A DNA stretch of 32,000 nucleotides, taken from Delftia acidovorans NBRC 14950 (lineage in GTDB: Bacteria; Pseudomonadota; Gammaproteobacteria; Burkholderiales; Burkholderiaceae_C). Both the position numbers and the translations under genes were made by a program. Every line of letters begins with the position of its first letter. The stretch's first letter is position 1. The DNA lies in NCBI RefSeq assembly GCF_001598795.1, contig NZ_BCZP01000007.1:180001-212000 (forward strand), in the 5' to 3' direction. Below, one piece after another: positions 1-32,000 of this stretch. A model generated the notes under the pieces. That model was not told where the DNA came from, ran no database searches, and was given only the letters and a program-made list of their open reading frames with translations.

Positions 1-1
1 C

Positions 2-1033
2 ATCGTCGATGTGGGCGTGGAGCACCTGAACAACGTGGCGGCAGGCGGCGGTCTCAGCCGCATGCCATCGACCACCAGCCTGGTGCCCTCGCGCTGGGGC
101 CTGCGCGGCAGCGAGGACCTGGGCGGCGGCCTCAAGGCCATCTACACGCTGGAGTCGGGCTTTGCGCCCGACCAGGGCACCTTCAACCAGGGCGGGCGCG
201 GCTTTGGGCGCCAAAGCTGGGTGGGACTGGGCGGCAACTGGGGCAGCCTGACCATGGGCCGCCAGAACTCCATGCTGTTCTGGTCACTGCTCGATTCGGA
301 CATCATCGGCCCGGCCGTCTTCGCCATGGGCTCGCTGGACGCCTACATTCCCAACTCGCGCGCCGACAACATGCTGGCCTGGCGCGGCAACTTCGGCGGC
401 CTGGCGCTGGGCGCGGGCTACAGCTTCGGGCGCGATGCCGTCAACGCAGGCCCCAGCCCCGCCGGCACCAACTGCCCGGGCGAGAGCGGATCGGACACGC
501 AGGCCTGCCGCCAGTGGTCGCTGTATGCCAAGTACGACACGCCCGTCTGGGGCCTGGCGCTGGGCTACGAACAGCAAAACGGCCGCACGCCGGCCTCGTC
601 CACCGACCCGGTGTTCGGCGGCATGAACTCCAGCGCCAAGCATGACGAGCGGCTGCACCTGGGCGGCTACTTCAAGCTGGCCGGCGTGAAGGTCGGCGGC
701 GGCCTGCTGCGCCGCGACAACGATGGCGACGCCGTCAAGCCGCGCAGCAACCTCTGGTACGTGGGCGCCTCGTACCCGGTCACCGAGGCGCTGGTGCTCG
801 AAACCCAATGGCTGACGCTGCGCTACCGCGGCGTGTCGGGCTACGACTCCGACCTGCTGGTGGCACGCGCCATCTACAACCTGTCCAAGCGCACGGCGGT
901 CTACACCCAGCTCGGCCACATCCGCAACGACCGCCTGGCCACCGTCTCGGTCAGCGGCGGCGCCCCGGGCAGCAACACCGCGCCGGGCCGCTCGCAGACC
1001 GGCATCAACGTCGGCATCCGCCACATGTTCTGA
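2..1033 (+). CDS. Outer-membrane general porin (Gram-negative porin family), 5' end cut by window edge
   Basis: The reading frame is open from nt 2; the GTG at 11 is only the first possible start in the ORF track. The sequence has an alternating Gly/Asn/Tyr-rich beta-strand pattern. Motifs LVPSRWGLRGSEDLGGGLKAIYTLESGF and RQSWVGL are typical of Burkholderiales Omp32/OmpC-like porins. It ends with the aromatic terminus GINVGIRHMF. Confidence 0.85.
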   Translation: MVDVGVEHLNNVAAGGGLSRMPSTTSLVPSRWGLRGSEDLGGGLKAIYTLESGFAPDQGTFNQGGRGFGRQSWVGLGGNWGSLTMGRQNSMLFWSLLDSDIIGPAVFAMGSLDAYIPNSRADNMLAWRGNFGGLALGAGYSFGRDAVNAGPSPAGTNCPGESGSDTQACRQWSLYAKYDTPVWGLALGYEQQNGRTPASSTDPVFGGMNSSAKHDERLHLGGYFKLAGVKVGGGLLRRDNDGDAVKPRSNLWYVGASYPVTEALVLETQWLTLRYRGVSGYDSDLLVARAIYNLSKRTAVYTQLGHIRNDRLATVSVSGGAPGSNTAPGRSQTGINVGIRHMF

Positions 1034-1083
1034 GCCTGTTCTTTCCAGCTTTTCCTTTTCTTCGATTTCACCAGGAGACATCC

Positions 1084-2076
1084 ATGCAGATGCATCGCCG
1101 TCATTTCGTCCAGGCCCTGGGCAGCGCCGCCGCCCTGGGGTCGCTGTCGCCACTGCAGGCCCTGGCCCAGGCGCTGGACCAGGTCAAGATCATGTACGGC
1201 TTTCCGGCAGGCAGCTCGGGCGACAGCGTGGCCCGCCGCGTGGCCGAGCGGCTGGGCGGCACGCCCTACAGCAAAGGGCCGGGCTTTGTGGAAAACAAGC
1301 CCGGCGCCGGTGGCCGCATCGCGGTGGAGGCCCTGAAGAACGCCCCGCCCAACGGCTCGGTGCTGGCGCTGGCGCCCGTGTCGGCCTTCTCGGTCTACCC
1401 GCACATCTACCCCAAGCTGACCTACAAGCCCGAGGACGCGATCCCCGTCTCCATCGGCGCCGTCATCTACCACGGCCTGGCCGTGGGGCCTGCCGTGCCG
1501 GCCGAGGTCAAGACCCTCAAGGACTTCCTGGCCTGGGCCAAGGCCCACCCCGACCGGGCCAACTTCGGCTCGCCGGGCGCGGGCTCCATGCCGCACCTGC
1601 TGGGCGCGCTGCTGAGCCTGCGATCGGGGGTGGAACTCAAGCACGCGCCCTATCGCGGCACCGTGCCCAGCATCACCGACCTGGTGGGCGGCCAGGTCGC
1701 GGCCACCATGAACCCCAGCGGCGACTACCTGCAATACCTGAAGGCCGGCCGCCTGCGCGTGCTGGCCACTTCGGGCAAGCAGCGCTCGCCCTTCCTGCCC
1801 GACGTGCCCACCTTCACCGAACTGGGCTTTCCCGATGTCACGGTGGAGGAATGGTTCGGCTTCTACGCTCCCGCCAAGACCCCGGCCACCACCATTGCCA
1901 ACGCCAACGCGGCCATCACGGCCGCGCTCAAGGACAAGGCCGTGATCGACGGGCTGGCCGCCCTGGGCCTGCTGGCGCGCGGCAGCACGCAGCAGGAAAT
2001 GGCGGCCGACCAGCAGGCCGAGTTCGAGCGCTGGAGTTCGCTGGTCAAGCAGATCGGGTTCACGGGCGAGTCCTGA
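1084..2076 (+). CDS. Bug/TctC-family tripartite tricarboxylate transporter substrate-binding protein (orphan, no tctA/tctB adjacent)
   Basis: ATG at 1084 is preceded by AGGAGA (1073-1078). The N-terminus is a Tat-like signal (MQMHRRHFVQALGSAAALGSLSPLQALAQA). Bug-family motifs are present: ENKPGAGG, GSPGAGSMPHL, APYRG. The longer 808 start of the ORF track is non-coding-looking. Confidence 0.9.
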   Translation: MQMHRRHFVQALGSAAALGSLSPLQALAQALDQVKIMYGFPAGSSGDSVARRVAERLGGTPYSKGPGFVENKPGAGGRIAVEALKNAPPNGSVLALAPVSAFSVYPHIYPKLTYKPEDAIPVSIGAVIYHGLAVGPAVPAEVKTLKDFLAWAKAHPDRANFGSPGAGSMPHLLGALLSLRSGVELKHAPYRGTVPSITDLVGGQVAATMNPSGDYLQYLKAGRLRVLATSGKQRSPFLPDVPTFTELGFPDVTVEEWFGFYAPAKTPATTIANANAAITAALKDKAVIDGLAALGLLARGSTQQEMAADQQAEFERWSSLVKQIGFTGES

Positions 2077-2122
2077 TCAGTCGGCGGCGGGCCCATTCCC
2101 CTTCACAGGACAAGGCCACACT

Positions 2123-2145
2123 CATGCAACAAATAATGTTGCATG
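2123..2145. promoter_or_regulatory. Perfect 9-bp inverted repeat CATGCAACA-N5-TGTTGCATG overlapping the Rrf2 start codon; candidate autoregulatory operator
   Basis: Read directly: catgcaaca aataa tgttgcatg. The right arm contains the ATG at 2143. It lies in a locally AT-rich patch in GC-rich DNA. Confidence 0.4.
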
Positions 2146-2628
2146 AAACAGAACAGCCAATTCTCGGACGTCCTCCATGTGCTGCTGCATATGGCCGAGG
2201 GCGATGGACCTGCCACCTCCGACATGCTCGCCGCCGCGCTGCAGACCAACCCGGTCGTGCTGCGCCGGTTGATGTCGGGCCTGCGCGATGCAGGCCTTGT
2301 CACCTCCGCCAAGGGCCATGGCGGGGGCTGGGTGCTTTCTTGCGATCTGGACCGCACCACGCTGCGCGACGTGCATGAGGCCCTGGGCGCGCCCGGCCTG
2401 GTGGCGCTGGGCTTCAGGGAAGACCGGCCCGGATGCCTGGTCGCCCAGGCCGTGAACGAAGCCTTGAGCAACGCGGTGCAGCAGGCCGAGGCCGCCCTGC
2501 TTGCACGCCTGGGCACGGTGACGCTGGCTGCCCTGTCCCAAGACTTCCACGCCCGCCTGGCCCGCCATCGCGCAGCAGGCGGCCAGGGGTGGCACCAACT
2601 GCAGGAGCACTCGCATGAAACACGTTGA
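2143..2628 (+). CDS. Rrf2-family transcriptional regulator
   Basis: The N-terminal wHTH pattern is MKQNSQFSDVLHVLLHMAEGDGPATSDMLAAALQTNPVVLRRLMSGLRDAGLVTSAKGHGGGWVL, typical of the YwnA-like Rrf2 subgroup. It overlaps the downstream gene by 14 nt. Confidence 0.85.
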   Translation: MKQNSQFSDVLHVLLHMAEGDGPATSDMLAAALQTNPVVLRRLMSGLRDAGLVTSAKGHGGGWVLSCDLDRTTLRDVHEALGAPGLVALGFREDRPGCLVAQAVNEALSNAVQQAEAALLARLGTVTLAALSQDFHARLARHRAAGGQGWHQLQEHSHETR

Positions 2629-3514
2629 TTTCGTCGTCATCGGCGGCAGCTATGCCGGCCTGTCCGCCGCGCTGCAACTGGCGCGTGCGCGCCGCCAGGT
2701 GCTGGTGGTCGATGCCGGGCTGCGGCGCAACCGCTTCGTGGACCAGGCCGGCGAGACATCGCACGGCTTTCTCACCCAGGATGGCGTGCCCCCCGCCCAG
2801 ATCGCCGCCCAGGCCCGGCAGCAGCTGATGGCCTACCCCACCGTGCAGTGGCTGGACGGCACGGCCGAAGACGCCCGCGTGGCGCCCGATGGCCGGCTGG
2901 AGTTCCATGCAGCGGGCACGGCCATCAGCGCTACCCGCCTCGTCCTGGCGCTGGGCGTGCATGACAGCCTGCCGCCCGTGCCGGGACTGGCCGAGCGCTG
3001 GGGCCGCAGCGTCTTTCACTGCCCGTACTGCCACGGCTACGAGATGAATGCAGGGCGCATCGGCATCATCGCCAGCTCGGCCCTGGCCCACCACCACGCC
3101 GTCATGCTGCCCGACTGGGGCCAGACCACGCTGCTGCTCAACGGTGCCTACACGCCCGGCGCCGAAGAACTTTCCACCCTTGCGCGCCGGGGCACCCAGG
3201 TGGAGACCACGCCCATCGCCCGCCTGGAAGGCCGGGCCGACGTGGTGCTGCAGGACGGCCGCCGCCTGTTGATGGACGGCCTGTTCACCCAGCCGCGCAC
3301 CCGCATCGCCAGCCCCGTGGCCGAACAGCTGGGCTGCGCCCTGCAAGAAGGCCCCATGGGCACCTTCATCAAGGTCGCGGAAGGCCAGGCGACCAGCGTC
3401 CCCAACGTGTTCGCCTGTGGCGACGCGGCCCGCGCGGCCGGCAACGTGGCCATGGCGGTGAGCGATGGCGCCATGGCAGGCATTGGCGCGCACCGGTCGA
3501 TGATGGGGTGGTGA
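2615..3514 (+). CDS. FAD-dependent pyridine-nucleotide-disulfide oxidoreductase, thioredoxin-reductase-like
   Basis: Contains a GxGxxG dinucleotide fold (DFVVIGGSYAGLSAALQLARA), a redox CxxC (HCPYCHGYE) and a C-terminal FAD motif (VFACGDAA). GGAG at 2604-2607 lies 7 nt upstream of the ATG. The last 4 codons and the stop lie inside an 11-bp tandem repeat. Confidence 0.85.
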   Translation: MKHVDFVVIGGSYAGLSAALQLARARRQVLVVDAGLRRNRFVDQAGETSHGFLTQDGVPPAQIAAQARQQLMAYPTVQWLDGTAEDARVAPDGRLEFHAAGTAISATRLVLALGVHDSLPPVPGLAERWGRSVFHCPYCHGYEMNAGRIGIIASSALAHHHAVMLPDWGQTTLLLNGAYTPGAEELSTLARRGTQVETTPIARLEGRADVVLQDGRRLLMDGLFTQPRTRIASPVAEQLGCALQEGPMGTFIKVAEGQATSVPNVFACGDAARAAGNVAMAVSDGAMAGIGAHRSMMGW

Positions 3515-3564
3515 TGGGGTGGTGATGGGGTGGTGATGGAGTGGTGATGGAGTGGTGATGGGGG
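3501..3564. repeat. Tandem repeat, 11-bp unit TGATGGGGTGG, about 5.8 copies (three TGATGGGGTGG, two TGATGGAGTGG, one partial)
   Basis: Read directly from 3501-3566. The array overlaps the stop codon (3512-3514) of the oxidoreductase CDS. It is G-rich on the + strand. Confidence 0.9.
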
Positions 3565-3642
3565 GCGGGCCTTGGGCCAGTGCATGGACGCAGATCAACT
3601 GCCCGCCGGACGATGCGTGGATACAACAACTTCCCATGCTAA

Positions 3643-3682
3643 CTAAATTCGTAAATATAATTAAGACTGATTCTCATTGACA
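3643..3682 (+). promoter_or_regulatory. AT-rich promoter region with a weak Fur-box-like element upstream of the TonB-dependent receptor
   Basis: ctaaattcgtaaatataattaagactgattctcattgac is a sharp AT-rich island. TATAAT sits at 3656-3661. TGATTCTCATT (3668-3678) matches 9 of 11 positions of the TGATAATCATT core of the Fur consensus. The full 19-mer match is only about 12/19 by eye. Confidence 0.35.
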
Positions 3683-3706
3683 TCTACAACATCAAGAGTC
3701 CAGTCC

Positions 3707-5858
3707 ATGCACACCACCAACGGCCGCGCGCTGCGGTTCAACTCCATTGTTCTGGCCATGCTGGCCGCCGGCGCCGGGTCCACGGCGATCGCACAGGATG
3801 CAGCGCAGGCGCCGGCCGCAACGACGCCGACGCTGTCGCAGATCGACGTGCGCGACAAGTACGAGCGCGAGGACCTGCCCACGCTGGCACCGGGGCGCAA
3901 GGCCGCCAAGGGTGCACGCCTGGGCATTCTGGGCGCCACCTCCATCGTGGACGCGCCGGTGCATGTCAACGCCTACACCCGCGAGCTGGCCGAGGACTGG
4001 TCCGCCCTGTCGCTGCAGGATGTGCTGGAAAACGATGCGGCCGTGGTCTTCACCACCAACAAGGGACACCTGCTGCAGAACTTCAACCTGCGCGGCCTGG
4101 ATGTGACCGCCATGGACATCGCCACCAACGGCCTGTACGGCGTGGCGCCGGCCAATTCGGTGCCCATCGAGATGTTCGAGCGCGTGGAGGTGATGCGCGG
4201 CCCCAACGTGCTGCTGTCCGGCATGCCGCCGCTGGCCAGCGTGGCCGGCTCCGTCAACATGGTCACCAAGCGCGCGCTGGCCCAGCCCATGGCGGACCTG
4301 ACGGCCACCTACGTCTCGGACTCCTACCTGCAGATGCATGCCGACGTGGGCAGGCGCTTCGGCCCCGAGCAGCGGCTGGGCCTGCGCTTCAACGGCGTCT
4401 ACGGCTCGGGCGACATGGGCGCCAAGGACGAGAGCCAGAAGCGCCGCGTGGGCGCCCTGGGCCTGGACTACCTGGGCGACAGGGCCCGCTTCTCGCTGGA
4501 CCTGTACAACAGCATCACCAAGATCGACGGCGGCAGCCCGGGCATGTTCAGCTTCCTGGGCAGCGCGGCCATCCCCGGCGTGGGCCGGCTGCTGGCACCG
4601 CCCAGCGGCGACGTGAATATGTTCCGCGGCACCCACGGCCAGTACGACAACAGCGGCCTGCTGGCGCGTGCCGAGGTGGACTTCACGCAGAACTGGCAGG
4701 GCTATTTCGCCTTCGGCGCCTCCGAGGCGCAGGGCAAGGGCCTGCTGTTCGGCACCCGCGCCATCGTCACGGGCCTGGACGGCACCACGCGCGGCGCCAT
4801 CTACAACGTGCATACCGAATCCGAGCGTCGCACGGCCGAGGCCGGCGTCATCGGCAAGCTGAGCACGGGCAGCGTGCAGCACCGTCTGCAACTGTCGTTC
4901 AACATCCTCAAGCACAAGGAAGGCACCTACAACACGGCCTGCAACTACTGCTACACCACCAACATGTACGAGCCGACGACGCCCACCTTCCCGGGCGCGC
5001 CGCAGTGGAAGGGCTACACCACCGAGAACGAATTCCGCTCGCTGGCCCTGGCCGACGTGATGAGCTTTGCCAACGACAAGGTGCTGCTGACGCTGGGCGC
5101 ACGCCACCAGACGGTGAAGACACCGCTGGTCAACGGCGTGTCGTCCAACTACAGCAAGAGCCGCGTCTCGCCCATGGCCGGCCTGGTCGTGCGGCCCTGG
5201 GGCGACAACGTCTCGCTGTACGCCAACTACACCGAAGGCCTGGAGCCCGGCCGCACCGTGGGCGCGGGCTTTGCCAACACCGGCGAGACCCTGGCGCCCA
5301 TGCAGACCAAGCAGGGCGAGGTGGGCGTGAAGCTGCAGGCGGGCCAGACCACGCACACGCTGAGCGCCTTCCGCATCGAAAAGCCGTCCATCATCACCAA
5401 CAGCGGCAATGCCCAGGTGCTCGATGGCGAGCAGCGCCTCAAGGGCCTGGAGTGGAGCGCCTTCGGCAAGCTCACGCAGACGCTGTCTCTGCTGGGCGGG
5501 GTGGAGTACATCAAGTCGCGCCAGATCAACTCCGGCCGTGAGAACTACGGCGTGCCCAAGCTGCGCGCGCATCGGCATCGACTGGGAAACGCCCGTGCAG
5601 GGCCTGTCGGTCGGCGGCCGCGTGCTGTACACCGGCTCGCAGTGGGTGGACTCCGGCAACAAGCTGCGCGCCCCGGCCTGGAACCGCTTCGACCTGATGG
5701 CCAAGTACGAGACCAGGTTCGGCGCCACGCCCGTGCGCTTCAATGCCAGCGTGGAGAACGTGACGGACAAGAACTACTGGATCGGCATGTTCACCGATGG
5801 CTTCGTCATGCCCGGCGCACCGCGCACCTTCCGGCTGTCGGCCACCGTGTCGTTCTGA
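3707..5858 (+). pseudogene. TonB-dependent siderophore receptor, disrupted by a +1 frameshift at about nt 5570
   Basis: Has a signal peptide (MHTTNGRALRFNSIVLAMLAAGAGSTAIAQ) and a plug motif (FERVEVMRGPN). The first frame loses all receptor character after ...NYGVPKLRA (nt 5569) and runs on as Arg/His-rich nonsense to 5866. The frame of ORF 5409..5858 continues IGIDWETPVQGLSVGGRVLY...NVTDKNYW...RTFRLSATVSF, with the canonical terminal Phe. Confidence 0.8.
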
Positions 5859-5881
5859 CCGCCTGACGCACTGCGCAGGCC

Positions 5882-5920
5882 ACCCGGCGGGGCGCATGTT
5901 GTGTCCCGCCGGGTCTTTTG
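5882..5920 (+). terminator. Rho-independent terminator-like hairpin after the receptor gene
   Basis: The stem is ACCCGGCGGG (5882-5891) paired with CCCGCCGGGT (5905-5914), with a 13-nt loop. It is followed by TCTTTTG. Confidence 0.6.
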
Positions 5921-5940
5921 CTTCCCACGATCGAATTTCC

Positions 5941-6213
5941 ATGCCGTTCTTCACCGTCGCCGGCCTGCTTGCCACCTCGCTGGCCTGCCTGTGCATCTAC
6001 GCCGCCTCGCCCAACCAGCGGCTATGGGCGGCCGCCTGGCCGCGCCGGCCTGCCCTCCTGGCCGGTGGCGGCCTGCTCGCAGCGGGCTGGCTGGCATTCG
6101 CCCAGGACATGCGGACGCTGGCCGCCACGTTCACCTGGCTCACCCTGCTGATGCTGGCCTTCGCCCTGCTGCCCTATATCGGAGCGCTGTTCCATGGCCG
6201 ACGCACACCCTGA
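5941..6213 (+). CDS. Small polytopic inner-membrane protein (DUF3325-like by memory of this conserved iron cluster)
   Basis: 90 aa with three hydrophobic segments (MPFFTVAGLLATSLACLCIYAASPNQRLW...). GC3-rich codons. It occupies the position between a TonB-dependent receptor and a PepSY protein that is typical for this family. Confidence 0.6.
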   Translation: MPFFTVAGLLATSLACLCIYAASPNQRLWAAAWPRRPALLAGGGLLAAGWLAFAQDMRTLAATFTWLTLLMLAFALLPYIGALFHGRRTP

Positions 6214-6532
6214 GGCCCGCCCGCGCAAGCCGGCCCCCATCCGGCCGGACTGGATCTCCAAGACCCTGGCCGGCCTGCTGCTGGGCCCGGGCCTGGCGAT
6301 CAGCGCCAGTGGCCTGCTGGCCGCCCTGCTGCACGGCATGCCGCTGGCAGTGAGCGGGCAGCTGGTCATGTGGCTGGTGCCGCCGGTCTGGCTGCTGGTG
6401 CAGTCCCTGGTGTATTTCTTTTCCAGCGGCCTGCGCGCCTGGGCCTGGCTGGGCGGGGCCAACGCGCTGGCCCTGGCCGCCTGGTGGCTGGTGCGCGCGG
6501 CAATGCACAGCAGCGCAGGAGGCCTGTCATGA
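6194..6532 (+). CDS. Small membrane protein (DUF3649-like iron-uptake accessory protein)
   Basis: 112 aa with hydrophobic helices (ISKTLAGLLLGPGLAISASGLLAALL, LVMWLVPPVWLLVQSLVYFF, LGGANALALAAWWLV). It overlaps the upstream gene by 20 nt and the downstream gene by ATGA, which indicates translational coupling. Confidence 0.6.
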   Translation: MADAHPEARPRKPAPIRPDWISKTLAGLLLGPGLAISASGLLAALLHGMPLAVSGQLVMWLVPPVWLLVQSLVYFFSSGLRAWAWLGGANALALAAWWLVRAAMHSSAGGLS

Positions 6533-8178
6533 GAGCCGACCACATCCGCATCTACAAATCCGTACACACCTGGACGGGCATCCTCAGCGGCATGGCCTTG
6601 TTCATCGCCTTCTACGCGGGTGCGCTGACGGTGTTCAAGGAACCCATCCGGCGATGGTCCACGCCGCCGGCCGCCGTGGTGCAGGCCGTGCCCATGGACG
6701 AGGTGCAGCCGCTGATCGCCCGGACCCTGGCCAGCACGCCGGCGGCCGCGCGCGGCGCCATCGTGCAGCTGCAGGGCGACAACGCCATACCGCGCCTGCA
6801 ATGGCAGGTGCGCGATCCCAAGGCCGACGACCATGACGAAAGCGCCGTACGCCACTACACGGCCCAGCTGTCGGCCGACGGCAGCGTGCAGATCAGCGAG
6901 CAGCGCCCGTCCCGCCTGGTGGAGTTCATCGACGTGCTGCACCGCGTGGTCGGCCTGCCCGTGGACTCGGACCCCAACCGTTGGATCATGGGCGCGATCT
7001 CGGCCCTGTACTTCCTGGCCCTGGTGTCGGGCGTGGTGATCCTGCTGCCCTCGCTGGTCAAGGACTTCTTCGCCCTGCGCGTGGGCAGGAACCTCAAGCG
7101 CATGTGGCTGGACGCGCACAACGTGGTGGGCATCGTCAGCCTGCCCTTTCACATCGTCATGGCCCTGAGCGCCGTGGTCTTCGCCTACCACGACCAGATC
7201 TTCGACGTGCAGGACAGGCTGATCCACGAAGGCAAATGGGCCCAGACCTTTGCGCGCCCCTCGGGCAAGGCCCCGGACGCGCCGGCACGCAATCCGGCCG
7301 ACATGCTCAAACCCTCGCAGCTGGTGGAGATCGTCAAGGCCGCCGCGCCCGGCTTCGAGCCCGAAAGACTGCAGTACGCCCAGGTCACCGGCCCCAAGCC
7401 CACCGTGCGCGTCTGGGGCAGGAATCCTCAGGCCGTATCGCCGCGCGCCGTGGGCGGCTTTGCCATGCTCGATCCGTACAGCGGCAAGCTGATCTCGGCC
7501 GACTACCTGTCAGGCGGACAGAGCACGCCCAACCTGTTCATCAGCAGCTTCTTCGCGCTGCACATGGCCTCCTTCGGCGGACTCGCGGTCTGGTGGCTGT
7601 ACTTCCTGCTGGGCCTGGCGGGCGCATGGCTGTTCTACGGCGGCAATCTGCTGTGGGTGGAGACGCGGCGCAAGGCCCAGCGCAAGGGCGCAGACTTGCC
7701 CGTGCAGCGGCGCGACACGGCCCTCATGGCCTCGGCCACCGTCGGCGTCTGCCTGGGCTGCGTGGCCGGCATTTCCGCCACCATTGCCGCCGCCAAGTGG
7801 CTGCCGGGCCGCGTCGATGACCTGGCCGCATGGCACATGGGCATCTACTACGCCGTGTTCTTCACCAGCGTGGCCTGGGCCTTCGTTCGCGGCGCGGCGC
7901 GCGCGGCCCCGCCCTTGCTGTGGCTGGCCGCTGCCTGCACGGCCGCGATCGCGCTGTCATCGCTGCTGGGCTGGCTGGCGCCAGGCACCGGCGCGTGGGT
8001 GGACACCTCGCTGATCGGCCTGGACCTGACGGCCGTGGCCGGCGTGCTGGCCCTGGCCTGGATGGCGCGTGCCACGGCACGGCGCACGCGCAGCGGCCCG
8101 CGGGACAGTGTGTGGTCCGCGCCGAGCGACAGGCCGGCGCATCAGGACACCAAGGACTCACCGGCACCGGCCAGCTGA
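6529..8178 (+). CDS. PepSY-associated transmembrane-helix protein (FoxB/PiuB-like putative ferric-siderophore reductase)
   Basis: ATG at 6529 is preceded by AGGAGG (6517-6522). The N-terminus MRADHIRIYKSVHTWTGILSGMALFIAFYAGALTVF is the hallmark start of PepSY_TM proteins. Conserved His residues lie in TM helices (HRVVG, LDAHNVVG). The 6370 start of the ORF track is rejected. Confidence 0.85.
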   Translation: MRADHIRIYKSVHTWTGILSGMALFIAFYAGALTVFKEPIRRWSTPPAAVVQAVPMDEVQPLIARTLASTPAAARGAIVQLQGDNAIPRLQWQVRDPKADDHDESAVRHYTAQLSADGSVQISEQRPSRLVEFIDVLHRVVGLPVDSDPNRWIMGAISALYFLALVSGVVILLPSLVKDFFALRVGRNLKRMWLDAHNVVGIVSLPFHIVMALSAVVFAYHDQIFDVQDRLIHEGKWAQTFARPSGKAPDAPARNPADMLKPSQLVEIVKAAAPGFEPERLQYAQVTGPKPTVRVWGRNPQAVSPRAVGGFAMLDPYSGKLISADYLSGGQSTPNLFISSFFALHMASFGGLAVWWLYFLLGLAGAWLFYGGNLLWVETRRKAQRKGADLPVQRRDTALMASATVGVCLGCVAGISATIAAAKWLPGRVDDLAAWHMGIYYAVFFTSVAWAFVRGAARAAPPLLWLAAACTAAIALSSLLGWLAPGTGAWVDTSLIGLDLTAVAGVLALAWMARATARRTRSGPRDSVWSAPSDRPAHQDTKDSPAPAS

Positions 8179-8251
8179 CCTGGCCGGCACGCCATGGGAG
8201 TGCGCAGGTGGGCCGGTTGCCTGGTGGGCCGGCCCATCCCCGCTGCTGGGT

Positions 8252-8470
8252 CTATCCGAAAACTGCGCCGCCCGCATCCAGCGAGGGCGGCCGCAGAAGA
8301 TCGGCATTGACGCCCATGGCCTCGCTTGCCCGCTCCACGGCCTGCCACAGCGGGGCGGGCATCTGCAGTATTTCCTCGGGGGAGTTCGCGCGGGCAATCC
8401 AGTCGCTGATCTCAACGTGCTGCTCGGGGGTGAGCAGGTCCAGGTTCAGCATTTCGTCAATGGTCTTCAT
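8252..8470 (-). CDS. Hypothetical small acidic protein, 72 aa
   Basis: MKTIDEMLNLDLLTPEQHVEISDWIARANSPEEILQMPAPLWQAVERASEAMGVNADLL.... Third-position GC and codon choice match neighbouring genes. No family recognised. The upstream part of ORF 8252..8644 runs through a tandem repeat and is rejected. Confidence 0.5.
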   Translation of the reverse strand: MKTIDEMLNLDLLTPEQHVEISDWIARANSPEEILQMPAPLWQAVERASEAMGVNADLLRPPSLDAGGAVFG

Positions 8471-8497
8471 CGGGTGTCGGTCTGTCGCTCTTGTGCA

Positions 8498-8541
8498 GGA
8501 GATGTGTGGGAGATGTGTGGGAGGTATGTGGGCAAGGTGCG
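8498..8541. repeat. Tandem repeat, 11-bp unit GGAGATGTGTG (two exact copies, then GGAGGTATGTG and degenerate GGCAAGGTGCG)
   Basis: Read directly. It lies between the beta-lactamase stop (8565) and the start of the small ORF (8470). Confidence 0.8.
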
Positions 8542-8564
8542 GAAAGGAAAACGCCCGTGCATTG

Positions 8565-9365
8565 TCAGCGGTCCGCGGCAGGCAGTCGCTGCAGCAGGGC
8601 ATCGCGTGCGCGCAGGCCGGCATTGGGCTTTTGCGCCTGCTCATCCTGGATCAGCGTGGCGAACACCAGCCTGCGCTGGTCCTTGGTGGCCCAGCCCACA
8701 TACCAGCCGTAGGCCCGGCTGGCATCGTAGCGGTTGTCGCTGCCGGGCGACCCGGTGCCGGTCTTGCCATGCACGGTCCAGCCGTCCACAGGCACGGGGT
8801 GCCGGGTGATGCGCGCAGTCATGTCGATGGCCTGACTGCTCACAGACAGTTCCCGGCGCACGATCTTGCGCATGAAGGCCACCTGCTCGGCCGCCGAGAT
8901 GCGCAGCGAGGACACCACCCACGCGCCGTTGTGGCCGGGATGGGCCACGGCAACGGCGGAGACATCCTCGTTGCCGTACTGGAAGGCCCTCACGTAGGCG
9001 CCAAACCGCTGCTGGCCCAGCTCCCGCGCCACCTGCTGCGAGTACCAGAACACCGAGTCCTTCATCCAAGCCTGGGGCGTGATCTCGCGCCGCCAGGCAT
9101 CGCCGCCCCAGTCCGGATACTCCGGTTGGTACGGCCACGCGGGCCGGGATTCGTCCTGCAGGATGCCGGCGTCATAGCCCATCAGGCTGATGGCGATCTT
9201 GAAGGTGGAGGCCGGCGTGACCCGCTCGGCGCAGGCCGGGCCGCTGTGCACCAGGGACTGGCCCGTGTCGGCGTCGGCGACGATGGTGCACAGTTCGTGC
9301 GCGCAAGCGGGAAGGCAAAAAAATGCTGCCACGACCGTGGCAGCAGACCCAGGAAATCCATGCAT
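8565..9365 (-). CDS. Class D (OXA-type) beta-lactamase
   Basis: All class D active-site elements are present in order: S-T-F-K (PASTFKIA), an SxV-equivalent (KDSVFWYSQQVARELG), YGN (FQYGNEDVS), the conserved Trp (GAWVVSSLRIS), KTG (HGKTGTG) and GWYVGW. It has a signal peptide (MHGFPGSAATVVAAFFCLPACA). The start is uncertain because no clear SD precedes 9365; in-frame alternatives are 9419 and 9449. Confidence 0.9.
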   Translation of the reverse strand: MHGFPGSAATVVAAFFCLPACAHELCTIVADADTGQSLVHSGPACAERVTPASTFKIAISLMGYDAGILQDESRPAWPYQPEYPDWGGDAWRREITPQAWMKDSVFWYSQQVARELGQQRFGAYVRAFQYGNEDVSAVAVAHPGHNGAWVVSSLRISAAEQVAFMRKIVRRELSVSSQAIDMTARITRHPVPVDGWTVHGKTGTGSPGSDNRYDASRAYGWYVGWATKDQRRLVFATLIQDEQAQKPNAGLRARDALLQRLPAADR

Positions 9366-9537
9366 GTGCTGTGTACTGTGTGCTGTCTGATGCAGTGTTA
9401 GTGTCTGGCGCGCGATCATAGATGCGCGCGCAGCCTTCGCAACGCCCATGCAGCAAACATCCCCACAGCGTCCTCGGCGGCCGCGTCAGGAACGCGCCGA
9501 GGGCAAGGGCTTCAGGCTTTGAGGCCCTGAGGGCCGG

Positions 9538-11232
9538 TCAGCCGGCCTCCGCCTCCTGCAACTGCCGCCACATCACCTTGCCGCTGCCGCTCTTGGGCAG
9601 GGCCTTGACGAACTGCACGATCTTGGGCGCCTTGTAGACGGCCATGTTCTCGCGGCACCACTGGATGATGTCCTCGGCCGTGGTGTCTTCCTTGCCGGCG
9701 CGCAGCACGACGACCGCCTTCACCGACTCGCCGCGGTAGGCGTCGCGCGTGGAGATCACGCAGGCTTCCTGGATGGCGGGGTGGCGGAACATCAGCGATT
9801 CGACCTCGGCCGGCCAGACCTTGAAGCCGCTGGCGTTGATCATGCGCTTGAGGCGGTCGGTGATGAAGTAGTAGCCGTCCTCGTCCACGTGGCCCAGGTC
9901 GCCGGTGCGAAAGAAGCGCTTGCCGTCGATCTCCATGAAGACCTGGGCCGTGGCGTCGGGCCGCTTCCAGTAGCCGTCGAAGACCTCGGGGCCGTGGACG
10001 ACGATTTCGCCCTGCTCGCCCTGCGGGACATCGGCGCCGGTTTCGGGGTCAATGACACGCGCCTCGGTGCTCATGAAGGGAATGCCCAGGCATTGCTGCT
10101 TGGGATGCTCGAACGGGTTGCTGTGCGTGGGCGCGGCCGTCTCGGTCAGGCCATAGCCCTCGCTGAAGCGCAGGCCGTATTGCTCCAGCAGGCGCTGGGC
10201 CACGGCCTGTGGCATGGCCGCACCGCCGCCGCCGATGTACTTGAGGCTGGTGAGGTCGAACTGCGCAAAGTTGGGGCTGCCCAGCAGGTCGATGACCATG
10301 GTGGGGATGTTGGTCCAGCTGGTGACCTGGTAGCGAGAGATCAGCCGCCCCGCCAGCTCGCGGTCCCAGCGCGGCATGACGACCAGGGTGGCGCCCACGA
10401 AGATGGCCGTGTGCAGCACCGAGACCATGCCCGTGATGTGGAACATGGGCACGACGGCCAGGACCACGGTCTCGCTGGTGCCGCTGCCCCAGTAGCTGCC
10501 CGCCACGGCGTTGTGGTTGATGGAGCGGTGCGGGTGCATGCATCCCTTGGGGTGGCCCGTGGTGCCGCTGGTGTAGGGCAGCACGGCCATGTCGTCGCGG
10601 CCCACCACATGGGGCGGCGCGGCTTCGGTGCAGGCCAGGGCCTGCTGCCAGGTGTGGACGCTGCCGCCATCGAGCACGGCCGGCTCACGCCGGGTGAGCA
10701 GCCAGTCGTGCCACTGCACGGGCGGGGCGTCGTCGCCCTGCACCCCGGCATCGAAGGCGTCCGTGAACTGGGTGACGACCAGGTGCTCCAGCCGCTGGCC
10801 GGGCGCCAGCGCATTGCTGGCCTTGGCCAGTTCGGGGGCCAGGTCGGCCGTGGTGATGGCGACCTTGGCATCGGCGTCGGTGATGTAGTGCCTGAGCTCC
10901 TCGGCCATGTTCATGGGGTTGACCGGCACCACCACCGCATTGGCGCGGAAGATGGCGTAGTGCGCCAGGATGAGCTGAGGCGTGTTCTGCATCAGCAGGA
11001 TCACGCGGTCGCCGCGCTGCACGCCCAGGCTGTGCAGGTAGGCCGCCATGCGCTCCGTGCCCTCGCACAGCTCGCGGTAGCTGATGGAGCTGCCGAAGTA
11101 GCGGATGGCTGCCTTGTCCGGGTAGCGTCGCGCATTGACGGCCAGGTTGTCCCAGACGCTGGTGGCGGGCACGGTGATGGAATGGGGCAGGCGGCTGGGC
11201 CAGAAAGCGTGGTGCGCGGGCTGGGAGGGCAT
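9538..11232 (-). CDS. AMP-dependent acyl-CoA synthetase (long-chain-fatty-acid--CoA ligase-like)
   Basis: Contains the AMP-binding motif LPYTSGTTGHPKG, plus GYGLTE, TGD (FRTGDLG) and a C-terminal PKSGSGKV. The start MPSQPAHHAFWPSRLP at 11232 gives 564 aa. The 812-aa ORF-track version carries a non-coding-looking extension. Confidence 0.9.
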   Translation of the reverse strand: MPSQPAHHAFWPSRLPHSITVPATSVWDNLAVNARRYPDKAAIRYFGSSISYRELCEGTERMAAYLHSLGVQRGDRVILLMQNTPQLILAHYAIFRANAVVVPVNPMNMAEELRHYITDADAKVAITTADLAPELAKASNALAPGQRLEHLVVTQFTDAFDAGVQGDDAPPVQWHDWLLTRREPAVLDGGSVHTWQQALACTEAAPPHVVGRDDMAVLPYTSGTTGHPKGCMHPHRSINHNAVAGSYWGSGTSETVVLAVVPMFHITGMVSVLHTAIFVGATLVVMPRWDRELAGRLISRYQVTSWTNIPTMVIDLLGSPNFAQFDLTSLKYIGGGGAAMPQAVAQRLLEQYGLRFSEGYGLTETAAPTHSNPFEHPKQQCLGIPFMSTEARVIDPETGADVPQGEQGEIVVHGPEVFDGYWKRPDATAQVFMEIDGKRFFRTGDLGHVDEDGYYFITDRLKRMINASGFKVWPAEVESLMFRHPAIQEACVISTRDAYRGESVKAVVVLRAGKEDTTAEDIIQWCRENMAVYKAPKIVQFVKALPKSGSGKVMWRQLQEAEAG

Positions 11233-11426
11233 GGGTGGATGGGCTTTGAAGTGTCGGTGAGTGGAAGGGACGGCGGCAATCCGCCTTGCCAGCGAGGCTA
11301 GGCCCACACCCGCTTCCCGGCATTGGGGAAGGCCCCAGGAGATCGTCGCCAAAGTGACGCTTGAGCGCCCATGGCATACCGCTGGCACCGCAACTCGCCT
11401 TGTGCTTTCGCAAGCCGGCCACGGGC

Positions 11427-11473
11427 ACGCCACAGGTACGCCCCAGGTACGCCCCAGGTACGCCACAGGTACG
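11427..11473. repeat. Tandem repeat, 11-bp unit ACGCC(A/C)CAGGT, 4.3 copies in an A-C-C-A variant order
   Basis: Read directly: acgccacaggt acgccccaggt acgccccaggt acgccacaggt acg. It ends 8 nt before the ATG at 11482, in the divergent intergenic region. Confidence 0.9.
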
Positions 11474-11481
11474 ATGGCGCC

Positions 11482-12012
11482 ATGCCCACCACGCCCCACC
11501 TGTCCCGCCTGCAGCTGTCGCTGCGCGATCTGCTGGCCCGCCACCGCAGCGCGGCCCTGGCCACCCAGCCCGCCGACTCCCCTGCCCCCGGGGCTGGCGA
11601 TGCACTGCCCGCTCCCCGGCTGTCCATGGTGCCCTGGGCCTGGAATGCGCAGTTTGCCTGCTTTGTGCTGCACGTCAGCGCACTGGCAGCGCACACGCGG
11701 GCCATGGAGCTGCACCCGGCCGTCAGCCTGCTGGTGTGCGCGGCCGAAGTGGACGGCGAGGGCGTGCATGCACTGGAGCGCGTGGCCATTGAAGGCGTGG
11801 CCAGCACGCCGCCGCCCGGCAGCGTGCTGGCCGATGGCGCGCGCGACAGCTATGTGCTGCGCTTCCCCGAAGCCGCGTTCATGACCGATCTGGGCGACTT
11901 CCGCTTTGTCTGCATCACGCCATCCATCGCCCGGCACGTGGCGGGCTTTGGCGCGGCGCGCGATGTGTCGGCCCATGACCTGATCGAAGCACTGAGCATC
12001 CAGCCCAGCTGA
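11482..12012 (+). CDS. Pyridoxamine-5'-phosphate-oxidase-fold protein (HugZ/HutZ-like putative heme-utilisation protein)
   Basis: 176 aa. The pattern LRDLLARHRSAALAT...SMVPWA...LHVSALAAHTRAMELHPAVSLLV...RVAIEG...RFPEA...LGDFRF...ARHVAGFGAA fits the COG0748-type split-barrel family from memory. No canonical SD. Confidence 0.65.
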   Translation: MPTTPHLSRLQLSLRDLLARHRSAALATQPADSPAPGAGDALPAPRLSMVPWAWNAQFACFVLHVSALAAHTRAMELHPAVSLLVCAAEVDGEGVHALERVAIEGVASTPPPGSVLADGARDSYVLRFPEAAFMTDLGDFRFVCITPSIARHVAGFGAARDVSAHDLIEALSIQPS

Positions 12013-12013
12013 C

Positions 12014-12517
12014 TCACTGGCCCCGCACGTGGGCCGCGATCAGGGCGCCCGCCGCATCGCCCTGCCCCGCCACGCAGGCGCGCACATGGTCTTCCCACAT
12101 CTGGCCCTGCTGCTCCACCTGGGCATGGACAAAGCGCTGCAGCATGCGCCGGGGATCATCGCAGCGCTCATAGGCATACGGGTCGCCGCGCGTGCACAGC
12201 GCCTTGAACTGCAGCCAGGCGGCCTGCCGCGTCACGGGCATGCCCTGCAGGCGCTGCCACTGGTGCAGCAACTCATGGGCAAAGATGCCTGCGATCTGCG
12301 GATGCGACAGGCGCAGCGGCTGGCGCGGATCGGACTGCGTGAAGAAGGCGCGCGGCATGAAGATGCGCCCGCCATTCATGGACAGCGCCCTGCGCGTATC
12401 GCCCAGCCGCCGCTGGTACAGGCGCAGGCGCGGCAGCAGCGCATCGAGCGAGGCGCCGAAATGCGTGCGCACAAAGGCCTGCTCCTGCGCGTCCAGTGGC
12501 CGGCTCCAGAAGACCAT
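12014..12517 (-). CDS. Small HExxH zincin-like protein (DUF4157-like; often annotated 'vgr related protein')
   Basis: 167 aa from MVFWSRPLD. The HExxH motif is in IAGIFAHELLHQWQ, preceded by GGRIFMP as in DUF4157-type domains. The ATG lies 2 nt after the LysR stop. The 471-aa ORF-track version is a shadow of the LysR gene. Confidence 0.65.
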   Translation of the reverse strand: MVFWSRPLDAQEQAFVRTHFGASLDALLPRLRLYQRRLGDTRRALSMNGGRIFMPRAFFTQSDPRQPLRLSHPQIAGIFAHELLHQWQRLQGMPVTRQAAWLQFKALCTRGDPYAYERCDDPRRMLQRFVHAQVEQQGQMWEDHVRACVAGQGDAAGALIAAHVRGQ

Positions 12518-12519
12518 GC

Positions 12520-13422
12520 TCAGCCGCCTGGCCCCTGCCGATAGCGCCGCGCCATGAAATCCACAAACGCGCGCACGGCCGGGCGCAGATGCCGCGTGCG
12601 CGGATACAGCGCGTGGTAGCTGTACTGCCCCAGATGAAAACAGGGCAGCACCCGCACCAGCTGGCCGCGCTCCACGGCCGAGCGCACGGTATGCCAGGTC
12701 AGCGCCGCAATGCCCCGGCCTGCGCGTGCGGCCTCGAAGATGGTGGCCACCGAATCGGTGCGCAGCGCCGTGTGCGGCTGCACCTCGGTCACGGCGCCCT
12801 GCCCAGACACCACGCTCCAGCGCAATGGAGCCGGGCCCGCCGCAAAGGCCAGGGCGCGGTGCTCGGCCAATTGCCCGGGCGCCTGCACCACGCCCTGGCG
12901 CATCAGGTAGGCGGGCGACGCCACCAGCACCAGCGGCGAATGCGTGAGCAGCCGCGCCTGCAGCCCGCTGTCCGGCAATTGCCGGCTGATGCGCACGGCC
13001 GCATCCACGCCCTCGGCCACCAGGTCCACCAGCCGGTCGGTGCACAGCAGCTGCAGCTCCAGCTCGGGGAATTGCTGCTCGAACTCGGGCAGCCAGTCGC
13101 CCAGCTCGATGGCGCCCACGGCCAGCGGCAGCGTGATGCGCAGCACGCCTGCCACGCGTGCGCGGCGCACGGCCAGCGCGGCCTCGGCCGCATCGAGCTG
13201 CTCCAGCAACTGCACGCAGCTCTGGTAGTAGCTGCGCCCCGCATCGGTCAGGCTCAGCCCGCGCGAATTGCGCTGCAGCAGCTGCGTGCCCAGTTCCGAC
13301 TCCAGCCATTTGACATGGCGCGACGCCGTGGAATGCGTCATGCCCAGCCGATCCTGGGCCGCCGTGAAACCCTGCGCGTCCACCACGCCGCAGAACACCC
13401 GCATGGCTTGCCATCTGTCCAT
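12520..13422 (-). CDS. LysR-family transcriptional regulator
   Basis: N-terminal HTH (MDRWQAMRVFCGVVDAQGFTAAQDRLGMTHSTASRHVKWLESELGTQLLQRNSRGLSLTDAG) plus a LysR substrate-binding domain. 300 aa. Confidence 0.9.
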   Translation of the reverse strand: MDRWQAMRVFCGVVDAQGFTAAQDRLGMTHSTASRHVKWLESELGTQLLQRNSRGLSLTDAGRSYYQSCVQLLEQLDAAEAALAVRRARVAGVLRITLPLAVGAIELGDWLPEFEQQFPELELQLLCTDRLVDLVAEGVDAAVRISRQLPDSGLQARLLTHSPLVLVASPAYLMRQGVVQAPGQLAEHRALAFAAGPAPLRWSVVSGQGAVTEVQPHTALRTDSVATIFEAARAGRGIAALTWHTVRSAVERGQLVRVLPCFHLGQYSYHALYPRTRHLRPAVRAFVDFMARRYRQGPGG

Positions 13423-13483
13423 TGCTCATGCACTCCTTTGGCGGGGATTGTGGAGCATGGACCGCCGATGCCGCCCAGCCCGC

Positions 13484-14134
13484 TCAGCGCAGCGCCAGCT
13501 CCAGAATGCCGTCCGTGGACAGCACATCGCCAAACACATCCTCGATCTCGGCCAGCGCGGCACGGTGCAGGCTGTCGGCGTCCACGGATTCGCCGTTGCT
13601 GCGCGTGATGGCACGTGTGGCCACGGCATCGCTGGCCACGACGACCTCGAAGCCCAGCGGCGCGGCATCGCGTGCGGCGCCGGCCACGCAGGCGTGGGTC
13701 ATGAGGCCGCAGATGACCACGGTGGTGATGCCACGCGCGCGCAGCTGGTCGGCCAGGTCGGTGCCGACGAAGGCGCTGACGCTGCGCTTTTGCACCACGG
13801 TGTCGCCCGCGCGCGGCTGCAGGCCGGGGTGGAACTGGACGGCGCTGCCATTGATGGCGAACACGGGCGCACCTTCGGGGGCAATGTGCTGGATGTGGAA
13901 CACGGCAACCTGCCCGGCATCGGCCCATTGCAGCAGGCGCCGGGCCTGCTCCAGGACCTGCGGGCCGCGCGGGATGGGCAGGCGGCCGCTGAAGTACTCG
14001 TTCTGGAAGTCGATGACCAGCAGCGCCGTGGCACCCAGTGGCAACTGGCTGCGCCCCGGCGCGCCCGACAGGGCGCGGAGGGTGGGATGGCTGGTGGATT
14101 GGGTGGCCTGGCTGGCCTGTTCTGCGAGTGACAT
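13484..14134 (-). CDS. Isochorismatase-family cysteine hydrolase
   Basis: Start at MSLAEQ (14134), 216 aa. The catalytic triad context is present: LLVIDFQNEY (Asp), VVQKRSVSAF (Lys) and VVICGLMTHACV (Cys). Confidence 0.85.
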   Translation of the reverse strand: MSLAEQASQATQSTSHPTLRALSGAPGRSQLPLGATALLVIDFQNEYFSGRLPIPRGPQVLEQARRLLQWADAGQVAVFHIQHIAPEGAPVFAINGSAVQFHPGLQPRAGDTVVQKRSVSAFVGTDLADQLRARGITTVVICGLMTHACVAGAARDAAPLGFEVVVASDAVATRAITRSNGESVDADSLHRAALAEIEDVFGDVLSTDGILELALR

Positions 14135-14218
14135 GCAGTGCTCCTGAAAACGGGAAGTGGTTGATGCCTGCAGTCTAGAAACGCACAGGGCCCGCAGCAA
14201 CGCCATGGAGCGGCCAGC

Positions 14219-14241
14219 ATCTGTGCAGGTTCTGCACAGAT
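14219..14241. promoter_or_regulatory. Perfect 10-bp inverted repeat ATCTGTGCAG-GTT-CTGCACAGAT, about 85 bp upstream of the isochorismatase-family gene; candidate operator
   Basis: Read directly. It is a 23-bp dyad in the 259-bp intergenic region between the hrpA stop and the isochorismatase start. Confidence 0.35.
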
Positions 14242-14346
14242 CACCCATGCATTGAAAAATGCCCCATCTCAGTGATGGCGCAAACGGACTTGCATCGCTC
14301 CAACCGGCCGCGTGCCGGTGAAGGTGGCGATGCCGCATTGAAACAT

Positions 14347-14384
14347 GGCCTGCGGCCCTCCCGCTCAAGAAAGGGCCGCAGGCC
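14347..14384 (-). terminator. Terminator-like hairpin downstream of hrpA
   Basis: A 13-bp perfect stem, GGCCTGCGGCCCT (14347-14359) paired with AGGGCCGCAGGCC (14372-14384), with a 12-nt loop. It begins 10 nt after the hrpA stop. The trailing sequence on the minus strand is ATGTTTCAAT, so the U-run is weak. Confidence 0.55.
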
Positions 14385-14393
14385 GGCACGGCG

Positions 14394-17300
14394 CTAGTTC
14401 TGCAGCTGCTGCCAGACCTTGTCCAGCCGCTTGATGCTGACCGGGTACGGCGTGCGCAGCTCCTGGGCGAAGAAGCTCACGCGCAGCTCCTCCAGCATCC
14501 AGCGGTACTCCTGCATGCGCGCATCGATGTGGCCCTTGCGCTCGGCCACCAGGCGCCAGTAGCGCTGCTCCAGCGGGCGCAGCTCGGTCAGGCGGCTGGC
14601 GTCGCGCGCAGGGTCGGCGCGGTACTTGTCCAGCCGGCTGGTGATGGCCTTGAGGTAGCGCGCGTAGTGCTGCAGCTGGGTCCAGGGCGCGGCCGCGATG
14701 AAGTTCTTGGGCACCAGGCGCTGCAGTTGCTGGGCGGCGTCGGCCGTGGCGTCAGGCGCGTTCTTGGTGTCCTTGATCTTGCGCTGCGCCGCCGCGTACT
14801 CGACCAGGATGGTGGAGGCCATGCGCGCCACCTCGTTGGCGATCAGCGTCAGCCGGCCGCGTCCGTCCTGCACGCGCTGCTTGAACTGCGCGTCGTTGGT
14901 GGGAAGCGGCTCCTGCAGGAAGGCGCGGTCTATGGCCACGTCGATGATCTGCTCGCGCAGTTCCTCCTGCGTGCCCAGCGGCATGTAGGCGACGGCCATC
15001 TTCTGCAGGTCTGGAATGTTCTTTTCCAGGTACTTGAGCGCGTCGCGGATCTGCAGCGCGAACAGGCGGCGCAGGCCCACGCGGTGGCGTGCGGCCGCAA
15101 CCTCGGGCTCGTCGAAGACCTCGATGCCGACGGCATCGCCATGGTCGATCAGCGCCGGAAAGCCGATCAGCGTCTGCCCGCCCCGGCCGATCTCCATCAG
15201 CTCGGGCAGCTCGCCAAAGCTCCATTCCTTGTAGCGGCTGTCGGCGGGCTGGCTGGGCTTGGCATTCCTGGCAGGCGTGGCCTGGTCGGGCTTTTCCGCC
15301 TTGGCAGCGGGCGCAGGCTTCCTGCCGGCTTCGGGCGCGGTGGCAGCGGGTGCAGCAGGGGCCTCCGTGACCGACGCCACCTTCAACGCGGCCAGCGCCT
15401 GGAAGGCGCCGCGCGCCTTGGCGCCCAGTTCGGCCTTGAGCGCGCCCAGGTTGCGGCCCTGGCCCAGCTGGCGTCCATGCTCGTCCGTGATGCGGAAGTT
15501 CATGAACAGGTGCGGGCTGAGCATGTCCAGCTTGAAGTCGGCGCGCTTGACGTCCAGCGAGGTCTCGTCGCGCACCTGCTTGAGCAGGGCATCGATCAGC
15601 GATCCCTGGCCCCAGCGCTCGGGCGTGGTGAAGAGTTCGGCCAGGCGCTGGGCGCTTTCGGGCAGGGGCACGAAGCGGCTGCGCGGGCGCTGCGGCAGGC
15701 TCTTGAGCAGGGCCTGGAGCTTGTCCTTGAGCATGCCGGGCACCAGCCATTCCACGCGCTCGTCGCTGACCTGGTTGAGCACGAACAGCGGCACGGTGAC
15801 GGTGATGCCGTCGCGTGCGTCGCCGGGGCTGTGCAGGTAGCTGGCCGTGCAGTCCACGCCGCCGAGCTTGACCACCTTGGGAAAGGCCTGGGTGGTGATG
15901 CCGGCCGCCTCGTGGCGCATCAGTTCGTCGCGCGACAGGCGCAGCAGGTCGGCGTTTTCCTTGGCCGCCTCGCGGAACCAATGGTCGAAGGTGGCGCCGC
16001 TGAACACGTCCTTGGGGATCTGCTGGTCGTAGAAGGCGTAGATCAGCTCGTCATCGACCAGCACGTCCTGGCGGCGGCTCTTGTGCTCCAGCTCCTCGAC
16101 CTTGCGCACCAGCTTGAGGTTGGCGGGCAGGAAGTGCCAGCGCGTATCCCACTGGCCCTCCACCAGGGCCTGGCGGATGAAGATCTCGCGCGCGGACTGC
16201 GGATCGATGCGGCCATAGCTCATGCGCCGGCCGTTGTAGACCACCAGGCCGTAGAGCGTGGCGCGCTCCAGCGCCACCACGTCGGCCTGGTTCTTGGACC
16301 AGTGCGGATCGAGCAGCTGCTTCTTGAGCAGGTGGGCGCCGACTTCCTCCAGCCACTGCGGATCGATGGCGGCGATGCCCCGGCCGTACAGGCGCGAGGT
16401 TTCCACCAGTTCGGCCGCCACGATCCAGCGCCCGGGCTTCTTGGACAGGTGGGCGCCCGGGTGCGGGTAGAAGCGGATGCCGCGCGCGCCCAGGTAGGCG
16501 TCGCTTTCATCGCCCTTGTAGCCCAGGTTGCCCAGCAGGCCGGACAGCATGGACAGGTGCACGGCGTCGTAGCCTGCGGCCTCGGTGTTGATCTTCCACT
16601 TGTGCTCGTTGACCACGGTCAGCAGCTGCGAGTGGATGTCGCGCCATTCGCGCACGCGGCGGATGTTGATGAAGTTCTGGCGCAGCAGCTGCTCCCACTG
16701 GCGGTTGCTGAGCTTGTGCGAGGGCTCGTCATCCGTGCCGGGACCGGTGTCCTGCGGATGGAAGGCCGCCAGCGCCTCGGCCGCCGGGGCGGCCACGCTC
16801 TGCCCGCCGCTGCGCTGGGCCACGGGCAGGAAGGCGGCATTGCGCGCCGATGGCTTGGCGGCCGGGGCCTGGGCGCCGGCCATTTCCTTGCGGCTCTTGG
16901 CCACCACCTTGCCGCCGCGCGCATCCTGCAGCCATTTCCACAGGCGCAGGTAGCCGCTGAATTCGCTTTTCTCGTCGTCGAACTTGGCGTGCTGCTGGTC
17001 GGCCTGCTGCTGGGCCTCCAGCGGCCGGTCGCGCACGTCCTGCACGGACAGGGCCGAGGCAATGACCAGCACCTCGGCCACGGCGCCGCGCGTGCGCGCC
17101 TCCAAAATCATGCGGCCCACGCGCGGGTCCAGCGGCAGGCGCGACAGCTCGCGGCCCATGGGCAGCAGCTCGCCGCGCTCGTCCACGGCGCCCAGCTCGC
17201 CCAGCAATTGGTAGCCGTCGGCAATGGCGCGGCCCGAGGGCGATTCAAGGAAGGGGAAATTCACCACGTCGCCCAGGCCCAGCGACTTCATGCGCAGGAT

Positions 17301-18467
17301 GACGCCGGCAAGCGAGGAGCGCAGGATTTCAGGGTCGGTGAAGCGCGCGCGCGTGCCGAAGTCAGCCTCGTCGTACAGGCGGATGCAGATGCCGTTGGCC
17401 ACGCGGCCGCAACGGCCGGCGCGCTGGTTGGCGGCCGCCTGGCTGATGGGCTCGACCAGCAGCTGCTCGACCTTGCTGCGGAAGGAATAGCGCTTGACGC
17501 GCGCCGTGCCTGCGTCGATCACATAGCGGATGCCGGGCACGGTCAGCGAGGTCTCGGCCACGTTGGTGGCCAGCACGATGCGCCGGCCCGTGTGGCTGTC
17601 GAAGATGCGGTCCTGCTCGGCCTGCGACAGGCGCGAGAACAGCGGTAGCACCTCGGCATGGCGCAGCACGGGCTGCTGTGCCAGGTGCTTGCGCAGGTGG
17701 TCGGCCGCCTCGCGGATCTCGCGCTCGCCGGGCAGGAACACCAGGATGTCGCCGCTGACGCCGCCGGACCACAGCTCGTCCACGCCTTCGGCGATGGCAT
17801 CGTTGAGGTCGTGGTCGCGCTTTTCCTCGAAGGGGCGCCAGCGCATCTCCACGGGGTAGGTGCGGCCCGAGACCATGATCACCGGCGCAGGCCCCTTGGG
17901 GCCTTCGAAGTGCCTGGCAAATCGCTCGGCATCGATGGTGGCCGATGTCACCACCACCTTGAGGTCGGGGCGCCGGGGCAGGATCTGCTTGATGTAGCCC
18001 AGCAGGAAGTCGATGTTGAGGCTGCGCTCGTGGGCCTCGTCGATGATGAGGGTGTCGTAGGCCTTGAGCAGCGGATCGGTCTGCGTCTCGGCCAGCAGGA
18101 TGCCGTCCGTCATCAGCTTGACCGAGGCGTCCTTGGACAGCCGGTCCTGGAAGCGCACCTTGTAGCCCACCACATCGCCCAGCGGCGTGTTCAGCTCCTC
18201 GGCAATGCGCTTGGCCACCGAGCTGGCGGCAATGCGGCGCGGCTGCGTGTGGCCGATCAGGTGGCCGCGCACCTGGCCCTTGTCGTCGGGCGTGGCGTTG
18301 ACCTTGCCCCGGCCCAGCGCCAGCGCGATCTTGGGCAGCTGCGTGGTCTTGCCCGAGCCCGTCTCGCCGCACACGATGATGACCTGGTGCCGGTCCATGG
18401 CCTCCATGATTTCCTCACGGCGGGCGGATACGGGCAGGGATTCAGGGAAGCTGATCTTCAAAGGCAT
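14394..18467 (-). CDS. hrpA: ATP-dependent RNA helicase HrpA (DEAH-box)
   Basis: 1357 aa from MPLKISFPESLPVSARREEI. Contains Walker A (GETGSGKTTQLPK), the DEAH box (IIDEAHERS), TNVAETSLTVPGI and QRAGRCGR, followed by the long HrpA-specific C-terminal region. Confidence 0.95.
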   Translation of the reverse strand: MPLKISFPESLPVSARREEIMEAMDRHQVIIVCGETGSGKTTQLPKIALALGRGKVNATPDDKGQVRGHLIGHTQPRRIAASSVAKRIAEELNTPLGDVVGYKVRFQDRLSKDASVKLMTDGILLAETQTDPLLKAYDTLIIDEAHERSLNIDFLLGYIKQILPRRPDLKVVVTSATIDAERFARHFEGPKGPAPVIMVSGRTYPVEMRWRPFEEKRDHDLNDAIAEGVDELWSGGVSGDILVFLPGEREIREAADHLRKHLAQQPVLRHAEVLPLFSRLSQAEQDRIFDSHTGRRIVLATNVAETSLTVPGIRYVIDAGTARVKRYSFRSKVEQLLVEPISQAAANQRAGRCGRVANGICIRLYDEADFGTRARFTDPEILRSSLAGVILRMKSLGLGDVVNFPFLESPSGRAIADGYQLLGELGAVDERGELLPMGRELSRLPLDPRVGRMILEARTRGAVAEVLVIASALSVQDVRDRPLEAQQQADQQHAKFDDEKSEFSGYLRLWKWLQDARGGKVVAKSRKEMAGAQAPAAKPSARNAAFLPVAQRSGGQSVAAPAAEALAAFHPQDTGPGTDDEPSHKLSNRQWEQLLRQNFINIRRVREWRDIHSQLLTVVNEHKWKINTEAAGYDAVHLSMLSGLLGNLGYKGDESDAYLGARGIRFYPHPGAHLSKKPGRWIVAAELVETSRLYGRGIAAIDPQWLEEVGAHLLKKQLLDPHWSKNQADVVALERATLYGLVVYNGRRMSYGRIDPQSAREIFIRQALVEGQWDTRWHFLPANLKLVRKVEELEHKSRRQDVLVDDELIYAFYDQQIPKDVFSGATFDHWFREAAKENADLLRLSRDELMRHEAAGITTQAFPKVVKLGGVDCTASYLHSPGDARDGITVTVPLFVLNQVSDERVEWLVPGMLKDKLQALLKSLPQRPRSRFVPLPESAQRLAELFTTPERWGQGSLIDALLKQVRDETSLDVKRADFKLDMLSPHLFMNFRITDEHGRQLGQGRNLGALKAELGAKARGAFQALAALKVASVTEAPAAPAATAPEAGRKPAPAAKAEKPDQATPARNAKPSQPADSRYKEWSFGELPELMEIGRGGQTLIGFPALIDHGDAVGIEVFDEPEVAAARHRVGLRRLFALQIRDALKYLEKNIPDLQKMAVAYMPLGTQEELREQIIDVAIDRAFLQEPLPTNDAQFKQRVQDGRGRLTLIANEVARMASTILVEYAAAQRKIKDTKNAPDATADAAQQLQRLVPKNFIAAAPWTQLQHYARYLKAITSRLDKYRADPARDASRLTELRPLEQRYWRLVAERKGHIDARMQEYRWMLEELRVSFFAQELRTPYPVSIKRLDKVWQQLQN

Positions 18468-18681
18468 AAGGGGCTGGATTATCCCCGCGCCATGCCGGCG
18501 GCGCCACGCGGCTGCAGATTTCCATACGCCCGCCCTGTGCCGCCCGCATGAAAACCCCCGCATGCCAGGGCCTTCGCCAAGTCAGGCCAGCGGCATGCAT
18601 GGCATTGCGCACAATCGGCGCTCGCCTTGCCGGCCGCTCCCGGCGCTGGCCGCCTCACCCGCCTTCTTCGATCTGCTCCCC

Positions 18682-19848
18682 ATGGTTTCTCTTGCCGCCC
18701 TCGTCATCCCGCTATTGGCCCTGTGGCTGTGGTGGCCCGTCCGCATGATGCCGCGCCGCGCACGCCTGATGGCGGCCGTCGCCACGGCGGCCCTGGGCTG
18801 CACGCCCGCCCTGCTGCTGGTGCTGCTGCGCGAGGGCACGGTCGAGTACCGCACGCTGGCCTATCTGCAGGTGCCGGGCGGCTGGGTGCTGGCCCTGCTG
18901 CTGATGCTGGCCGTCTTCATCGTGCTGCGCGACGGCCTCTGGGCGCTGGCCGCCGTGGCCCGGCGCGAGGACTGGAAGCAGCGCCTGCACGCCCCGCTGC
19001 TCACGGCCGGCGCCCTGGCCCTGGCGGGCCTGCTGTCGGCCTGGGGCGTGGCCAATGCGCTGCGCCCGCCCGAGGTGCACGAACGCACGTTGCGCCTGCC
19101 CGGCCTGCCCACCGGCCTGGAAGGCCTGCGCGTGGCCGTGCTGGCCGACATCCACGCCAGCCCCATCAACAACGCGCGCTATGTGCAGACCATCGTGGAC
19201 CGCACGCTGGAGGCGCGGCCCGACCTCATCGTGCTGCCCGGCGACATGGTGGACGGCGACGTGGACAGCGGCCGCGCCAACGTCGCGCCGCTGGCGCAGC
19301 TCAAGGCACGCTACGGCGTGTGGGCGGCGCCCGGCAACCATGAGTACTACAGCGGCTACGACGCCTGGATGGCCGAATTCCGCCGCGTGGGCCTGAACCT
19401 GCTGGAAAACCGCATGCAGCTGATCGATGTGCAGGGCGCGCGCCTGGCGCTGTCGGGCATCGGCGATCCGGCCTATGGCCGCCTGTCGCGCCAGAACACC
19501 GACCCGTCCGTGGCCGAAGGCGTGCCGCCCGACATCGACACCGTGGCCCGCCAGGCCAAAGAGGCCGGTGCGCAATACCACCTGCTGCTGGCCCACCAGC
19601 CCAAGACCGCCCGTGACAACGCTGCCCACGGCGTGGGCCTGCAGCTGTCGGGCCATACGCACGGCGGCCTGATCCTGGGCATGGACCAATGGCTGGTGGC
19701 GCCTGCCAATGACGGCTTTGTGCGCGGCGAGTACGAGGTCGGCGCCATGAAGCTCTTCGTCAGCGCCGGCGCAGGCCTGTGGGCCGGCTTTGCCGTGCGC
19801 CTGGGCGTGCCGGCCAGCATCGACCTGCTGGTGCTGCGCGGCGCCTGA
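18682..19848 (+). CDS. Membrane-anchored metallophosphoesterase (YkuE-like)
   Basis: N-terminal TM helices are followed by calcineurin-like motifs: LADIH, LPGDMVDG, GNHEY and SGHTHGG. An alternative in-frame start lies at 18595. Confidence 0.85.
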   Translation: MVSLAALVIPLLALWLWWPVRMMPRRARLMAAVATAALGCTPALLLVLLREGTVEYRTLAYLQVPGGWVLALLLMLAVFIVLRDGLWALAAVARREDWKQRLHAPLLTAGALALAGLLSAWGVANALRPPEVHERTLRLPGLPTGLEGLRVAVLADIHASPINNARYVQTIVDRTLEARPDLIVLPGDMVDGDVDSGRANVAPLAQLKARYGVWAAPGNHEYYSGYDAWMAEFRRVGLNLLENRMQLIDVQGARLALSGIGDPAYGRLSRQNTDPSVAEGVPPDIDTVARQAKEAGAQYHLLLAHQPKTARDNAAHGVGLQLSGHTHGGLILGMDQWLVAPANDGFVRGEYEVGAMKLFVSAGAGLWAGFAVRLGVPASIDLLVLRGA

Positions 19849-19875
19849 TCCTGCCCCGGAGGGCAGCGCGGACGG

Positions 19876-20985
19876 CTACCGCGCGAACACCATGCACACC
19901 GGGCTGGCGCAGTGGGTGCTGGCCAGCGGGCGCCAGGCGTCATCCCGGGCATGGCAGACGATGCTGTCGCTGTCCTCGTTGAGCACATAGAGCAGGCGCC
20001 CGTCGGGCGAGGCCGTGAAAAAGCGCGGCGTGCGCCCGCCCGAGGCGAAGCCGCCACTGGCGTGCAGCAGCCCCGTCAAAGGATCGACATCGAAGACCGC
20101 AATGCCGTCAGCGCCGCGATTGGACACCAGCACCTGCCGGCCGTCGCGCGAGGCCTCGATGCCCGCCGCCCGGCTGTTGCCCACAAAGCGCTCCGGCAGG
20201 GTGGACAGGATCTGCAAGCCCTGCAGCGCGCCCGTGGCCGCGTCGAAGCGGCAGGTGAGCACGGTGTTGTCCAGTTCGTTGACCACATAGGCGCAGGCCA
20301 GCGCAGGATGGAAGGCCATATGCCGCGGGCCCGAGCCTTCGCGGCAGTCCAGCCAGGGCTGGGGCGCAGGCACCAGCCGCCCGTGCTCGAAGGCGAAGAT
20401 GAAGATCCGGTCCTGCCCCTTGTCAGGCACCAGCACGAAGCGCCCGTCCGGCGAGAAGGGGTTGAAGTGCGGCTTGGCAAACGGCTGCTCCTTGCGATGC
20501 GGCCCGGGTTGGCCCGGTAGCGCAAGCCGCTGCTGCACGGAGCCCAGGCGCCCATCCGGTGCGATCGACATCACGGCCAGCGTACCGCCTGGCCCGCCAT
20601 ACCCCCGGTGGCCGTCGCTGGCAGCCGGCTCGCCCAGATGGTCGGAGACCACCAGCTGCCGTCCGCCCGGGGCGATGGCCAGGTGCACCGGGTTGCGCCC
20701 GCCGCAGTCCCGGGTCTGCAGCAACGCCAGGCGGCCCGTTGCGGCATCGCGTGCGAAGACGCTGACCTCATGGCCATCGCCATGCACGGTGTAGAGCCGG
20801 GTGCCGGCTGCATCGAGCGCCAGGAACGAGGGGTTGGCAAGCCCGTCCACGGTCTGCAGATGCTGCAGGCCGCCCGTGGCTTCGTCCACGCGATAGACGG
20901 TGATGCCCTCGCCACGTGCGTCGCGCTCGCGCGTGGTGCGCGAACCCACGTAGGCGTACAGGGGGCGCGACGCTGAGGTGCTCAT
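19876..20985 (-). CDS. Seven-bladed beta-propeller lactonase-family protein (6-phosphogluconolactonase / carboxy-muconate-lactonising-enzyme-like)
   Basis: 369 aa. Starts MSTSASRPLYAYVGSRTT. Blade-like segments recur (LYTVHGDGHEVSVF, LVVSDHLG, VLVPDKGQDRIFIFAF, AYVVNELDNTVLTCRF, VLVSNRGADGIAVFDV, LYVLNEDSDSIVC). The start overlaps the upstream gene's stop (ATGA). Confidence 0.75.
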   Translation of the reverse strand: MSTSASRPLYAYVGSRTTRERDARGEGITVYRVDEATGGLQHLQTVDGLANPSFLALDAAGTRLYTVHGDGHEVSVFARDAATGRLALLQTRDCGGRNPVHLAIAPGGRQLVVSDHLGEPAASDGHRGYGGPGGTLAVMSIAPDGRLGSVQQRLALPGQPGPHRKEQPFAKPHFNPFSPDGRFVLVPDKGQDRIFIFAFEHGRLVPAPQPWLDCREGSGPRHMAFHPALACAYVVNELDNTVLTCRFDAATGALQGLQILSTLPERFVGNSRAAGIEASRDGRQVLVSNRGADGIAVFDVDPLTGLLHASGGFASGGRTPRFFTASPDGRLLYVLNEDSDSIVCHARDDAWRPLASTHCASPVCMVFAR

Positions 20986-21725
20986 GCCGATGCGCCCGCC
21001 AGCGGTGCGACGGCCGCGCCCTGAATGCCATGGCGCTGCAGCGCCTCGGCCACAAAACCGCAAGCCTTGGCCTCCTCCACAAAGGCCGCCAGCACGCGCA
21101 GGGCCTCATCGCCCCGCCCCTTGGGCAGGCCCATGGCCTGCTGGATCACCATGAAGCGGCCCGGCAGCAGGCGCAGGCCCGGCAGGCGTGCGGCATCGGC
21201 CTCCAATTGCTGCTTGACGCCGGCGGCCACGTCGGCCGTCGATTCCACAAAGGTCTGCACCACGGCGGGCGAGGACACGGCGCGCTCTATCTGCGCATGC
21301 TTGAGCTCGCGGCTCAGGTACAGGTCATAGGCGCTGCCCTTGCCGACCACCACGGTGTGCCCGGCCCGGTCCACCTGGGCGTTGTCGGTCAGCGGCGAAT
21401 CCTGGCGCACCAGGTAGCTGCCCTCGATCAGCACATAGGGCGCGGTAAAGCCGATGCCCGCGCCGCGCACGGGGTCCACGGCAAAGAAGCCGAAGTCGGC
21501 CTCCTCGCGCGTGACGGCATCCACCGACTTGGCGGCCGTATCGAAGACCACCAGTTCCAGCTCCAGCCCCAGCTGCTGCGCAAGGCGCCGGGCCAGGTCG
21601 ATGGACACGCCTGCGGGCTGGCCATCGGCCTGCAGCCGCGCAAGGATGGGATTGCCGGTGTTGATGGATGCGCGGATGCGGCCAAGCGGCGCGAGGGTGG
21701 ACAGCAGCTGGGAGGAAAGGTTCAT
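20982..21725 (-). CDS. Family-3 solute-binding-protein-fold protein without a signal peptide
   Basis: 247 aa. The pattern IRASINTGNPILA...GVSIDLARRLAQQLGLELELVVFDTAAKSVDAVTREEADFGFFAVDP...TAPYV is the SBP_bac_3 pattern. The N-terminus MNLSSQLLSTLAPLGRIRA has no hydrophobic leader. Confidence 0.7.
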   Translation of the reverse strand: MNLSSQLLSTLAPLGRIRASINTGNPILARLQADGQPAGVSIDLARRLAQQLGLELELVVFDTAAKSVDAVTREEADFGFFAVDPVRGAGIGFTAPYVLIEGSYLVRQDSPLTDNAQVDRAGHTVVVGKGSAYDLYLSRELKHAQIERAVSSPAVVQTFVESTADVAAGVKQQLEADAARLPGLRLLPGRFMVIQQAMGLPKGRGDEALRVLAAFVEEAKACGFVAEALQRHGIQGAAVAPLAGASA

Positions 21726-21744
21726 GGATGGCTCGCTTCAAGGG

Positions 21745-22710
21745 TCAACGGGATGCCCGCCGGGGCGTGGAAGAGGTACGCGAAGGGGTACGCGAAGGTT
21801 CTGGGGACGCTGCGCCGGGACCGAGGAGATCGCTGATGCTGGCCAGGTTGCGCAAGGTGCTCGCCAGGTGCTCGCGCATGGCGAGGGAGGCTTCTTCGTT
21901 GCGCTCGCGCCCCAGCAGTTCCAGGATGTTCAGATGCTGCTCGCAGTGCTCGCGGTAGCGCGCCCGGTCCTGCATGGAGCGGTAGGACAGCAGGCGCCGC
22001 ACGCGGTTGACGCGACGAATGGTGTCGATGAAGAACACGTTGCCCGAGGCCTCGACCAGGGACTCGTGGAAGTTCACCCCCCGGTCGTGGATGCGGTCGG
22101 CCGGGTCGGTGGCGATGCCGCCTTCCAGCAAGTGGATTTCGGCCGCGCGGCAGCGTTGCAGCACGGCGCGGTCCAGCCGGTAGCCGGGCTCCAGCAGCGC
22201 GGCCGGCTCCAGCGCCATACGCAGGCGGTAGGACTGCAACAGGCTGTCGGGCGTGGTCAGCATGGCCGCAAAGGTCCAGCCGTAGCCGGGCTTGCGCTCG
22301 ATCCAGCCCTCCTGCGAGATGCGGTTGAGCACGGCCGCCAGTTGGGCCTTGCTCAGGCCGTAGCGCGTGCGCAGCGCGGCCTCGGTGACGGATTCGGGCA
22401 GGCTGGCGCGCAGCCGGTCCTCGGCGATGCGAAAGTAGATGGCCTCGGTCAGGTCCTGGTCGCCGACCGCCGCCTCAGCCAGCAGTTCGGCCGAAATCCG
22501 GTCATGCGGCAGGGCCAGGAAAAACCCCCGGTTGCGCTCGCGCCGCACCACGCCCTGCTCCTGCAGCTGCTGCAAGGCCTCGTTGACGGGCTGGCGGGAG
22601 ACGCGCAGCCGGTCGGCCAGGCCCTGGGCAGCCAGGTGGGTTCCGCTGTCCCATTGCTCGGAACGGGCCAGTGCCAGGATTTGCGAGCACAGCTGGGTGG
22701 AGGTCTTCAT
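21745..22710 (-). CDS. GntR-family regulator with two tandem winged-HTH modules and an FCD-type ligand domain
   Basis: Start at MKTSTQL (22710). wHTH 1 is HLAAQGLADRLRVSRQPVNEALQQLQEQGVVRRERNRGFFLA. wHTH 2 is TEAALRTRYGLSKAQLAAVLNRISQEGWIERKPGYGWTFA. A helical FCD-like C-terminal domain follows, then a Ser/Thr/Pro/Arg-rich tail. Confidence 0.85.
   Translation of the reverse strand: MKTSTQLCSQILALARSEQWDSGTHLAAQGLADRLRVSRQPVNEALQQLQEQGVVRRERNRGFFLALPHDRISAELLAEAAVGDQDLTEAIYFRIAEDRLRASLPESVTEAALRTRYGLSKAQLAAVLNRISQEGWIERKPGYGWTFAAMLTTPDSLLQSYRLRMALEPAALLEPGYRLDRAVLQRCRAAEIHLLEGGIATDPADRIHDRGVNFHESLVEASGNVFFIDTIRRVNRVRRLLSYRSMQDRARYREHCEQHLNILELLGRERNEEASLAMREHLASTLRNLASISDLLGPGAASPEPSRTPSRTSSTPRRASR
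21775..21798. repeat. In-frame 12-bp tandem duplication GGTACGCGAAGG x2, encoding PSRT-PSRT in the GntR tail
   Basis: Read directly. On the minus strand it reads CCTTCGCGTACC twice. Confidence 0.8.
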
Positions 22711-22735
22711 GCCCCCATTGTCATGCCATGCCACA

Positions 22736-25351
22736 TCAGCGCCCGGCCGCCTGCCGCAGGATGGAAGGAATCACGCCGCCGCTGCGCAGCAGCCCGGCCT
22801 CCAGCTGCGTCTCCACGGCGGCCGTGGCCTGCAGCGCCTGCACGCTGCCATCGCCGCGCAGTATGCGCACGGGCACGGCACAGCGCGGCGCCAGGGCGTC
22901 GGACGGTGCATCGATCTCGATACGGTCGCCCGGCTGTAGCGCCAGTTCCTGCGGCCCCATGCCCGCAGGCAAGCGCAGCGGCACGATGCCCATGCCGATG
23001 AGGTTGGAGCGGTGGATGCGCTCGAAGCTCAGGGCCAGCACGGCACGTATGCCCAGCAGGCGCTGGCCCTTGGCGGCCCAGTCGCGCGAGGAGCCCGTGC
23101 CGTAGCGCTCGCCGGCCACCAGCACCACGGACTGGCCCGCCTTGCGGTAGCGCTGCGCGATGTCCCACAGCGGCGCTATCTCGCCCGACGGTGCATGCAG
23201 GCCATGGGCCACGGGGGCACCGGGCGCCAGCAGGTTCTTCAGCGTCTTGCTGTGAAAGGCCGCCCGCACCATCACCTCCCAGTTGCCGCGCCGCGACGCG
23301 AAGACGTTGAGATCACCCCGGTCGTCGCCGCGCTCCACCAGGAAATCGGCCACCAGGCTGTCGGGCGGGATGGCGCTGGCCGGCGAGATATGGTCCGTGG
23401 TGATGTCGTCGCCCACCACCAGCAGCGGGTGGGCCTGGTAGCGGCCCAGCTGGCTGCCCTCGGACAGCGCGGCAAAGGGCGGGCGGCGCAGCGCGGTGGA
23501 CCGCGCGTCCCAGGGAAACAACGGCCCCTCGGGCGCCTTCAGCGCATGCCAGGCCGGGTTGAGCGTGGCCCGCGCGAAGTCGCGGCCGAAGTCCTGCGGG
23601 TGCAGGCCCAGCGCCAGCGCCGCCTGGACTTCCTCGCGGGTGGGCATGAGGTCGGCCAGGAACACGGGCCGGCCATCGGCCAGGCGCTGCACGGGCTCCA
23701 GGCGCAGGTTGCGGGCCGCGTCGCCGGCCAGACCGAAGGCGATGACCAGGGACGGCGACATGATGAAGCTCAGCTCGATGTCCGGATGCACGCGGCCCGG
23801 GAAATTCCGGTTGCCCGACAAAATGGCCACGGCCTTGGCCTGGCCGGCGCGCTGGGCCTGGCGCACCGGCTCTGTCAGCGGGCCGGGGTTGCCGATGCAG
23901 GTGGTGCAGCCGTAGCCCACGATGCCGAAGCCCACGGCCTCCAGGTCCTGCAGCAGCCCGGCGCGCGCCAGATAGGAGGCAGCCGCCGGCGAGCCCGGTG
24001 CCAGCGATGTCTTGACCCATGCGGGGACCTTCAGCCCCAGCGCCCGCGCCTTGCGCGCCACCAGCCCGGCGGCGACCAGCAGCGCGGGATCCGAGGTATT
24101 GGTGCAGCTGGTGATGGCGGCCAGCGCCACGGCATGGCGCGGCAACCCGGCCTGCGCGCCGGACGCAACAAAGCCCACGGCCTGCAGCGCGCGGGCGCTG
24201 TCGCCATAGTCCAGCAGGTCCTGCGGGCGGCGCGGACCGGCAATGTGCCAGCCCACGGTGTCCAGGTCGATCTCGATCTGGCGTGTGTAGCGCGGCCGGG
24301 CCTGCGGATCGAACCACAGGCCCTGGGCACGCATATAGGCCTCGACCAGGGCGACGCGCTGTGGGCTGCGGCCCGTGGCGCGCAGGTAGTCAAGCGTCTG
24401 GCCATCGACCGCGAAGTAGCCCGTGGTGGCGCCGTACTCGGGCGCCATGTTGGCCACCACGCTGCGCTGGCCCGCCGTCAGCGTGGACACGCCGGGGCCG
24501 AAGTACTCGACGAACTCGCCGGCCACGCCCAGGGCGCGCAGCCGCTGGGTGGCGACCAGGGCCAGGTCGCTGGCCTGCACGCCGGGGCGCAACGCGCCGG
24601 TCAGCCGCACGCCGATGACATCGGGGATGCGCAGCATGGTGGGCATGCCGAACATCACGGTCTGCGCCTCCAGCCCGCCAACGCCCCAGCCCAGCACGCC
24701 GATGCCGTTGACCATGGGTGTGTGGCTGTCCGTGCCCAGCATCATGTCGGGCACGGCCCAGAGCCTGCCGCCGCGCTCCTCGGTGGTCACCACGGTGGCC
24801 AGCTGCTCCAGGTTGATGGTGTGCATGATCCCCGTGCCCGGCGGGTGGATGGTCACATGGGCCAGGGCCCTGGAAGCCCAGCGCAGGAAGCGGTAGCGCT
24901 CGGCATTGCGCCGTATCTCGTGCTCCAGGTTGGCCTGGGCGGCGCCCGGCGCTGCATAGGCCTCCACGGCCAGCGAGTGGTCCACCGACACATCGACGGG
25001 CAGCACCGGATTGAGCACGGCCGGATCCACGCCCTCTTCGTGCAGCGCGTCGCGCATGGCCGCGATGTCGACCAGCGCCGGCGTGCTGGTGGTGTCGTGC
25101 ATGAGCACGCGGCCCGGCTGGAAGGCGATCTCGGCCTCGCTGCTGCCGTGATCCATCCAGGCCCGCAGGGCAGCCACGGCAGCGTCCCTTTCCTGCCCCT
25201 CCATGTGGCGCAGCACGTTCTCCAGCAACAACCTGAGCACCACGGGCAGGCGCGGCAGGCACTCGCCCAGCACGCCCGGCACATCGGCGGCGTGGTAGCG
25301 GACTCCGTCCAGTTCAAGGACGCGGGAAAAGGGGTTCTCGGTGTTTTCCAT
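22736..25351 (-). CDS. Aconitate hydratase family protein (AcnA-type, 871 aa)
   Basis: Start at MENTENPF (25351). Contains LLENVLRH, MHDTTSTPALVD, PGTGIMHTINLEQLA and GTDSHT. The Fe-S ligand cysteines are present in ITSCTNTS and YGCTTCIGN. A swivel domain is present. Confidence 0.9.
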   Translation of the reverse strand: MENTENPFSRVLELDGVRYHAADVPGVLGECLPRLPVVLRLLLENVLRHMEGQERDAAVAALRAWMDHGSSEAEIAFQPGRVLMHDTTSTPALVDIAAMRDALHEEGVDPAVLNPVLPVDVSVDHSLAVEAYAAPGAAQANLEHEIRRNAERYRFLRWASRALAHVTIHPPGTGIMHTINLEQLATVVTTEERGGRLWAVPDMMLGTDSHTPMVNGIGVLGWGVGGLEAQTVMFGMPTMLRIPDVIGVRLTGALRPGVQASDLALVATQRLRALGVAGEFVEYFGPGVSTLTAGQRSVVANMAPEYGATTGYFAVDGQTLDYLRATGRSPQRVALVEAYMRAQGLWFDPQARPRYTRQIEIDLDTVGWHIAGPRRPQDLLDYGDSARALQAVGFVASGAQAGLPRHAVALAAITSCTNTSDPALLVAAGLVARKARALGLKVPAWVKTSLAPGSPAAASYLARAGLLQDLEAVGFGIVGYGCTTCIGNPGPLTEPVRQAQRAGQAKAVAILSGNRNFPGRVHPDIELSFIMSPSLVIAFGLAGDAARNLRLEPVQRLADGRPVFLADLMPTREEVQAALALGLHPQDFGRDFARATLNPAWHALKAPEGPLFPWDARSTALRRPPFAALSEGSQLGRYQAHPLLVVGDDITTDHISPASAIPPDSLVADFLVERGDDRGDLNVFASRRGNWEVMVRAAFHSKTLKNLLAPGAPVAHGLHAPSGEIAPLWDIAQRYRKAGQSVVLVAGERYGTGSSRDWAAKGQRLLGIRAVLALSFERIHRSNLIGMGIVPLRLPAGMGPQELALQPGDRIEIDAPSDALAPRCAVPVRILRGDGSVQALQATAAVETQLEAGLLRSGGVIPSILRQAAGR

Positions 25352-25361
25352 AGCTGATATT

Positions 25362-25387
25362 TTGCATTTTGAATTTCTAAAATGCAA
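25362..25387. promoter_or_regulatory. Inverted repeat TTGCATTTT-N8-AAAATGCAA in the divergent aconitase/Bug promoter region; candidate GntR operator
   Basis: Read directly in the 97-bp AT-rich intergenic region. The left arm starts 11 nt from the aconitase start codon. Confidence 0.4.
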
Positions 25388-25448
25388 TCGAACGCCTCAT
25401 CTCGCTTTCCCTGAAACCCCGGCTAAAAGGCCGCCAAGGAGTTTTGAC

Positions 25449-26453
25449 ATGTCCGCTCCCTCCCGCCGCAGCTTGCTGCGCAACCTGGGCACCGCGCTGC
25501 TCGCCGGCCTCATCAGCCTCATCGGCAGCCTGCCCGCTGCGGCCCATGACGCGCCGCAGCGCAGCATCACTCTCGTGGTTCCCTTCACGGCAGGTGGCGG
25601 TGTCGACGCCATGGCCCGGCTGCTGGCCGAGCGGCTGCGCGTGACGCTCAAGCAGCCGGTGGTGGTGGACAACAGGCCCGGCGCCAGCGGCATGCTGGGC
25701 GCAGGGGCCGTGGCACGCGCGGCGGGCGACGGCCACACGCTGCTGCTGGGCTCGGCCGGCGAAACCGCCATCGCCCCGCTGGTGCACCAGGGCCGCATGC
25801 CCTACCAGCCGTCCCGCGACCTGGCGCCCCTGACCCTGGTCACGCGCGTGCCCAACGTACTGGTGGCCTCGCCCGGCCTGCCGGCCAGCAACATCGATGA
25901 ACTGGTGCGCCTGGCCAAGGCCAGCCCCGGCAAGCTCGGCTACGCCACCAGCGGCGTGGGCAATCCCCAGCACCTCAATGGCGAGCTGCTGCAGTCGCTG
26001 GCCGGCATTCGGCTGAACCACGTGCCCTACCGGGGCGCGGCCAACCAGCTGGTGGACGTGTCCTCGGGCGTGGTCGAACTGGCCTTCGTCAGCTACGCGG
26101 GGGCCGCGCCCTTCATCAAGAGCGGCCGTGTCAAGGCGCTGGCGGTGACTTCAGCGCAGCGCGCCAGCTTCGCCCCCGGCATTGCCGCCATTGCCGAGTC
26201 GACGGGCCTGGCCTCCTACGACCTGGACAACTGGTTCGGCCTCTTCGCGCCCGCCTCCACGCCGCCGGCCGTCCAGGCGCGGCTGCATGCGGCGGTGGTC
26301 AATGCGCTCAAGGACCCCGCGCTGGCGCAGCGCCTGCGCGAACTGGGCGGCGAGCCCGCTCCCATGTCCCAGCAGCAGTTCAGGGACTTCATCGCCGCCG
26401 AGACCGCCAGGTACGCCGCCATCGTGACCTCGGCCCGCATCGTGGCCGAGTGA
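25449..26453 (+). CDS. Bug/TctC-family periplasmic substrate-binding protein
   Basis: AAGGAG at 25436-25441. Signal peptide MSAPSRRSLLRNLGTALLAGLISLIGSLPAAA. Motifs VPFTAGGGVD, DNRPGASG and VPYRGA are present. Confidence 0.9.
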   Translation: MSAPSRRSLLRNLGTALLAGLISLIGSLPAAAHDAPQRSITLVVPFTAGGGVDAMARLLAERLRVTLKQPVVVDNRPGASGMLGAGAVARAAGDGHTLLLGSAGETAIAPLVHQGRMPYQPSRDLAPLTLVTRVPNVLVASPGLPASNIDELVRLAKASPGKLGYATSGVGNPQHLNGELLQSLAGIRLNHVPYRGAANQLVDVSSGVVELAFVSYAGAAPFIKSGRVKALAVTSAQRASFAPGIAAIAESTGLASYDLDNWFGLFAPASTPPAVQARLHAAVVNALKDPALAQRLRELGGEPAPMSQQQFRDFIAAETARYAAIVTSARIVAE

Positions 26454-26510
26454 GGGCGCGCGCCCTTTCCCGGCATTTGCCTTTCCCTTCAGAAAACCAC
26501 AGGAGACGAC

Positions 26511-27494
26511 ATGCAGCTTCATCCCGCGCTGGCCGCCACGGCCGCCGCCATCCTGGTCCTGGCTTCGGCCACGGCCCGATCCCAGACCGCCCCCGACGGC
26601 TACCCGGTCCGCGCCGTCACCATCGTCGTGCCCTTCGCGGCCGGCGGAAACACCGACGTCAAGACCCGGCTCGTGGCCAGGCAGCTGGCGCAGATACTGG
26701 GCCAGCCCGTGATCGTGGACAACAAGCCCGGCGCCAGCGGCAACATCGGAATGGAGTTCGTGGGCCGCGCCGCAGCCGACGGCTACACCATCGCCATGGG
26801 CAGCTTCGGGCCGCTGGCCGTCAACCCCTGGATCTATCCCAGGCTCAACTTCGATCCCAAGACCTTTGTCCCCATCATCCTGCTGGAGAAAAGCCCACTG
26901 GTGCTGGTCACGCCCGCCGACAAACCCTATCGCAGCGTGGCCGATGTGGTGACGGCCGCCAAGGACAGGCCGGGGCAGCTGAACATCGCCAATGCAGGGC
27001 CGGGCGGCGCGCACCATCTCTCGGCCGAGCTTTTCGAGGCGGCGGCAGGCCTGGACATGGTCGGCGTGCCCTTCAAGGGCGGTGGCCCCGCCGCCACCGC
27101 CCTGCTGTCGGGACAGGTGGACCTGATGTTCGAGCAGACCGGTGCGGCAGCGCCCTCCATACAGGCGCGCAAGATCCGCGCGCTGGGTGTGACCTCGGCA
27201 CAGCGCCTGGCCATGCTCCCTGACGTCCCCACCTTCGCCGAGTCCGGCTTCCCCCAGGTCACCGTCTCCAACTGGATGGGCTATGTGGCGCCCAAAGGCA
27301 CGCCGCCCGAGATCGTGGCCCGGCTCAACAAGGCGTTCGCCAAGGCCATGGAGCACCCGGAAGTCCGGGAACGCATCGTCTCCCAGGGCAACGAGTTCGG
27401 CGGCGGCAGCAGCCAGGAGTTCGCCGCCTTCATCGACAGCGAAGCCGCCAAGTGGGGCCGGCTGGTGAAGGAGCGCGGAATCCGAAGGGACTGA
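26511..27494 (+). CDS. Bug/TctC-family periplasmic substrate-binding protein (second, paralogous)
   Basis: AGGAGA lies upstream. Signal peptide MQLHPALAATAAAILVLASATARS. Motifs VPFAAGGNTD, DNKPGASG and VPFKGG are present. Confidence 0.9.
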   Translation: MQLHPALAATAAAILVLASATARSQTAPDGYPVRAVTIVVPFAAGGNTDVKTRLVARQLAQILGQPVIVDNKPGASGNIGMEFVGRAAADGYTIAMGSFGPLAVNPWIYPRLNFDPKTFVPIILLEKSPLVLVTPADKPYRSVADVVTAAKDRPGQLNIANAGPGGAHHLSAELFEAAAGLDMVGVPFKGGGPAATALLSGQVDLMFEQTGAAAPSIQARKIRALGVTSAQRLAMLPDVPTFAESGFPQVTVSNWMGYVAPKGTPPEIVARLNKAFAKAMEHPEVRERIVSQGNEFGGGSSQEFAAFIDSEAAKWGRLVKERGIRRD

Positions 27495-27526
27495 GCGAAA
27501 GGCGGGACCTCCCCTCCACCCCCGAC

Positions 27527-28672
27527 CTATCCCTCATTGACCAGCAACGACAGTGCATGCGCCTCGGTAGGCAAAGGCACATCCCAGCGCTGCAGCAGGC
27601 TGAGCAGGGCCGCGTTGGTCAGCGTGGTGTCGCGCGCGCGGTTGCGGGCCAGCAGGGTTGGGCGGCTGGCTTCCAGGTGCACGAGTTCCACGCGGGCGCC
27701 GTAGGCCAGGCACAGGTCCACGGTCTTGCCGCGCATCTGGCGCGACAGGTGGGTGGCATTCCAGACAAAGGGCTGGCCCGCGCGCAGCAGGGCCTTGGCC
27801 TTGTCCACGGCGTGGTGGGCGGCCGCGCCCTCGTTCTGGCCGTGGCGCAGGCCCAGCTCCGTACGCGCATCGTCGAAGGAGACCACGGGCAGGTCGCCAT
27901 GGTGGGCGGCCACCCAGGTGTTCTTGCCGCTGGCCGGCAGGCCGCACATGACGATGGCGCGCGAGCCGGCCTGCTCGTGCAGCGCATAGTCGGGATGCAG
28001 CTGCGCGCCGCGGAAGTAGCGCACCGCCGTCTCGGCCGAGGCAAAGCGGCGTGGCGTGCGTAGGCAGCCCTCCTCCAGCGCGAACTCGCGCACCAGTTCG
28101 ATGTTGACCAGCACGGACGCAATGTCCGGGCAGATGCGCCCGCGCATGTCGGCGCGCGCCAGCAGCGTGAGCAGGTGCAGGTCCGTCTGCCAGGACAGCT
28201 CGCGCACGATGAACTCGGGCGAGAGGCCGCGGCGCGAATCGGCAAAGGCGAAGAACGGCACCTGGTGCACGGCGATCAGCCGGCAGATGGCCTCGCGCTG
28301 GTCCACGGGCGCGCCGGCTTCCCAGAGCATGAGCCGCGCATCCAGCGCACCCCGGCGCGAATGGCCGGGCTGGCCGATGCGGCCGTCCTCGCCCACCACG
28401 GTGGTCGAGCACTTGGCCACGTCGTGCAGCAGCGCGGCCAGGAAGACCGTCTCGCGCTCGGTGGCGGTGAGCGCCGCATGGCCGGGGTCGGCCAGCAGTT
28501 CGCGCACCACCATCTGCGTGTGCGTCCAGACATCGCCTTCGGCGTGGTAGACCGGGTCCTGCGGCGTGGTTTTGGCCTGCTCCAGCTGGGGGAAGGCGGC
28601 CAGGCAGGCCGCGAAGTCGGGGTCGGCGCCGGGCTGCGGCACCAGGGACTGGATCTGTTTCCAGTTCGTCAT
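27527..28672 (-). CDS. HD-domain phosphoesterase fused to a P-loop polynucleotide-kinase-like domain (HD-Pnk architecture)
   Basis: 381 aa, with AAGGAGA upstream of the ATG. The N-terminal HD domain has YHAEGDVWTHT (His43) and LLHDVAK (His83-Asp84). The C-terminal kinase has Walker A GLPASGKNT (244-252), the phosphoacceptor Asp context VVSFDDAR and the lid Arg context NATHLSRQMRGK. Confidence 0.8.
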   Translation of the reverse strand: MTNWKQIQSLVPQPGADPDFAACLAAFPQLEQAKTTPQDPVYHAEGDVWTHTQMVVRELLADPGHAALTATERETVFLAALLHDVAKCSTTVVGEDGRIGQPGHSRRGALDARLMLWEAGAPVDQREAICRLIAVHQVPFFAFADSRRGLSPEFIVRELSWQTDLHLLTLLARADMRGRICPDIASVLVNIELVREFALEEGCLRTPRRFASAETAVRYFRGAQLHPDYALHEQAGSRAIVMCGLPASGKNTWVAAHHGDLPVVSFDDARTELGLRHGQNEGAAAHHAVDKAKALLRAGQPFVWNATHLSRQMRGKTVDLCLAYGARVELVHLEASRPTLLARNRARDTTLTNAALLSLLQRWDVPLPTEAHALSLLVNEG

Positions 28673-28707
28673 GGAAATCTCCTTGCGATGGGTCTGCGCT
28701 GCAGGCC

Positions 28708-29562
28708 TCACCAGCTTTTTGAAATATCGGCCGCAAAGATGTCTGCGCCTTCGCGCAGCCCGTTGGGGACGATGGGCCGCTCGCTGTGGTGCGAACCCGA
28801 GTCGAGGATGACCTGCACGAAGTCCGGCCGCACGAACTTGTAGCGCGCCACGGTCTGGCCGTCCTCCTCCACCTTGAGGTAGAGGCCTTCGGCCAGCTCG
28901 GAGCCGTCGGTCTGCCGCCAGCACAGCGGCAGGTCCAGCTTCTGGCGGGCCACCACCTGCTCGAAGGCCTGGCGCCAGCGCGCGCTGCGGCCCAGCGAGG
29001 GGGCCAGCAGCGCCAGCAGGTCCTGCATGCGCCGGGGCGCCGCCCCGCTGTAGAGCACGGGCACCGAGACCACGGGCACGCCGGCCAGCAGAGCATGGCG
29101 GCGCGGCGTGTCCAGGAAGCACTGCGCCGAGCGGTCCCAGATGTCGAACTCGCAGAACCAGTGCGGCAGCGCGTCGTAGAACAGCGAGTGCTTGGCATAC
29201 ATCCACTCGCCAAACACCTGGTAGCGGTCGTCCAGCAGGGACAGCAGCGCGCCCTCGTGGGCCTGGGCCCATTGCTTGAAGAGGTTGAACTGGCGCTCGC
29301 GCCCGCCGGGCCGCTCGCTGTCCAGGTAGTGGCCGCGCGACTGCAGCAGCAGCTGGCCGTCGCCGGCAAAGCTCAGCGCGGCGTTGGCGCCGTCGAGCTT
29401 TTCCTCGACGACGATGTGCCGGCCGGCCAGCCGCTCATAGGGCACGGCGTCGTCCTGGTCACCGGCCTGCAGGCGCGAGCCGCGCAGGTGCGGCGTACGG
29501 GGGTACTTGAGGATCTCGATGCTCGAAAGAAAACGAGGGCCTGGAGAAATGGATGGGGTCAT
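28708..29562 (-). CDS. ATP-dependent RNA ligase family protein (Rnl2-like nucleotidyltransferase domain only)
   Basis: 284 aa from MTPSISPG. The N-terminal region contains KYPRTPHL. Motif I is EEKLDGAN (Lys55), motif III-like is VFGEWMY, motif IV-like is EGLYLKV and motif V-like is ARYKFVR. It lies 35 nt upstream of the HD-kinase gene on the same strand. Confidence 0.8.
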   Translation of the reverse strand: MTPSISPGPRFLSSIEILKYPRTPHLRGSRLQAGDQDDAVPYERLAGRHIVVEEKLDGANAALSFAGDGQLLLQSRGHYLDSERPGGRERQFNLFKQWAQAHEGALLSLLDDRYQVFGEWMYAKHSLFYDALPHWFCEFDIWDRSAQCFLDTPRRHALLAGVPVVSVPVLYSGAAPRRMQDLLALLAPSLGRSARWRQAFEQVVARQKLDLPLCWRQTDGSELAEGLYLKVEEDGQTVARYKFVRPDFVQVILDSGSHHSERPIVPNGLREGADIFAADISKSW

Positions 29563-29973
29563 GTCGTGCTTTCCGAAAACGATGCAGCACCCCACGGCGC
29601 CATGCCATGGGGCGGGAAAAGCCGACGACGACGCCAGGCGCCGCAATGCAGGGGATGCAGCGACAGCGCGGCCTGGCCCGTGGTGGCCGGGCCGGCAGGC
29701 TGTCGAAGGGGAAGATGGCAGGACTGTCGGCGCCGTCCGCAAACCGGACGGTCAGCCGCAAGCCCTCAAAAGGCCACGCACCGCAGCGCACACGCAAAAG
29801 ACATCCGGGGCAAGGCCAGGATCAGCGTGTGACGAAGTCGTTCAGCAGGAAGCTGTGCGGCGGGGCATGGTGCACCTCGAAAGGGTGAGGGTGGATGGGA
29901 GGGGTGCGAGTCTATCGCCCGTTGGCCCGCAGGCACAAGCGGCTGCGCACCATGCCGGGCCGATTGTTGGCTG

Positions 29974-30831
29974 CTAGCCACGCACGGCGGACTTGAAGGC
30001 GGCGCCCAGCGCATCCAGCGCCGCGCGCGGCCGGCCTTCGCGCACGCGGGTGTGCAGCAGCACGGGCAGGCGCGGCAGCGTGGGCAGGCCCAGGCGCGGG
30101 CCCACGTCCACGGCGCCCAGGGCCAGCATGCGCGGCGCCAGCGCGGCCACGCCCAGCCCCGCCATGACGGCGGCCGAGACAGCGGCTACGCCGCCGCCCA
30201 CGAACACCTCGGTCCACGGCATGCGCGCCGTATCCAGCAGTTGCCCGGCCATGGCGCGCACGCCGCAGGGCTCGGCCAGCGTGGCCAGCGGCAGGGGCTC
30301 GCCCGCGCGGTGCTGCCAGCCGGGCGCGGCAAACCAGCCGAAGGGCTCCTCGGCCAGCAGCTCGCCGTCGTCACGCCCGGCATGCGTGCGAACGATCACC
30401 GTGTCGTATTCGCGCCGGTCAAACCCCTGCAGCAGCGGGCCGGACGATGCGATGCGGATGTCGATCAGCAGCTGCGGGTCCTGCGCATTCATGCGGGCGA
30501 TCAGTGCGGGCAGCTCAGGCCCGGCCACGTGGTCGCTGATGCCGATGGTCAGCCGCTGGCGCGTGCTGACGGCCAGCGCCAGTGCGCGCTCATGGGCCTG
30601 CAACAGTTCGCGCGCATGGGGCAGGAAGTCGGCGCCCAGCGCGGACAGCTGCACATGGCGCGGCGTGCGCTCGACCAGCCTGCAGCCCAGCCGCTGCTCC
30701 AGCCGCTTGAGCTTGAGGCTGACGGCAGCCTGCGTGGTCTGCATGGCTTCGGCCGCGCGCGTGAAGCTGCCCAGGTCCGCGATGTGCACGAAGCCTTGCA
30801 CGGCATCCAGGTCCAGAGGTCGTTGAATCAT
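29974..30831 (-). CDS. LysR-family transcriptional regulator
   Basis: HTH region LDAVQGFVHIADLGSFTRAAEAMQTTQAAVSLKLKRLEQRLGCRLVERTPRHVQLSALG plus an effector domain. It is divergent from the tautomerase gene. Confidence 0.9.
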   Translation of the reverse strand: MIQRPLDLDAVQGFVHIADLGSFTRAAEAMQTTQAAVSLKLKRLEQRLGCRLVERTPRHVQLSALGADFLPHARELLQAHERALALAVSTRQRLTIGISDHVAGPELPALIARMNAQDPQLLIDIRIASSGPLLQGFDRREYDTVIVRTHAGRDDGELLAEEPFGWFAAPGWQHRAGEPLPLATLAEPCGVRAMAGQLLDTARMPWTEVFVGGGVAAVSAAVMAGLGVAALAPRMLALGAVDVGPRLGLPTLPRLPVLLHTRVREGRPRAALDALGAAFKSAVRG

Positions 30832-30842
30832 TTCAATCCATT

Positions 30843-30860
30843 ATTACTGATATCAGCAAT
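30843..30860. promoter_or_regulatory. Near-perfect 18-bp palindrome ATTACTGATATCAGCAAT (core CTGATATCAG), LysR-box-like, in the divergent promoter
   Basis: Read directly. It begins 12 nt from the LysR start codon, in an AT-rich patch, and has T-N11-A-type dyad symmetry. Confidence 0.45.
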
Positions 30861-30941
30861 CATGGCTTTTCAAAATATCTGGCGCGGCCTACCTTCGAGG
30901 CTCCCACAACGCAAAGCAACGCAACGCAAAGGAGCCACACC

Positions 30942-31325
30942 ATGCCCATGACCCGGATCAACATGCGCGCCGGCAAGTCCCCCGCCTACCGCCAGGCCAT
31001 CTGCGACAGCCTCTACCGCGCCATGCGCGAAACCTTCAACGTGCCGGAGGACGACCAGTTCATGACCATCACCGAGCATGACGGCGACAACTTCCGCTAC
31101 GGCGCCTCCTACCTGGGCGTGGCGCGCAGCGACGATCTGGTGCTGGTGCAGCTCACGGTCAGCAACACCCGCAGCCTGGAGCAGAAAAAGGCGCTGTTCA
31201 GCCGCATCGCCGAGCTGCTGGTCGAAAGCCCCGGCCTGCGGCCCGAGGACGTGTTCGTCAACCTGGTCGAGGTGGACAAGGAGAACTGGTCCATGGGCCA
31301 CGGGCTCGCGCAATACGCAACTTAA
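30942..31325 (+). CDS. Tautomerase-superfamily protein (4-oxalocrotonate-tautomerase-like, long form)
   Basis: 127 aa. Starts MPMTRINM, with Pro directly after the initiator Met (catalytic Pro1 hallmark). AAAGGAG at 30928-30934. The pattern ...ICDSLYRAMRETFNVPEDDQF...ENWSMGHG fits the Tautomerase_3 type from memory. Confidence 0.75.
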   Translation: MPMTRINMRAGKSPAYRQAICDSLYRAMRETFNVPEDDQFMTITEHDGDNFRYGASYLGVARSDDLVLVQLTVSNTRSLEQKKALFSRIAELLVESPGLRPEDVFVNLVEVDKENWSMGHGLAQYAT

Positions 31326-31361
31326 GACACGCGGATCGGCGCAACACCCACAGCGCCGCGC

Positions 31362-32000
31362 TCAGGCCGGCGCCGCCAGCGCCGCCACGAATTGCTGACC
31401 CACGGCGGTAATGATCTCGGCGCGCGCCGCCGTGCGCAGCTGCACCAGGGCGATCTGCCGGCTCTCGGCAGTCTGGGCAAGGGGCAGCACGCGCAGGCGC
31501 GGGTCGCCCTCCCAGCCATGCCGCGCCAGATTGGGCAGCATGGCCACGCCCATGCCGTCGCGCACCAGCTCCACGATGGTCTCGATGGAGTTGAGCTCCA
31601 GGAACTCCTGGGGCTTGGCGCGCAGGCGGCGCAGCGTGCGCTCCACCAGCTCGCCCGTGTGCTCGGTGCGGTCGAAGCGGATGAAGGGATAGCGCTCCAC
31701 CATGTCGGCGGGCGCCGCGGGCCGGGCGGCGCGCGGCGCCAGCAGCACCATGGACTCGGCATACAGCGGTGTCCAGACCAGCGAGGGGCGCTTGATGGCC
31801 GGCTTGTAGACCACCACGGCCGCGTCCAGCTCATGGTTCTCCACCTGGGCGATCAGCCGGTTGGACTTGCCCGAGACCACATGCAGGTCCACCGCCGGAT
31901 GGTGGCGCTTGAGCTCCAGCGTGGCGCGCACCAGCTGGCTCAGCGCCGAGACGATGGAGCCGAACTGCACGGTGCCGGCCAGCGGTGCGTCGGCCCGCGT
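31362..32000 (-). CDS. LysR-family transcriptional regulator, effector-binding part; N-terminus lies beyond the window
   Basis: The frame is open to nt 32000 (TRADAPLAGTVQFGSIVSALSQLV...). It shows the LysR substrate-binding pattern (LELKRHHPAVDLHVVSGKSNRLIAQVENHELDAAVV...LNSIETIVELVRDGMGVAMLP). Confidence 0.85.
   Translation of the reverse strand, partial: TRADAPLAGTVQFGSIVSALSQLVRATLELKRHHPAVDLHVVSGKSNRLIAQVENHELDAAVVVYKPAIKRPSLVWTPLYAESMVLLAPRAARPAAPADMVERYPFIRFDRTEHTGELVERTLRRLRAKPQEFLELNSIETIVELVRDGMGVAMLPNLARHGWEGDPRLRVLPLAQTAESRQIALVQLRTAARAEIITAVGQQFVAALAAPA

Follow-up and report, generated by a model that had tools for sequence, protein, structure and literature searches.

A ligase/HD-Pnk operon of Delftia acidovorans and its conserved upstream-ORF leader

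Two adjoining genes of Delftia acidovorans NBRC 14950 raise the question of whether they encode a system that heals and joins broken nucleic acid ends, and whether these ends belong to RNA or to DNA. We analyzed the pair within a window of 32,000 nucleotides (contig NZ_BCZP01000007.1, positions 180,001 to 212,000; all coordinates below are those of the window), where a first-pass annotation had proposed an RNA repair or anti-ribotoxin cassette. As a type, the cassette is nothing unusual: it adds a proteobacterial member to the ligase/HD-Pnk operons known from Deinococcus and Runella. What is new is a conserved leader of the ligase gene in Beta- and Gammaproteobacteria, which combines an upstream ORF (uORF) of 8–9 codons with a long-range helix that covaries and with an anti-Shine-Dalgarno hairpin.

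A small ligase and an HD-Pnk enzyme in one operon

The two Delftia genes form a genuine operon, which encodes a small adenylate-forming ligase and an HD-Pnk end-healing enzyme. The proposed ORFs of 284 and 381 aa are both present, 35 nt apart on the minus strand (Table 1), and both are far beyond chance: we rejected chance ORFs in GC-rich DNA because the proteins have homologues, conserved motifs, and confidently predicted folds. The ligase Shine-Dalgarno sequence lies 6 nt 5' of the ATG and that of HD-Pnk 7 nt before its own, and a terminator scan found no terminator-like sites between the genes. ORFs of 344, 581, and 611 aa over the same DNA were rejected as upstream extensions or shadow frames.

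Table 1. Coordinates of the ligase/HD-Pnk locus and its leader
Feature	Position	Strand	Details
Promoter-like site and ~340-nt 5' leader	29563..29938	(-)	-35 TTGTGC 29933-29938, -10 TAGACT 29909-29914
Conserved locally folded RNA element	29764..29890	(-)	Overlaps uORF; Comamonadaceae-specific
Upstream ORF	29842..29878	(-)	SD GAGG 29875-29878, ATG 29866-29868, 8 codons (MPRRTASC), TGA 29842-29844
3' leader block	29569..29632	(-)	GUCGUCGUCGG 29622-29632, U-rich anti-SD CUUUUCC 29615-29621, ligase SD GGAAAG 29569-29574
Ligase gene	28708..29562	(-)	284 aa, ATG start; Lys55 (KLDG) AAG codon 29400-29398; nucleotidyltransferase-domain-only ATP-dependent polynucleotide ligase, Pfam RNA_ligase PF09414
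Intercistronic spacer	28673..28707	(-)	35 nt; HD-Pnk ribosome-binding site AAGGAG; read directly from sequence
HD-Pnk gene	27527..28672	(-)	381 aa; bifunctional end-healing enzyme by homology; aligns end to end with DRB0098
HD phosphoesterase domain	28073..28567	(-)	About aa 36-200; H43, H51, H83-D84 (28426-28421), H104, D175
P-loop 5'-OH polynucleotide kinase domain	27530..27961	(-)	aa 238-381; Walker A GLPASGKN (G244-LPASGK250-N251; K250 27925-27923), S265-x-D267-x-x-R270, N305-A-T307, R314, R343-N-x-x-R347

The ligase carries, in their proper sequence, motifs I (KxDG), III, IIIa, IV, and V, which places it in the covalent nucleotidyltransferase superfamily. Besides KLDG with Lys55, we found FGEW (E119), EFD (F139-D140), EGLYLK (E225-G226), and R240-Y-K242-FVR; the motifs noted earlier are thus all present, and the set is invariant or near-invariant across 46 homologues, which are 278–292 aa long. 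A KYPRTPHL motif marks the N-terminus, and only ~48 residues precede motif I. The protein matches the Pfam family RNA_ligase (E 4e-37); NCBIfam has no model for it. Its AF2 model (pLDDT 89.9) shows just one nucleotidyltransferase domain, which bears a helical insert (aa 176–222) and a short tail. The best solved folds were RNA ligases, with NgrRnl as the top structural match and T4 Rnl2, Rnl3, and REL1 also among them, and comparison of the model placed its fold nearer RNA ligases than DNA ligases; the alignment to 2hvq was restricted to the N-terminal domain (TM 0.43). The annotation was right that the ligase lacks both the N-terminal OB-like domain of the Rnl5 family and the C-terminal helical domain of the Rnl2 family, which is needed for nick sealing. 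NCBI names the orthologue of Delftia sp. HK171 "DNA ligase".

HD-Pnk aligns with Deinococcus DRB0098 over its whole length (30% identity, E 8e-21), in agreement with the HD-then-kinase architecture that had been likened to D. radiodurans HD-Pnk. Its Pfam matches are AAA_33 (E 2e-19) and, just over the gathering score, HD (E 1e-4, 22.8 bits versus a 22-bit cut-off). Homologues are 377–393 aa long and the AF2 model has a pLDDT of 91.8. The HD ligands listed in Table 1 are conserved across phyla; in the kinase domain, which bears the polynucleotide-kinase signature, K250, D267-x-x-R270, R314, and R343/R347 are invariant in the family alignment. The Asn after the Walker lysine had been taken as unusual. 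On the contrary, it is normal for the family: GKD (50 loci) or GKN (19) occurs in 69 of 80 HD-Pnk loci, and the usual GKS in only 3. The best folds for the kinase domain were mammalian PNKP and the Clostridium thermocellum Pnkp kinase (TM 0.70–0.72 on the target); an NCBIfam bacter_Pnkp match was confined to this region and far below cut-off. The HD domain gave weak NCBIfam matches to HD domains of CCA-adding enzymes, and its fold matched the "tRNA processing enzyme" entries 3wfo–3wfs, which we take to be class II CCA/A-adding enzymes. A PDB sequence search with both proteins returned nothing useful, and the PADLOC models gave no system match; only the HD motif resembled Cas3 HD models, below threshold.

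A conserved leader of the operon

The operon is preceded by a promoter-like site whose position (TTGnnn-N17/18-TAnACT, read from the alignment) is kept in Delftia, Acidovorax, Diaphorobacter, and Comamonas. Scanning the window with a strict sigma-70 consensus gave no promoter, and terminators appeared only at chance level. Neither a LexA box nor a sigma-54 promoter was found upstream of the operon, the window-wide counts being at or below chance. Folded over its full length, the leader has a z of -3.55. Near its 5' end lies the uORF. Every Comamonadaceae copy retains the Shine-Dalgarno sequence, the start, and the length of this uORF and the place of its stop, which is either TGA or TAA. Many other Beta- and Gammaproteobacteria have an equivalent uORF of 8–9 codons ahead of the ligase. 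The sequence conservation of the uORF suggests that it is translated.

The local RNA element that overlaps the uORF has 90% of cells paired (versus 24–56% with partners slid), six covarying pairs (inner hairpin), and an MFE z of -2.85. Its exact pattern in metagenomes lay upstream of the pair wherever this could be judged (11/11). In Rfam searches the window and 8 related loci had no match at gathering score, and the leaders had none even at E <= 5. The covariance model of the element matches only Comamonadaceae ligase leaders and misses those of other families, so we found the latter with a motif-agnostic detector that scores a uORF plus a helix. It detected both in 26 of 38 Beta- and Gammaproteobacterial loci, against 0 of 34 in other phyla and 3 of 1520 shuffles. 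The long-range helix shows compensatory changes at three positions; in Delftia's own family it is only ~5 bp and is not scored by the detector. At the 3' end, the block CGUCGUCGGCUUUUCC is common to the Delftia, Achromobacter, and Burkholderia leaders. The MFE fold of the Delftia leader pairs the ligase Shine-Dalgarno sequence and AUG with the 3' leader block, and in Pseudomonas-type leaders RNAalifold predicts a helix, with covariation, between the U-rich tract and the ligase Shine-Dalgarno sequence.

This leader probably controls expression at a step later than transcription initiation: its 8-codon uORF would be coupled to RNA structures that mask the ribosome-binding site of the ligase. A precedent for translation sensing at an RtcB-like/PrfH operon is the leader peptide PA5471.1 of P. 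aeruginosa, whose translation reports ribosome disturbance (PMC3516279). There (PA5471.1-PA5471 (RtcB-family)-PA5470 (PrfH)), as in Delftia, an operon of the RNA/ribosome-repair type is preceded, at a distance of a few hundred nt, by a short leader ORF. The likeness is one of general layout, not of sequence: the Delftia-type peptide differs and is shorter (8–9 versus 13 codons), the downstream genes differ, and in Delftia a Shine-Dalgarno occlusion and a helix abutting the uORF stop are predicted. By analogy, the Delftia operon might respond to disturbed translation, and the leader may sense translation stress. Tentatively, we propose as possible, if doubtful, that the Beta- and Gammaproteobacterial operon is switched on by its translated leader: a ribosome on the uORF, whose stop abuts the long-range helix, would gate access to the ligase ribosome-binding site. 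If so, the cassette would be an RNA repair system responsive to translation damage, and the leader a simple reporter with which to find the long-sought natural trigger and substrate of the LigB-type ligase.

The pair among its relatives

We scanned genomes with a search built on an 8-sequence alignment and took a census of 80 species genomes with HD-Pnk, which by their record titles come from about ten phyla. As the annotation had predicted, the two genes are co-conserved as neighbors: a PF09414 ligase lay within 8 kb of HD-Pnk in 75 of the 80, and directly upstream on the same strand in 67. Individual loci from five phyla showed the same gene order. The class as a whole was found in at least 569 species genomes. 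The census agrees with the distribution that Munir and Shuman reportedly gave in 2017, with HD-Pnk homologues in 11 bacterial phyla, often in operons with a putative ligase. A blastn search of complete E. coli genomes with a Pectobacterium query found no copy. In Miltoncostaea, the 285-aa "hypothetical protein" encoded ahead of HD-Pnk proved not to be a ligase. Most loci, Delftia included, consist of just the two genes, and the genes around them differ between genera while the pair stays together. In the Delftia window, the flanking TctC receptors, aconitase, LysR, and tautomerase genes do not stand beside the pair outside Delftia and therefore do not belong to the system; no gene for RtcB, PrfH, a methyltransferase, a toxin, or defense lies near the pair.

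The pairing has already been described in Deinococcus (PMC1997131) and Runella (PMC6097658). The "distinct minimal clade" of the first-pass annotation, sound as regards the missing OB and C-terminal domains, is therefore not new and has two studied members. In Deinococcus, DRB0100 (LigB/DdrP), DRB0099 (PARG), and DRB0098 (HD-Pnk) lie on one strand with the ligase first and HD-Pnk last, as in Delftia. DRB0100 and the Delftia ligase are homologous (E 2e-12), belong to one Pfam family, and have the motifs KYPxxPHL, KLDG, and GE in common. KYPxxPHL, a nucleotidyltransferase-only PF09414 protein, and an adjoining HD-Pnk make the Delftia ligase LigB/DRB0100-type, but of a longer subtype: DRB0100 is a short form of 210 aa, and the 284-aa Delftia protein has two insertions (about aa 76–95 and 176–222). 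The Deinococcus operon also differs in its Walker A (GKS versus GKN), in being radiation-induced where that of Delftia is preceded by a uORF leader, and in its PARG gene, which is absent from the Delftia operon and from all 80 loci surveyed. The RNA ligase DraRnl, said to be encoded near HD-Pnk, does lie in the same megaplasmid region, but outside the HD-Pnk operon, three genes away on the opposite strand; the operon partner is DRB0100/LigB. DraRnl and NgrRnl (Rnl5, nick-sealing) have the adenylyltransferase fold in common with the Delftia ligase, but Rnl5 ligases are defined by the OB-like domain that it lacks. Its similarity to DraRnl is marginal (BLASTP E 2e-4, nucleotidyltransferase region only), making DraRnl a more distant relative than DRB0100. 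In the Runella slithyformis cluster (Tpt1/methyltransferase-HIT/ligase/HD-Pnk; Munir and Shuman 2017, 2018) the ligase is immediately 5' of HD-Pnk with the same domain order, whereas the Delftia window has neither Tpt1 nor methyltransferase-HIT. Cytophagales ligases (Chondrinema and Spirosoma, proxies for Runella) form a third subtype, ~23% identical to that of Delftia.

The logic of phage T4 Pnkp and Rnl1/Rnl2 is the same: a kinase plus phosphoesterase heals and an ATP-dependent ligase seals. The Delftia ligase fold is related to T4 Rnl2, and the T4 and Delftia kinases fall in one P-loop Pnk clade. The Delftia pair is, however, not of the T4 type: T4 Pnkp has an N-terminal kinase and a C-terminal DxDxT acyl-phosphatase, Delftia an N-terminal HD domain in reversed order, and the Rnl2 C-terminal and Rnl1 tRNA-binding domains are both absent from the Delftia ligase. 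Sealing by T4 is proven, whereas for the Delftia ligase family it is predicted. The bacterial Pnkp-Hen1 cassette also heals and seals; there, kinase, calcineurin-type phosphatase, and ligase are fused in one protein whose ligase needs Hen1. Some relatives of the Delftia cassette carry, directly upstream, a SAM methyltransferase with weak similarity to the Hen1 methyltransferase domain, but the Delftia window has none.

Healing, joining, and the choice between RNA and DNA

What does the pair do? The best explanation, which we hold to be fairly probable, is that this operon of the ligase/HD-Pnk class heals and joins ends, more likely those of RNA, under control of its leader. By homology to two biochemically characterized orthologues, HD-Pnk would phosphorylate 5'-OH ends with its C-terminal P-loop domain and remove 2',3'-cyclic, 3'-, or 2'-phosphates with its N-terminal HD domain, leaving 5'-PO4 and 3'-OH ends. 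The HD domain of the Runella enzyme is said to remove 2'-, 3'-, and cyclic phosphates; 5'-kinase and 2',3'-phosphoesterase activities have been measured only for the Runella and Deinococcus HD-Pnk enzymes. The ligase should self-adenylylate on Lys55, a step shown for two homologues, and would next activate the healed ends and join them, for which it probably needs a specific substrate or partner. Rather than DNA, the more likely target is RNA of the translation machinery that has been broken, for instance tRNA or rRNA that ribotoxins or stress have cut.

That the pair seals ends, as the annotation inferred, finds no support in the assays of two homologous ligases. DRB0098 has kinase activity and DRB0100 forms an AMP adduct on K40, but DRB0100, alone or with DRB0098 and DRB0099, joined neither nicked DNA, RNA-on-DNA, single-stranded RNA, nor duplex ends (PMC1997131). 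The Runella HD-Pnk is active and its ligase forms ligase-AMP, but this ligase joined no tested substrate (PMC6097658). The class matters: it is very widespread, yet its ligase activity has so far been seen only as self-adenylylation in such assays. The dominant ligase subtype, ~280 aa and Delftia-like, differs from the two enzymes that failed to join and offers a handle on the RNA-versus-DNA question. So does a reporter-fused Beta- or Gammaproteobacterial uORF leader, which could show which stress activates the operon.

The neighbors of the pair in relatives give another handle. Of the 80 loci, 7 had RtcB no more than 8 kb away and 5 had the ribosome-repair genes RtcB-PrfH there, including a co-oriented RtcB-PrfH-ligase-HD-Pnk row (locus L069). 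A SAM methyltransferase stood directly 5' of the ligase in 8 of 80. RNA over DNA is a plausible choice of target: the folds and the relatives' RtcB-PrfH and methyltransferase genes favor RNA, and the Deinococcus genetics favors DNA.

Could the cassette instead mend DNA breaks with 3'-phosphate/5'-OH ends left by oxidation or radiation, the ligase being a LigB-type back-up that needs accessory proteins? The only genetic phenotypes point to DNA damage: Deinococcus HD-Pnk mutants are sensitive to ionizing radiation and mitomycin C, and the Deinococcus operon is induced by radiation. In one study DNA-ligase activity of DRB0100 appeared only when DRB0098 and PprA were added; other laboratories saw no DNA ligation. 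The title of the Runella work calls HD-Pnk a "DNA/RNA end-healing enzyme", the HK171 orthologue bears its DNA ligase name, and an SRAP gene lies near the pair in two loci. However, the ligase groups with RNA ligases ahead of DNA ligases in fold and Pfam family and lacks both an OB and a DNA-binding domain, CCA-adding enzymes have an HD domain similar to that of HD-Pnk, and the operon lacks an upstream LexA box. Across the 80 loci the recurring neighbors were RtcB-PrfH and the methyltransferase, not Ku, LigD, or recombination genes. We regard a DNA repair role as unlikely and keep to healing and joining of RNA.

Alternatively, the "ligase" might need a 2'-PO4, ADP-ribosylated, or otherwise modified end, or stop at 5'-adenylylation and so tag or protect the ends that HD-Pnk prepares. 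Fungal and plant tRNA ligases need a 2'-PO4 end. Such a role would fit the two homologues that self-adenylylate and seal nothing tested, and enzymes of modified ends join the pair in relatives: Tpt1 and methyltransferase-HIT in Runella, PARG in Deinococcus, and the SAM methyltransferase. Nevertheless, all ligase motifs are conserved, including those for steps 2 and 3, the phosphate removal that the HD domain reportedly carries out would erase a 2'-PO4 mark, and most loci have only the two genes. This makes the reading rather improbable, and ordinary joining of healed ends remains our preferred one.

Finally, we set aside as very improbable a plasmid or phage counter-defense or immunity pair that undoes nuclease attack by a host or competitor rather than serving Delftia housekeeping repair: the pair is kept while its flanks change, occurs on plasmids and megaplasmids and on 4 of 11 viral contigs carrying the ligase, and matches PHROG families of phage RNA ligases and polynucleotide kinases, but in Delftia it is chromosomal with the host's GC (0.70), matches no PADLOC family, has no integrase or transposase nearby and an upstream flank conserved within the genus, and the proposal differs from end repair in ecology, not in mechanism.

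The gene pair and its published relatives

The first-pass annotation had described two neighbouring minus-strand ORFs in the window as an RNA ligase and an HD phosphoesterase-polynucleotide kinase fusion (HD-Pnk). Coordinates, strand and lengths were confirmed in the window sequence, and all the residues named are in place: Lys55 in KLDG, FGEW, EGLYLKV and YKFVR in the ligase, and His43, His83-Asp84 and GLPASGK250-N251 in the second protein. Pfam profiles identified the ligase as RNA_ligase (PF09414, E 4e-37) and the second protein as AAA_33 (E 2e-19) and HD (E 1e-4, barely over the gathering score). The genes are separated by 35 nt, with AAGGAG 7 nt ahead of the HD-Pnk ATG. The GC content of the window is uniform (~0.70), and the ligase is 97% identical to its counterpart in Delftia sp. 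HK171.

We scanned one genome per species for HD-Pnk; at least 569 genomes carried a relative, and we kept the best 80, which by their record titles cover about ten phyla. The pairing of the two genes held up in this census: a PF09414-type ligase lay within 8 kb of HD-Pnk in 75 of the best 80 loci and directly upstream, on the same strand and at less than 600 nt, in 67. The same order is annotated in plasmids of Pseudomonas, Bosea, Chondrinema and Deinococcus taeanensis. Four loci with complete flanks (L042, L055, L075 and L076) showed no recognisable ligase within 8 kb of HD-Pnk. In L055, the ORF that includes HD-Pnk is extended at its N terminus by ~300 aa of low complexity, possibly an ORF-calling artefact.

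The genes next to the cassette in the window are commonplace ones of metabolism and regulation; no RtcB, PrfH, methyltransferase or PARG-type accessory gene was found around the pair. In other genera the pair is flanked by genes that bear no relation to the window ones, and among Delftia only the upstream side (LysR, tautomerase) is kept. Thus, the pair behaves as a self-contained module. In D. tsuruhatensis, DJ-1/PfpI and AraC-type genes take the place of the downstream flank.

A tblastn search against plasmid records retrieved megaplasmid MP1 of Deinococcus radiodurans. Its annotation lists, in order on one strand, an 'RNA ligase family protein' (DRB0100, 210 aa), a TIGR02452 protein (DRB0099, a PARG) and an 'AAA family ATPase' (DRB0098, the HD-Pnk), and the separate ligase DraRnl ('RNA ligase (ATP)') lies three genes beyond DRB0098 on the opposite strand. 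The alignment of the window HD-Pnk with DRB0098 spans the whole protein (30% identity, E 8e-21). The window ligase is a homologue of DRB0100 (E 2e-12) and shares its KYPxxPHL, KLDG and GE motifs; its similarity to DraRnl is marginal (E 2e-4). Unlike the Deinococcus operon, none of the 80 surveyed loci holds a PARG homologue.

The proteins of this operon class have been studied. [quoted passage not shown] DRB0099 is a PARG able to strip ADP-ribose off 5'-phosphate ends (PMC11833690). In Runella slithyformis, a ligase that is adenylylated but does not seal is encoded directly 5' of a characterised HD-Pnk, beside Tpt1 and a methyltransferase-HIT gene (PMC6097658). The window cassette is a further case of this published class. 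The proposal of an unstudied 'distinct minimal clade' of ligases was incorrect, the Deinococcus and Runella ligases having already been examined, and the end-healing and sealing model of the first-pass annotation is, by this literature, the published working model of the class.

Eleven predicted viral contigs (IMG/VR) carry a ligase relative, four of them with an adjoining HD-Pnk (L089, L090, L092 and L099), and both proteins weakly match the PHROGs phage RNA ligase and polynucleotide kinase families. Two unrelated loci have a gene for an SOS-response-associated peptidase (SRAP) 1-3 kb from the pair, which may be coincidence. In one of them, from Spirosoma, a DUF4385 gene immediately precedes the ligase and an integrase of phage type lies downstream.

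Protein features and the likely target

The AF2 model of HD-Pnk (pLDDT 91.8) consists of two halves, an all-helical HD domain and a P-loop domain. The HD half matched the folds of the 'tRNA processing enzyme' entries 3wfo-3wfs, which we take to be class II CCA/A-adding enzymes, and the P-loop half matched mammalian PNKP and Clostridium thermocellum Pnkp, in each case the kinase domain (TM on the target, 0.70-0.72). NCBIfam gave weak matches of the same kind, of the P-loop half to bacterial Pnkp and of the HD half to CCA-adding enzymes. Residues H83, D84, K87, H104, D175, G249, K250, S265, D267, R270, R297, T307, R314 and R347 are invariant across phyla. This set takes in the HD metal ligands, and its S-x-D-x-x-R and R-N-x-x-R elements are polynucleotide kinase signatures by comparison with the CthPnkp motifs.

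Asn after the Walker A Lys had been presented as a departure from the usual Ser/Thr. Across the 80 loci (L009-L088), the residue is Asp (GKD) in 50, Asn (GKN) in 19 and Ser (GKS) in only 3, the other 8 being mis-scored because the regular expression had hit another site. GKN is typical in Burkholderiales and GKD in other phyla; Asn251 is not an oddity. The second residue after the Lys is mostly Thr, a Lys-x-Thr pattern reminiscent of the GKGT loop of adenylate kinase. The HD-Pnk of Spirosoma, from the family of Runella, has GKD, which points to a non-Ser form in the biochemically active kinase of Runella as well.

Among 46 ligase homologues, motifs I (K55/D57/G58), III (E119), IIIa (F139/D140), IV (E225/G226) and V (R240/K242) and the N-terminal KYPRTPHL motif are invariant or nearly so. 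In the AF2 model (pLDDT 89.9) the ligase folds as one nucleotidyltransferase domain, into which a helical segment (about aa 176-222) is inserted. A sequence search against solved structures gave no close match for the ligase. The solved folds nearest to the model are NgrRnl, T4 Rnl2, archaeal Rnl3 and REL1, followed by tRNA ligase and Rnl1; TM to the nearest RNA ligases is only ~0.45, and DNA ligases ranked below. We distinguish at least three subtypes: the long form of the window (~280 aa, the majority), the short DRB0100 form and a Cytophagales form. Both ligases that failed to seal in vitro belong to minority subtypes, which for Runella we infer from its relatives Chondrinema and Spirosoma.

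The earlier interpretation stands in part. End healing by HD-Pnk is strongly indicated by its homology to characterised enzymes, whereas strand sealing by the ligase and an RNA target, both of which we infer, are not yet supported by the current experiments on homologues. With moderate confidence, we favour RNA over DNA as the target. A DNA target would fit the Deinococcus phenotypes, since the operon is induced by radiation and radiation resistance requires HD-Pnk, and one group observed DNA ligation only when DRB0098 plus PprA were present (PMC6300522). Against DNA, the Pfam family and fold neighbours of the ligase are RNA ligases, the HD domain resembles that of CCA-adding enzymes, and a search for a LexA box found none. 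The company kept by the pair in some relatives also argues for RNA. RtcB lies within 8 kb of it in 7 of the 80 surveyed genomes and RtcB-PrfH in 5, and in one locus (L069) RtcB, PrfH, ligase and HD-Pnk are contiguous and co-oriented. In 8 of the 80 loci, from Alphaproteobacteria, Acidobacteriota, Myxococcota, Chloroflexota and one Enterobacterales MAG, a class I SAM methyltransferase (~210-235 aa) is encoded directly 5' of the ligase. Its resemblance to the Hen1 methyltransferase domain is weak (NCBIfam E ~1e-5; PDB 3jwg/3jwi E ~5e-5), and other methyltransferases score best.

A conserved leader upstream of the ligase

The 411-nt region between the LysR and ligase genes is conserved in Delftia, Acidovorax, Diaphorobacter and Comamonas, whereas its flanks are not. 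It contains a short upstream ORF (uORF) whose start, length and stop position are identical in every copy, the stop being TGA or TAA. In the locally folded element around it, 90% of cells are paired, versus 24-56% when the element is slid, and its inner hairpin has six covarying pairs. In metagenomes, 11 contigs matched an exact pattern drawn from the element: the ligase followed 215-270 nt downstream in all nine with enough downstream DNA, and HD-Pnk followed the ligase in all seven that were long enough. Matches of a covariance model were confined to Comamonadaceae. In the MFE fold of the window leader, the GUCGUCGUCGGCUUUUCC block is paired with the ligase SD and AUG; the GUCGUCGUCGG-CUUUUCC block is predicted to be able to occlude the ribosome-binding site.

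Leaders of the same architecture and different sequence precede the ligase in Pseudomonas, Achromobacter, Bordetella, Janthinobacterium, Undibacterium, Burkholderia, Pectobacterium, Chitinimonas, Variovorax and others. There, an SD is followed by a uORF of 8-9 codons (GTG, then CCC, CCT or TCT, 5-7 codons more and TGA or TAA, never TAG), with peptides such as MPYASQHA, MSAIRHYA, MPRFFAITC and MPANIRPFA. The stop ends 1-4 nt 5' of (G/A)CCGACGAC, which pairs with GUCGUCGG(C/U) 60-245 nt further on, ~10-45 nt short of the ligase start. In most lineages a U/C-rich tract follows this 3' strand and pairs with the ligase SD.

We scored these leaders with a motif-free detector that requires an SD, a uORF of 7-10 codons and an 8-bp helix running from at most 5 nt after the stop to at most 75 nt before the ligase start. 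It was positive in 26 of 38 Beta- and Gammaproteobacterial loci, versus 3 of 1520 dinucleotide shuffles and none of 34 loci from other phyla; a motif-guided version added three loci. The window family, with a long-range helix of only ~5 bp (ACGAC/GUCGU), is not scored by the motif-free detector. At eight positions the helix is paired in 19-20 of 20 loci, and three positions show compensatory changes (AU 7, GC 7, GU 5; CG 17, UA 2, UG 1; GC 17, AU 2, GU 1). For nine Pseudomonas-type leaders, RNAalifold independently predicted, with covariation, the long-range helix as well as the anti-SD:SD hairpin.

In P. aeruginosa, ribosome-targeting drugs induce the PA5471 (RtcB-family)/PA5470 (PrfH) operon via translation of a 13-codon leader ~250 bp upstream (PMC3516279). 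Because of this precedent, we read the ligase leader as a probable translation-coupled regulator: translation of the uORF would be coupled to the leader RNA structures and so regulate the cassette. The leader is the sole feature of the cassette for which we found no published description, and neither the window type nor the other Beta- and Gammaproteobacterial types match an Rfam family. It is the most useful lead to what the cassette responds to.

Features of the cassette in the window and in related loci (L-numbers, extracted loci of relatives with coordinates internal to each)
Feature	Position	Strand	Details
Ligase gene	29562..28708	minus	284 aa
HD-Pnk gene	28672..27527	minus	381 aa
Walker A of HD-Pnk	27920-27943	minus	GLPASGKN, N251 after K250
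Window neighbours	22736-27494 and 29974-31970		aconitase-family, two TctC (Bug) solute receptors, two LysR, tautomerase
Conserved 5' leader of ligase	29563-29938	minus	also L009, L010, L015, L100, L101, L103-L113
Promoter-like sequence	29938-29909	minus	TTGnnn-N17/18-TAnACT
uORF	29868-29842	minus	GAGG-N6-ATG, 8 codons, MPRRTASC
Locally folded element	29890-29764	minus	127 nt, z = -2.85
Block before ligase SD	29632-29615	minus	GUCGUCGUCGG-CUUUUCC
Ligase SD	29574-29569	minus	GGAAAG
Equivalent leaders	L003, L012-L045		e.g. L028:6961-7125, L014:6905-7135, L024:6879-7100
D. radiodurans MP1 operon and DraRnl	L001 5509-8212 and 10347-11375		
RtcB-PrfH loci	L024:4604-6738, L027, L058, L069:5217-6973, L072		also L034, L053 (RtcB)
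Methyltransferase loci	L046:6476-7186, L051, L058:6683-7303, L066, L071, L073:6383-7084, L083, L085:6427-7122		
SRAP genes near pair	L003:7907-8548, L064:4323-5066		P. aeruginosa plasmid pF051; Spirosoma
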